Positions 1-32,000 of a stretch of 32,000 bases of DNA are shown in pieces. Within the stretch, counting starts at the first letter, position 1. Every line of letters starts with the position of its first letter. The stretch lies in contig CP104013.1 of NCBI GenBank assembly GCA_025839675.1, positions 5,370,001 to 5,402,000 of the forward strand. The letters are read 5' to 3'. The notes under the pieces were generated by a model. That model did no database searches and had not been told where the DNA came from. It saw nothing but the letters and a program-made list of their open reading frames with translations. The translations under genes were made by a program, and so were the position numbers. Source of the DNA: Candidatus Lokiarchaeum ossiferum (GTDB lineage Archaea; Asgardarchaeota; Lokiarchaeia; Sigyniarchaeales; Promethearchaeaceae).

Positions 1-432
1 CAGAATATCGAAACAAATATCTCTATTCAAAATTCTCCTGAAATTGTACCCCTACAATACGTTCCTTCATCAAAAAATAATATATCTTCTAATGCAATTC
101 GAATCACTAATATCGATGTTTCATCTCATATCATCCGTCCTGAGCAAGATCTGAATCAAAATATCTCCCCTAAAATCGAACAGATAAAGTATTTAGATAA
201 CAAATTAGAAAACGAAAATCTAATTGAATCTTCAATTGATGTTTTCAAAGAAATTATTTCCTTAGAGTCAAAAAAATATTACCTTGAACAACAGATGAAA
301 GAACTGGAAAAAAACGTTTCTGGGGGTTTAATGTCTGCTGAAAATTATCAACTTCAAATTTCGAAATATAATTCTGAATTATTTAATTTTTCAACTCACA
401 TTGAAAAATTACGTTCAAAGATTCTTGATTAA
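1..432 (+). CDS. 3' end of a CDS truncated by the window edge; hypothetical protein with coiled-coil-like C-terminus
   Basis: Frame 1 is open from base 1 to TAA at 430-432 (143 codons: QNIETNISIQ...KELEKNVSGGLMSAENYQLQISKYNSELFNFSTHIEKLRSKILD*). It is absent from the ORF track because it has no start codon in the window. No family recognised. Confidence 0.45.
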   Translation, partial: QNIETNISIQNSPEIVPLQYVPSSKNNISSNAIRITNIDVSSHIIRPEQDLNQNISPKIEQIKYLDNKLENENLIESSIDVFKEIISLESKKYYLEQQMKELEKNVSGGLMSAENYQLQISKYNSELFNFSTHIEKLRSKILD

Positions 433-497
433 AAAATTACATAAATAAATTTAAGTCAAAAAAAACAAATATTAATCACTTATTGAAGGTAAAAAAA

Positions 498-902
498 ATG
501 ACTAAAGAAAAATATATTGAACTTTTAAATCACGCTTTTGATGAAGGCACCCCTTTTATTAATGTAACCGAATTCTATTCCTTTGCCCTAATTCCTAAGG
601 GTGACAAATGGTTGGAAGCAGCTTACGATTTTGAAGAAAAAAATCTAGATGATACAACTGAATTAGATTCGGAAAATGCGTATTATCACTTTTGTGAAGA
701 AATTGAAAAAGCTATGTCCGATGAAGTGGAAGATTTCATGTTAATTACTTGGAAAGAGTTTAAAAAGGGATTTGGGGATGATTTTTCAGCAAATTTAAAG
801 GCTGGGATCGTTGAATTGACCTCAAATCCAACTAAATATTCCAAAAATCTTCCTATCGTGTTAAATAAAGATGATTTGGATAAAGTGATTTCAAAGTTAT
901 AG
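498..902 (+). CDS. hypothetical protein (acidic, about 134 aa)
   Basis: ORF track 483..902. Codon 483 is TTG, and the first ATG is at 498 (MTKEKYIELL...). No recognisable motif. Confidence 0.5.
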   Translation: MTKEKYIELLNHAFDEGTPFINVTEFYSFALIPKGDKWLEAAYDFEEKNLDDTTELDSENAYYHFCEEIEKAMSDEVEDFMLITWKEFKKGFGDDFSANLKAGIVELTSNPTKYSKNLPIVLNKDDLDKVISKL

Positions 903-912
903 TCTCATTTTT

Positions 913-2163
913 TTATTGGAATTTTAAAATTGCTTCTAATCCGGCATTGTGATCTGCTGGACAGCCAGGTATAAATAATACGTTATTGAGAATATCAGGC
1001 ACATTTTCTTTCATTAATCTATTCTTATACTCCCCATAATTTTTTTTAGTGCATTGTCCAAAAAAGATTTTTGGGATTGAATCGATTTCAATTTCATTTA
1101 TATCTCTTTTTCCAATATAGAAGTAAATTTTCGGGTATTTTTGTTGTAATTTAACCCATTTTTCCATAAGTGCAGAATTAAATGAAAATTTCCGGAAAAT
1201 CCGAGAATATGCCATCTGACATCCCGTACACCCCCAAGATGAGCATTTTGAATAAATATTTCCATATTTTATAAAATCTGCAGGTTTTTGAAACGGGGGA
1301 CTTGCAGGAATAAGGGGGAGACTTCTTTCTGATATTTTTACTTGCATCGGTGGAATATGGGGGGCTTCTTCATGGGAAATTCCCATAATTGTTAAACAAG
1401 CGTTATCAACTTCGACCATATTTTCCCCTCCGATGCATAAATTTAGTGTTCTCGTTTTTGTTTGTCCTTCAGGATGCATTGACGGCCCCGTACCTTCTAA
1501 AGCAGTAGTAGCGTCAACTAAGTTGAAATCTGGTTTGATGATTGCACCTAGCTCTGTAATACAATCGTGAAGATTTGTTTTTCCCCCATATCCTAAATGG
1601 AATTGCTTTTTATCCCTTAGTAGAAGCAGTCCTTTTTGATTTTTTAAACTAAGGGTTGCTCCAGTCATTAAATGGGACTTCATTTTTGGAACATTAATAT
1701 ATGTGTGTGTTTTAACATATTTTGGGATGGATAATGTTCCATATTTCCATTGAATATCCATAAAATCTGTGAACTCCAAGTTTTCAGAGATCACATCAAT
1801 TCCATATTTTTTTTGAAGTCGTTTAATCATGCGTTCGTATTTTGTTTCTTCCAACAATCTTTGAAAATGTTCTTGTTTGAATGAGAAATACCCTGAATTT
1901 TCTCCAATTATGAATTTTTTTCCTCCTAATTTTGATAAAGCGAGAATCAATCCTTCAACTAGCTTCGGATGAGTAATGGTGGGATTTCGAGGATCTGTCG
2001 CATCCACAATGTTTGGTTTGATGAAAATTTGGGTTTTTTTTGGTTTAAAATGTAAATCTTGTAGTAGTTTTGAAATCGATTGTTCCGTTTCTTCAATTGG
2101 TTTTTGTTTTGTTTCAACAATTGATATCATAGAAAATGGAAATTTGCAGTGAAATTTAAACAT
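913..2163 (-). CDS. DUF362-like domain protein with Cys-rich C-terminal extension
   Basis: 416-aa ORF. The N-terminal part (IFIKPNIVDATDPRNPTITHPKLVEGLILAL...FIIGENSG) resembles the DUF362 family as I recall it. C-terminal Cys motifs include CSSWGCTGC and IPGCPADHN. Start could instead be M12 (2130). Confidence 0.55.
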   Translation of the reverse strand: MFKFHCKFPFSMISIVETKQKPIEETEQSISKLLQDLHFKPKKTQIFIKPNIVDATDPRNPTITHPKLVEGLILALSKLGGKKFIIGENSGYFSFKQEHFQRLLEETKYERMIKRLQKKYGIDVISENLEFTDFMDIQWKYGTLSIPKYVKTHTYINVPKMKSHLMTGATLSLKNQKGLLLLRDKKQFHLGYGGKTNLHDCITELGAIIKPDFNLVDATTALEGTGPSMHPEGQTKTRTLNLCIGGENMVEVDNACLTIMGISHEEAPHIPPMQVKISERSLPLIPASPPFQKPADFIKYGNIYSKCSSWGCTGCQMAYSRIFRKFSFNSALMEKWVKLQQKYPKIYFYIGKRDINEIEIDSIPKIFFGQCTKKNYGEYKNRLMKENVPDILNNVLFIPGCPADHNAGLEAILKFQ

Positions 2164-2229
2164 TTATTTGAAAAAATTTTTGAGTTTTTTATGCTTTTAA
2201 TGATTAGGAACTATTGGTGAATATAATTA

Positions 2230-2715
2230 ATGAGTAATCCTGAAGACATCTCTGTAATAATGAAAAAGATAAAAAAAAAATGGGATACTGATCCTGAAAA
2301 TTGGTCTGTGCTGGGGAATGTGGATAAAGATGGAAATCGGGAGATGTTAATATCTCAGCAGCCTAATAGTTATTGGCTAAAAATGCGAACTCTCACTTCA
2401 CAAAGTAATATGGCATATGGAAAAGAGCTCACAAAGATAGATGATGAAATTAATTTTAAACTTAATGAAGGTAAAAAGGCCAAAAGTATTTCTTCGAAAG
2501 AAGAACTTCTTCAATTATTTGGAATGATGGTGCCAGATAATCGAAAAAAGGATTTGATTTATATGTCTGGTGTAGAAAAGTATTCTCCTGAACAAATGGC
2601 ACATCAGAAAGAGAAAATCGAGGAAAAAAATCCCGAAGCTGATAAATTATATCGCCTGTATCTTCAAAAAAAATGGGAACGAGAACAAGCACTCCGCGAA
2701 GGAATGTATATGTAA
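2230..2715 (+). CDS. hypothetical protein
   Basis: 161-aa ORF, charged and K/E-rich, with no recognised motif. It is divergent from the DUF362-like gene. Confidence 0.5.
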   Translation: MSNPEDISVIMKKIKKKWDTDPENWSVLGNVDKDGNREMLISQQPNSYWLKMRTLTSQSNMAYGKELTKIDDEINFKLNEGKKAKSISSKEELLQLFGMMVPDNRKKDLIYMSGVEKYSPEQMAHQKEKIEEKNPEADKLYRLYLQKKWEREQALREGMYM

Positions 2716-2719
2716 TCCA

Positions 2720-4207
2720 TTATATTCTTCCATTCGTTAGAAATTCTTTTGTTCGATCAGATTTAAACCAATATTTTCCATTGTAGCACGCTAAACATAG
2801 ATCTTTCTTTTGTAATTCAACAGCATCTATCAATCCTTCAATGCTTAGGTATTTTACACTATCTGCTCCAATCTCATTTGCAATTTGAATGCAAGCTTCT
2901 TCATGATTCTTCGCTGTAAGTTCCTTACGACAATAAATTAATTCTTCTCGAGAAGGGAAATCTACTCCATAGAAACATGGACTTCTAACTGGAGGACATG
3001 AAGATCGCACATGAATTTTAAGTGCTCCCGCTTGTCTTAGTAATTTAACAATTCGTCCCATTGTGGTTCCACGCACAATACTATCATCTATTAGTACAAT
3101 TTCTTTACCTTTTACAATGGATTCTACTGGATTTAATTTCATTCTTACCAAATTCATACGTTCTGCTTGACTTGGTGCAATAAAACTACGGAAAACATAT
3201 CGATTTTTCATTAATCCTTCTTCATAACGAATTCCACTCTCAGCGGCATATCCAAGTGCAGAAGATCTACCGGAATCTGGGACGGGTACGACAATTATAT
3301 CTTCTCTAGAATTCAGAAATTCTTCATCTGCTTTTGCAAGATTTCTTCCCAATCTTTCTCGAGTTTTATGGACACTTTTTCCATCAATAATGCTATCTCC
3401 ACGAGAAAAATACACGTATTCAAATACACAATGATTTTTTTCTGCAGGAAGCAATTTTTCTCTGTGGAAAAAATGATCTTGATGAACATGAAGGATTTCA
3501 CCTGCTTGAATATCTCCAATTAGCTTCCCTCCAAGGGAAATTATTGCACATGATTCTGATGCAATAATATAACATTCGGTGTTAAGAATATTAGCAGTGC
3601 CATAACATAGAGGTTTATTTCCGCTTCGATATGCGTAGACATCTCCTTCGTTTGTAAGTAAGACTAGTGAAAATGCCCCATCAAGCAATTTTGATGTGAA
3701 TTCTAGGTTTTCAACCCAATCTTTTGTTACTAATGTATTAGCGGCTATCAGATTTGCTATAACCTCTGTATCTCCATTAGTTAGAAAAATAATCCCCTTC
3801 GATTTTAGTTGTTCCTTTAAAAGATGATAATTTGTAATGTTTCCATTAAATGCTATTGCAAAGGGAGGTGTTTGGGGGGTTTCAAATGGAAAGGGTTGAG
3901 CATTGTTTATATCTTTTCCTCCAGCTGTTCCGTATCGAACATGTCCAATTCCCACATTGCCCCATAATTTTGATAATTTTTCCAATGGAAGAGCCTCAAA
4001 CAAGAGTCCGTGTTCGCGTATTGTATTTATACTTTTGTTTGCATCAAAAACACTTATTCCTGCTGCTTCTTGTCCTCGATGTTGGACTGCCATTAATCCT
4101 TGGAAAATAGCTTGAGCTACATGAGTTGAAGGATTTTTTGATATTATCGCAACTATTCCACATTCTTCACGAGGTTTTCCATTAGATTTTTTCTGAATTG
4201 ATTCCAT
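2720..4207 (-). CDS. purF: amidophosphoribosyltransferase (glutamine-PRPP amidotransferase), [4Fe-4S] type with N-terminal propeptide
   Basis: Ntn-type CGIVAI after a 15-residue leader (MESIQKKSNGKPREE|CGIV). PRPP loop is VLIDDSIVRGTT. Fe-S Cys context is SSCPPVRSPCFYGVD. I chose the internal ATG at 4207, which has GGAGA 8 nt upstream. The track ORF's 42 extra codons would overlap purQ. Confidence 0.9.
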   Translation of the reverse strand: MESIQKKSNGKPREECGIVAIISKNPSTHVAQAIFQGLMAVQHRGQEAAGISVFDANKSINTIREHGLLFEALPLEKLSKLWGNVGIGHVRYGTAGGKDINNAQPFPFETPQTPPFAIAFNGNITNYHLLKEQLKSKGIIFLTNGDTEVIANLIAANTLVTKDWVENLEFTSKLLDGAFSLVLLTNEGDVYAYRSGNKPLCYGTANILNTECYIIASESCAIISLGGKLIGDIQAGEILHVHQDHFFHREKLLPAEKNHCVFEYVYFSRGDSIIDGKSVHKTRERLGRNLAKADEEFLNSREDIIVVPVPDSGRSSALGYAAESGIRYEEGLMKNRYVFRSFIAPSQAERMNLVRMKLNPVESIVKGKEIVLIDDSIVRGTTMGRIVKLLRQAGALKIHVRSSCPPVRSPCFYGVDFPSREELIYCRKELTAKNHEEACIQIANEIGADSVKYLSIEGLIDAVELQKKDLCLACYNGKYWFKSDRTKEFLTNGRI

Positions 4208-4251
4208 TTTAGAATCTCCGTATATATTGATCGTTGTTTTGAAAAAAAAAG

Positions 4252-5019
4252 TTAAAGATGGTTTTGTGCAAAATTTACTGCATTTTTGAATATTTTTAAA
4301 CCATTTTCTTTGGGTATATAACCTCGTGTCCATTGTGGGTGTGTATATTTAGAAAGATGGCACTCTGGATGAGGCATCATTCCAAAAATATGTCCTGATT
4401 CATTACAAATTGCAGCTATTCCATCCATTGCTCCGTTTGGATTATTTGGGTATTCATTTGGATCATAGGTGAATGGAATTAATTGTTCTTCCCATAAACG
4501 ATCGAGAATTTTTTGATCTTTAATAACAAATTTACCTTCCCCATGTCTAACAGGAATTTCCACAAAAGAACTATAATTTTGTGTCCAAATGCATTTAGTT
4601 TTATGAGATTTCATCCGAACCCAGCGATCTTCATAGTGTCCTGAATCATTACCTATTAATGATACTGTTTGTTCATAATTTTTTCCATCAAAGGCTGGAA
4701 GAACTCCCATTTTGACCAAAATTTGAAATCCATTACAAACTCCGAAAATGAGTTTATCGTCGTTTATAAATTTAGTTAAATCTTTCCGTAAATTAAATCG
4801 AAATTTATTGGCTACAACTCTCCCAGATCCCAAATCGTCTCCAAAAGAAAATCCTCCAGGCATCATTAAGATTTGATAATTTTCTAAACTATCTTTTCTG
4901 TTGATTAAATCATTAATATGGACTCTTTTTACGTTTTCGGCTCCTGCCACTTCAAATGCGTATTTTGATTCATAATCTGAATTGATTCCAAACCCTGTTA
5001 CTATACAAACATCTACCAT
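4252..5019 (-). CDS. purQ: phosphoribosylformylglycinamidine synthase, glutaminase subunit
   Basis: Class I amidotransferase motifs: nucleophile GVCNGFQ and MMPHPE (His-Glu). ATG at 5019 lies 2 nt after the purL stop (5022-5024), with GGAGG inside the purL 3' end. Confidence 0.9.
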   Translation of the reverse strand: MVDVCIVTGFGINSDYESKYAFEVAGAENVKRVHINDLINRKDSLENYQILMMPGGFSFGDDLGSGRVVANKFRFNLRKDLTKFINDDKLIFGVCNGFQILVKMGVLPAFDGKNYEQTVSLIGNDSGHYEDRWVRMKSHKTKCIWTQNYSSFVEIPVRHGEGKFVIKDQKILDRLWEEQLIPFTYDPNEYPNNPNGAMDGIAAICNESGHIFGMMPHPECHLSKYTHPQWTRGYIPKENGLKIFKNAVNFAQNHL

Positions 5020-5021
5020 GC

Positions 5022-7976
5022 TTAACCGCCCTCCACTAAAGGTAACAACGTGGCTTTCCACGCCTCTTTTAGATTTTCTATCGGTGTATCAATTATATCT
5101 TCTTCAGTATTATCTTTAATCTTCAGATTTTGTCCTATTACTTTTCCAATACATCCATAAATTGTATTTTTAAATAGTTCCTCAAATTTTGCTTGGTTCT
5201 CTGGTTTTATAGTAACCAATATTCTACTTGCCGATTCTGAGAAAAGAATGTAGTCGTTTCGCATTCGTTCATGGTTATTTTCTTGAATTGGAACTTTTGT
5301 TAAATCAATTTCCATCCCAAAACCTCCCGCAAATGCAGATTCTGCGAGTGCAACACCTAAACCGCCATCAGAACAATCATGTGCTGATTGAATCATTTCT
5401 TCTTGAATTGCTTTATAAACTAATCGATATCTTTCGATTGCTGATTTTGTATGAACTTCCGGAACGCTAAATCCATTCACTTTCATTTCATCAAAGTATT
5501 CGGTCGCTCCTAATTCCTTTTTGGTTTGACCGAGAATATAAACTAAATCATTTTCTTGCTTGACATCCATTGTGACCGCTTTGCGAACATCGGGTAATTT
5601 TCCAATAACTGTGTATAATAAAGTTGGGGGAACACTCACTTTAGTATCTCCAATTCGATAGTCATTTCTCATCGAATCCTTTCCAGAAACGCATGGCAAA
5701 TTATATGCCGTCGTAACATCAAACAGTGCTTTGTTTGCTCTTACTAAATCTCCGGTATACTTTATTTCATCGTTTTCATCATATCCCATCGCCCAACAAA
5801 AATTATCCAATCCAGCTAAATAATCTGGGTTTGTCCCAACACAAACTAAATTACGAACTCCCTCATCAATTGCATTAGCTGCCATGGCATATGTGTCAAT
5901 ATCAGAATAGCGGGGGCATAATCCGTGGGAAACTCCAATCCCTTCCCATGAATCAAATAAAGGTTTTTGGACTGCCGCATCGCTTGGACCATCGTTAAAT
6001 AATCCTGTGAAGGGCTTTACAATACTTGTTCCCTGTACTTCATGATCATATTTTCGCAAAATTGAGTCTTCTTTAGAGCAAATATTTAGTCTGCCAAGCA
6101 TCTTCTTTAAGATCACATTATAATCAGATGGTTCCCTGAATTCTGGATCTGTTCCTGTTGGTTTATTCCAAATACCTTTCATTTTTTTTTGAGGTACTCC
6201 ATCATGTAAAAAGGACATTGGAAGATTTCCAACTAATTTATTATTGTAATACAGTTGAAAATGTTTAGATTCATTAAAAGATCCAACGATTGTAGATTCA
6301 ACGCTAAAACTCTCCGAAAGTTCCATAAAAGCATCAATTTTATCTTTTGGAACTGCTATAGACATTCTTTCTTGAGCTTCACTTACTAATATTTCCCAAG
6401 GCATCAATCCGGGATATTTTAAAGGTGCTTTATCTAGATCAAGTCTAACACCAATTTCTTCGCCCATCTCTCCAATACTCGAAGAAAGACCTCCTGCACC
6501 ATTGTCAGTTATAGCGTTGAAAAGTTCTTGATTTCGAGCTTCTAATAAAAAGTCTAACATTTTCTTTTGGACAATCGGGGCTCCAATTTGTACTGCAGTT
6601 GCTGGTGAATGCTCATTAATTTCTAAAGATGAAAATGTGGCTCCATGAATTCCATCTGCACCTATCTTTCCCCCAACCATAACAACATAATCTCCTGGAA
6701 GTGCTTCTTTCTCATGAGTTGGTTTGTTATTAATTGATGCAGGTGCGATTCCTCCTGTGCCTACAAAAACTAATGGTTTTCCTAAGTAGCGATCTTCAAA
6801 ATACAAACTTCCATTTACTGTTGGAATACCAGATTCATTTCCGCCATCAATGACTCCCTTATGCACTCCTTTCAAAACCCGCTTTGGGTGGAATAATCTT
6901 GGTGGAATTTCTCCTTTGAAGAATGGACTTGCAAAACAAAACACATCGGTATTGAACGTTAATTTAAATCCTTTCCCTGTGCCTGCAGGATCTCGATTGC
7001 ACCCAACTATTCCAGTAATTGCTCCTCCGTAGGGGTCCAATGCTGTTGGTGAATTATGGGTTTCAACCTTCATTGCAAAAGTATAGTTTTCATTAAACTT
7101 GATTACTCCTGCATTATCTTTAAATACTGAAACTAAATAATCTGAATTAATAATATCCGTGGATTTTTTAATATATGTTTTAAATAACGAATCAATTGTT
7201 TCTTGTTTATCTCCTTCATGATAATCAATTTTAGCATTAAAAATTTTATGACAACAATGTTCAGACCATGTTTGGGCGAGACATTCTAATTCTACATCGG
7301 TTGGGTTTATAGGCATGCCATGCTTAAGTCGTTCATCTTTGACTGATATAAAATATTGTTGTATAGCCTTCATCTCTTCTAAATTAAGTGCTAAAACCAT
7401 TTCTTTGCTAATTTGTTCCAATTCAGCATCTGAAACATTTAGATTTATTTCATTTACAACAGGTTCTGCATCCAAAATTACCTTGGGAAGTTCAATTTCA
7501 AATCCCGAAAATGAGTTCCCATCTGCAATGTACCATCGTTCTATTAATTGATTTGCGATTAAATCTTTTGCTACGATTTCTGCTGTTTTTGGATCCACTC
7601 CATGAAGCAAATATTGTTTTGATGAATAAACTGCTTTAACATCTTTACCAATTGCATCTTTTATGGCTTCTACTGCCGTCATTCCAACATTATCAGTAAC
7701 CCCTGGTTTAAACCCTACTTCTAGTATTGATCCTGGAAAAACTGTTGCAAGCTGTTGGTCAATTTCAAAATTTTCAACAATTGGATCAGAAAACACTTCT
7801 TTTCCGAGAAAATTTAGTTCTTCATGTGTCAAATTTCCTCCTTCAATAGTGTAAACATTGATCACTTCAACTTTAGATACATCAGAAATGTTTAAATCAT
7901 GAATAATATCATTTCTCACGTTTCTACTTGTGGATATACCCACTTCTATACGGTGCACGTTTTTTACGTCGCCCAT
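5022..7976 (-). CDS. purL: phosphoribosylformylglycinamidine synthase, synthetase subunit with fused PurS-like N-terminal domain and linker
   Basis: 984 aa. It carries AQTWSEHCCHKIFNA and duplicated AIR-synthase-like (PurM-fold) ATP-binding regions (DNGAGG, DCSDGG). About 230 N-terminal residues precede the SEHC motif and contain two beta-alpha-beta-like repeats (EVGFKPGVTDNVGMTAVEAIK...). Confidence 0.9.
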   Translation of the reverse strand: MGDVKNVHRIEVGISTSRNVRNDIIHDLNISDVSKVEVINVYTIEGGNLTHEELNFLGKEVFSDPIVENFEIDQQLATVFPGSILEVGFKPGVTDNVGMTAVEAIKDAIGKDVKAVYSSKQYLLHGVDPKTAEIVAKDLIANQLIERWYIADGNSFSGFEIELPKVILDAEPVVNEINLNVSDAELEQISKEMVLALNLEEMKAIQQYFISVKDERLKHGMPINPTDVELECLAQTWSEHCCHKIFNAKIDYHEGDKQETIDSLFKTYIKKSTDIINSDYLVSVFKDNAGVIKFNENYTFAMKVETHNSPTALDPYGGAITGIVGCNRDPAGTGKGFKLTFNTDVFCFASPFFKGEIPPRLFHPKRVLKGVHKGVIDGGNESGIPTVNGSLYFEDRYLGKPLVFVGTGGIAPASINNKPTHEKEALPGDYVVMVGGKIGADGIHGATFSSLEINEHSPATAVQIGAPIVQKKMLDFLLEARNQELFNAITDNGAGGLSSSIGEMGEEIGVRLDLDKAPLKYPGLMPWEILVSEAQERMSIAVPKDKIDAFMELSESFSVESTIVGSFNESKHFQLYYNNKLVGNLPMSFLHDGVPQKKMKGIWNKPTGTDPEFREPSDYNVILKKMLGRLNICSKEDSILRKYDHEVQGTSIVKPFTGLFNDGPSDAAVQKPLFDSWEGIGVSHGLCPRYSDIDTYAMAANAIDEGVRNLVCVGTNPDYLAGLDNFCWAMGYDENDEIKYTGDLVRANKALFDVTTAYNLPCVSGKDSMRNDYRIGDTKVSVPPTLLYTVIGKLPDVRKAVTMDVKQENDLVYILGQTKKELGATEYFDEMKVNGFSVPEVHTKSAIERYRLVYKAIQEEMIQSAHDCSDGGLGVALAESAFAGGFGMEIDLTKVPIQENNHERMRNDYILFSESASRILVTIKPENQAKFEELFKNTIYGCIGKVIGQNLKIKDNTEEDIIDTPIENLKEAWKATLLPLVEGG

Positions 7977-8245
7977 TATGGAATTTCACCAATTTAGTGC
8001 AGTTAAGCACTATTTTCTATCATAATTATGTAATAAAAGAAAATATTGTTGATAATTAATTCAATTATAACCTCAAATTTAATATTTTCATGGAAAAACT
8101 CAAATTAAATTAAATATTCAATCACAGAGGGAGCAAAAATTGGTATTTTTTCTTCATTCTTTGTAATATTTAAAAATGTCTGTTAAATCTTCTTTTCAAT
8201 GCAAAATTTTTTAAAAATTAGTAAAGATATCTTGAATTTTTTATA

Positions 8246-8563
8246 TTAGCCCAATCTCAATTGCTGTTTTAAATCATTATATTTTTTAAGGATTAAAGGT
8301 TGCTCATTCAAATACTGATCAATATAATATTGATACATTTTCGTATTTTCGTTAAATTTATTAAAGGTTAGATTGTATTTCGCTTCTAATTCTGGCTCAT
8401 ATTGTATAAGTAAATCGTTAAATGTTTTTTGAAAACTTAATGCCTTTTCTAAATCATCTGTCATTTCTAATATCTTTGTTTTTTTAGGTTGGAGGTCATT
8501 AGCAATTTTTGCCATAATATCAAAGAAAATGTTTAAAAATTGTCTAACATCAAATTTTTCCAT
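8246..8563 (-). CDS. hypothetical protein
   Basis: 105-aa ORF, probably helical, with no recognised motif. Confidence 0.4.
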   Translation of the reverse strand: MEKFDVRQFLNIFFDIMAKIANDLQPKKTKILEMTDDLEKALSFQKTFNDLLIQYEPELEAKYNLTFNKFNENTKMYQYYIDQYLNEQPLILKKYNDLKQQLRLG

Positions 8564-8650
8564 GATAAAATATAATTTTCGCCATAATTAAATATTAGTT
8601 CTCTCAAATTCAAGAAAGAAATTAATTTGATCTAAAATTCTACAAAAGTA

Positions 8651-9097
8651 ATGGTGCAAAACGAATTAAAATCAGAGATTGAAGTCTTGTGGGATAATGA
8701 TCATAATTGTGCCCAATCTACCGCTAAAGGTATTCTCAATTATTATAAATTTGAAAAAGAAGGTCAAATTCTTTCCAATTCCTTTCTTCCTTATGGAGGT
8801 GGATTCAAAGAAGGTTCTATTTGTGGAGCTATTTCCGGAACTCTGGCTGCTATGAGTTTCATTCTTTCGAATTCAAATGTTGAAAATGATAAAATTGTAG
8901 AATTAACAAATCAGATGAAATCTGAATTTTTAGAAGAGTTTCCTTCAGTTAATTGTCATACAATATTAGATCCATTTCGGAAACCTGATGGTGAAATTGA
9001 TAAGGATAATGCGGAACGAAGAAATCTTTGTACGAAAGCAGTTACCAATGCCGCGAATCTTGCTCATCAAATTATATCTAATTATCTAAATACGTAA
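8651..9097 (+). CDS. C_GCAxxG_C_C family putative redox-active protein
   Basis: Ordered Cys pattern typical of that family: NCAQS...GSICGAISG...VNCH...NLCTKAV. Confidence 0.6.
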   Translation: MVQNELKSEIEVLWDNDHNCAQSTAKGILNYYKFEKEGQILSNSFLPYGGGFKEGSICGAISGTLAAMSFILSNSNVENDKIVELTNQMKSEFLEEFPSVNCHTILDPFRKPDGEIDKDNAERRNLCTKAVTNAANLAHQIISNYLNT

Positions 9098-9128
9098 AAC
9101 ATCTTATTGTGTAAAAAAGAAGAAAAAA

Positions 9129-10085
9129 TTATATTTTTAAATTTTTTTTTATCCGATCCATTATATTTCCTTCTATTACTGGCTCGAATTTCTGTCCTGT
9201 AATCATTTCATATGATTTGACATATGTATTTACAAATTTTACTTTAATTTCATCTGGAATTTCAGGGATTGGACCTTCTCCCATATAATTCTTTTCAGTT
9301 ATCAACCACTGTCGGAAGAATTCTTTATCGAGTATTTCCGGTTTTTCACCTTTTGCAAATCGATCCTCATACGTGTCCTTAATCCAAAATCGGGAAGCAT
9401 CCGGAGTGAAAATTTCATCAATCACAACCAATTTTCCTTCCGGAGTAATTCCATACTCGAATTTGCAATCTACTAATATTAAATTATTCTCTGCACAGTG
9501 CTTTGTTGCGAAGTCAAAGATTTTCTTTGTTTTTTCTTCAACATCCTTATAAATATCTTCAGATACCAATCCTTGGGCAATAATTTCTTCCCGTGAAATA
9601 GGTAGATCATGTTCTCCCACTGCAGCTTTAGTTGATGGTGTAAGAACTGGTTCTGGTAATTTTTGATAATTTTTCAAACCTTCTGGAAAAGTTATTCCTG
9701 AGACTGATTCTCCTTTTTGATATGCTCTCCAAGCACTTCCTGTAATATAGGCTCTAACGATCATTTCAATTGGAAGTGATTTACATTCATGTACTCTAAC
9801 CACATTTGGATCGGGGACATCGATAATATGATTTGGGATGATATTCTTTGTTTTTTCAAACCAAAAAGTTGAGAGTTGATTCAATAATTGACCTTTGAAT
9901 GGGATCGTTGTAATTACTCTGTCAAATGCACTGAGACGATCTGTAGCGACAATTGTTCGTATTCCTTCTTCTTCATTAACAAAGTTTTCTCTCACTTTTC
10001 CCTTATATCTTTTCCCAAGACCAGAGAGATCAACATCTTCAACTGTATTATGTAGTTGTTCTCGAATAATATTCTCTTCTATCAT
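9129..10085 (-). CDS. purC: phosphoribosylaminoimidazole-succinocarboxamide (SAICAR) synthase, long form
   Basis: 318 aa with YKGKVRE, ATDRLSAFD, LILVDCKFEYG and IDEIFTPDASRFW, all characteristic of SAICAR synthetase. Confidence 0.9.
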   Translation of the reverse strand: MIEENIIREQLHNTVEDVDLSGLGKRYKGKVRENFVNEEEGIRTIVATDRLSAFDRVITTIPFKGQLLNQLSTFWFEKTKNIIPNHIIDVPDPNVVRVHECKSLPIEMIVRAYITGSAWRAYQKGESVSGITFPEGLKNYQKLPEPVLTPSTKAAVGEHDLPISREEIIAQGLVSEDIYKDVEEKTKKIFDFATKHCAENNLILVDCKFEYGITPEGKLVVIDEIFTPDASRFWIKDTYEDRFAKGEKPEILDKEFFRQWLITEKNYMGEGPIPEIPDEIKVKFVNTYVKSYEMITGQKFEPVIEGNIMDRIKKNLKI

Positions 10086-10169
10086 AAAACATTCACATGG
10101 AAGCTATTTCTTAATGATTTAAAAAATAAATTATTGGAACATATTAATCGCCTAGTATTTCAAAAAAGC

Positions 10170-10535
10170 TTATTGTTTTGAATAATTATTTCCAGAAAAT
10201 TTTTCGATTGGGTATTTTTGGCGATTTTTAATCATCTTACGGTACACTTCCTCAGAAAAACTCTTTAATTGCAGAGTATTAGCTAAACTCATTAAATACA
10301 CAAAAATATCTGCCATCTCATCAGTTACCTTCTCAATATCTGCTGGGAGGTGTGAATCTGGTTGAAAAAGGAAATTTTCTAACAATTCGGCTGATTCAAT
10401 TGAGATTGCTTCAGATAGAGATTTTGGGGTATGATATTGTTCCCAGTTTCTTTCGTGGACAAACTCTGAAACTAATTCCCTTAATTCTGCGATAGTCGTT
10501 TCGTCTGTCCTTTTTAAACTGTCTTCTTCTGCCAT
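10170..10535 (-). CDS. MazG-like nucleotide pyrophosphohydrolase (dCTPase-like small all-alpha NTP-PPase)
   Basis: LRELVSEFVHERNWEQYHTPKSLSEAISIESAELLE...EMADIFVYL, which is an EExxE...ExxD-type MazG signature. The start lies 5 nt after the upstream hydrolase stop. Confidence 0.75.
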   Translation of the reverse strand: MAEEDSLKRTDETTIAELRELVSEFVHERNWEQYHTPKSLSEAISIESAELLENFLFQPDSHLPADIEKVTDEMADIFVYLMSLANTLQLKSFSEEVYRKMIKNRQKYPIEKFSGNNYSKQ

Positions 10536-10540
10536 TTATA

Positions 10541-11377
10541 TCATCCTGTAGAAATGAAATTATTATTTTGCAAAAAAGTATATATTATTTTATTATATTC
10601 TTCATGTCTTTGAGATATTCCTAAATGTCCTGTCATACTCACCATATGGTATTCAGAGTCTCTGATATTCTTTCTAAGTTGTTTTGAAAAATATATTGGT
10701 GCTTCTTCGTCTAATTCTGCACACATTATTAGAGTTGGACAAGAAATTTCTGATGAATCTATTTGGAATTCATTGAGATCCCAAATTTCATCTTTAATTC
10801 TGTTTTTTATCAAATCTCTATCTCGTTTGGATAAAATTACTTCATCTGGTTGTATGATTTTCTCAATAAGTGGGGATGTTTGGTCAACTATTTCGTCAAA
10901 GGATTGATTTATAATTTCATTGAAATTCACCCGAGAATATTTAGGTAATAAATTCCAGAAAATATTTTTAATTGTGCTATCGATAAACAAATTGCCTCCA
11001 TTTAATAAAATTAAAAATCTAACACGATTTCTATTGATTATGGTAAATTGCTGGGCAGTTGCAGTTCCAAACAGACCATAACCTAATATGGAAATTGATC
11101 CCTCAATAGATAAATATGTTAATAAATTGCTAAGATCGTTTAAGGTTGAGTTAATCATATTTTCTTGGAGTTCATATGGATTTTTATCGCTATTTCCATG
11201 TCCTATAACATCAAATAAAATCAATTTGAAATACTGTGCAAGAAACCTTTTTTGCTTTGAAAAAATAGTCTGAGAAGAGCCATATTCATGAATTAAGATT
11301 AAAACGGGGAGATTTGAATCTTTATTGAATATCTCAAAATATATTTCATAATCATTTTGATTCCGAAAGTATGGCAT
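10541..11377 (-). CDS. alpha/beta-hydrolase-fold protein with degenerate catalytic motifs
   Basis: Collinear with the paralog at 14901..15734. It has HE (H30-E31) instead of the oxyanion HG, and GYGLFG instead of GHSMGG, so the nucleophile position is G101. The C-terminal His (MTGHLG) is retained. Confidence 0.65.
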   Translation of the reverse strand: MPYFRNQNDYEIYFEIFNKDSNLPVLILIHEYGSSQTIFSKQKRFLAQYFKLILFDVIGHGNSDKNPYELQENMINSTLNDLSNLLTYLSIEGSISILGYGLFGTATAQQFTIINRNRVRFLILLNGGNLFIDSTIKNIFWNLLPKYSRVNFNEIINQSFDEIVDQTSPLIEKIIQPDEVILSKRDRDLIKNRIKDEIWDLNEFQIDSSEISCPTLIMCAELDEEAPIYFSKQLRKNIRDSEYHMVSMTGHLGISQRHEEYNKIIYTFLQNNNFISTG

Positions 11378-11467
11378 TAAGCCTATACAATTATTGAAAA
11401 TTAATAAATAAAGTCTATTAATGACTTTTTTTTAATAAAGAACGCTCTTAGTGAAGAAAAATCTTTA

Positions 11468-12757
11468 TCAATTAGCTTTTTTTTGCATAAAGTTATCTAA
11501 AGGATTTAAATTCAAGCGTTTCTTTAATAATTGATTTTTCATTGCTCTTTTTGCACCTTTTGTTAGAGGTTTCATATTTTTTTTTGCTGGTTTTGGAACT
11601 TTTGCTTTTTTAATCTCAAATTCTTTTGGAATTGGGAAAAAAAACTCATCATCTGAATCATTTAACGAATCATTAACCAAATTTTCAGGTAATTTCCATT
11701 TTTTAACTCCTTTTCCACTTGCAATTCTTAATAATATTTGCGCTTCATCCATATTAATTCCTGCACAATATCTGTTTGCAATGGTTAATTCAAATGCTAA
11801 AAAAGGTCCCCAGACTGTAGAATAGTTTATCCAGTCTATTAAAGCGCGGGTACTAGGAGATTTTGATATTGTTTTATCAACAATATTTGCTTTACGGCAC
11901 TCTGCTATAACTTCACAATATTTTATTGCCCATTCTTCATTAATACTTGTCAATCTTTGAATCAACCATGTTTCCTTTTCAATTGTAGGGTAATTCATAC
12001 TTAAAATTGCTGAAGCTCGATCTCGAACTGAATCTTGCAAATCATTAATACCTAATACATCGGGATTCATGCTGGCAATAATTAAAAGGTGTGCATGATT
12101 CTCCATTTTTACAAACTCATTATTGTTTTGGGTGAGCACTACTCCTTCTTGTCTGTCTAATAAGGGGTTGAGTGCCATTTGTGCATTTACTGTTAATGCA
12201 TTCAACTCATTAATTATTAAGATCCCCATGGAATATTGGTTGGTTGCCCGAATAATAGATGTAATTGGACCGTCTTGCCAGACAGTATTTTCTCCAACTA
12301 AGATTTGACTTCCTAAAAGATCAAGATCTATCATTGAGCTTACACAGTTCACTATCTGATAAGGACATTTATAACATTTGGCCAAAAATCCTCCCATTAC
12401 AGTTTTACCTAAACCAGGTGGACTAAAGAAATAAAAAGTAGTTACATGTTTTGTTCCAGAGTTACGATCACGTTCAATTGCTCTCCGAATTAGTTCCAAT
12501 TCATTAATCTTCTCCCTTGAAGAACTTTCAAATTCCATTATTGGAAAATAAATTGGATCATTCTCTGACGGAAGTATTACTGTAAAATTAAGCGTGGATT
12601 GCTGAATTTTTTTTAATGGGATGTCTAACTCTTCAGAATTCTCCATTTCTTGGTTTGAATGTTCTTCATTCTCCTTTTCCATCTGTTTTGATAATTCAAC
12701 AACCCTTTGATCTTCTTCAATATTTGATTTGTTTGCTTTTAAGGAGATTTGTTTCAC
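11468..12757 (-). CDS. MoxR/CbbQ/NorQ-type AAA+ ATPase
   Basis: Walker A is SPPGLGKT (12401-12415). Walker B region is ILIINELN. Sensor-1 is ASMNP, followed by VRDRAS. WQDGPIT is typical of the CbbQ/NorQ group. The track start 12757 is GTG, and an internal ATG (M26) is possible. N-terminal tail is acidic and C-terminal tail is Lys-rich. Confidence 0.8.
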   Translation of the reverse strand: MKQISLKANKSNIEEDQRVVELSKQMEKENEEHSNQEMENSEELDIPLKKIQQSTLNFTVILPSENDPIYFPIMEFESSSREKINELELIRRAIERDRNSGTKHVTTFYFFSPPGLGKTVMGGFLAKCYKCPYQIVNCVSSMIDLDLLGSQILVGENTVWQDGPITSIIRATNQYSMGILIINELNALTVNAQMALNPLLDRQEGVVLTQNNNEFVKMENHAHLLIIASMNPDVLGINDLQDSVRDRASAILSMNYPTIEKETWLIQRLTSINEEWAIKYCEVIAECRKANIVDKTISKSPSTRALIDWINYSTVWGPFLAFELTIANRYCAGINMDEAQILLRIASGKGVKKWKLPENLVNDSLNDSDDEFFFPIPKEFEIKKAKVPKPAKKNMKPLTKGAKRAMKNQLLKKRLNLNPLDNFMQKKAN

Positions 12758-12819
12758 CTTGAAATGATATTAGTTCTAATATTTCTCGAATTATTTAAAC
12801 TCCCTTGAAAAATCTTACC

Positions 12820-14844
12820 ATGGAAATAAAAACTTCAAAAAATCGTTCATTTCATCGCACCCTATCATTAAAGGAACGAACTTTAATAGAAAATGTCGCC
12901 CGAAGGGTTTCTGATCTTTCTAAGTGCAATATTTGTTTAGGGGCGCCATGTACGGATGGAAAAAATATTTTTTTGCCATTCAATGATTCTTCTTTATCCT
13001 ATTATGATTTAGAAGCTCTTGCCGCTCATGAAGGAGGGCACATTCGATTCAAGAGCTTAATTGATCCAAAAATATCTGCTGGTATATCTCCCAAAATGCC
13101 CGAATTAGGCCAAATTGTGCTCAATATTTGTGAAGATGCTCGAATTGAATATTTATTAAAACTCACCTTTCCGGGTTTTTGGGAAGAATTGAATGAGTTA
13201 AATGCTCGATTTTGCATGGAAAATCTTGTTCAGGCAAAAGAATTGGACGTGAAAAATTCGAGATCTGAAAAAATGCTTAATTTTTTATTGCATATAACCA
13301 GTCTGATAGGTTGTGAAAATGAAGATTATATATATTCACATTTCTTAAGAGAAGATGGGTTCTTTAAATTTGGTTCTCAGAGTATGAAATCTTTCTGGAT
13401 CGATGTTAAAAAAGCAATTTATTTTGTACGAAAAGAACAGTCGTTCTTGTCTTCCATAATAGCGTCTAAAAAGATAATATTGGCAATTGAAAACTATTTC
13501 AAAAAAAGTATCTTGGAGCATTCTAAATCAAGTGATAATCGATCAAACAATTCGGGGTCAGTTAATGATGGAGATTCATTGAAAATCACAAAAAGAAGTG
13601 TATCTGGTTTGACAGAAAAAAAATCAAATAAAAAACAAACATCTACAAGTAAACAAGAAAATATTGAATCTGATCCCCTGAGTTTTGATAAATTGAATGA
13701 AATTCTTAAAAAAAAGAAGAAAATTTTGTCTTCTTCTAAGCTTAACGGCTCAAAATCTAGTGGAATTCCAATAACAAAATTGAATTCAAAAGAAAGAAAT
13801 ATGATTGAAACGTTAATTAAAGAACTTACTGAAAAAGAGTGTTTAGAAAGTCCTATTATAGATGAAATCACCCATAAATTCAAAACTGAACTTAAGCACT
13901 CTCATGAAGAGATTGAATCCATTTTACAAGAAATGAAATCCTTTAAGAAATCCCCCGCGACATCGATTTTCGAAGAAAAGAAGCGAATACTAGTTGAGGG
14001 AAATATAAAAATTCACGTTGTCTCCAACAAAGATGAACTGAAAAAACTAAATGGTATTCATTCTCCTGAAAAATCTTATCAAAACATACGTTCTACTTAT
14101 TTTCCTATTATTTACAAACTTCGATCAAAACTTGCTCCAATAAAACAATCTCAATCCTTAATTAGAGGTCAACGAAGAGGTTATATTTCAGGTCGCGATC
14201 TCTCTCAAGTTAAAGCAAGTAGAGGAAATTTTAATCGCCCTTTTAAAAGAAAACAATTATCTCGGGGTGCCCAACTTATTTTACTAATCGATGAATCTGG
14301 CTCTATGCGAGGTTCGAGAATAAAAATGGCCAAAAGTGCTGCAATCATTATTGCCGAAGCCTTAAAAAATACTAAAATTGATTTTTCAATAATCGGATTT
14401 GGTGCCAAATCGAGTCAAATGATAATTTGTGAAAAAATATACAAAGATTTCAGAGAATCCCCAAATTCTGAAAAGATTGGTTCTATTGGAATTTCAAATC
14501 AATTCATCCAAAATCGTGATGGTACTTCCTTCCGAATGGCGGTAGAACGTCGGATTTTAAAGTTTGGGCCACAAATTCCAATACTTATTATACTTTCAGA
14601 TGGAGAGCCTTGTCATGGGGGTACCTCATATTGTGGACAACACGCTATAATTGAAACAAAAAAATCTGTAGAAGACATTTTGCGGATGAAGATCAAAGTT
14701 TTTGCGCTTAGTATTGATTCTCATGGTGGTTCATACCTTGAAGCAATCTATGGGAAGGATAGATTTCAGATTGTTGAAAATTTAGCGGAACTACCTAATA
14801 AATTAATCAAATTAGTTTCCAATATTGCAAAAGCATTGATCTAA
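12820..14844 (+). CDS. von Willebrand factor A domain protein, NorD/CobT/CbbO-like, with N-terminal HExxH motif
   Basis: C-terminal VWA domain with MIDAS DESGS (14290-14304, LILLIDESGSM), plus ILSDGEP. N-terminal motifs are TDGKNIF...AAHEGGH (13027-13041)...CEDARIEY. The central linker is K/S-rich and low-complexity. First ATG is at 12820 (the track start 12805 is TTG). Confidence 0.75.
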   Translation: MEIKTSKNRSFHRTLSLKERTLIENVARRVSDLSKCNICLGAPCTDGKNIFLPFNDSSLSYYDLEALAAHEGGHIRFKSLIDPKISAGISPKMPELGQIVLNICEDARIEYLLKLTFPGFWEELNELNARFCMENLVQAKELDVKNSRSEKMLNFLLHITSLIGCENEDYIYSHFLREDGFFKFGSQSMKSFWIDVKKAIYFVRKEQSFLSSIIASKKIILAIENYFKKSILEHSKSSDNRSNNSGSVNDGDSLKITKRSVSGLTEKKSNKKQTSTSKQENIESDPLSFDKLNEILKKKKKILSSSKLNGSKSSGIPITKLNSKERNMIETLIKELTEKECLESPIIDEITHKFKTELKHSHEEIESILQEMKSFKKSPATSIFEEKKRILVEGNIKIHVVSNKDELKKLNGIHSPEKSYQNIRSTYFPIIYKLRSKLAPIKQSQSLIRGQRRGYISGRDLSQVKASRGNFNRPFKRKQLSRGAQLILLIDESGSMRGSRIKMAKSAAIIIAEALKNTKIDFSIIGFGAKSSQMIICEKIYKDFRESPNSEKIGSIGISNQFIQNRDGTSFRMAVERRILKFGPQIPILIILSDGEPCHGGTSYCGQHAIIETKKSVEDILRMKIKVFALSIDSHGGSYLEAIYGKDRFQIVENLAELPNKLIKLVSNIAKALI

Positions 14845-14900
14845 AGAATAAATGTTATCCAATTTGAGAAAAAAATTTCTAATTGATAAATTTCTATTAA

Positions 14901-15734
14901 TTAATTGTGCAAAAGGATGAAATTTGAAATATGTTTGGCTACTTTCTCTGGAATTTCATAATTAATCCCATGACTCATTTTTGGAATCTTTATAAATAGA
15001 GAATTTGGAAGCGTATCATGTAACTTGATTCCAAAAATATGATGAAGGGTCTGATCTCTTCCTCCATGTAAAATTAGTGTGGGGACATTAATGTTTTTTA
15101 ATTCTTGATATAGATCATAGTGATACGCCATATTTTCCAATAAAACTGTCAAAATTAGGGGGTTCATGCTTAATTTTCGTTCAATTTCCTCTTTTATAAT
15201 TGATGGATTTTCTTTGGCAAATTTCCGTGTATATCCTTTTTTTGTACTGCCTTTGAAATATTCCTCATCTAAGATTATATTACCTGCTTTTATTCCTTCT
15301 ACTTGCTCTATAATTGAACCTGAATCATCTCCTGCGGTGCTTGATCCTATTATTACAGCAGTACAAATATTTGGAAAGTAGGTCATAAATTGGAGCAAAA
15401 CCATGCCACCCATTGAATGACCATAGTAGTAAATATTACTTCTAGTGATTAAGCTCAATCCAACTAGTATTTCGTGCAGATCGAGAGCCAATTGTGAAAT
15501 TGTGTATAAAGGTAATGTTTCTTCATATTTAATTCCGGTAGGTGCATCCGACTGTCCATGTCCCCGGTGATCCCATCTTAAAATATAGTAACGGTCAATT
15601 AATAAGGGGAATATCTTATCAAATGTTGAGCAATTACTTCCATATCCATGTGCTAAGACTAATAATGGATTTTCTGGATTTCCTTCTAATTTATAGAAGA
15701 TTCGAGTTGTTGACGCAAGTGTGTAAGTTGGCAT
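14901..15734 (-). CDS. alpha/beta hydrolase (canonical Ser-His type)
   Basis: VLAHGYGS (HG oxyanion motif), YYGHSMGG nucleophile elbow and a C-terminal KMSHG His. ATG at 15734 (MPTYTL...) is preferred over the hydrophobic 23-codon extension in the track. Confidence 0.8.
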   Translation of the reverse strand: MPTYTLASTTRIFYKLEGNPENPLLVLAHGYGSNCSTFDKIFPLLIDRYYILRWDHRGHGQSDAPTGIKYEETLPLYTISQLALDLHEILVGLSLITRSNIYYYGHSMGGMVLLQFMTYFPNICTAVIIGSSTAGDDSGSIIEQVEGIKAGNIILDEEYFKGSTKKGYTRKFAKENPSIIKEEIERKLSMNPLILTVLLENMAYHYDLYQELKNINVPTLILHGGRDQTLHHIFGIKLHDTLPNSLFIKIPKMSHGINYEIPEKVAKHISNFILLHN

Positions 15735-15787
15735 TTCTCTTAATTTTATTAATGTGAAAAAATAAATAATATTTGTGTGAAAATTTA

Positions 15788-16432
15788 ATGAATAAAAGTA
15801 CAAATTTAGAACTAATTGAATTGAAGGGTCCTTCTTTCCTACAAAAATTCTTCGAAAAAATATCTCTTCGATCCCTATGGATTATCTCTGGTTTTGGATT
15901 TCTTTCAACCATAATTATTTATCTAATTATGGCTCCTATTGAGTTGGAATTGAAAGAAATATCACCATTTGGTGTTATGGAACTTGAATTTATGTGGACT
16001 CGTTCGCAAGCTCAGGTTATTATTGATGCTTGGGGATTGGAATACATTCAAAAGGAACTTTTTGTCACTTATCTTGATTTTGTTTTTATGCCTGCCTATG
16101 CAATTTTATTTAGCAGTTTTTCTCTTGCCATTTCCAAAAAAATAGTCCATAATAAAACTAACTTGAAAAAATCTCCAATTGTGAAATTTTTCTCCAGGAA
16201 CGGTTTAGTTATTGGATTATTTCCTTGGATCGCTGTAATATTTGATATCATTGAAAATCTAAATATTATTTATATTTTAACAAATCCTGAAATGTTTAGA
16301 AATTTTGCTCCTTTTCTAACATCTGTTTGTGCATCCATCAAGTTTTCGTTTTTACTATTGTCTATTCTATTTTCTTTGGTTGAAATTCTGGTATTTTTAT
16401 TTATGAAAAATAAAAGGATGAAAGAAATTTAG
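15788..16432 (+). CDS. hypothetical multi-pass membrane protein
   Basis: About 214 aa with several long hydrophobic segments. First ATG is at 15788 (the track start 15773 is GTG). Confidence 0.5.
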   Translation: MNKSTNLELIELKGPSFLQKFFEKISLRSLWIISGFGFLSTIIIYLIMAPIELELKEISPFGVMELEFMWTRSQAQVIIDAWGLEYIQKELFVTYLDFVFMPAYAILFSSFSLAISKKIVHNKTNLKKSPIVKFFSRNGLVIGLFPWIAVIFDIIENLNIIYILTNPEMFRNFAPFLTSVCASIKFSFLLLSILFSLVEILVFLFMKNKRMKEI

Positions 16433-16626
16433 AGGATTTGATATTCCTAAACATGGTTGATTTTCGACCATAGACTACAAAAATTTAATCTTATTGACTT
16501 ATTTAAGGAAATGTCTTCAATTTTTTCGATTGGACTTAATATTTATCATATTTTTAGTAAAATGCGTTTTCAATAATATAGCGGTTATATTTTTAAATTC
16601 TGCGACACTATCTTAATGTAATATAT

Positions 16627-16788
16627 ATGTGCTCTCCAAAGGATGAAATCCATTTTGATTATGCTCAAATTTTAGAAGAAGCTTATATGCATTATTCAAA
16701 AGACTTAATTACACAGGATCAGCTTGCTCGTATTGAGAAAAAGTGTGAAGATATTATACAAAAGAGCAATTCGTCTTTAGAGTGTTAA
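16627..16788 (+). CDS. possible small ORF (53 aa), hypothetical
   Basis: ATG 16627 to TAA 16786-16788 (MCSPKDEIHFDYAQILEEAYMHYSKDLITQDQLARIEKKCEDIIQKSNSSLEC). It sits in an otherwise empty 370-bp gap, below the ORF-track length cutoff, and has no homology evidence. Confidence 0.2.
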   Translation: MCSPKDEIHFDYAQILEEAYMHYSKDLITQDQLARIEKKCEDIIQKSNSSLEC

Positions 16789-16802
16789 GATACAATAAAA
16801 TA

Positions 16803-17120
16803 CTAAAAAAATTTCCTGATATTATCTATTATTTGAAAGATTTCCGGATTTCTGATTGAATACATATTTTTTTTTCCTTCTTGGCGATATTGCAAAATTT
16901 TTCCATCTACTAAACTTTTCAAATGTTTTGAAATCGCAGCTTGAGTATAAGAAAAATGGGGTAATAAGTCACAGACACATAATTCTCCCTCGTGGAGGAG
17001 TAGAATCAATTCTATTCGAATAGGGGAAGATAGTGTTTTGCAAAATTCCGCTAATACCTTGATTTGTGGTCGAGGTAAAATATTCATCTCTAATTTGTGA
17101 GGATTTTTACATGCTGTCAT
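16803..17120 (-). CDS. arsR: ArsR/SmtB-family metal(loid)-responsive transcriptional repressor
   Basis: 105 aa with a winged-HTH layout and HEGELCVCDL, the ELCVCDL metalloid-binding motif of classical ArsR. It is the last gene of the minus-strand operon. Confidence 0.85.
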   Translation of the reverse strand: MTACKNPHKLEMNILPRPQIKVLAEFCKTLSSPIRIELILLLHEGELCVCDLLPHFSYTQAAISKHLKSLVDGKILQYRQEGKKNMYSIRNPEIFQIIDNIRKFF

Positions 17121-17135
17121 TGTTTATCATCTATT

Positions 17136-17558
17136 TTATAAACTTAAGGGATTTAACTCTTTTCCAGCACATTCTGCAATATGAAGTGCCAATTTTTCAC
17201 TTAGGGAATGATTTTTCCATTTTAAATCATGTAATGGCCCATTTTTTACTTGCTGCCATTCTGTCTCAGTGTAAAATTCTGATAATTCAATTTCCTTAAT
17301 TGGTTCCCGTCCTAAATTATTAACTGATCGGGCAGCGCATTTTTTCTGACAACCGTCAACAGTAATGCATGGGAATTTTTTCACAAAATTTTGTTCCTTC
17401 TCATCCCCAGCTAAAAATAAAGGAACACAGATTGTCGTTGTACTCCCCGGAATATACTCTGAAAGTACCTTTATTGTGGCAATACGCGAAACTGTGCCGC
17501 CTGGACATTCTTCTCCACTACAAGATAGAATTCCAATATATTTTGGTTGAATAATCAT
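17136..17558 (-). CDS. DGC-domain putative metal-binding protein (paralog 1)
   Basis: ILSCSG...TICVPL...CITVDGCQKKCA. It shares the CSG...(D/N)GCxKKC pattern with the two upstream genes. GGAGGA lies 6 nt upstream, and an ATGA overlap joins it to the upstream gene. Confidence 0.6.
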   Translation of the reverse strand: MIIQPKYIGILSCSGEECPGGTVSRIATIKVLSEYIPGSTTTICVPLFLAGDEKEQNFVKKFPCITVDGCQKKCAARSVNNLGREPIKEIELSEFYTETEWQQVKNGPLHDLKWKNHSLSEKLALHIAECAGKELNPLSL

Positions 17559-17995
17559 CGTGATTCCTCCATAAAATTGTCTATATCTGTACCGATATCC
17601 CTAGCTGTCCGTTTTGCTAATTCTAAAGCTTGCTCTCCAGGATCTAATATGCTTTTTCCTAGTTTAAGATCCCTATTTTTTACCAGAAATTTTGGCATCA
17701 AATACTTTTTTGCTACCAATCCTCCATTCTTTTCAACATTCAAGGTGGCACATTTTTTTGGACATCCATCAATCGTAAAAATAGGATGTTCTTGGATTGT
17801 GATTTTAGATTCATCATCAGCAACAACTAGTCGTGCTAAACATAACAATCGAGTATCATGTGGCTTTAAGTTTTGAGTTACTTCATAAGCAGTCCAGCGA
17901 GTAACGGTTCCCAATGCCTTTCCAATTCCGCTGCAAGGCAAAATTAAGACTTTTTTATCCTTTGATTCTTCTAATTTTTCATTATTTAATTTCAT
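17555..17995 (-). CDS. DGC-domain putative metal-binding protein (paralog 2)
   Basis: LILPCSG...LLCLARL...IFTIDGCPKKCA. ATG at 17995 has AAGGAGA 9 nt upstream (the track start 18001 is TTG). The stop is TGA at 17555-17557. Confidence 0.6.
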   Translation of the reverse strand: MKLNNEKLEESKDKKVLILPCSGIGKALGTVTRWTAYEVTQNLKPHDTRLLCLARLVVADDESKITIQEHPIFTIDGCPKKCATLNVEKNGGLVAKKYLMPKFLVKNRDLKLGKSILDPGEQALELAKRTARDIGTDIDNFMEESR

Positions 17996-18905
17996 CTTCA
18001 ATTTTCTCCTTCATGTGTGCAAAATAGTCAAGGGGGGTCATTAAATCTTCTAATTCTGTATCGAATGTGGATGGTTCTATCACACAAATCCATCCATTAG
18101 TATATGGTTCTCTATTAATTATATCTGGTTCTTCAATCAAAGCCTTATTTACTTGAACCACATTTCCAGTAAAAGGAGAGAGTAGATCAATTACTGTTTT
18201 TGTTGATTCGATTGAAGCTAAAGATTCCAATTGCTCCGCTTTTGAGCCGATTTCAGGTAAATCAATTATCACAATATCACTCATATTTTGTTGTAAATAA
18301 TCCGAGATTCCAACTACTGCCTTTCCATCTTGCATATAGACCCAAGCATCATTCCAAGTGAAATATAGCCCTGATTTATTATTGGGGACTTTGAACTCAA
18401 ATTTTGCTTGAAGATATTTTTGCCATTGCTCGTAATTGGGTAAGAATTGGAATTTCTCATCAAAAATATCTTTTTTTGGTGATACTTGCGGATACAATTT
18501 CAAATAAATTTCTTTTGCGGTTTCAGTGGCAATATTTAGTTCATCACCTGTTAAACTTGTTTTACCTTTTGGGGAGAATCCTTTTCCCTTTATTGATTGA
18601 GGTATATTGAAAACAAAATCTGGTCTCAATTCTTTAGTTTCACATAATTTTGAAACACATTTTTTTCCGCATCCATTTAGAACACATATCGATTTGTTTT
18701 TTAAAAGATCTTGGACATTTTCTTCTTCTACAGAGATTTGAGCAAATGATGGTTCAATTACTATATTTTTTGAATGTTCTCTACCCATTTGCACTAATTC
18801 CAGTGCAATTGATGTGCTTAATTGACCTGTTAATCTCTCTATTCCGCTACATGGTATGATTAGTATGTTTTCTTGATTATGGGTTATATTTAATTCGTTT
18901 TGCAT
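17982..18905 (-). CDS. fusion protein: N-terminal DGC-like domain plus C-terminal glycine-cleavage-H-like lipoyl-carrier domain
   Basis: N-terminal motifs are LIIPCSG...CVLNGCGKKCVSKLC. The C-terminal part is collinear with GcvH (VVGISDYLQQNMSDIVIIDLPEIGSKAEQLESLASIESTKTVIDLLSPFTGNVVQVN...EPYTNGWICVIE). The lipoyl-Lys position is retained (K236, 18198-18200). Confidence 0.75.
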   Translation of the reverse strand: MQNELNITHNQENILIIPCSGIERLTGQLSTSIALELVQMGREHSKNIVIEPSFAQISVEEENVQDLLKNKSICVLNGCGKKCVSKLCETKELRPDFVFNIPQSIKGKGFSPKGKTSLTGDELNIATETAKEIYLKLYPQVSPKKDIFDEKFQFLPNYEQWQKYLQAKFEFKVPNNKSGLYFTWNDAWVYMQDGKAVVGISDYLQQNMSDIVIIDLPEIGSKAEQLESLASIESTKTVIDLLSPFTGNVVQVNKALIEEPDIINREPYTNGWICVIEPSTFDTELEDLMTPLDYFAHMKEKIEDEIK

Positions 18906-18919
18906 ATATATTCACCAAA

Positions 18920-19240
18920 TTATTTCGAGAGTGTTTTTTTTTTAATTTCTGCTTTAATGGATTTAATTTGTTTCAAAACTTCCTTTTTCGGTTGAAAAAT
19001 CATAGCTCCTTCGATAGGACACATTTTTAAGCATGCCTGGCAGAAAACCACACAATTTTTTGGTTTAACTACCACAATCTTTCCATCCTTTTTCTCATAT
19101 ACTCCATGAGCGCAAAAAGTTACACAATCTCCGCAATTATTGCATTTTTCATAATCAATTATGGGAAACCAATCTATTTGACCTCTTGGTACTCCCATGA
19201 ACTTGTGAGGGTTTTTCATATTACGACTTGCTTCACTCAT
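18920..19240 (-). CDS. 2x[4Fe-4S] ferredoxin-like protein
   Basis: CNNCGDCVTFC and CVVFCQACLKMCP cluster motifs. ATG at 19240 overlaps the upstream gene's TGA by 8 nt (the track start 19243 is TTG). Confidence 0.8.
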   Translation of the reverse strand: MSEASRNMKNPHKFMGVPRGQIDWFPIIDYEKCNNCGDCVTFCAHGVYEKKDGKIVVVKPKNCVVFCQACLKMCPIEGAMIFQPKKEVLKQIKSIKAEIKKKTLSK

Positions 19241-19622
19241 CAATTATACCCCATTCTTCCAATTGTTTTTCTATTTCATCGAAAGCTTCATCAGTAGTCA
19301 TGTTACGAACATCTAGAGGTTTGGCCATTTTGCTAAAATCAAGATTATGTTTTTTAAAAGCAGGTGACATCAGTTTCATCTGCATATTTGGTGAACAACC
19401 TGCTATAAAATAGTGCATATCTGGATCTATTGAATTAGTTTTCAATAAATCATCCAAAAAGCGATCTCCATCAATTTCACATAGTTGTGGATGTACTATT
19501 GCCCATTCTACAGGAAGGGCTAATCGAACTTGATTTATTAAATCCCATACGTTCATGGTTGCGAACCCCGGACAATCGCCGGTACAAACGCAGAGAATGA
19601 ATCCTACTCGTGGTTTTGCCAT
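19233..19622 (-). CDS. stand-alone Cys-rich domain protein resembling the internal VCxCG...ACSP...N(I/V)R domain of heterodisulfide reductase HdrA
   Basis: GFILCVCTGDCPG...PQLCEIDG...YFIAGCSPNMQMKLMSPAFKKHNLDF...LDVRN is collinear with my recollection of the HdrA segment IGVFxCHCGxNI...CS...VVVAxCxPRxHExxF...GLN...NIR. ATG is at 19622 (a GTG at 19631 is also possible). First gene of the operon. Confidence 0.5.
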   Translation of the reverse strand: MAKPRVGFILCVCTGDCPGFATMNVWDLINQVRLALPVEWAIVHPQLCEIDGDRFLDDLLKTNSIDPDMHYFIAGCSPNMQMKLMSPAFKKHNLDFSKMAKPLDVRNMTTDEAFDEIEKQLEEWGIIDE

Positions 19623-19653
19623 TGTTTTCACTTCTACTTAGTAAAAAAATTGG

Positions 19654-19746
19654 AAATAATATAACCAAAATGTTATCATAACCATTTGGTTATCATTACT
19701 TTTTAGTTATGTATTCTTCCTTAAAAACATTTTTATCATCATAACC
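19654..19746. promoter_or_regulatory. divergent promoter/operator region with a 33-bp near-perfect palindrome and a repeated half-site
   Basis: 19661-19693 reads ATAACCAAAatGTTAT-C-ATAACcaTTTGGTTAT, with 14 of 16 arm positions complementary and the centre at 19677. A related TTATCATCATAACC sits at 19733-19746. The minus-strand TATA-like TATATTATTT (19654-19663) overlaps the left arm. The plus-strand TATA-like GTATAAAA is at 19773-19780. Confidence 0.4.
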
Positions 19747-19815
19747 TAATTTCAAATTTCTCTTCTTATTCGGTATAAAACAAATATATTTAGGATTTTA
19801 GTTCTATTGGTCATT

Positions 19816-20031
19816 ATGGGTAATATTTCCTATGAAAGTACGATCATTTGTCCCCAATGTGGAAATTCTGAAACCCATATTCTAACTGAAAACGCATGAA
19901 ATTTGGCGATCTCCTGTGACAATTGTAAAACAATCATCCGTGGAAAACCAAATAAACATGGGTGAACTTGAGTTTTTTGTAGTTATGGTAGTTCTCCATG
20001 AGTAGGGATTCAGAAACAAACAAATAAGTAA
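19816..20031 (+). CDS. small Cys/Sec-rich metal-binding protein with four predicted selenocysteine (UGA) codons; GDCCVxC-type
   Basis: ATG 19816 to TAA 20029-20031 gives 71 residues: MGNISYESTIICPQCGNSETHILTENA-U-NLAISCDNCKTIIRGKPNKHG-U-T-U-VFCSYGSSP-U-VGIQKQTNK. In-frame TGAs are at 19897, 19963, 19969 and 19999, and there is no TAA/TAG. The TGAs fall where the remembered family consensus has Cys. A SECIS-like hairpin follows. The ORF track misses this gene. Confidence 0.6.
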
Positions 20032-20044
20032 TGCATCGCAAAAA

Positions 20045-20089
20045 ATGCAATGAAAACTACTGGTAAACCTTTGGCAGTAGTTGGAGCAT
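20045..20089 (+). promoter_or_regulatory. SECIS-like k-turn hairpin in the 3' UTR of the UGA-containing ORF
   Basis: AUGC (20045-48) pairs with GCAU (20086-89). A 3-nt bulge AAU follows. Tandem sheared pairs are G52.A85 and A53.G84 (5' AUGA / 3' GA). An 8-bp perfect helix joins AACUACUG (20055-62) to CAGUAGUU (20075-82). The 12-nt apical loop GUAAACCUUUGG contains AAA. Confidence 0.5.
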
Positions 20090-20126
20090 AAAGAAGTGAA
20101 AAAAATGTGAATTTTGGATTTTCTAT

Positions 20127-20924
20127 TCAAAATTTATAAATACGTGCAAATAAATCATCTTCACGTGGAAAAAGCATGGCATCTTTTGCTATTTCTTCAT
20201 TCGTAAAGTCAACTGGGGCGTTTTCTATCATCACAAAGGGTGTTTGTTCATCACATTCTCCCATTACAAGGTGGGCGGCATCGGTAAGTTGATCTGCTAA
20301 AGCACGTTGTGTCCATTCCATTTCATGGCCGTATAAATCACATTTACCAATACAATCCATAACTGGATTGAAACCATCAACTCCGATAGCAACTCCCACG
20401 ATCCCCTTTCTAAGTGGCTGTACTCGAGAATCGGATATAATAGTGCCAAAATTTGTGAGATGATATATTTCTTTAATTTTCTGAGAGATTTGTCTTGCTG
20501 TTTCAAAAGGTTCTGTTGGCCAAGGTGAATAATGGTCGCCCGGTCCAGAGTTTGACTTGTCAATTCCTCCATTGGCAATTAAAACTCCATTCTTTTCGGT
20601 AAATAGCATCTTTGGGATTCCTCCAATGATTTGGTCCGATTCATCCAAGATAATTTGAACAAAACGTGGATCCATAGTATATTCCTTAGCTAGATTTTTT
20701 GCCTTCTCACTTATCTCAGTTATCTGATTAAGATCTATTATTTTTCCTTGAGATGTGGCTACAAGTGTCTCAGCAATGACTAAAACCGAATTCTCTTGAG
20801 GAAATAAATTATTCGATTTGAATGTTTCTTGAAGAACCTTGATTAAATCTTCATTCTTTTGAATAATATGGGTTGTTTTTAATGCTGTTATTTTCATTAG
20901 TTTCTTTCTCCAATTTTTTTTCAT
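20127..20924 (-). CDS. cofE: CofE-like gamma-glutamyl ligase (coenzyme F420-0:L-glutamate ligase family)
   Basis: VLVIAETLVATSQGK, GVLIANGGIDKSN and ISDSRVQPLRKG resemble CofE. The ATG at 20924 overlaps the upstream TGA (ATGA). An alternative start is M10 (20897). Confidence 0.75.
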   Translation of the reverse strand: MKKNWRKKLMKITALKTTHIIQKNEDLIKVLQETFKSNNLFPQENSVLVIAETLVATSQGKIIDLNQITEISEKAKNLAKEYTMDPRFVQIILDESDQIIGGIPKMLFTEKNGVLIANGGIDKSNSGPGDHYSPWPTEPFETARQISQKIKEIYHLTNFGTIISDSRVQPLRKGIVGVAIGVDGFNPVMDCIGKCDLYGHEMEWTQRALADQLTDAAHLVMGECDEQTPFVMIENAPVDFTNEEIAKDAMLFPREDDLFARIYKF

Positions 20925-22213
20925 TTGATTAAAAGATAATTAGTGCTGTAAATTTCCTTAATTTGCTCTTCTTTGTGCAAAGAGGCTTCTATCATTTTTC
21001 CCAACTTATCTAATTCTAAATCTTGCCCTCGCAATTTCTTAACCAGTTGTTCCATTTGAAGCAAAGTTCCAATTAAAACGGCAGTAAATTTTTCATCGTA
21101 TTTTTTATTTTCCGTAGTGACCACTTCGCGATGTAATGCAACGTCTCCTCCCCGAGCGAGTAATTCTTGCTTCAGAATTAATCCTTGGGGTGCTGTGATA
21201 TTTTTCAAGATAATATTTTTCGAGATCATTTTTCCTGACATTATTTTAGCCCCAGGTAGGGAAACTCCTAGTTCGGATAAATGAATTTCTGTGGCATATT
21301 TATCCCGAATTAGTTCTTCTATCTCACAAATTTGGTTATTATTTTGAATTTGAATTGGTTTTCGTCTAATTGCGGAAGCCACTTTAATCGTGTGTTGCAT
21401 TTTTTCATCTACATCATGGGTTCGAATGATATGTGCTCCATTATAGATTGCAATGGATGTGGCTGCCAAACTTCCTATATCTCGCTTGGATGCATCCTTT
21501 TCCTCCAATATTGATCCAATGAATGATTTTCTTGATAATCCGACAAGAATGGGGACTTGAAATGCTCTAAAGTCATGTAAATGATCTAACATCGCCAGAT
21601 CATATTCATAGGTTTTTTCTGCGACCCATTTTCCAATTCCTGGATCAACCATGACCTTTTGAGTATCATAATTCCGCTTCTTCAATTCCAAAATACTCTG
21701 ATGTAAAGCTTTAAGAATCTCTTGAGGGGTTTTTGCATCTCCCGGTTTTTTAAAAGTCGCCATCAAACAAACTGGGCAGTTGTATGATACCACTAAATCC
21801 AGCATCTTTGGATCCGTTTGGAAGGAAGAAATATCATTTAAAATCACTCGATATCCATGCTTTTTTCCAAACTCTAAACTCCACCGAGCAACTTTTGAAT
21901 ATTGTGTGTCAATGGAAAGAATTATGTCCTTTGGAACCAGTTCTGGGATCATTGTTAAAGTTTTTTGCATTCGGTCCAATTCTTCATCCAAAGAAATGGG
22001 ATCAGACCATGGAGCTGTTGAACGTGCTCCAAAATCGAGAATGGTTGCTCCATATTTGATAAATTTTTCAATTGTAATCTGTAAACTTTCATTGGGAATG
22101 AAAGAACCTTGATAGAAGCTTTCGGGACTCAAATTGACAATTCCCATAATTCGAACGGGGGAAAAATCACCAATTGAATACCCTTCAAATAATTCTTGAT
22201 GGATAGAACCCAT
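20921..22213 (-). CDS. folP: dihydropteroate synthase-like pterin-binding enzyme with an approximately 150-aa C-terminal extension
   Basis: IMGIVNLSPESFY, ILDFGARSTAP, LSIDT, ILNDIS, MVDPGIG, ILVGLSRKSFIG and GAHIIRTHDV are DHPS TIM-barrel motifs. Residues from about 285 to 430 are unassigned. Confidence 0.8.
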   Translation of the reverse strand: MGSIHQELFEGYSIGDFSPVRIMGIVNLSPESFYQGSFIPNESLQITIEKFIKYGATILDFGARSTAPWSDPISLDEELDRMQKTLTMIPELVPKDIILSIDTQYSKVARWSLEFGKKHGYRVILNDISSFQTDPKMLDLVVSYNCPVCLMATFKKPGDAKTPQEILKALHQSILELKKRNYDTQKVMVDPGIGKWVAEKTYEYDLAMLDHLHDFRAFQVPILVGLSRKSFIGSILEEKDASKRDIGSLAATSIAIYNGAHIIRTHDVDEKMQHTIKVASAIRRKPIQIQNNNQICEIEELIRDKYATEIHLSELGVSLPGAKIMSGKMISKNIILKNITAPQGLILKQELLARGGDVALHREVVTTENKKYDEKFTAVLIGTLLQMEQLVKKLRGQDLELDKLGKMIEASLHKEEQIKEIYSTNYLLIK

Positions 22214-22293
22214 AATTCTAAATATACCACTCTTCGATTAAAATTTTTCATTGTGCGAGTTTTTTCTTCTAACCACCATTTGAACGTATCTAA

Positions 22294-23016
22294 TTAAAAA
22301 ATTCCAGGGATGACGCGATATTTCGTTTTTTTCATATATTCTTCATATCCTTCCAATTCTTCAATTAACATTTTTTCTTCATCGAGTATCCTCAAGATCA
22401 GAAGTGGAATGAACAATATAATTCCGAGCAATCCCCACCAAGATCCTAAGGCAAGAGGTGTAATTCCATACATAATTGCTACTGCAAAATACATTGGGTG
22501 CCGAACGATGGCGTAGGGACCTGTAGTAATGAGTTTTTGTGTTCCTTTCTCAACCTCAACTGTGTGACTAGCATATCTATTTGTGTGCAAAATCCAAATA
22601 AATAGACCGTAACTTCCAATGAGTATGAAATCCGCTACAAAAATTGTCCAAGTTGGCACTTTCGACCAATTAAACCTATTGTCAATACTGGGGAATAAAT
22701 ACATTAGTAGAAGAATCACATTAGCAACAGTTATTATCCATTTTTGAGGTTCTCTTTTCTCTTTCCGTTTGAGTCTTCGTTTTAATAGATCCGGATCCTT
22801 ATTTACGAGGTAGATCAGAAATATGTTCATCATGATCATGAAAGTTCCAATATACAGCCATGCTTCCCAATAACGAAGGCTCCAAGAAGGTAAAAAAAAC
22901 ATTATCCCGAGTAGAATAAATACAAAAAGACTCTTTTTTAACGCTTCAATATAAAGATTTTTTTTCTCTGCTTTTTCACTCGGTTGGAAAATCCGATTTT
23001 CGTTTGAATCACTCAT
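22294..23016 (-). CDS. isoprenylcysteine carboxyl methyltransferase (ICMT/PEMT-like) family membrane protein
   Basis: Multi-pass membrane protein with the C-terminal motif TTGPYAIVRHPMYFAV. ATG is at 23016 (the track start 23040 is TTG). Confidence 0.75.
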   Translation of the reverse strand: MSDSNENRIFQPSEKAEKKNLYIEALKKSLFVFILLGIMFFLPSWSLRYWEAWLYIGTFMIMMNIFLIYLVNKDPDLLKRRLKRKEKREPQKWIITVANVILLLMYLFPSIDNRFNWSKVPTWTIFVADFILIGSYGLFIWILHTNRYASHTVEVEKGTQKLITTGPYAIVRHPMYFAVAIMYGITPLALGSWWGLLGIILFIPLLILRILDEEKMLIEELEGYEEYMKKTKYRVIPGIF

Positions 23017-23323
23017 CAAATAATCACAATATAGGTACAATTCTATTCAGATATAAAACGATAGGAAAAACTAACTTAATTTGGGATAAAAAATGCGAAA
23101 TTGTGTTCACAAAACAAATAAATCAGTAAAATGTAAGATTTAGAAGGTTTAATTATGATTTTTCACTATGAAATACAGAAGAATCATCGTGATATGAGTA
23201 ATTTAAATTATTTAATCTACGTATAATGTTGCATCCATGACATGAAATGATCAGAATGAATGTTTGAATACAGAAATATTTAGATAGAGTCCGCAATTAT
23301 AGATCTTGTTTTAAGAATCATAG

Positions 23324-25435
<2,112 letters not shown>

Positions 25436-25496
25436 TTTTTTTCAAATGAATAAAATTTCATAAATTAATTTCAATATATTTTAAAGGTAAATATTT

Positions 25497-28082
25497 ATGT
25501 CCCAATCACCAGATCCAGATAAAAATAATCCCGAAATTCCTGAAGATGACGATATAACAGATGCATCATTTATTATCGATAAAGAAATCAAAGATGAATT
25601 GAGTAAATCCTATATTGATTATGCTATGTCCGTGATTGTAGGAAGAGCGATTCCAGATGTTCGCGATGGAATGAAACCGGTTCAGCGTCGTATTTTATAT
25701 ACGTGCGAACAAAATAATTTTCTCTATAATCGACCAACTCGCAAGTGTGCTCGTATTGTTGGAGATTGCATGGGTAAATATCATCCCCATGGTGATCAAT
25801 CTGTATATGCTGCATTAGTTCGATTGGCACAGCCGTTTTCTGTCCGATATATGTTAGTGGATGGACAAGGGAACTTTGGTTCTGTTGATGGGGATTCTGC
25901 TGCAGCAATGCGTTATACGGAAGCACGGTTAGCAAAGATTAGCAATGATATGTTAGCTGATATTGATAAAAACACAGTTGATTTTGTCGATAACTTTGAT
26001 GGTTCTTTGAAAGAACCGGCTTATTTACCCGCAAAATTGCCAATGATTTTACTCAATGGTGCTTCTGGTATTGCGGTCGGAATGGCTACGAACATTGCAC
26101 CTCATAATTTGAGGGAAGTTTCAGATGCGATTGTTGCCTCTATAGAAATGGGACCATCAAATTTCACACCTACTGATGCGGCTAAATACATTCGAGGGCC
26201 GGATTTTCCAACTGGTGGTATCATGATGGGTCAACAAGGTGCTTTTGATGCTATTACAACTGGAAGGGGGGCTATTGTTGTTCGAGGTAAAGCTGAAATC
26301 GAAATCAATGGAGCAGGAAAAAATAAGGATGCTATTATTATAACCGAAATTCCTTATATGGTCAATAAAGCAAGGTTGATTGAAAATATCGCTGATCATG
26401 TTAATAAAAATGTTATTCCTGAAATTTCTGACATAAGAGATGAATCTGATCGAAACGGAATGCGTATTGTTATTGAACTTAAAAAAAATAGCGACGCAAA
26501 TGCATGTTTGAATCGGTTGTATTTAAAAACTCAACTTCAAAATTCATTCAATATTATCAATTTAATGCTTGTAAATAATGGATTGCAACCACAAGTTCTC
26601 AATTATGCCGAAATAATTAAGGAATTCATTGATCATCGTGAAAAGGTTATTCAACGACGAACTGAATTTGAATTAGCCAAAGCGAAAAATCGACTGCATA
26701 TTATTGAAGGTTTACTAATTGCTATAAATAATATTGATGAAATTGTACAATTAATTAAAAAAAGTGCAAATCCTGCTGAAGCAGCAGAACAAATGATGGA
26801 AAAATTTGGTTTAACCGAAATTCAAGCAGCAGAAATTTTGAAAATGCCCTTAAGTCGGTTAACAAATCTTCAAACTCAGAAACTTGTGGATGAGGAAACT
26901 GACCTGAAAGTGAAAATTGCTGAGTTTGAAACCATTCTTGGAGATTATAATGTTCGTTTGCAGATTGTAAAAGATGAAACCATTGAAATGGCCGCAATGT
27001 ATGGAGATGAACGACGGACAGAAATTCAAGAAACTTTTGAAGCGTTAAAAATTAATTACAAGGAAACCGTACCTGAAGAAGATTGTGTCATCATGATTAC
27101 TCGCAATCAAACTATCAAGCGGATGACCTTGGAAAATTATCAAGCTCAAGGGCGTGGTGGTAAAGGTAAACGAGGAATGAATATGCGGGAAGAAGATATT
27201 GTTCAAGAAATGTTCATTGCTTCCAGTCATGATACCATTTTACTCTTTACACAGCAAGGTCGAGTTTATTCTATTCCTGCATTTACAATACCTTTAGCTT
27301 CCCGTAATGCACAGGGAAAAGCTTTAGTTAATTATGTTAATTTAAAATCCGCCGAAAAAATCATTGATATTACTAATGTAAGTGATTTTGAAGGTAATCG
27401 AAGTCTTGTGTTTGTTTCCTCAAAAGGAATGATTAAAAAAGTGAAGCTCAGTGCTTTTGCAAAAATCCGAAAAACTGGGATTCATTGTATGAACGTTAAA
27501 GATAATGATCAATTAGTTAAGGTCAAACTCTGTGAGCCGGGCAAAGAAGTATTTGTTGCTACAAAAACAGGGCATGCAATTCATTTTAAGGAAGATGAAT
27601 TACGCTTAATTGGACGTACTGCTATGGGTGTTAAAGGGGTGACTCTTCGGTCCGAAGTAGATGAAGTTGTGGATTTGGTTGTTGCAGATCCAACCACCAA
27701 TATTGTAACTCTGAGTAAATTGGGTTATGGCAAAAATAGTGAATTGAGCCTTTATCGATTGACCCATCGGGGTGGGAAAGGTGTAATTAATATCAAACTT
27801 CGTGAAGGAGATGAAGTAATTGCCAGTAAATCAGTCCCCGAAGAGAAAAATTTACTATTAGTCAGTGTGAAAGGTATTATTATACGGGTTCGTACTGAAG
27901 ATATTCGAGAGACGGGACGCGCTGCAAAAGGTGTTATTGTAATGCGATTGGGTGAAGACGATGCGGTTAGTTCTGTCGCATTATGTGATGCAATGGATGA
28001 ATCTATTCCCGATGAATCAGCAATTGAACCTGATGATCCTGAAATAGTTCCTGATGATCCTAATAATAATCTTAAAGATTAA
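25497..28082 (+). CDS. gyrA: DNA gyrase subunit A
   Basis: DGMKPVQRRILY, HPHGD and the active-site Tyr context AAMRYTEARL. The C-terminal part has beta-pinwheel repeats, including a GyrA-box-like QGRGGKGKRG. Both termini carry acidic extensions. Confidence 0.95.
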   Translation: MSQSPDPDKNNPEIPEDDDITDASFIIDKEIKDELSKSYIDYAMSVIVGRAIPDVRDGMKPVQRRILYTCEQNNFLYNRPTRKCARIVGDCMGKYHPHGDQSVYAALVRLAQPFSVRYMLVDGQGNFGSVDGDSAAAMRYTEARLAKISNDMLADIDKNTVDFVDNFDGSLKEPAYLPAKLPMILLNGASGIAVGMATNIAPHNLREVSDAIVASIEMGPSNFTPTDAAKYIRGPDFPTGGIMMGQQGAFDAITTGRGAIVVRGKAEIEINGAGKNKDAIIITEIPYMVNKARLIENIADHVNKNVIPEISDIRDESDRNGMRIVIELKKNSDANACLNRLYLKTQLQNSFNIINLMLVNNGLQPQVLNYAEIIKEFIDHREKVIQRRTEFELAKAKNRLHIIEGLLIAINNIDEIVQLIKKSANPAEAAEQMMEKFGLTEIQAAEILKMPLSRLTNLQTQKLVDEETDLKVKIAEFETILGDYNVRLQIVKDETIEMAAMYGDERRTEIQETFEALKINYKETVPEEDCVIMITRNQTIKRMTLENYQAQGRGGKGKRGMNMREEDIVQEMFIASSHDTILLFTQQGRVYSIPAFTIPLASRNAQGKALVNYVNLKSAEKIIDITNVSDFEGNRSLVFVSSKGMIKKVKLSAFAKIRKTGIHCMNVKDNDQLVKVKLCEPGKEVFVATKTGHAIHFKEDELRLIGRTAMGVKGVTLRSEVDEVVDLVVADPTTNIVTLSKLGYGKNSELSLYRLTHRGGKGVINIKLREGDEVIASKSVPEEKNLLLVSVKGIIIRVRTEDIRETGRAAKGVIVMRLGEDDAVSSVALCDAMDESIPDESAIEPDDPEIVPDDPNNNLKD

Positions 28083-28121
28083 TTTTGCTTCTTTAATGAA
28101 CCTATCCCTTTAACTGTTTGG

Positions 28122-28144
28122 GGGGTATTTTTCACCCCTTTTTT
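28122..28144 (+). terminator. hairpin plus T6 tract downstream of gyrA
   Basis: GGGGT (28122-26) pairs with ACCCC (28134-38) around a 7-nt loop, followed by TTTTTT (28139-44), about 40 nt after the gyrA stop. Confidence 0.4.
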
Positions 28145-28328
28145 GCTGATCTTTGACTAACTGAAAGTTATTAATGTTGATTATCCTATCAGACTATTAG
28201 GTCTCACAGTCTTGACTATCCCGAGTCATGTTTTTCCCATGGAAAAACACTATAAGTCAGAACTCAAAAAAAAGTGCATCTTTCTTGTCCCATTATTCCT
28301 CGACATCTATCTGTTAGAAACCATAAAG

Positions 28329-28928
28329 TTAGACTACCAATGCATACCACGCGATGTCAATTACTTTTTCTATTAAGGATGCTGTTATAAGCTGAATCTT
28401 TGCCACGTGAAGTTTTACAAGAGTGATTAGGGGGATAAAAGCAAAACTGATCAATATTGTGAGAGGTAAGGGTTTGAAAATTCCTCGTTCTTTCCCTTTT
28501 TGTATAAATTCCGTAATATATTCCCGTACTTGGAATTCTTTGGGATCTATTAGCTTCATCATTCCGGTTTGTTCAAATTGCTCCCTGTAATTAATGAATT
28601 CTGGATTATCAAGATAAAAGTTAATAGAGGATTTCCATAAGCAGCGAAATTGTTCTTCAAGGGATAAATTCATGGTGATTTTTCGGAGAATTTGGACCCC
28701 CATTTTTTTTTGAATATCACAATAGATCTTCACCAATAGGTCTTCTTTATTCTCAAAATAAATGTAAATGGTAGCGGGGGAGACATCCGCTCTTTTGGCT
28801 ATTTTTGAGATAGAAATACCGGAAAAACCATATTCGTGGGTAAGCCTAAGGGATTCCTTCACGATGGCATTATATTTATTTTCATCTCGAGTTCGCATTA
28901 AAATTCTATATAATGAATAAGCGCTCAT
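28329..28928 (-). CDS. TetR/AcrR-family transcriptional regulator
   Basis: N-terminal HTH is IVKESLRLTHEYGFSGISISKIAKRADVSPATIYIYFENKEDLL, followed by a helical C-terminal ligand domain. Confidence 0.85.
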   Translation of the reverse strand: MSAYSLYRILMRTRDENKYNAIVKESLRLTHEYGFSGISISKIAKRADVSPATIYIYFENKEDLLVKIYCDIQKKMGVQILRKITMNLSLEEQFRCLWKSSINFYLDNPEFINYREQFEQTGMMKLIDPKEFQVREYITEFIQKGKERGIFKPLPLTILISFAFIPLITLVKLHVAKIQLITASLIEKVIDIAWYALVV

Positions 28929-29093
28929 TTATTTAAATTTTTCTAAGTAAATTTTCCGTATTTAGGATGTCTTATGACGATAAAAATCTTGGTTCATTGA
29001 ATTTAATTGATTCATGATGGATAATTATAGAAAGTGAGTTGAAGATGCATGAAAGAATGAATTGGAAAGGAAAAACTTGAGTAAGTTACTTTT

Positions 29094-29113
29094 ATAAATG
29101 AATGTTCATTTAT
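29094..29113. promoter_or_regulatory. 20-bp palindrome, candidate TetR operator overlapping the MBL gene promoter
   Basis: ATAAATGAA-tg-TTCATTTAT has perfect 9-bp arms. It ends 8 nt before ATG 29121 and overlaps the TATA-like TTTATAAA (29091-98). More TGAAT/ATTCA half-sites lie upstream (29000-29065). Confidence 0.4.
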
Positions 29114-29120
29114 TTATATT

Positions 29121-29810
29121 ATGAGTGACGCTATCCAAGTGGAGAAATTATCCATAATCGAAATACCTTTTAAGGCTGTCAACTGTTATCTTCTTCGCTC
29201 TCCCCTCGGGTTTATCTTGATCGATACGGGGACGACTAAAAATCGTCACGAATTAGAAACTCAGTTAAACCGCCATGGAATTACCCCTCAAAACAAAACT
29301 CTTCTTTTAATCATTTTAACCCATGGAGATTTTGATCATTCCGGAAATGCAGCGTATCTTAAAACACGATATAATGTTCCCGTGGCACTTCATTATGCTG
29401 ACTTTGGAATGGTAGAGAAAGGGGATATCACATGGAATCGAAACATGAATCCGTTCCTGAAGGTGATCGCGAAAGGGCTGACGATGGTGTTAGGATTACG
29501 ATTGAAAAAACAAGATCGTTTTACTCCCGAAATTACGCTCTTAGAAGGTCAACAACTGACAGAATATGGAGTGGAGGGAGAAATCATAGAACTTCCAGGC
29601 CATTCCAAAGGTTCCATTGGAATTCTGTTGAAAAATCAGTCTTTAATCTGTGGAGATGTATTTCAAAATCGCAGCACACCTGAACTCGCAGATATGGTGG
29701 CCGATAAAACTGCAATAGAAGAAAGTGTGGCAAAAATACAGAAAAGAAATCCCAAAGTGGTATTTCCAGGTCACGGAAGTCGGTTCAATTGGGAAAATTT
29801 CAAGGGATAA
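29121..29810 (+). CDS. MBL-fold metallo-hydrolase
   Basis: ILTHGDFDHSGNA is an HxHxDH-region variant reading H-G-D-F-D-H. Later motifs are LPGHSKGS, CGDVF and FPGHG. Confidence 0.8.
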   Translation: MSDAIQVEKLSIIEIPFKAVNCYLLRSPLGFILIDTGTTKNRHELETQLNRHGITPQNKTLLLIILTHGDFDHSGNAAYLKTRYNVPVALHYADFGMVEKGDITWNRNMNPFLKVIAKGLTMVLGLRLKKQDRFTPEITLLEGQQLTEYGVEGEIIELPGHSKGSIGILLKNQSLICGDVFQNRSTPELADMVADKTAIEESVAKIQKRNPKVVFPGHGSRFNWENFKG

Positions 29811-29898
29811 ATGAGTATGCTCCTACAATTTTCATTTTTTTTTTATTAAAGTTCTTCTCCGAAACGAGAACAATAATTTCTCTCCCATGTTTCAGTGC

Positions 29899-30324
29899 TT
29901 AAAAAATAGATTTATAACGTTCGACACAATTAAGACCATTCTCAAAAAACAATTGATTTATTTTACAAGTCAATTCTTCAAATGCGTCTAAGTTACCGTC
30001 CCAATCTTCAATGAAATTTGGGGGGTATAAATTTTTAAATATTTGAACTATTTCGTGCATAGATTCTTTCATTGCTTTATTATTTTCTACTTTGATACCT
30101 TTACCTATGATTAAGAGGTTATATGCTTGTACATGCTTTAATAATATAATTTCATCCCCAAATTCGATGCAATTCAATTCCTTTTTAGATAAATTTTTCC
30201 CAAATTGATTAAGTGCACTAAAAAAACCTGCAAATAAATTTGGATCGCTATTTTGTTCTAGAGAGTAATTATAAATACATTTTCCCGAAGCATCAACTAT
30301 CCATATTTCTGAAATGTCCACCAT
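29899..30324 (-). CDS. hypothetical small protein; possible longin/roadblock-like alpha-beta fold
   Basis: 141 aa. The pattern IWIVDASGKCIYNYS / LFAGFFSALNQFGKNL / LNCIEFGDEIILLKHV / YNLLIIGKG / AMKESMHEIVQIF fits a beta-beta-alpha-beta-beta-beta-alpha layout. The fold assignment is by eye only. Confidence 0.5.
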   Translation of the reverse strand: MVDISEIWIVDASGKCIYNYSLEQNSDPNLFAGFFSALNQFGKNLSKKELNCIEFGDEIILLKHVQAYNLLIIGKGIKVENNKAMKESMHEIVQIFKNLYPPNFIEDWDGNLDAFEELTCKINQLFFENGLNCVERYKSIF

Positions 30325-30519
30325 TCTACATCAATGTTGCTCTTATATGAAATTCATTATCAAAATTAATGGATCTCTGAATAAATATTGTTCACTTGTA
30401 CCTTAAAATATTTCATGTTATTCCCGTGAATTTTACGAAATTAGGAATAATGTCTTAATCAGCAAAATTTACTAATTAGATTCTTAAAATTTAATTAGGA
30501 TTCATGCAAACTAATATTC

Positions 30520-31104
30520 ATGCCCTTTACACCTTTTCATTTTGGAATCGCCCTTCCATGTATCTTTTGGGATTGGAAAAAGAAACGGGTCGATGCAATT
30601 TCAGCATTAATAGGTACGGTTATTATTGATATTAGGGCAACGTATCTATTTCTTTTTGTTCCTTCAAACCGCCATTATCATGGCATTCTTCATAATTTTT
30701 TGGTAGCCTTGATTCTTGGGATTTTGGTTGGGCTTTTTGTTCACGCAACCCGTAAATTTTGGAATAAAATTCTCAAATTAGGGAAATGGGAACAAACCAC
30801 CTCTTTATTTTCTAAAATCCTTGTAGCCTGTATTTTTACTACAAGCCATATTCTTTTGGATTCTGCGATCTATTACTATGATCCAAATTGGGAATACTCA
30901 ATGGAACCTTTATTACCTTTTGCTTCTGGTAATCCTCTCTATGGGTGGTTGGGATCAGTACAACCGACAAATCTCTGTATTTATGGATTTTTAATTGGTA
31001 TTGGTATGTATATCGGGTATTTATTTTGGTTTAATGGCTCACAAAAGATGATATCAAAGGATGTTGATGAAATTTTGGATTCTTTTGAAGATGAAGCAAA
31101 TTGA
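30520..31104 (+). CDS. membrane protein, DUF4184-like putative metal-dependent hydrolase
   Basis: The N-terminal MPFTPFHFGIALP, HGILHNF and SHILLDS motifs in hydrophobic segments resemble that family as I recall it. Confidence 0.45.
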   Translation: MPFTPFHFGIALPCIFWDWKKKRVDAISALIGTVIIDIRATYLFLFVPSNRHYHGILHNFLVALILGILVGLFVHATRKFWNKILKLGKWEQTTSLFSKILVACIFTTSHILLDSAIYYYDPNWEYSMEPLLPFASGNPLYGWLGSVQPTNLCIYGFLIGIGMYIGYLFWFNGSQKMISKDVDEILDSFEDEAN

Positions 31105-31225
31105 ATCTTCAAGATCAACTTTTTTATCTTTATATTATACTTCAACTAATTCTGAAGGCTTAGTTTAAAGCGATGACAAGTCCCGAATCGAAAGGTATAA
31201 TAAAGGACTTCACTATGAATTAACT

Positions 31226-31951
31226 ATGTTTCATAATCCCGATATTCACAATACGGAAGCGCCAAAAAAAGAAGAGGTAAATAAAGTTTTGGGGGATAAT
31301 GGCGACAGAATCCGGTTATCCAGTCCAATTGGTCAAGAATTGTTTACATGTCTATTTTGCACATTTCTTATGGGGATTATTTTCAATATTTTGCGATATT
31401 TTCTTCTAGGGCTTATCAGTCTTATGGTCATTTATCAACTCCTTTCAAAAACACGAATCGACGGCCAAAAGGTGCTGCTATATATGATCCAACATTCGCT
31501 ATTTTCGCCGTTCCATAAGTATATTTTGAGTAAGCATTATTTCATTATTTCAAATGGTGTGGTAGTCCAAAAATCACTTTCCCAGTACCAAAAAGAAAAC
31601 CAACCATTTTTGGTGGCCTTCATAAAATATCTGGCGAATCATCCGAAATATTTGGACCAGTTTGGGAATACTGCGCAAAAGCTCATAGTAGCGGCCAAAA
31701 ACGAGAATTATACTATTACAAGAATAAATGCACTAATGGACTATTATAGTCTGACCACCGAAGAATTGATTGATCAATATATTACCACTAAGCAAATCCT
31801 TGATCATCTCCAGCAGCGAATATTTATAGAAGCTGATGTAACTGATCGAGAAAAGTTGTACCGAGAATTAAATGCATCAGATCCACTATTATTAGCCTTT
31901 GAAAAATATCATAATATTGAGCTTAAAAGTGGGCTTGATATTATGAAATAA
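31226..31951 (+). CDS. hypothetical protein with N-terminal transmembrane hairpin
   Basis: 241-aa ORF. Hydrophobic stretch is LFTCLFCTFLMGIIFNILRYFLLGLISLMVIY. No family recognised. Confidence 0.5.
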   Translation: MFHNPDIHNTEAPKKEEVNKVLGDNGDRIRLSSPIGQELFTCLFCTFLMGIIFNILRYFLLGLISLMVIYQLLSKTRIDGQKVLLYMIQHSLFSPFHKYILSKHYFIISNGVVVQKSLSQYQKENQPFLVAFIKYLANHPKYLDQFGNTAQKLIVAAKNENYTITRINALMDYYSLTTEELIDQYITTKQILDHLQQRIFIEADVTDREKLYRELNASDPLLLAFEKYHNIELKSGLDIMK

Positions 31952-32000
31952 ATGTGTTTCATTTGTAAAGAGGAATTATGGAGAAAAACGATCAAAAATA

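What the first reader, a model, noticed from the sequence alone, without database searches (positions are those of the whole stretch)
16803..19631. Six-gene ArsR-linked operon combining three DGC-domain paralogs, a lipoyl-carrier fusion, a ferredoxin and an HdrA-domain protein: candidate uncharacterised metal(loid)/redox system
All six genes are on the minus strand with overlaps or gaps of 15 nt or less (8-nt overlap, 14-nt gap, 14-nt overlap, ATGA overlap, 15-nt gap), so they are almost certainly one transcript. The order is HdrA-like Cys domain, 2x[4Fe-4S] ferredoxin, DGC-GcvH fusion, DGC, DGC, then ArsR with the ELCVCDL metalloid-sensing motif. The three DGC proteins share CSG...(D/N)GCxKKC, a Cys-rich putative metal site. 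No classical arsenic genes (arsB/acr3, arsC, arsA/D, arsM) and no glycine-cleavage P/T/L genes appear in the window. The mix of electron-transfer modules (ferredoxin, HdrA-like), a swinging-arm carrier (GcvH-like) and thiol-rich small proteins under a thiol-based metalloid sensor has a distant parallel. It recalls the sHdr/LbpA lipoate-dependent sulfur systems, but the partners differ. Together with the divergent Sec-rich gene, this looks like a dedicated soft-metal, metalloid or S/Se-trafficking redox relay that I cannot match to any described system.
Basis: partly seen in the sequence, partly recalled or inferred. Interest (0 to 1): 0.8.

Follow-up and report, generated by a model that had tools for sequence, protein, structure and literature searches.

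The report
Arsenic-linked lipoyl and iron-sulfur gene cassette
A six-gene operon in the Asgard archaeon Lokiarchaeum ossiferum is one copy of an uncharacterised cassette found in at least 80, and by an unchecked scan up to 348, species of anaerobic archaea and bacteria. The cassette often sits inside arsenic-resistance operons, joins iron-sulfur electron carriers to a lipoic-acid-carrying protein and three cysteine-rich proteins, and may be an undescribed way of handling arsenic.

Summary
Six minus-strand ORFs at 16803-19631 have the stated overlaps and gaps. They encode ArsR (ELCVCDL), two DGC proteins, a DGC-GcvH fusion, a 2x[4Fe-4S] ferredoxin and a 129-132 aa protein that matches only the N-terminal Fe-S domain of HdrA. 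The window is Ca. Lokiarchaeum ossiferum (NEF87_004575-004580).

The main new result is comparative. A scan of one genome per GTDB species found 348 loci. In the 80 fetched (37 archaeal, 43 bacterial), the order HdrA-N-like > ferredoxin > DGC-GcvH > DGC > DGC recurs. DGC genes occur in 77 of 80 loci, a GcvH domain in 75 and ArsR in 62. Forty of 80 have ACR3, ArsA/D, ArsC, ArsP or ArsE within 5 kb, sometimes in the same co-directional operon. Twenty bacterial loci add a dihydrolipoyl dehydrogenase and 14 loci add a lipoate-protein ligase.

The DGC cysteines and the lipoyl lysine are conserved. The fused DGC always has three cysteines, not four. No paper I could search describes the cassette.

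Best reading: an ArsR-controlled relay for arsenicals built on a protein-bound lipoyl dithiol and fed by ferredoxin or NADH. The chemistry is inferred. I rate it a new variant of a known kind, interest about 0.7.

The parts
16803..17120 (-). ArsR/SmtB-family repressor (105 aa, NEF87_004575) with ELCVCDL in helix alpha-3. Last gene of the operon.
   Evidence: PF01022 at 5.9e-11 and NF033788 at 76.8 bits against a cutoff of 55. A CxC motif is present in 83 of 87 ArsR proteins next to related cassettes. Accession.
17136..17558 (-). DGC-domain protein, type P2 (140 aa, NEF87_004576). Motif CSGE..GGT.SR...C.PLF.AG..E..F...P.I.VDGC...CA.
   Evidence: PF08859 at 1.9e-15. C13, C44, C70 and C74 are invariant in 121 homologs. 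The AlphaFold2 model has pLDDT 90.8 and a flavodoxin-like alpha/beta fold. No PDB relative was found by sequence or by Foldseek. It occupies the same position after the fusion gene in 55 of 81 loci.
17555..17995 (-). DGC-domain protein, type P1 (146 aa from the ATG; an alternative TTG start lies at 18001; NEF87_004577). Motif PCSGIGK..G...R...CL....DGCP.KC.
   Evidence: PF08859 at 2.4e-12. It occupies the same position directly after the fusion gene in 66 of 81 loci, with its own consensus. Its ATGA overlaps the next gene.
17982..18905 (-). Fusion of a three-Cys DGC domain (residues about 13-105) with a GcvH-like lipoyl-carrier domain (residues about 172-300, lipoyl lysine K236). 307 aa, NEF87_004578.
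   Evidence: PF08859 at 1.9e-10 and PF01597 at 3.6e-32. The GcvH part superposes on bovine H-protein with TM 0.94 and 36% identity. In 79 non-redundant fusions, C19 is Cys in all 75 sequences that cover that column, C79 and C83 are invariant, K236 is conserved in 98%, and the position of the 'second' DGC cysteine is never Cys (V/S/A/G/P).
18920..19240 (-). 2x[4Fe-4S] ferredoxin (106 aa from the ATG, NEF87_004579). Motifs CNNCGDCVTFC and CVVFCQACLKMCP.
   Evidence: Fer4_9, Fer4_10 and Fer4_7 at about 1e-7. There are weak matches to HgcB and to the ferredoxin domain of HdrA2. It follows the HdrA-N-like gene in 65 of 80 species loci.
19233..19622 (-). Stand-alone HdrA-N-terminal-domain-like protein (129 aa from the ATG; a GTG alternative start lies at 19631; NEF87_004580). 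Likely a [4Fe-4S] protein. It is the most conserved member of the cassette.
   Evidence: No Pfam or NCBIfam family matches. The only PDB matches are HdrA residues about 4-104. C14, C16, C51 and C79 are invariant and C20 nearly so. An exhaustive HMMER search found 87 clusters at 50% identity, almost all 50-180 aa, many of them fragments. Identity between Asgard and bacterial copies is 52-60%.
19661..19693 (.). Two adjacent 16-nt palindromes, ATAACCAAAATGTTAT and ATAACCATTTGGTTAT, 30-70 nt upstream of the operon's start codon. A further half-site ATCATAACC lies at 19738-19746. Candidate ArsR operator in the divergent promoter region.
   Evidence: Inverted and direct repeats I1, I2, D1 and D3. 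Sequence read. The function is inferred, not shown.
19816..20031 (+). Divergently transcribed 71-codon ORF with four in-frame TGA. It encodes a GDCCVxC-family (seleno)protein and is an accessory, probably co-regulated.
   Evidence: NF041374 at 59 bits against a cutoff of 40, scored with U replaced by C. Sequence. An all-Cys homolog lies just downstream of the cassette in a Bacteroidales genome (L077). A 3'-UTR hairpin at 20055-20082, flanked by AUGA and GGAG, is a candidate SECIS; the fold of the 111-nt stretch containing it has z -2.5. No Rfam family matched the region.

Best explanation
The six genes are the L. ossiferum copy of a conserved, uncharacterised cassette that belongs functionally to arsenic (As/Sb) resistance. 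It probably works as a relay built on a protein-bound dithiol, in these steps.

1. ArsR, with a CVC thiolate site, represses the operon, probably at the palindromes at 19661-19693. It releases the operon when a trivalent metalloid binds. This step is inferred.
2. The GcvH-like domain carries lipoate on K236. The lysine is shown to be conserved, and a dedicated LplA is encoded in 14 related loci. Lipoylation itself is inferred.
3. The lipoyl disulfide is reduced to dihydrolipoyl. The electrons come either from low-potential ferredoxin through the 2x[4Fe-4S] ferredoxin and the HdrA-N-like [4Fe-4S] protein, or, in many bacteria, from NADH through a cassette-encoded dihydrolipoyl dehydrogenase. 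This step is inferred from gene content and adjacency.
4. The reduced swinging arm works together with the three-Cys site of its fused DGC domain and with the two four-Cys DGC proteins. They would either capture trivalent arsenicals, sparing essential lipoyl enzymes and feeding efflux, or pass reducing equivalents to arsenic-handling steps. This step is speculative.

In logic the cassette resembles Hdr or ferredoxin:thioredoxin reductase (Fe-S wire, then Cys-rich catalytic module, then disulfide). It also resembles the mycobacterial Lpd-lipoyl protein-AhpD relay, here applied to a metalloid.
For: **Anatomy**
- Domain calls and conserved residues.

**Conservation**
- The cassette order HdrA-N-like > Fd > DGC-GcvH > DGC > DGC recurs in Loki-, Thor-, Heimdall-, Frey- and Jordarchaeia, in Bathyarchaeia, and in Acetobacterium, Eubacterium, Clostridium, Paraclostridium, Sedimentibacter, Negativicutes, Synergistia, Actinomycetota, Armatimonadota and Bacteroidales.
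- In 80 species loci, DGC occurs in 77, a GcvH domain in 75, Fd in 65 and ArsR in 62.

**Arsenic link**
- 40 of 80 loci have at least one structural ars gene within 5 kb.
- ACR3 scores 445-472 bits in three bacterial loci and 291 bits in L032, against a cutoff of 283. ArsA scores 855 bits. ArsD and ArsE are above their cutoffs. The ArsC-like proteins have LMW-PTP arsenate reductases as their best hits, though below the curated cutoffs.
- In L050 and L051 the cassette genes sit between ArsR-ACR3 and ArsC/ArsP/ArsE on one strand, most junctions below 75 nt, with two gaps of about 360-420 nt in L051.
- 83 of 87 linked ArsR proteins carry CxC.
- An ArsR-ArsP-ArsE-DGC operon is noted in P. mercurii ND132 (bioRxiv 10.1101/2022.10.17.512643).

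**Lipoyl link**
- Dihydrolipoyl dehydrogenase TIGR01350 scores 512 bits against a cutoff of 409 and occurs in 20 bacterial loci. In at least 10 of them it lies directly upstream of the HdrA-N-like gene.
- LplA occurs in 14 loci.
- Eight-gene units ArsR-Lpd-HdrAN-Fd-DGC/GcvH-DGC-DGC-LplA are seen in Paraclostridium and Lacrimispora.

**Established knowledge (from memory)**
- Trivalent arsenicals bind vicinal dithiols such as dihydrolipoamide with high affinity, and As(III) sites in ArsR, ArsD and ArsA have three sulfur ligands.
Against: - There is no experimental data for any member.
- This window itself has no efflux pump or arsenate reductase, and half of the related loci show no ars gene within 5 kb.
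- ArsR/SmtB repressors with alpha-3 CxC also sense Cd, Pb, Zn or Bi, and the third Cys of the R773 ArsR site is missing here.
- The cofactor of the DGC domain (Zn, Fe-S, or none with redox-active thiols) is unknown. No solved structure resembles it. The model coordinates could not be inspected.
- If bacteria already have Lpd to reduce the lipoyl arm, the role of the Fe-S proteins is unexplained.
- Selenoprotein-family neighbours (GDCCVxC, CC/Se, MbdU-like, DfsP-like, SclA-like desulfurase) would also fit a selenium or general soft-element role.
Confidence: 0.5

Rival explanations
1. An arsenic-proof spare H-protein. The cassette would supply a stress-inducible GcvH isoform for the glycine cleavage or glycine synthase system. 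Its fused DGC domain and partner DGC proteins would strip As(III) off the lipoyl arm or shield it, keeping C1 metabolism running in acetogens and Asgard archaea.
For: - The GcvH domain is very close to canonical H-proteins: NF002270 at 117.7 bits against a cutoff of 117, and TM 0.94 to bovine H-protein.
- The L-protein (Lpd) and LplA are encoded alongside in bacteria.
- Many carriers are acetogens.
Against: - No GcvT or GcvP appears among the recurrent neighbours or in this window.
- The ferredoxin and the HdrA-N-like protein, the most conserved parts, have no role in this picture.
- A minimal HdrAN-Fd-ArsR unit exists without any GcvH (L005-L008, L033).
Confidence: 0.12
2. A sulfur or selenium trafficking and redox system. 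This would be a distant functional cousin of sHdr-LbpA, handling persulfide, polysulfide or selenide on the lipoyl arm and the DGC thiols, under a thiol-modification-sensing ArsR-family repressor.
For: **Selenoprotein-family neighbours**
- GDCCVxC (seleno)protein in the window.
- CC/Se motif proteins after the cassette in L009, L010 and L013.
- MbdU-like and DfsP-like proteins.

**Sulfur- or selenium-handling neighbours**
- A cysteine desulfurase, selenocysteine-lyase-like, in 11 bacterial loci.
- Rhodanese-TusA-rhodanese in L001.
- A putative TauE/SafE-like membrane protein, identified from its sequence only, with no NCBIfam family match, in 4 loci.
- A TehA/TDT transporter in L010.
Against: - These neighbours are each confined to a few lineages, whereas ars genes recur across both domains.
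- ArsR matches BigR-type sulfur sensors only far below the cutoff (39 bits against 155).
- No Cys-to-Sec replacement occurs at any conserved Cys of the cassette proteins in the 91 loci examined.
- No sHdrB/C, DsrE or LipS genes are present.
Confidence: 0.12
3. A general thiol-peroxide or disulfide-stress relay of the mycobacterial Lpd-lipoyl protein-AhpD type. The ars linkage would reflect only that arsenite causes thiol and oxidative stress.
For: - AhpD/CMD-family CxxC proteins are inserted in or next to the cassette in L009/L013, L051, L074 and L077.
- Lpd plus a lipoyl carrier is the known electron source for AhpD in mycobacteria (established knowledge, from memory).
- Thioredoxins and CcdA are frequent neighbours.
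Against: - No peroxiredoxin is among the recurrent neighbours.
- AhpD-like genes occur in about 4 of the 80 species loci.
- The regulator is a metal/metalloid-type ArsR with CxC, not a peroxide sensor.
Confidence: 0.1
4. A buffer or chaperone for other soft metals (Zn, Cd, Hg, Pb). The DGC domains would simply be Zn(Cys)4-type metal binders, as their database name ('putative zinc-binding protein') implies.
For: - Four invariant Cys lie at the C-terminal ends of neighbouring strands.
- Database names: 'putative zinc-binding protein', 'uncharacterized metal-binding protein'.
- Alpha-3 CxC ArsR/SmtB members include Cd/Pb/Zn sensors (established knowledge).
- The ferredoxin's best NCBIfam hit is HgcB, though far below the cutoff.
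Against: - No MerA/T/P, CadA, CzcD or ZntA-type genes are among the recurrent neighbours, whereas ACR3, ArsA/D and ArsC are.
- A plain metal buffer needs no lipoyl carrier, Lpd, LplA or Fe-S electron carriers.
- The fused DGC always lacks one of the four ligands.
Confidence: 0.08

Closest known systems
ars (arsenic resistance) operons of anaerobes, including accessory thiol genes (ArsR, ACR3, ArsD/A, ArsC, ArsP, ArsE, Trx, CcdA), and the ArsR5-ArsP-ArsE-DGC operon noted in Pseudodesulfovibrio mercurii ND132
   Same: An ArsR-family repressor with a CxC motif. A DGC-domain protein is already recorded in an ars operon. In half of the related loci the cassette lies beside or inside such operons.
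   Different: This window has no pump or reductase. The five-gene core (HdrA-N-like, Fd, DGC-GcvH, two DGC) is not one of the named ars functions, and no paper I could search discusses it.
sHdr-LbpA lipoate-dependent sulfur oxidation system
   Same: A GcvH-like lipoyl carrier working with Hdr-derived Fe-S modules. Both have a dedicated lipoate ligase.
   Different: Only the N-terminal Fe-S domain of HdrA is present. There is no flavin domain, no HdrB/C CCG proteins, no DsrE/TusA core and no LipS1/S2. The regulator and neighbours point to arsenic, not sulfur oxidation.
Mycobacterial Lpd-SucB(lipoyl)-AhpD-AhpC relay (from memory: Bryk et al. 2002)
   Same: NADH, then dihydrolipoyl dehydrogenase, then a protein-bound lipoyl group, then a small thiol protein, acting as a defence pathway. 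AhpD-like proteins occasionally join the cassette.
   Different: The carrier is an H-protein fused to a DGC domain, not an E2. No peroxiredoxin is present. Fe-S proteins are added. The context is metalloid resistance.
HdrABC and ferredoxin:thioredoxin reductase (Fe-S-driven disulfide reduction)
   Same: The same logic: an Fe-S wire (HdrA-domain protein plus an HdrC-like 2x[4Fe-4S] ferredoxin) leads to a Cys-rich module and a disulfide substrate.
   Different: DGC is unrelated in sequence to the CCG domains of HdrB and to the FTR catalytic subunit. No similarity to the HdrA-N family was found (hhalign probability 0.6%). Fe-S binding by DGC is unproven.
Glycine cleavage system H-protein
   Same: Fold, lipoyl-lysine motif and about 35% identity.
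   Different: It is fused to a DGC domain, sits in an ArsR operon, and has no T or P proteins nearby.

Membership tests
ArsR/SmtB metalloregulator, As(III)-sensing alpha-3 type | Winged-helix HTH_5 domain of the family | tested here: met
   PF01022 at 5.9e-11; NF033788 at 76.8 bits against a cutoff of 55.
ArsR/SmtB metalloregulator, As(III)-sensing alpha-3 type | CxC pair in helix alpha-3 (ELCVCDL) | tested here: met
   GELCVCDLL in the translation. CxC is present in 83 of 87 cassette-linked ArsR proteins.
ArsR/SmtB metalloregulator, As(III)-sensing alpha-3 type | Third cysteine of the R773-type S3 site (ELCVCDLC) | tested here: not met
   The position is Leu (CVCDLL). An N-terminal Cys4 exists but is not conserved in L004.
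ArsR/SmtB metalloregulator, As(III)-sensing alpha-3 type | Derepression by As(III)/Sb(III) | not testable with these tools
   Needs an induction or DNA-binding experiment. Only candidate palindromic operators were found.
DGC domain (PF08859) | HMM match above the gathering score | tested here: met
   57.2, 47.3 and 41.2 bits against a cutoff of 27 for the three proteins.
DGC domain (PF08859) | Four conserved cysteines (CSG ... C ... DGC x3 C) | tested here: met
   Met for the two stand-alone DGC proteins (C13, C44, C70, C74 invariant in 121 sequences; P1 consensus). Not met for the fused DGC domain, where the second position is V/S/A/G/P in all 79 fusions.
Glycine cleavage H-protein | H-protein fold and family HMM | tested here: met
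   PF01597 at 3.6e-32; NF002270 at 117.7 bits against a cutoff of 117; Foldseek TM 0.94 to 3klr.
Glycine cleavage H-protein | Conserved lipoyl-lysine (E-S-x-K) | tested here: met
   ESTK236; K is conserved in 98% and E233 in 98% of 79 fusions. It aligns with the ESVK of T. maritima GcvH.
Glycine cleavage H-protein | Works with P-, T- and L-proteins (genomic association) | tested here: not met
   No GcvT/P in the window or among the recurrent neighbours. Only Lpd is present, in 20 bacterial loci.
Heterodisulfide reductase subunit A (HdrA) | N-terminal Fe-S domain with conserved Cys | tested here: met
   Matches HdrA residues about 4-104 only. Four Cys align, and C14, C16, C51 and C79 are invariant.
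Heterodisulfide reductase subunit A (HdrA) | Thioredoxin-reductase-like FAD domain and inserted ferredoxin domains in one roughly 650-aa chain | tested here: not met
   The protein is 129-132 aa. The family is nearly all 50-180 aa, many of them fragments.
Heterodisulfide reductase subunit A (HdrA) | HdrB/HdrC partners (CCG domains) | tested here: not met
   None in the window. None among the recurrent neighbour families that were annotated.
sHdr-LbpA sulfur oxidation system | sHdrA, B1, B2, C1, C2 with LbpA, DsrE3/TusA and LipS1/S2 | tested here: not met
   Only a lipoyl carrier and, in some loci, LplA are shared. Rhodanese-TusA was seen once (L001).
ars operon (functional membership) | Arsenite efflux pump (ACR3/ArsB) and/or arsenate reductase in the same unit | tested here: not met
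   Absent from this window. Present next to homologous cassettes: ACR3 in 20, ArsC in 12, ArsA in 9 and any structural ars gene in 40 of 80 loci.
ars operon (functional membership) | Confers or contributes to arsenic tolerance | not testable with these tools
   Needs genetics or heterologous expression.
GDCCVxC (seleno)protein NF041374 (divergent gene) | HMM above the cutoff, with Sec or Cys at the motif positions | tested here: met
   59 bits against a cutoff of 40, scored with U replaced by C. TGA codons fall at ENA-U, HG-U-T-U-VFC and SP-U.
GDCCVxC (seleno)protein NF041374 (divergent gene) | SECIS element allowing UGA decoding | tested here: inconclusive
   A 3'-UTR hairpin with flanking AUGA/GGAG; the fold of the 111-nt stretch containing it has z -2.5. 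No Rfam family matched, and no comparison set was available.

The most novel reading that the evidence does not exclude
The cassette is a previously unrecognised class of anaerobic metalloid-processing enzyme complex. A lipoyl swinging arm would deliver a dithiol, or an arsenical bound to it, into a new Cys-rich catalytic fold (DGC). The complex would be powered by a split, Hdr-like module: an HdrA N-terminal-domain protein plus an HdrC-like ferredoxin, joined in bacteria by a dihydrolipoyl dehydrogenase that stands in for HdrA's flavin domain. It would carry out chemistry that known ars genes cannot do without oxygen. Candidates are ferredoxin- or NADH-driven reduction of pentavalent or thiolated arsenicals, and anaerobic detoxification of methylarsenite. 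The cassette would have spread between archaea and bacteria by gene transfer.
Probability: 0.3. Interest if true: 0.9.

Novelty: new variant of a known kind. Interest (0 to 1): 0.7.

Why it matters
**Arsenic biology.** Arsenite's classical cellular targets are the dihydrolipoyl groups of lipoyl enzymes (from memory). A resistance-linked cassette built around a dedicated lipoyl carrier, with its own ligase and reductase in bacteria, would therefore be a new principle in arsenic biology. It could act as a decoy, a carrier or a reductant. Anaerobes cannot use the oxygen-dependent ArsH and ArsI enzymes (from memory), so such a cassette might explain how they cope with arsenicals.

**Orphan families.** A function here would give a first role to two families without one: the DGC domain (PF08859, 'putative zinc-binding protein') and the stand-alone HdrA-N-like proteins.

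**Testability.** The cassette occurs in cultured bacteria such as Acetobacterium, Eubacterium limosum/callanderi and Clostridium ragsdalei. The hypothesis can therefore be tested without growing the Asgard archaeon.

**Evolution.** The 52-60% identity between Asgard and bacterial copies suggests strong constraint on the protein. A few bacterial copies branch among the archaeal ones, which hints at occasional transfer between the domains, although mis-binned contigs could produce the same pattern.

Tried and rejected
**Tested and rejected**
- *DGC is a homolog of the HdrA N-terminal or MvhD-like domain.* Both place Cys after beta-1 and beta-3 of an alpha/beta fold, but profile-profile comparison gives probability 0.6% and Foldseek finds no HdrA hit.
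- *Some carriers replace a conserved Cys by Sec, which would mark a redox-active residue.* A TGA read-through scan of all 91 loci found U only at true stop positions of the cassette proteins.
- *The DGC-GcvH fusion is rare and Asgard-specific.* The word-indexed protein search suggested this (9 hits). It is wrong: 81 of the 91 loci examined, bacteria included, carry the fusion.
- *The GDCCVxC selenoprotein is a core partner.* It is near the cassette only in the window and in L077.

**Searches that found nothing**
- A solved structure for DGC: none by sequence or by Foldseek against the PDB (best E 0.02, TM about 0.4, generic flavodoxin-like hits).
- Secondary Pfam families in 121 DGC proteins: none.
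- Plasmid copies of the HdrA-N-like protein: none in PLSDB.
- Rfam families in 16000-21000: only two chance-level hits.
- Literature: ten full-text searches and one targeted read found nothing on the cassette. The only mention is of PF08859 in an ArsR-ArsP-ArsE-DGC operon.

**Left open or not available**
- A comparison of the candidate SECIS with the 3' region of a Sec-containing HdrA in L015 was uninformative.
- The search for related loci with the divergent alignment A1 failed. It worked with the closer set A4.

Full report
**1. Observation**

The genes are NEF87_004575-004580 of Candidatus Lokiarchaeum ossiferum, proteins UYP48290.1-UYP48295.1.

Pfam and NCBIfam confirm five of the six proteins:
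- an ArsR/SmtB repressor
- three DGC (PF08859) domains
- a GcvH domain
- a 2x[4Fe-4S] ferredoxin

The first gene has no family match. In the PDB it matches only the N-terminal Fe-S domain of HdrA (7bkb_A residues 5-92, E 3.5e-4). A profile of its family matches 9sfi_A, 7bkb_A and 5odc_A at 1.7e-6 to 3.5e-4. Four cysteines align with HdrA and are invariant in the family, and a fifth (C20) is nearly so.

I scanned every ORF of at least 90 aa in the window that does not lie inside a longer ORF. There are no ars structural genes and no GcvT/P/L. The neighbours are purine synthesis genes, a gyrase, DHPS and a CofE-like ligase.

The divergent ORF at 19816-20031 has four in-frame TGA. It matches the GDCCVxC (seleno)protein family above its cutoff, scored with each U replaced by C.

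**2. Conservation in close relatives**

The word-indexed search found only nine DGC-GcvH fusions, all from Promethearchaeota. Their contigs already showed the same order: a 128-aa protein, Fer4, DGC-GcvH, DGC, DGC, with or without ArsR.

Homologs of the HdrA-N-like protein (57-91% identity) gave further contexts:
- ArsR placed upstream instead of downstream.
- An ACR3-like and a TehA-family transporter next door (L010/L011).
- CC/Se-motif (seleno)protein genes after the cassette, and an AhpD-like gene inserted in it (L009).
- A minimal HdrAN-Fd-ArsR unit without DGC (L005-L008).

An exhaustive HMMER search of 1.84 billion representatives found only 87 clusters related to the HdrA-N-like protein. 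Almost all are 50-180 aa, many of them fragments.

**3. Conservation across two domains of life**

I scanned one genome per GTDB species with a close alignment of the HdrA-N-like protein. The scan returned 348 loci, of which the best 80 were fetched.
- About half are Asgard archaea (Loki, Thor, Heimdall, Frey, Jord) or Bathyarchaeia.
- The other half are bacteria: several Acetobacterium species, Eubacterium callanderi/limosum/aggregans, Clostridium ragsdalei, Paraclostridium, Sedimentibacter, Lacrimispora, Negativicutes, Synergistia, Desulfotomaculaceae, Actinomycetota, Armatimonadota, Acidobacteriota and Bacteroidales.
- Identity to the window protein is 48-72% across these 80, and 52-57% for the bacterial copies.

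I extracted ORFs within 5 kb of the anchor, clustered them by BLASTP and labelled the clusters with Pfam and NCBIfam.

Counts in the 80 species loci:

| Component | Loci (of 80) |
|---|---|
| DGC gene | 77 (about three per locus) |
| GcvH domain | 75 |
| Ferredoxin | 65 |
| ArsR | 62 |

The GcvH domain is nearly always fused to DGC. Of the 87 linked ArsR proteins, 83 carry CxC.

The three DGC genes are not interchangeable copies. The fusion, the gene after it (P1) and the next one (P2) each have their own consensus in both domains of life.

**4. Link to arsenic and to lipoate**

Forty of the 80 loci (15 archaeal, 25 bacterial) have at least one structural ars gene within 5 kb.

Family scores:
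- ACR3 scores 445-472 bits in three bacterial loci and 291 bits in L032, against a cutoff of 283.
- ArsA scores 855 bits, and ArsD and the ArsE-type thioredoxin-like protein are above their cutoffs.
- The ArsP-like permease matches only below the curated cutoffs.
- The ArsC-like proteins have LMW-PTP arsenate reductases as their best hits, though below the curated cutoffs.

A 10-kb stretch holds roughly ten of a genome's few thousand genes, and a genome has only a handful of ars genes. By that rough argument, which I did not compute, a 50% rate is far above chance.

In a Synergistia genome (L050) and a Bacillota genome (L051) the cassette genes lie on one strand between ArsR-ACR3 and ArsC/ArsP/ArsE. 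Most junctions are below 75 nt, and L051 has two gaps of about 360-420 nt.

Twenty bacterial loci encode a dihydrolipoyl dehydrogenase (TIGR01350, 512 bits against a cutoff of 409). In at least ten it lies directly upstream of the HdrA-N-like gene. Fourteen loci encode a lipoate-protein ligase. Paraclostridium and Lacrimispora have compact units ArsR-Lpd-HdrAN-Fd-DGC/GcvH-DGC-DGC-LplA.

Other recurrent neighbours are Trx with CcdA, and a cysteine desulfurase with a PF04060 Fe-S protein in acetogens. In Asgard archaea there is a divergent ArsR-Trx-like-DGC unit, and a DUF166 protein.

**5. Residue-level anatomy**

- *Stand-alone DGC proteins.* In 121 homologs of the 140-aa protein, C13, C44, C70 and C74 are invariant. 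Its AlphaFold2 model is confident (pLDDT 90.8). The four Cys follow strands beta-1, beta-2 and beta-3 of a flavodoxin-like sheet. By topology this implies one clustered site, but I could not inspect the coordinates.
- *No structural relative.* No solved structure resembles DGC by sequence or by Foldseek. No second Pfam family matches. It shows no profile similarity to the HdrA-N family.
- *Fused DGC domain.* In 79 non-redundant fusions, C19 is Cys in all 75 sequences that cover that column, and C79, C83 and the lipoyl lysine K236 are essentially universal. The position of the second DGC cysteine is never Cys.
- *GcvH part.* It superposes on bovine H-protein at TM 0.94.
- *Selenocysteine.* No cassette protein uses Sec at a conserved Cys in any of the 91 loci examined.

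**6. Regulation**

The 185-nt divergent intergenic region holds two adjacent 16-nt palindromes at 19661-19693 and a third half-site at 19738-19746. AT-rich TATA-like stretches lie about 25-35 nt before each start codon (read). This fits a repressor operator shared by the operon and the selenoprotein gene, but that is inference only.

A T-rich stretch overlaps and follows the ArsR stop codon.

**7. Mechanism**

What is shown:
- gene content and order
- conserved residues
- the lipoyl-carrier fold
- linkage to ArsR, ars genes, Lpd and LplA

What is inferred is an ArsR-controlled relay:
- Low-potential ferredoxin feeds electrons through the 2x[4Fe-4S] ferredoxin and the HdrA-N-like protein.
- In bacteria, NADH can also feed electrons through Lpd.
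- These electrons keep a protein-bound lipoyl group reduced.
- The dihydrolipoyl arm, together with the three-Cys site of its own DGC domain and the two four-Cys DGC proteins, either binds trivalent arsenicals or hands on reducing equivalents.

The three-Cys site next to a dithiol arm fits two pictures. One is an As(III) S3-type site. The other is a site-differentiated Fe-S cluster acting on a disulfide, as in ferredoxin:thioredoxin reductase or HdrB. I cannot tell which applies.

Rival readings are given with their tests in the rivals section:
- an arsenic-proof spare H-protein
- sulfur or selenium trafficking
- a peroxide or disulfide-stress relay of the Lpd-lipoyl-AhpD type
- buffering of other soft metals

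**8. Comparison with known systems, and novelty**

The operon is not sHdr-LbpA, not Hdr and not a glycine cleavage system. Defining features of each were tested and not met (see the membership table). By context it belongs with ars resistance islands. Its five-gene core is none of the named ars functions.

Ten full-text searches found no description of the cassette. The only related mention is a DGC gene of unknown function in an ArsR-ArsP-ArsE operon of P. mercurii. The searched library omits most subscription-journal papers, so an existing description cannot be excluded.

I rate the cassette a new variant of a known kind, namely ArsR-controlled metalloid resistance modules. There is a substantial chance (about 0.3) that its chemistry is categorically new.

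A neighbour-joining tree of the HdrA-N-like proteins mostly separates archaea from bacteria. A few bacterial sequences nest among the archaeal ones. This suggests occasional transfer between the domains, or mis-binned contigs (L032, L057).

**9. Limits**

- Only 80 of the 348 loci were examined. They were chosen by similarity to the anchor protein, so the frequencies may be biased.
- The ORF calling was my own and is crude.
- Nothing here is experimental.

Noticed in passing
window 19816-20031 (+), 3' UTR 20050-20086: A 71-codon gene with four in-frame TGA encodes a GDCCVxC-family (seleno)protein (NF041374, 59 bits, scored with U replaced by C). It is transcribed divergently from the operon. 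The 3' UTR has an 8-bp hairpin flanked by AUGA and GGAG that could be a SECIS. An all-Cys homolog lies just after the cassette in a Bacteroidales genome (L077, 10121-10327).
   Followed up: partly
window 19661-19693 and 19738-19746: Two adjacent 16-nt palindromes (ATAACCAAAATGTTAT, ATAACCATTTGGTTAT) and a third half-site lie in the divergent intergenic region. They are candidate ArsR operators that could control both the operon and the selenoprotein gene.
   Followed up: partly
L015 12026-14086 (+): What appears to be a full-length HdrA gene (not separately annotated) in a Promethearchaeota genome has an in-frame TGA in the motif C-Q-U-G. This is the position of C16 in the stand-alone HdrA-N-like family. 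The stand-alone family never uses Sec there.
   Followed up: no
L005-L008 and L033 (e.g. L005 8001-9325): One archaeal lineage (Bathyarchaeia-like contigs) has a minimal unit HdrA-N-like > ferredoxin > ArsR, with no DGC or GcvH. It is followed by a 49-aa Cys-rich ORF with a desulforedoxin-like CxxC...CC pattern. The Fe-S pair plus ArsR may be the ancestral core.
   Followed up: partly
Asgard loci, e.g. L015, L016, L020, L021, L036 (genes just upstream of and after the cassette): 22 of 37 archaeal loci carry a divergent unit of ArsR, a 97-aa thioredoxin-like protein with an SCxC motif and no Pfam family, and a fourth DGC gene. Eleven also have a DUF166 (DfsP-like) gene after the cassette, and twelve have an unknown 95-aa protein. 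This Trx-like plus DGC pairing mirrors the bacterial ArsE-DGC pairing.
   Followed up: partly
Acetobacterium, Eubacterium and Clostridium loci, e.g. L070 4256-6551, L053, L058, L066: In 11 bacterial loci, a divergent ArsR, a PF04060 'putative Fe-S cluster' protein and a TIGR01977 cysteine desulfurase (selenocysteine-lyase-like) face the cassette. This hints at dedicated sulfur or selenium mobilisation, or at Fe-S repair.
   Followed up: partly
L009 3973-4323 and 6063-6724; L010 10546-11144: Close Loki relatives insert an AhpD/CMD-family CxxC protein between the ferredoxin and the fusion gene. They also append CC/Se-motif family (seleno)protein genes (NF041239-like) after the last DGC gene. L009's second copy is broken by a stop codon, which I did not check and which may be a Sec codon.
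   Followed up: partly
L032 and L057: Contigs labelled Nanopelagicaceae bacterium (L032) and Deferrimicrobium (L057) carry Asgard-type versions of the cassette. The L057 anchor protein is nearly identical (distance 0.07) to a Freyarchaeota one. The cause is either mis-binning or very recent transfer between domains.
   Followed up: no
window 23378-28082 (+): A bacterial-type DNA gyrase gene pair, gyrB-gyrA, lies in this Asgard genome. NF004189 scores 896 bits and NF004043 scores 1039 bits, both above their cutoffs.
   Followed up: no
window 20127-22213 (-): A CofE-like gamma-glutamyl ligase scores below the equivalog cutoffs. It overlaps by 4 nt a 430-aa dihydropteroate synthase that has a C-terminal extension of about 150 aa with no assigned domain.
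   Followed up: no
window 8651-9097 (+) and 913-2163 (-): Two other small redox or Fe-S-type orphan families lie in the window: a C_GCAxxG_C_C 'putative redox-active protein' and a DUF362 protein. They are not adjacent to the operon.
   Followed up: no

What the first reader, a model, noticed from the sequence alone, without database searches (positions are those of the whole stretch)
19816..20031. Unannotated 71-codon ORF with four in-frame UGA codons: candidate multi-selenocysteine GDCCVxC-type metal-binding protein
From ATG 19816 the + strand reads MGNISYESTIICPQCGNSETHILTENA[TGA]NLAISCDNCKTIIRGKPNKHG[TGA]T[TGA]VFCSYGSSP[TGA]VGIQKQTNK, ending at TAA 20029. There is no TAA or TAG across 72 codons of very AT-rich DNA, which is itself unusual. 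The four TGAs (19897, 19963, 19969, 19999) sit within a Cys scaffold of CxxC at residues 12/15, CxxC at 34/37 and U-x-U-x-x-C at 50-55. I recall the family named 'GDCCVxC domain-containing (seleno)protein', with a consensus roughly CPxCG...DAC...CxxCG...PGDCCVFCSYGxxPCPPIQ. The TGAs at codons 28, 52 and 62 align with conserved Cys of that consensus; codon 50 falls next to the Cys pair, on the Asp of GDCC. TGA is not reassigned in this genome. It terminates at least four well-supported genes here (10541-43, 17555-57, 19233-35, 20921-23). Two UGAs separated by one codon cannot each carry a bacterial in-CDS SECIS, so a 3'-UTR (archaeal/eukaryotic-type) mechanism is implied. Nine thiol/selenol ligands in 71 residues, four of them Sec, would be an exceptional Sec density for a prokaryotic protein. 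The six-frame track reports only a spurious antisense ORF here.
Basis: partly seen in the sequence, partly recalled or inferred. Interest (0 to 1): 0.9.

Follow-up and report, generated by a model that had tools for sequence, protein, structure and literature searches.

The report
Four-selenocysteine mini-protein in Asgard archaea
An unannotated 71-codon gene in the cultured Asgard archaeon Lokiarchaeum ossiferum very probably encodes a tiny cysteine-rich, probably metal-binding, protein in which four UGA "stop" codons are read as selenocysteine with the help of a eukaryote-like RNA hairpin just after the gene; no archaeal member of this protein family appears in the papers searched, and it has an unusually high selenocysteine density.

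Summary
Window 19816-20031 (+) is a 71-codon ORF with four in-frame TGAs. It belongs to NCBIfam NF041374 (GDCCVxC, also called "GOS_B"), previously reported as a bacterial or metagenomic family with one Sec. The window comes from Candidatus Lokiarchaeum ossiferum B-35, where the gene appears unannotated.

All four TGAs fall on invariant Cys columns of the family. They are conserved in about 25 orthologous loci from Lokiarchaeia, including Promethearchaeum syntrophicum MK-D1. Third-codon-position substitution bias is seen in every segment between and after the TGAs.

Eighteen nt after the stop lies a lokiSECIS-type hairpin (20044-20091): AUGA, 9-nt stem, 12-nt loop, GA. It is the only such hairpin in the window. 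A covariance model built from other species' orthologs finds it (E about 5e-4). Every helix pair covaries across 16 sequences. L. ossiferum selD also has a Sec-UGA and a SECIS with a nearly identical loop.

Bacterial relatives carry one Sec (GDCU) or none, and 4 of 7 examined sit beside mer or cop metal-resistance genes. This suggests a soft-metal-binding role, which is inferred, not shown.

Not shown: expression, selenium incorporation, and the rest of the Sec machinery in this genome. Verdict: a new multi-Sec archaeal variant of a known selenoprotein family.

The parts
19816..20031 (+). Coding sequence of the four-Sec GDCCVxC-family protein (71 codons plus TAA stop)
   Evidence: Translation. 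NF041374 59 bits vs cutoff 40. 38-52% identity to real family members. Orthologs in about 25 Lokiarchaeia loci. Window vs L005 differences by codon position are 3/2/16.
19897..19899 (+). Sec codon 28 (UGA), on the invariant Cys of the family's 'DAC' position
   Evidence: Alignments A2 and A6. TGA conserved in all orthologs.
19963..19965 (+). Sec codon 50 (UGA), first Sec of U-x-U; aligns to the first Cys of the bacterial CC pair, or to the Asp before it in a smaller alignment
   Evidence: TGA conserved in all orthologs while codon 51 varies (T/S/P/A/D/N/R).
19969..19971 (+). Sec codon 52 (UGA), on the second Cys of the CC pair; this is the position that is Sec in bacterial single-Sec members (GDCU)
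19999..20001 (+). Sec codon 62 (UGA), on the invariant Cys of 'PCPP'; 51 nt upstream of the SECIS AUGA
   Evidence: Spacing is 44-54 nt in 19 of 20 orthologs. The frame after it is conserved (V63 synonymous change, I65 and Q66 conserved).
20044..20091 (+). lokiSECIS-type (eukaryote-like, type I) SECIS in the 3' UTR. Lower stem 20046-48/20086-88; AUGA 20050-53; upper stem 20054-62/20075-83 (8 bp plus an A.G at the base); apical loop 20063-74 GUAAACCUUUGG; GA 20084-85
   Evidence: Fold. It is the only match to the AUGA/9/11-12/9/GA pattern in both strands of the window, with 0.25 expected. Model R1, built from other species only, scores 28.8 bits, E 4.9e-4, against 18 bits for the next hit. Covariation: 93% paired with 11/12 pairs covarying; 91% paired with 11/11 pairs covarying and 0/500 shuffles reaching this. 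The loop is 11/12 identical to the L. ossiferum selD SECIS loop.
19774..19780 (+). TATA-like box (TATAAAA) 36-42 nt upstream of the ATG; candidate archaeal promoter (low confidence)
   Evidence: Read. The block TTATTCGGTATAA is conserved in L005 while its flanks diverge. The promoter role is inferred only.
19661..19693 (.). Near-perfect palindrome in the divergent intergenic region; candidate operator for the ArsR/SmtB regulator encoded at 16803-17120 (-). Its link to the Sec gene is speculative
   Evidence: Inverted repeat with 16-nt arms, 88% complementary. Conserved in L005. ArsR/SmtB match 76.8 bits vs cutoff 55.

Best explanation
This is a genuine, expressed-as-selenoprotein gene of Candidatus Lokiarchaeum ossiferum. 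The mRNA carries four in-frame UGA codons, 51-153 nt upstream of a single eukaryote-like SECIS hairpin (lokiSECIS: AUGA kink-turn core, 9-position stem, 12-nt loop, GA) that begins 18 nt after the TAA stop. The Sec-specific elongation machinery, recruited through that hairpin, reads all four UGAs as selenocysteine. The product is a 71-residue protein of the GDCCVxC (NF041374, 'GOS_B') family. The protein has nine invariant thiol/selenol positions. Four of them (C12, C15, C34, C37: CPxCG...CxxC) look like a structural zinc ribbon and stay Cys. The other five (28, 50, 52, 55, 62) very likely form a second, functional site, and four of these five are Sec in the Asgard lineage. Bacterial relatives have one Sec (G-D-C-U-V-x-C) or none and commonly sit in mer or cop operons. 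The most likely role is therefore high-affinity binding or hand-off of a soft metal ion (Hg, Cu or similar) at the Sec-rich site, with Sec raising affinity or reactivity. Shown here: ORF, family membership, Sec/Cys alignment, conservation under purifying selection, SECIS structure with covariation, and a Sec-containing selD with the same SECIS type in this organism. Inferred: actual Sec insertion, the split into two metal sites, and the metal-binding function.
For: Family: NF041374 59 bits vs cutoff 40, and 46.5 bits with X at the TGAs. At least 8000 family clusters, 38-52% identical to the query. All four TGAs lie on invariant Cys columns. Organism: exact matches to L. ossiferum B-35 proteins. 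Conservation: all four TGAs are kept in a second L. ossiferum genome and a more distant relative, with 14 synonymous vs 5 nonsynonymous codon changes in codons 1-68 and synonymous changes after every TGA. They are also kept in MK-D1, 4 further Asgard/archaeal genomes and about 17 metagenome contigs. Third-position bias holds in every inter-TGA segment over 24 pairs, e.g. 13/8/72. SECIS: unique pattern match in the window, P about 2e-4 for lying within 60 nt of a given stop. A leave-out CM gives E 4.9e-4. 11/11-12 helix pairs covary and the AUGA and GA are invariant. The geometry matches the published lokiSECIS (PMC4989117; PMC11227280). Sec trait: MK-D1 is a documented Sec user. L. ossiferum selD has an in-frame UGA at the canonical HG-U-xCK site and an AUGA/9/12/9/GA hairpin 14 nt after its stop, with loop AUAAACCUUUGG vs GUAAACCUUUGG here. 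Function: 4 of 7 bacterial Cys-form loci are adjacent to merT-merP(-merA), copCD/merR/P-type ATPase, or heavy-metal ATPase plus multicopper oxidase. A CDF efflux gene and an ArsC-like gene sit next to two single-Sec members. An ArsR/SmtB regulator lies in the divergent operon here. A zinc-ribbon match covers the CPxCG...CxxC half (1QYP, E 0.008).
Against: There is no expression, ribosome-profiling, proteomic or 75Se evidence. Of the Sec machinery only selD was verified in L. ossiferum; tRNA-Sec, PSTK, SepSecS and EFsec could not be searched. Rfam SECIS models do not hit the element; the only SECIS_5 hit is a chance match on the other strand, E 0.52. The family-trained SECIS models do not significantly detect the selD SECIS: R1 gives no hit, and R2 ranks it top in the locus but at 14.3 bits, E 0.19. 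The window's apical loop starts GUAAA, not the AAAAA typical of published Lokiarchaeota SECIS. Gene neighbourhood is not conserved among Asgard orthologs, and 3 of 7 bacterial contexts are uninformative, so the metal role is circumstantial. No solved structure or significant fold match exists to confirm the two-site model. One MAG copy (L022) lacks its 5' end.
Confidence: 0.85

Rival explanations
1. The gene is a real four-Sec selenoprotein, but its job is not metal binding. It acts instead as a selenol/thiol redox protein (for example an electron or disulfide relay for the neighbouring FlpD-like/ferredoxin/DGC-GcvH-like operon), or as a selenium storage or carrier protein analogous in principle to eukaryotic SelP.
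For: Most selenoproteins are redox proteins (PMC13188914). The divergent operon here encodes MvhD/FlpD-like, ferredoxin and GcvH-like proteins. Asgard neighbourhoods are not metal-specific. 3 of 7 bacterial contexts lack metal genes. A very high Sec fraction is the hallmark of SelP-type Se carriers (established knowledge).
Against: 4 of 7 bacterial homologs are embedded in mer or cop clusters on the same strand. The vicinal CC pair plus further Cys resembles Hg/Cu ligand sets, not a CxxC redox box. The link to the FlpD operon is seen only within the Lokiarchaeum genus (vs 51).
Confidence: 0.3
2. The UGAs are read through, but not (or not only) as selenocysteine: for example Cys or Trp is inserted by near-cognate decoding, and the downstream hairpin merely stimulates read-through.
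For: No direct chemical evidence for Se in the product. Only selD of the machinery was verified.
Against: All UGAs sit exactly on Cys columns. The same position is UGA in bacterial members, which use a different (in-CDS) SECIS system (PMC2398784). The hairpin has the specific AUGA...GA kink-turn core and geometry of documented lokiSECIS elements. The same loop sequence follows selD, a canonical selenoprotein gene, in the same genome. If Cys were wanted, a single-base change to TGT or TGC would give it, yet TGA is kept at all four sites in about 25 loci.
Confidence: 0.05
3. Translation stops at the first UGA (19897), giving a 27-residue peptide, and the conserved downstream sequence is a non-coding RNA or regulatory element.
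For: TGA is a normal stop in this genome. Gene callers and GenBank annotate nothing here.
Against: The downstream sequence evolves like protein-coding DNA in the same frame: third-position bias is present in each later segment and synonymous changes outnumber nonsynonymous ones in the two inter-TGA segments (117:71 and 62:20; 18:20 over the four codons after U62). It encodes the most conserved part of the family (xVFCSYGxxPx..IQ). A 27-aa product would carry only half a zinc ribbon.
Confidence: 0.03
4. It is a decaying pseudogene of a horizontally acquired bacterial GDCCVxC gene, whose Cys codons (TGT/TGC) mutated to TGA.
For: TGY to TGA is a single-base change. One MAG copy (L022) is 5'-truncated. 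Huang et al. 2024 list seven Asgard selenoprotein families and the family is not among them, nor among the archaeal families named in the 2026 review.
Against: The same four TGAs, and no frameshift or TAA/TAG, are kept across orthologs only about 40-50% identical in protein sequence, from at least six genomes and about 17 metagenome contigs. Purifying selection is evident. A covarying SECIS is maintained at a fixed distance.
Confidence: 0.02

Closest known systems
GDCCVxC domain-containing (seleno)protein, NCBIfam NF041374 (= 'Hypothetical protein GOS_B' of Zhang & Gladyshev 2008, PMC2398784)
   Same: Same homologous family. It passes the curated HMM cutoff, has the same nine invariant Cys/Sec columns, the same CPxCG...CxxC...V-F-C-S-Y-G...IQ core, and Sec at the second Cys of the CC pair as in bacterial selenoprotein members.
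   Different: Described members are bacterial or metagenomic with one Sec and a bacterial in-CDS SECIS. This lineage is archaeal (Lokiarchaeia) and has four Sec (five in one contig). The CC pair is split into U-x-U, the Asp of GDCC is not kept, the C-terminal CC tail common in bacteria is missing, and decoding uses a 3'-UTR eukaryote-like SECIS.
lokiSECIS-dependent multi-Sec selenoprotein genes of Lokiarchaeota (HdrA-VhuD, PrxL, VhuU; Mariotti et al. 2016, PMC4989117; Huang et al. 2024, PMC11227280)
   Same: Same recoding system: AUGA, about 9-bp stem, 11-12-nt loop ending in G, GA, placed just after the stop codon. One SECIS serves several UGAs. UGA close to or inside the SECIS acts as a stop.
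   Different: A different protein family, not among the seven Asgard selenoprotein families listed. Much higher Sec density (4 in 71 aa, against up to 5 positions in about 660-aa HdrA). All UGAs lie within about 150 nt of the SECIS. The window's loop starts GUAAA instead of AAAAA.
Eukaryotic multi-Sec selenoproteins SelL (UxxU) and SelP
   Same: Closely spaced UGAs decoded by a 3'-UTR kink-turn SECIS. High Sec content, and a proposed metal- or selenium-handling role for SelP (established knowledge; for SelL and SelP as precedents).
   Different: No sequence or fold relationship. SelP uses two SECIS elements and is a secreted eukaryotic glycoprotein. This protein is a 71-aa cytosolic zinc-ribbon-type archaeal protein.
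[quoted passage not shown]
   Same: Sec replaces metal-ligand Cys in proteins tied to Hg or other heavy-metal handling. GDCCVxC genes sit in mer or cop operons in 4 of 7 bacterial loci.
   Different: Unrelated families with 1-2 Sec. No direct evidence here that the Asgard protein binds metal. An HgcAB-like pair near one ortholog (L021) scores below the curated HgcA and HgcB cutoffs.
TFIIS/Rpb9-type zinc ribbon
   Same: The N-terminal CPxCG...(about 18 aa)...CxxC half aligns weakly with the Rpb9 zinc ribbon (1QYP, E 0.008). Foldseek's top, non-significant, hits are zinc ribbons.
   Different: The C-terminal half with the five extra Cys/Sec has no solved counterpart. The matches are below significance for the whole domain.

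Membership tests
NCBIfam NF041374 GDCCVxC domain-containing (seleno)protein | Score at or above the curated HMM cutoff (40 bits) over the full 58-position model | tested here: met
   59 bits, profile positions 1-58, with U->C; 46.5 bits with U->X.
NCBIfam NF041374 GDCCVxC domain-containing (seleno)protein | All invariant Cys columns of the family occupied by Cys or Sec | tested here: met
   C12, C15, U28, C34, C37, U50, U52, C55 and U62 lie on invariant columns in alignment A6. In the smaller A2 alignment U50 falls one column earlier, on the Asp.
NCBIfam NF041374 GDCCVxC domain-containing (seleno)protein | Literal name motif G-D-C-C-V-x-C | tested here: inconclusive
   The window has G-U-T-U-V-F-C (L005: D-U-T-U-V-F-C). 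V-x-C is kept, the CC pair is split by one residue and is Sec, and the Asp is not kept. The motif is a descriptor. Membership rests on the HMM, which is passed.
Selenoprotein gene (archaeal/Asgard type) | In-frame UGA aligned with Cys (or Sec) in homologs | tested here: met
Selenoprotein gene (archaeal/Asgard type) | UGA and the downstream reading frame conserved under purifying selection in orthologs | tested here: met
   About 25 loci keep all four TGAs. 14 synonymous vs 5 nonsynonymous changes. Third-position bias in each segment.
Selenoprotein gene (archaeal/Asgard type) | SECIS element in the 3' UTR | tested here: met
   Window 20044-20091.
Selenoprotein gene (archaeal/Asgard type) | Sec biosynthesis and insertion machinery in the same genome (tRNA-Sec, PSTK, SepSecS, EFsec, SelD/SPS) | tested here: inconclusive
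   SelD is present in L. ossiferum, is itself a UGA-containing gene, and has a matching SECIS. The ortholog host MK-D1 is a documented Sec user. tRNA-Sec, PSTK, SepSecS and EFsec could not be searched with the tools and caps available.
Selenoprotein gene (archaeal/Asgard type) | Selenium physically present in the protein | not testable with these tools
   Needs 75Se labelling or mass spectrometry.
lokiSECIS / Asgard type I eSECIS-like element (Mariotti 2016; Huang 2024) | 5'-AUGA ... GA-3' kink-turn core flanking the upper stem | tested here: met
   AUGA 20050-53 and GA 20084-85, invariant in all 16 distinct ortholog sequences.
lokiSECIS / Asgard type I eSECIS-like element (Mariotti 2016; Huang 2024) | Upper stem 7-15 bp with at most 2 mismatches (9 bp typical) and apical loop 8-20 nt (11 typical) | tested here: met
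   9 positions (8 bp plus an A.G that becomes A-U in L005) and a 12-nt loop. Orthologs are 9/11 or 9/12. Criteria.
lokiSECIS / Asgard type I eSECIS-like element (Mariotti 2016; Huang 2024) | Adenines at the start of the apical loop; G at the last loop position | tested here: met
   The loop is GUAAACCUUUGG: it carries AAA after GU and ends in G. G[U/G]AAA is a reported Asgard variant. Many orthologs have AAAAA...AG.
lokiSECIS / Asgard type I eSECIS-like element (Mariotti 2016; Huang 2024) | [quoted passage not shown] | tested here: met
   18 nt after the stop here. The range is -4 to 42 nt in orthologs.
Rfam SECIS families (RF00031, RF01988-RF01991) | Match at or above the gathering score | tested here: not met
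   No hit on the + strand at 20044-20091. The only hit is SECIS_5 at 19.9 bits (gathering 50) on the - strand at 20158-20209. In this scan no Rfam family matched the element, so it is not filed under these Rfam families.
Metal-resistance accessory protein (mer/cop-associated) | Conserved genomic association with Hg/Cu resistance genes | tested here: inconclusive
   4 of 7 bacterial Cys-form loci are associated and 3 of 7 are not. Asgard neighbourhoods vary. Here there is only an ArsR/SmtB regulator in the divergent operon.

The most novel reading that the evidence does not exclude
The four selenocysteines (28, 50, 52, 62) together with Cys55 converge on one site. This would be a natural, essentially all-selenolate metal centre, next to an ordinary all-Cys zinc ribbon. 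The protein would then be an ultra-high-affinity trap or chaperone for Hg/Cu-class metals, or a selenium store, specific to Lokiarchaeia. It would also be a compact natural test bed for how a single eukaryote-like SECIS drives processive recoding of UGAs as little as one codon apart and as close as about 44 nt to the SECIS.
Probability: 0.25. Interest if true: 0.85.

Novelty: new variant of a known kind. Interest (0 to 1): 0.68.

Why it matters
1. It would add an eighth selenoprotein family to Asgard archaea. It appears to be the first archaeal occurrence of the GDCCVxC/GOS_B family: the family is not among the seven families reported by the dedicated Asgard survey (PMC11227280) and the 2026 review (PMC13188914) credits it with one Sec. 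One likely reason (my inference) is that four UGAs cut the ORF into fragments shorter than 30 aa.

2. At 4 Sec in 71 residues (5 in one contig), it exceeds the "2-3 Sec" ceiling the 2026 review gives for prokaryotic selenoprotein families. Its Sec density is far above that of the known multi-Sec HdrA.

3. The gene is present in both cultured Asgard species I could check, L. ossiferum and P. syntrophicum MK-D1, so proteomics or 75Se labelling can test it directly.

4. The family gives tight, comparative constraints on lokiSECIS action. UGAs 44-180 nt upstream are conserved as sense. A UGA inside the AUGA core serves as the stop. U-x-U spacing is tolerated. This bears on how the eukaryotic-type Sec insertion system evolved.

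5. Sec replaces exactly the non-ribbon thiols of a mer/cop-associated protein. [quoted passage not shown]

Tried and rejected
- Word-index homolog search with the U->C protein alone found nothing. It succeeded only with a probe alignment seeded by recalled consensus variants. The hits are real database proteins, and the synthetic rows were not used as evidence.
- The search for related loci with the protein on genome contigs matched 91 stretches, but none passed tblastn, because stops break the alignment. It was replaced by custom IUPAC DNA patterns anchored on the TGAs. These also returned 5 + 5 chance hits, which were discarded after translation.
- Rfam scan: no SECIS family hit at the element.
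- ARAGORN: no tRNA, and hence no tRNA-Sec, in the 32-kb window. This is uninformative for the genome.
- Huang et al. 2024, text and 87 supplementary files: L. ossiferum is not covered. MK-D1 is covered.
- Literature search for 'GDCCVxC' gave zero papers. No 2024-2026 paper in the library reports an Asgard member.
- SECIS models trained on this family do not significantly detect the selD SECIS, so the models are family-biased. The selD comparison rests on the geometry and on 11/12 loop identity.
- The listing of cluster members does not accept U, so I could not test whether a U-containing record exists.
- Pseudogene, antisense-gene, early-termination and reassigned-TGA readings were considered and rejected on the comparative data.
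Full report
OBSERVATION. The sequence is exactly as described. From ATG 19816 the + strand reads 71 codons ending at TAA 20029-20031, with in-frame TGAs at 19897, 19963, 19969 and 19999 and no TAA or TAG. The window is 33.4% GC, so a stretch of 71 codons free of TAA/TAG has roughly a 2% chance (my arithmetic).

ORGANISM. GyrB, GyrA and the DGC-GcvH fusion protein are identical to deposited proteins of Candidatus Lokiarchaeum ossiferum B-35 (UYP48299.1, UYP48300.1, UYP48293.1); CofE (UYP48296.1) is in the same 90%-identity cluster. This is a cultured Asgard archaeon. The GenBank accessions of the flanking genes run consecutively (UYP48293 ... UYP48296 = CofE), which leaves no slot for this ORF. 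Gene callers on the Logan and NCBI contigs also call nothing between cofE and the flpD-like gene. The ORF therefore appears unannotated.

FAMILY. With U replaced by C, the protein scores 59 bits against NCBIfam NF041374, 'GDCCVxC domain-containing (seleno)protein' (curated cutoff 40), over the whole 58-position model. With the four positions masked as X it still scores 46.5 bits. A probe-alignment search returned at least 8000 clusters of real proteins. Many are named GDCCVxC (seleno)protein by NCBI, they are mostly bacterial, and they are 38-52% identical to the window protein.

In an alignment with 25 of these proteins, codons 28, 52 and 62 lie on invariant Cys columns and codon 50 lies on the Asp of GDCC. 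With 16 Asgard sequences added, the alignment places U-x-U against the bacterial C-C with a one-residue insertion, and all four Sec then lie on invariant Cys columns. The chance that four stops all fall within the nine invariant Cys columns of a 71-codon ORF is about 1.3e-4 (my arithmetic).

A 2026 review lists NF041374 as 'Hypothetical protein GOS_B' with one Sec. It also states that prokaryotic selenoprotein families have one Sec, and a few have 2-3. The original 2008 description reports 11 Sec forms and 125 Cys forms, unknown function and a bacterial in-CDS SECIS.

CONSERVATION.
- The syntenic locus in a second closed L. ossiferum genome (CP163304.1; L004) keeps all four TGAs, and so does a more distant relative (L005/L006).
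- Between the window and L005, codons 1-68 show 14 synonymous and 5 nonsynonymous codon changes. Synonymous changes occur after each TGA, including V63 after the last. Differences by codon position are 3/2/16.
- A DNA pattern anchored on the Sec codon found four-TGA orthologs in Promethearchaeum syntrophicum MK-D1, a Promethearchaeum sp., two Promethearchaeota MAGs and one 'uncultured archaeon'. It also found six bacterial members, five with a single Sec in G-D-C-U-V-x-C and one (Sideroxydans, L012) with G-D-Y-U.
- A metagenome scan added about 17 more four-TGA orthologs from low-GC sediment contigs.
- The residue between the two central Sec varies (T, S, P, A, D, N, R), while the TGAs never change.
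- Over 24 ortholog pairs, third-position bias holds in each segment between and after the TGAs, e.g. 13/8/72 between U50 and U62.
- The antisense ORF 19882-20130 is broken by stops and indels in L005.

Taken together, pseudogene, antisense-gene and early-termination readings are not tenable.

SECIS. Eighteen nt after the stop lies a hairpin: AUGA (20050-53), AAACUACUG (20054-62), GUAAACCUUUGG (20063-74), CAGUAGUUG (20075-83), GA (20084-85), with a 3-bp lower stem at 20046-48/20086-88. This matches the published lokiSECIS, which has AUGA, a 9-bp stem, an 11-nt loop that is A-rich at its start and ends in G, then GA, and lies close to the stop (PMC4989117). It also fits the type I Asgard eSECIS-like model (PMC11227280).
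- The pattern occurs once in both strands of the window. About 0.25 occurrences are expected, and the chance of one starting within 60 nt of a given stop is about 2e-4.
- Twenty orthologous loci examined have the element with 9/11 or 9/12 geometry. L018 has a type II-like variant.
- In L005, U61-A76 becomes C-G, and the A54.G83 mismatch becomes A-U.
- A covariance model built only from four non-ossiferum orthologs finds 20044-20091 as the single significant hit in the window (28.8 bits, E 4.9e-4; the next hit scores 18 bits).
- On 16 distinct sequences, 90.9% of cells pair, against 46-64% when partners are slid. All 11 pairs show double changes, and 0 of 500 shuffles reach the observed values. 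AUGA and GA are invariant (six-sequence version).
- The last Sec-UGA lies 44-54 nt upstream of the AUGA in 19 of 20 orthologs. In two orthologs, the stop codon is the UGA of the AUGA core itself.
- Rfam has no matching family.

SEC TRAIT IN THE HOST. MK-D1, which carries an ortholog, appears in Huang et al.'s supplementary data with Sec-containing SelD, FrhA, FrhD, HdrA and three PrxL proteins. L. ossiferum is not covered there, so I used the MK-D1 SelD sequence to find the L. ossiferum homolog. It is annotated as a 312-aa 'Selenide, water dikinase' (P0148). In its locus the frame continues upstream through a TGA at the canonical ...SMHG-U-KCK... site. Fourteen nt after the stop there is an AUGA / GGAGAAACA / AUAAACCUUUGG / UGUUUCUUU / GA hairpin. 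It has the same geometry as the window element and a loop 11/12 identical to it, but an unrelated stem.

The family-trained models do not detect the selD element significantly. R1 gives no hit. R2 ranks it top in the locus, but at E 0.19. I report this as a limitation. tRNA-Sec, PSTK, SepSecS and EFsec could not be searched.

FUNCTION (inferred). The CPxCG...CxxC half weakly matches the Rpb9 zinc ribbon (1QYP, E 0.008), and these four Cys remain Cys in the Asgard proteins. The exception is a fifth TGA on C34 in one contig, L039. The other five invariant positions (28, 50, 52, 55, 62) include all four Sec. An AF2 model of a bacterial homolog is confident (pLDDT 88.4) but has no significant match in the PDB (best E 0.39, generic zinc ribbons).

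Of seven bacterial Cys-form loci with annotation, four sit on the same strand next to metal-resistance genes:
- merT-merP-merA
- merR with merT-merP
- copC-copD, with a MerR-regulated P-type ATPase
- a heavy-metal ATPase with a multicopper oxidase

The other three are uninformative. Two single-Sec members neighbour a CDF efflux gene and an ArsC-like gene.

Asgard neighbourhoods are not conserved. In L. ossiferum the gene diverges from an operon encoding FlpD-like, ferredoxin, DGC/GcvH-like, DGC, DGC and ArsR/SmtB proteins, with a conserved palindrome in the shared intergenic region. In L021 it lies downstream of an HgcAB-like pair that scores below the curated cutoffs.

The best-supported reading is a small protein with two sites: a structural zinc ribbon, and a Sec-rich site that binds or transfers a soft metal. 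A redox or selenium-carrier role cannot be excluded.

COMPARISON AND NOVELTY. The protein family and the lokiSECIS mechanism are each known. The following are new with respect to the literature I could search:
- an archaeal member of this family
- four Sec (occasionally five) in about 70 residues, with a U-x-U motif
- decoding by one 3'-UTR SECIS located 44-156 nt from all the UGAs
- presence in both cultured Asgard species

I file it as a new variant of a known kind. Confidence that it is a bona fide multi-Sec selenoprotein gene is about 0.85-0.9. Confidence in the metal-binding role is about 0.5.

Noticed in passing
window 19661-19693: Near-perfect palindrome ATAACCAAAATGTTAT/ATAACCATTTGGTTAT (16-nt arms, 88% complementary) in the divergent intergenic region. 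It lies between the Sec gene and the flpD-like operon, which ends in an ArsR/SmtB regulator (16803-17120, -). It is conserved in the more distant relative L005. Candidate operator site.
   Followed up: partly
window 16803-19631 (- strand): Six-gene operon: MvhD/FlpD-like (Cys form, CVCTGDC), a 2x[4Fe-4S] ferredoxin whose best NCBIfam match is HgcB (37.7 bits, below cutoff), a DGC-domain + GcvH-like fusion, two DGC-domain proteins, and an ArsR/SmtB metalloregulator. Function unknown. It is syntenic with the Sec gene only within the Lokiarchaeum genus.
   Followed up: partly
L026 5869-6995 (L. ossiferum selD locus, Logan SRR22273277_2220): The deposited L. ossiferum SelD (312 aa) is N-terminally truncated. 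The frame continues upstream through a Sec-UGA (MSSYNEIIKNYKLTEKCSMHG-U-KCK...). A lokiSECIS follows the stop at 6948-6995. This is an annotation error in the public record.
   Followed up: yes
L039 (metagenome contig Ga0209013_10096572), about 1400-1600: An MK-D1-like ortholog carries a fifth in-frame TGA, on the zinc-ribbon Cys34 position (..RL-U-KSC..). It is either a five-Sec variant or a sequencing or assembly variant.
   Followed up: partly
L028 and L037 (metagenome contigs Ga0114919_10010869, Ga0114925_10017267): The stop codon of the ortholog is the UGA inside the SECIS AUGA core (..ATT GAA TGA AAT..). The SECIS overlaps the end of the CDS, and a UGA at the core is evidently not recoded.
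   Followed up: yes
L022 361-645 (Promethearchaeum sp. CSMAG_2442): This copy keeps the four TGAs and the SECIS, but its 5' end (start codon and first CxxC Cys) is replaced by unrelated sequence. It is a truncated copy or a MAG misassembly.
   Followed up: partly
L021 889-3354 (Promethearchaeota archaeon DZ2M.219): Upstream of the ortholog on the same strand lie three genes: a CpaM-like methyltransferase fused to an HgcA-like corrinoid domain (best hits HgcAB_like 166 bits and HgcA 153 bits, both below cutoff), an HgcB-like ferredoxin ending in CNCC (55 bits, below cutoff), and a Cys-rich 142-aa protein. This is a possible mercury or corrinoid link.
   Followed up: partly
L018 1005-1050 (- strand): The SECIS model R2 gives a weak hit (15 bits, E 0.13) with an AUGA...GA core elsewhere in this archaeal contig. 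It might mark another selenoprotein gene.
   Followed up: no
window 20127-20924 (-): The ORF for CofE extends to 265 aa in the window, but the deposited proteins are 256 aa. This is a start-codon choice difference only.
   Followed up: no
window 15823-15872 (-): Second-best hit of SECIS model R1 (18 bits, E 0.12). It has GAGA instead of AUGA at the core and lies just upstream of the hydrolase gene. Judged a chance match.
   Followed up: partly

What the first reader, a model, noticed from the sequence alone, without database searches (positions are those of the whole stretch)
20045..20089. Kink-turn (AUGA...GA) SECIS-like hairpin 14 nt downstream of the UGA-rich ORF
This 45-nt element has several nested parts. 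A 4-bp outer stem pairs AUGC with GCAU. A 3-nt bulge (AAU) follows. Tandem sheared G.A/A.G pairs form from 5'-GA (20052-53) and 3'-GA (20084-85), then a further A.G pair. An uninterrupted 8-bp helix joins AACUACUG to CAGUAGUU. The 12-nt apical loop carries AAA. This matches the consensus k-turn geometry and the AUGA / AAR-loop / GA layout of eukaryotic SECIS elements. It does not match the GAA_A-bulge SECIS of methanogens. As I recall, Lokiarchaeota were reported to have Sec-encoding features intermediate between archaea and eukaryotes. One 3'-UTR element serving four UGAs would be a compact test case. It could also simply be an L7Ae-binding k-turn.
Basis: partly seen in the sequence, partly recalled or inferred. 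Interest (0 to 1): 0.75.

Follow-up and report, generated by a model that had tools for sequence, protein, structure and literature searches.

The report
Lokiarchaeal SECIS hairpin behind four-selenocysteine gene
The hairpin is a genuine selenocysteine-insertion signal of the known Lokiarchaeota (eukaryote-like) type, but the tiny four-selenocysteine metal-binding gene it serves is not in the published lists of Asgard selenoproteins.

Summary

- **Organism:** the window is from Candidatus Lokiarchaeum ossiferum B-35. Three of the five window proteins looked up are exact matches to its NCBI entries.
- **Gene:** the ORF at 19816-20031 has four in-frame UGAs. With Sec written as Cys it matches NCBIfam NF041374, "GDCCVxC domain-containing (seleno)protein", above the cutoff. 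All four UGAs align with Cys in bacterial homologues.
- **Conservation:** 20 other loci, including Promethearchaeum syntrophicum MK-D1, carry the same four-UGA gene; with the window that makes 17 distinct 3'UTRs. Each has AUGA, a 9-nt arm, an A-containing loop, a 9-nt arm and GA, 41-75 nt after the last UGA.
- **Covariation:** the 8-bp helix is 98.5% paired, and all 8 pairs show compensatory changes.
- **Specificity:** covariance models built without the window sequence rank this site first in the 32 kb.
- **Rfam:** the SECIS models do not detect it. The original authors reported the same for Loki SECIS elements.
- **Fit to the known class:** the layout matches the published lokiSECIS / Asgard eukaryote-like SECIS class, so it is a new member of a known kind.
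- **What is less expected:** the gene family is absent from the seven families listed for Asgard selenoproteomes. Related loci also hold a second, unannotated multi-Sec family.

The parts
19816..20031 (+). Selenoprotein gene of 71 codons plus a TAA stop. It encodes a small zinc-ribbon-like GDCCVxC-domain protein: MGNISYESTIICPQCGNSETHILTENAUNLAISCDNCKTIIRGKPNKHGUTUVFCSYGSSPUVGIQKQTNK.
   Evidence: Translation is. With U written as C it matches NCBIfam NF041374 at E=4e-16, 59 bits against a cutoff of 40, over the full-length model. Orthologues with the same four UGAs occur in 20 other loci.
19897..19899 (+). UGA 1 (codon 28), read as Sec.
   Evidence: Aligns with Cys of '(D)AC' in Bacteroidetes and Flavobacteriales Cys homologues. 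It is UGA in all eight archaeal orthologues aligned.
19963..19965 (+). UGA 2 (codon 50), read as Sec.
   Evidence: Aligns with the first Cys of GCCCVFC in the Cys homologues.
19969..19971 (+). UGA 3 (codon 52), read as Sec. It lies only one codon after UGA 2.
   Evidence: Aligns with the third Cys of GCCCVFC.
19999..20001 (+). UGA 4 (codon 62), read as Sec. There are 48 nt between it and the AUGA core.
   Evidence: Aligns with Cys of 'P/D/K-C-P/L' in the Cys homologues. The gap between the fourth UGA and AUGA is 41-48 nt in 15 of 17 distinct orthologues.
20045..20089 (+). Complete SECIS element of the Loki / Asgard eukaryote-like type I.
20045..20048 (+). Lower (C) stem, 5' strand AUGC. It pairs with GCAU at 20086-20089.
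   Evidence: The innermost pair is kept in all 16 orthologues that have a 3' flank (GC:9, CG:6, UG:1). The whole 4-bp stem is 75% paired.
20049..20051 (+). 3-nt bulge AAU, occupying the k-turn loop positions. Its last two bases are the AU of AUGA.
   Evidence: Read from the sequence. AUGA is invariant in 17 of 17.
20050..20053 (+). AUGA SECIS core. G20052 and A20053 face A20085 and G20084 as a tandem sheared G.A/A.G.
   Evidence: The AUGA and GA columns are invariant in alignment A2. This matches the lokiSECIS description.
20054..20054 (+). A opposite G20083, the non-Watson-Crick ninth stem position next to the core.
   Evidence: Across orthologues this position is A.G, U.G, U.U, C.U, A.A or A-U, so it is not constrained to pair.
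20055..20062 (+). Upper helix, 5' arm AACUACUG.
   Evidence: 98.5% of cells are paired and 8 of 8 pairs show changes on both sides. RNAalifold predicts the same helix independently.
20063..20074 (+). 12-nt apical loop GUAAACCUUUGG. It has the GUAAA start and a terminal G.
   Evidence: Two A columns are invariant, at loop positions 3-4. G[U/G]AAA loop starts are described for Asgard SECIS elements. A terminal loop G is described as ultraconserved.
20075..20082 (+). Upper helix, 3' arm CAGUAGUU.
20083..20085 (+). G (opposite A20054) followed by the invariant 3' GA of the core.
20086..20089 (+). Lower (C) stem, 3' strand GCAU.
20032..20049 (+). Competing upstream hairpin UGCAU-CGCAAAAA-AUGCA (5 bp in the fold). 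It sequesters the 5' strand of the lower stem in the MFE fold and is not conserved.
   Evidence: It appears in the MFE of the 103-nt context. An exact upstream complement of the lower-stem strand is present in only 2 of the 15 other distinct orthologue 3'UTRs examined.
16803..19631 (-). Genomic context only: a divergently transcribed cluster. It holds a 132-aa Cys-rich protein with no family match, a 4Fe-4S ferredoxin, three DGC-domain proteins (one fused to GCV_H) and an ArsR/SmtB metalloregulator. A functional link to the selenoprotein gene is not shown.
   Evidence: Pfam and NCBIfam scans and gene calls on the same contig.

Best explanation
The 45-nt hairpin at 20045-20089 is the SECIS element of the mRNA for a 71-residue GDCCVxC-family selenoprotein of Lokiarchaeum ossiferum.

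It sits in the 3'UTR. Its core is kink-turn-like: a lower stem, a 3-nt bulge, and tandem G.A/A.G pairs formed by AUGA and GA. Above the core are an 8-bp helix and an apical loop that begins GUAAA.

By analogy with the archaeal and eukaryotic pathway, the element recruits the Sec-specific elongation factor (aSelB/EFsec) carrying Sec-tRNASec to ribosomes on this mRNA. Recruitment could be direct or through a kink-turn-binding adaptor that has not been identified. All four in-frame UGAs (codons 28, 50, 52 and 62) would then be decoded as selenocysteine rather than as stops.

**Shown here:**
- the structure, and its conservation and covariation;
- its exclusive association with UGA-containing ORFs;
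- the Sec/Cys correspondence of the four UGAs;
- that UGA is otherwise a normal stop codon in this genome.

**Inferred:** factor recruitment, the identity of the binding protein, and actual Sec insertion.
For: - **Real selenoprotein gene.** The ORF hits NF041374 above its cutoff. All four UGAs align to Cys in bacterial Cys forms, and protein conservation continues past every UGA in 20 other loci, giving 17 distinct 3'UTRs with the window.
- **UGA is not reassigned.** 7 of 30 ordinary ORFs in the window end in TGA.
- **Conserved architecture.** Every orthologue has the AUGA / 9 nt / loop / 9 nt / GA layout 41-75 nt after the fourth UGA, with different stem sequences.
- **Covariation.** The upper helix is 98.5% paired and 8 of 8 pairs change on both sides. 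The covariation score is 0.739 against 0.217 in shuffles (0 of 500 reach it), and register slides drop pairing to about 50%. RNAalifold finds the same helix.
- **Independent models.** A covariance model built from nine orthologue elements, without the window, puts 20048-20086(+) first in the 32 kb at 17.6 bits, with the next hit at 10.2. A broader model gives 20.4 bits, again first.
- **Association with UGA-containing ORFs.** In related loci, 23 of the 32 model hits with E<1e-3 were traced automatically to the end of an ORF from one of two selenoprotein families. Most of the rest are accounted for by hand.
- **Match to the published class.** Features match the lokiSECIS / Asgard eSECIS-like class: AUGA before a 9-position stem, an 11-nt loop with an A-rich start, a terminal loop G, then GA. 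G[U/G]AAA loop variants are also described.
- **Organism.** Lokiarchaeum ossiferum, a member of a mostly Sec-utilizing clade.
Against: - No Rfam SECIS family matches, even at E<=10 on 86 nt.
- The E-values of my own models in the window are only 0.07 and 0.03, and the second model's next hits are not far behind at 16.8 and 15.6 bits.
- The loop is 12 nt, not the canonical 11, and its penultimate base is G, not A.
- The thermodynamic MFE in a longer context replaces the 4-bp lower stem with a competing hairpin.
- The Sec machinery (tRNASec, SelB, PSTK, SepSecS, SelD) was not examined in this genome. No tRNA lies in the window.
- No other L. ossiferum SECIS was retrieved for comparison.
- No experimental evidence of Sec insertion or protein binding exists for any Loki SECIS in the papers read.
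Confidence: 0.9

Rival explanations
1. It is a generic kink-turn that binds L7Ae, for example as part of an sRNA or as an mRNA stability or processing element, with no role in UGA recoding.
For: The sequence fits the k-turn consensus of C-stem, 3-nt bulge and tandem G.A. No SBP2 homologue has been found in Lokiarchaeota, so L7Ae is a plausible binder.
Against: In all 17 distinct orthologue 3'UTRs the element sits at a near-constant distance after the last UGA. In related loci the same motif follows two different families of UGA-containing ORFs. There is no C box (RUGAUGA) or D box (CUGA), and no Rfam C/D family hits this strand. L7Ae binding would in any case be compatible with SECIS function.
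Confidence: 0.04
2. It is a transcription terminator or 3'-end hairpin shared by the convergent genes, the selenoprotein gene on the + strand and cofE on the - strand.
For: It lies in a 95-nt gap between convergent genes, and T-rich runs follow it on both strands. A bacterial-type terminator-like site is called at 20052-20034 on the - strand.
Against: That call covers the non-conserved competing hairpin, not the 8-bp helix. From established knowledge, archaeal termination depends on oligo-T rather than hairpins. The invariant AUGA/GA and loop adenines have no terminator rationale. In MK-D1 the element is conserved although the downstream gene is on the same strand.
Confidence: 0.03
3. The ORF is a decayed pseudogene or a chance frame, or UGA is read as another amino acid, and the hairpin is coincidental.
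For: Gene callers made no call here. Neither the full-length nor the truncated product is in the protein collection in the spellings tried.
Against: The four UGAs are at identical positions in 17 distinct orthologues, with conserved protein sequence after each one, and they align to Cys. The family-model hit is above its cutoff. UGA terminates 7 of 30 neighbouring genes. The chance expectation for the hairpin at this spot is about 2e-4.
Confidence: 0.01

Closest known systems
lokiSECIS / Asgard eukaryote-like SECIS, type I (Mariotti et al. 2016, PMC4989117; Huang et al. 2024, PMC11227280)
   Same: Shared features: location in the 3'UTR close to the stop codon; AUGA directly before a 9-position stem; an apical loop with adenines near its 5' end and a terminal G; GA directly after the stem; one element serving several UGAs; not detected by standard SECIS models.
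   Different: The loop is 12 nt rather than 11 and starts GUAAA rather than AAAAA. That variant was reported for Thor- and Sif-archaeial genes. The penultimate loop base is G, not A. The gene family it serves is not among those for which the class was described.
Eukaryotic SECIS (Rfam SECIS_1 and related families)
   Same: The AUGA ... AA(A) ... GA layout, a kink-turn-like core with tandem G.A pairs, and 3'UTR location.
   Different: The helix between the core and the loop is shorter, at 8-9 positions. No Rfam SECIS model matches. No SBP2 is known in Lokiarchaeota.
Euryarchaeal (Methanococcales / Methanopyrus) SECIS with a GAA_A bulge
   Same: It is an archaeal 3'UTR element acting at a distance on UGA codons.
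   Different: There is no GAA_A internal bulge and no run of G-C pairs. The helix is uninterrupted and A/U-rich.
Kink-turn motifs bound by L7Ae-family proteins (box C/D and H/ACA sRNAs, rRNA)
   Same: C-stem, 3-nt bulge, tandem sheared G.A/A.G, then a non-canonical A.G pair.
   Different: There are no C/D boxes or guide regions. The position is fixed relative to UGA-containing ORFs. The conserved apical-loop adenines are not a k-turn feature.
Bacterial selenoprotein family 'Hypothetical protein GOS_B' = NCBIfam NF041374, GDCCVxC domain-containing (seleno)protein
   Same: The encoded protein matches the family model over its full length and shares the CxxC...C...CxxC...G-x-C-x-C-V-F-C-S-Y-G...P-C layout.
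   Different: The 2026 review table lists one Sec for this family. The Lokiarchaeal form has four (five in L029), and the motif is G-U-x-U-V-F-C rather than GDCCVxC. Recoding is by a 3'UTR SECIS rather than by bacterial in-frame hairpins.
Multi-Sec genes served by a single SECIS: Loki HdrA-VhuD pairs and eukaryotic selenoprotein P (own knowledge)
   Same: Several UGAs are decoded with one 3'UTR element.
   Different: Here there are four Sec in only 71 residues, two of them separated by a single codon, and a single short type-I-like element.

Membership tests
lokiSECIS / Asgard eSECIS-like element | Lies in the 3'UTR, close to the stop codon of a gene with in-frame UGA | tested here: met
   It starts 14 nt after the TAA of the four-UGA ORF. 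In the orthologues whose ORF ends in TAA or TAG, the AUGA lies 7-42 nt after that stop.
lokiSECIS / Asgard eSECIS-like element | AUGA immediately 5' of the main stem and GA (or AA) immediately 3' of it | tested here: met
   AUGA is at 20050-53 and GA at 20084-85. Both are invariant in 17 of 17 orthologue elements.
lokiSECIS / Asgard eSECIS-like element | Main stem of 9 positions | tested here: met
   There are 8 Watson-Crick pairs plus the A20054.G20083 position. The same 9+9 geometry is seen in 17 of 17. The ninth position is not constrained to pair.
lokiSECIS / Asgard eSECIS-like element | 11-nt apical loop whose first nucleotides are mostly adenines, ending in G preceded by A | tested here: inconclusive
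   The loop is 12 nt, GUAAACCUUUGG. It has an AAA run and a terminal G, but starts GU and ends GG. GUAAA is a published Asgard variant. Ten of the 17 orthologue elements have the canonical 11-nt ...UAG loop.
lokiSECIS / Asgard eSECIS-like element | Structure conserved with compensatory changes in orthologous genes | tested here: met
   98.5% paired, 8 of 8 pairs with double-sided changes, and 0 of 500 shuffles reach the observed score. RNAalifold agrees.
lokiSECIS / Asgard eSECIS-like element | Detected by a covariance model trained on other members | tested here: met
   It is the top hit in the window with R1 (17.6 bits, E 0.07) and with R2 (20.4 bits, E 0.03), both built without the window sequence. 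The published lokiSECISearch model itself was not available.
lokiSECIS / Asgard eSECIS-like element | Directs Sec insertion at UGA | not testable with these tools
   This needs labelling, mass spectrometry or a reporter assay.
Eukaryotic SECIS (Rfam SECIS families) | Scores with the family covariance model | tested here: not met
   No SECIS family appears at the gathering threshold or at E<=10.
Eukaryotic SECIS (Rfam SECIS families) | Bound by SBP2 | not testable with these tools
   No SBP2 was found in Lokiarchaeota by Mariotti et al..
Euryarchaeal SECIS | GAA_A internal bulge flanked by G-C-rich stems | tested here: not met
   The helix 20055-62/20075-82 is uninterrupted with only 3 G-C pairs, and there is no GAA_A.
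Kink-turn | C-stem, 3-nt bulge, tandem sheared G.A/A.G, NC-stem | tested here: met
   The sequence pattern is present. The innermost C-stem pair is kept in 16 of 16 with covariation. The actual kinked geometry and protein binding are not testable here.
Box C/D sRNA | C box RUGAUGA, D box CUGA and guide sequences | tested here: not met
   The 5' side reads GCAAUGA and the 3' side reads GGAG. No C/D family hits this strand at this site.
NCBIfam NF041374 GDCCVxC domain-containing (seleno)protein (the encoded protein) | Score above the curated cutoff over the full model | tested here: met
   59 bits against a cutoff of 40, over model positions 1-58 of 58, with Sec written as Cys. The MK-D1 and metagenome orthologues score 49.9 and 57 bits.

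The most novel reading that the evidence does not exclude
Lokiarchaeia may carry a selenium-based metal or metalloid handling module that is missing from published Asgard selenoproteomes. It would consist of the four-Sec (sometimes five-Sec) GDCCVxC protein and, in related genomes, a second unannotated family with adjacent Sec residues (U-G-U-U / U-U), sitting in ars-type operons with ACR3 and ArsM. The SECIS variant seen in the two cultured Asgard strains has a 12-nt loop, G-N-AAA-CC...GG, and a 4-bp lower stem. It could be a subtype adapted to efficient decoding of closely spaced UGAs such as U-x-U. That would make these short genes the most compact natural test system for processive Sec insertion in a cultivable relative of eukaryotes.
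Probability: 0.3. Interest if true: 0.6.

Novelty: new member of a known kind. Interest (0 to 1): 0.45.

Why it matters
- **Confirmation of the class in a cultured organism.** The eukaryote-like Loki SECIS class is present, with textbook covariation, in Lokiarchaeum ossiferum and Promethearchaeum syntrophicum MK-D1, the only two named, cultured organisms among the genomes that carry the gene here. What binds an Asgard SECIS could therefore be tested biochemically.
- **An addition to the Asgard selenoproteome.** The gene family is absent from the seven families catalogued for Asgard archaea, even though MK-D1 was in that data set. It packs four Sec into 71 residues, two of them one codon apart. 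That makes it a compact natural substrate for studying multi-UGA decoding by one short SECIS.
- **Annotation.** Gene callers skip these genes entirely or truncate them at the first UGA or translate UGA as Trp.

Tried and rejected
- **Rfam.** Searches at the gathering threshold over the whole window and at E<=10 on 501 nt and 86 nt found no SECIS family, only chance snoRNA and sRNA matches.
- **Protein word-index search.** The search with Sec written as Cys found nothing.
- **Exhaustive representative search.** It could not be used.
- **Plain MAFFT alignment of the elements.** It misplaced gaps because the loops differ in length (A1). I therefore used fixed-offset extraction, with loops trimmed to 5+5 nt for pair counting (A2). 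This edits loop length only, not the paired columns.
- **Synteny.** tblastn of 14 window proteins against all orthologue loci gave no hits. Gene neighbourhood is therefore not conserved, and the ArsR/DGC context of the window cannot be generalised.
- **Exact look-up of the product.** Look-ups with X for Sec, and of the 27-residue truncation, found nothing. The letter U is not accepted.
- **A selenoprotein on the convergent strand.** I considered that the - strand gene cofE, which stops at a TGA at 20127-29, might be the selenoprotein using this region. The frame after its TGA is not conserved-looking and soon hits further stops. I rejected this.
- **MvhD label.** I first recalled the 132-aa neighbour as MvhD-like. 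It has no Pfam or NCBIfam hit, so I dropped that label.
- **Second strict pattern match.** The match at 10791-10758(-) lies inside a hydrolase CDS without UGA, and its AUGA is Watson-Crick paired. I rejected it as a SECIS.
- **Runner-up hits of the second model.** The R2 hits at 3429-3477(+) and 9836-9892(+) are antisense to coding genes and have U-run/A-run stems. I regard them as false positives. This was not tested further.

Full report
**1. The observation**

The sequence at 20045-20089 (+) reads AUGC-AAU-GA-A-AACUACUG-GUAAACCUUUGG-CAGUAGUU-G-GA-GCAU.
- a 4-bp outer stem (20045-48 with 20086-89);
- a 3-nt bulge (20049-51);
- G20052.A20085 and A20053.G20084;
- A20054.G20083;
- an uninterrupted 8-bp helix (20055-62 with 20075-82);
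- a 12-nt loop containing AAA.

The ORF upstream runs from ATG 19816 to TAA 20029-31 and has four in-frame UGAs at codons 28, 50, 52 and 62. The hairpin starts 14 nt after the stop.

RNAfold of the 45 nt reproduces both stems, with -13.3 kcal/mol and z = -3.1. In a 103-nt context the MFE prefers a competing hairpin, 20032-36/20045-49, over the short outer stem.

A strict version of the pattern (ATGA, a 9-nt arm with 8 paired positions, a 10-14 nt loop, then GA) is expected 0.12 times per 64 kb of composition-matched sequence. A match within 100 nt of the only multi-UGA ORF is therefore very unlikely by chance.

**2. The gene is real and the UGAs stand for Sec**

With U written as C, the 71-residue product matches NCBIfam NF041374, "GDCCVxC domain-containing (seleno)protein". 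The match covers the whole model at E = 4e-16, with 59 bits against a cutoff of 40.

I scanned the species-representative genomes and the JGI metagenomes with a degenerate pattern for G-[U/C]-x-[U/C]-V-F-C-[S/T]-Y-G. This returned 20 further loci, giving 17 distinct 3'UTRs with the window, all with the same four UGAs and conserved protein sequence after each of them. They include Promethearchaeum syntrophicum MK-D1 and several Promethearchaeota MAGs.

Cys-only homologues from Bacteroidetes and Flavobacteriales came up in the same scans. In the alignment, all four UGAs fall on Cys columns.

UGA is an ordinary stop in this genome: 7 of 30 long ORFs in the window end in TGA.

The organism is Candidatus Lokiarchaeum ossiferum B-35. 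The window's GyrA, GyrB and PurL are identical to its NCBI proteins.

**3. The hairpin is conserved, covaries, and is specific**

In all 17 distinct orthologue 3'UTRs there is an AUGA, a 9-nt arm, a loop of 11-13 nt (19 in one), a complementary 9-nt arm and GA. The motif lies 41-75 nt after the fourth UGA, and 41-48 nt in 15 of them.

The stem sequences differ between lineages:
- AACUACUG/CAGUAGUU in the window;
- AUCUUUCA/UGAAAGAU;
- GUCGAUAA/UUAUCGGU;
- U-runs with A-runs in the MK-D1 clade.

AUGA, GA and two loop adenines are invariant.

Pair counting on a gap-free alignment (loops trimmed to 5+5 nt) gives these results:
- 98.5% pairing for the 8-bp helix;
- double-sided changes at 8 of 8 pairs;
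- a covariation score of 0.739 against 0.217 in shuffles, with 0 of 500 shuffles reaching it;
- about 50% pairing when the register is slid by 1-3 columns.

The position next to the core (A20054.G20083) is not constrained to pair. This is as expected for the non-canonical quartet of a SECIS core.

The lower stem is less regular at 75% paired. Its innermost pair is kept in 16 of 16 sequences, switching between G-C and C-G. RNAalifold independently predicts the same 8-bp helix.

Covariance model R1 was built from nine orthologue elements without the window sequence. It ranks 20048-20086(+) first in the 32 kb on both strands with filters off, at 17.6 bits and E 0.07; the next hit scores 10.2 bits. 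A broader model, R2, gives 20.4 bits and E 0.03, again first. Its runners-up are two hits with U/A-run stems antisense to coding genes. So this kind of hairpin is not found after ordinary genes here.

**4. Association with UGA-containing ORFs beyond this gene**

In the related loci, R1 found additional very strong hits (50-62 bits) just upstream of the GDCCVxC gene. Each follows, within a few nucleotides of the stop, another small ORF with two or three adjacent in-frame UGAs. Of the 32 hits with E<1e-3, 23 were traced automatically to such an ORF or to the GDCCVxC gene. Most of the rest could be placed by hand. The motif therefore marks several selenoprotein families in these genomes. That is the behaviour of a SECIS rather than of a gene-specific structure.

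**5. Comparison with what is known**

Mariotti et al. 2016 described the lokiSECIS as follows:
- a 3'UTR location;
- AUGA before a 9-bp stem;
- an 11-nt loop with adenines at its start and an ultraconserved terminal G;
- GA after the stem;
- one element shared by multi-Sec HdrA-VhuD pairs.

They also reported that archaeal, bacterial and eukaryotic SECIS covariance models found nothing. That matches my negative Rfam searches.

Huang et al. 2024 extended the class to more than 400 Asgard genomes and described loop variants starting G[U/G]AAA. The window's loop starts GUAAA.

The element therefore meets the defining features of the class. The small deviations are a 12-nt loop and GG rather than AG at the loop end. 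It does not meet the Rfam eukaryotic SECIS models and lacks the GAA_A bulge of methanogen elements.

The kink-turn reading is correct at the sequence level and is part of the published description. No SBP2 has been found in Lokiarchaeota. The protein that reads the core is unknown and could be L7Ae itself or aSelB.

**6. What is less ordinary**

The published Asgard selenoproteome lists seven families: SelD, FrhA/VhuU, HdrA, FrhD/VhuD, Prx-like, AhpF-N and DsbA-like. MK-D1 (GCA_008000775) was in that data set.

The original lokiSECISearch screen found only HdrA, VhuD, VhuU and PrxL. A 2026 review lists NF041374 only as the one-Sec family "Hypothetical protein GOS_B" from the GOS metagenome.

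The four-Sec Lokiarchaeal form therefore appears not to have been reported in the papers I could search. It is also absent from the protein collection, as a full-length product or as a 27-residue truncation, in the spellings tried.

Its neighbourhood hints at metal or metalloid handling:
- In the window, the divergent cluster ends with an ArsR/SmtB regulator and three DGC-domain proteins.
- In L030, ACR3-like and arsenite-methyltransferase genes lie directly upstream.

The neighbourhood is not conserved across loci, however.

**7. Mechanism and confidence**

- **Shown:** the structure, its conservation and covariation, its specificity, the Sec/Cys correspondence, and normal use of UGA as a stop elsewhere.
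- **Inferred from the established archaeal and eukaryotic pathway:** the 3'UTR element recruits aSelB/EFsec with Sec-tRNASec, possibly through a k-turn-binding protein, so that all four UGAs are read as Sec.

I put this at about 0.9. The rivals are a plain L7Ae k-turn, a terminator hairpin, and a pseudogene or codon reassignment. Together they hold the remainder.

**8. Verdict**

The hairpin itself is a new member of a known class, so I score interest as moderate (0.45). The added value lies in two things: an apparently uncatalogued, very Sec-dense selenoprotein family present in both cultured Asgard archaea, and the second unannotated multi-Sec family seen in related loci.

Noticed in passing
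L025 647-994 and 1322-1621; L028 1901-2248 and 2575-2874; L030 5267-5623; also L018, L022, L026, L033, L034: A second family of small ORFs (99-135 aa) has 2-3 adjacent in-frame UGAs, in motifs such as ...SDA-U-G-U-U-AK......HAD-U-U-AD... and ...GC-U-U-EK..., followed by ...DYG.FKT...FAHYF. Each has its own strong AUGA/GA SECIS 2-7 nt after the stop. There is no Pfam or NCBIfam match with Sec written as Cys. Database relatives are only truncated at the first UGA or translated with UGA as Trp, and no Cys form was seen among the 10 hits. This may be an undescribed multi-Sec selenoprotein family. It is not present in the window.
   Followed up: partly
L030 3247-5143: Directly upstream of the multi-Sec genes lie an ACR3-like arsenite efflux gene (TIGR00832, 277.5 bits, just under the 282.8 cutoff) and an arsenite methyltransferase (NF008823, 348.5 bits). 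The ACR3-like frame itself runs through an in-frame UGA five codons before its TAA. The arrangement suggests an ars-type operon that includes selenoproteins.
   Followed up: partly
L018 and L026, end of the GDCCVxC gene: In these two orthologues the only in-frame stop near the end of the gene is the UGA inside the SECIS core AUGA (...ATT GAA TGA). The termination codon and the SECIS core therefore overlap.
   Followed up: no
L029 1346-1558: This orthologue has a fifth in-frame UGA, replacing the first Cys of the second CxxC motif (...RRL-U-KSC...).
   Followed up: no
3' of the SECIS in L010, L017, L018, L019, L021, L022, L026, L028, L032-L034, and in L011, L015, L029: Most orthologues have a second small hairpin immediately after the SECIS, for example UAGGA-cggcc-UCCUA. 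In the MK-D1 clade it is GUUC-gcaa-GAAC, and in L029 (less completely in MK-D1) it is enclosed by a longer closing stem, AUCCCCAA/UUGGGGAU, that makes a three-way junction in the MFE fold. The window has no obvious counterpart. The role is unknown.
   Followed up: no
window 10758-10793 (-): This is the only other strict AUGA / 9 nt / loop / 9 nt / GA match in the window. It lies inside the 278-aa hydrolase CDS, which has no in-frame UGA. Its AUGA is Watson-Crick paired (GAUGAA/UUCAUC), and it scores under 10 bits with both models. I judge it an ordinary hairpin.
   Followed up: yes
L014 1010-1046 (-): A weak model hit (16.8 bits) lies 19 nt after a 99-aa ORF with one in-frame UGA in ...YRG-U-CGTEV.... 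It may be another selenoprotein with a divergent SECIS.
   Followed up: no
window 16803-19631 (-): A divergent cluster next to the selenoprotein gene contains a 132-aa Cys-rich protein with no family match, a 4Fe-4S ferredoxin, three DGC-domain proteins (one fused to a glycine-cleavage H domain) and an ArsR/SmtB regulator. Its function is unknown. It is not syntenic with the orthologue loci.
   Followed up: partly
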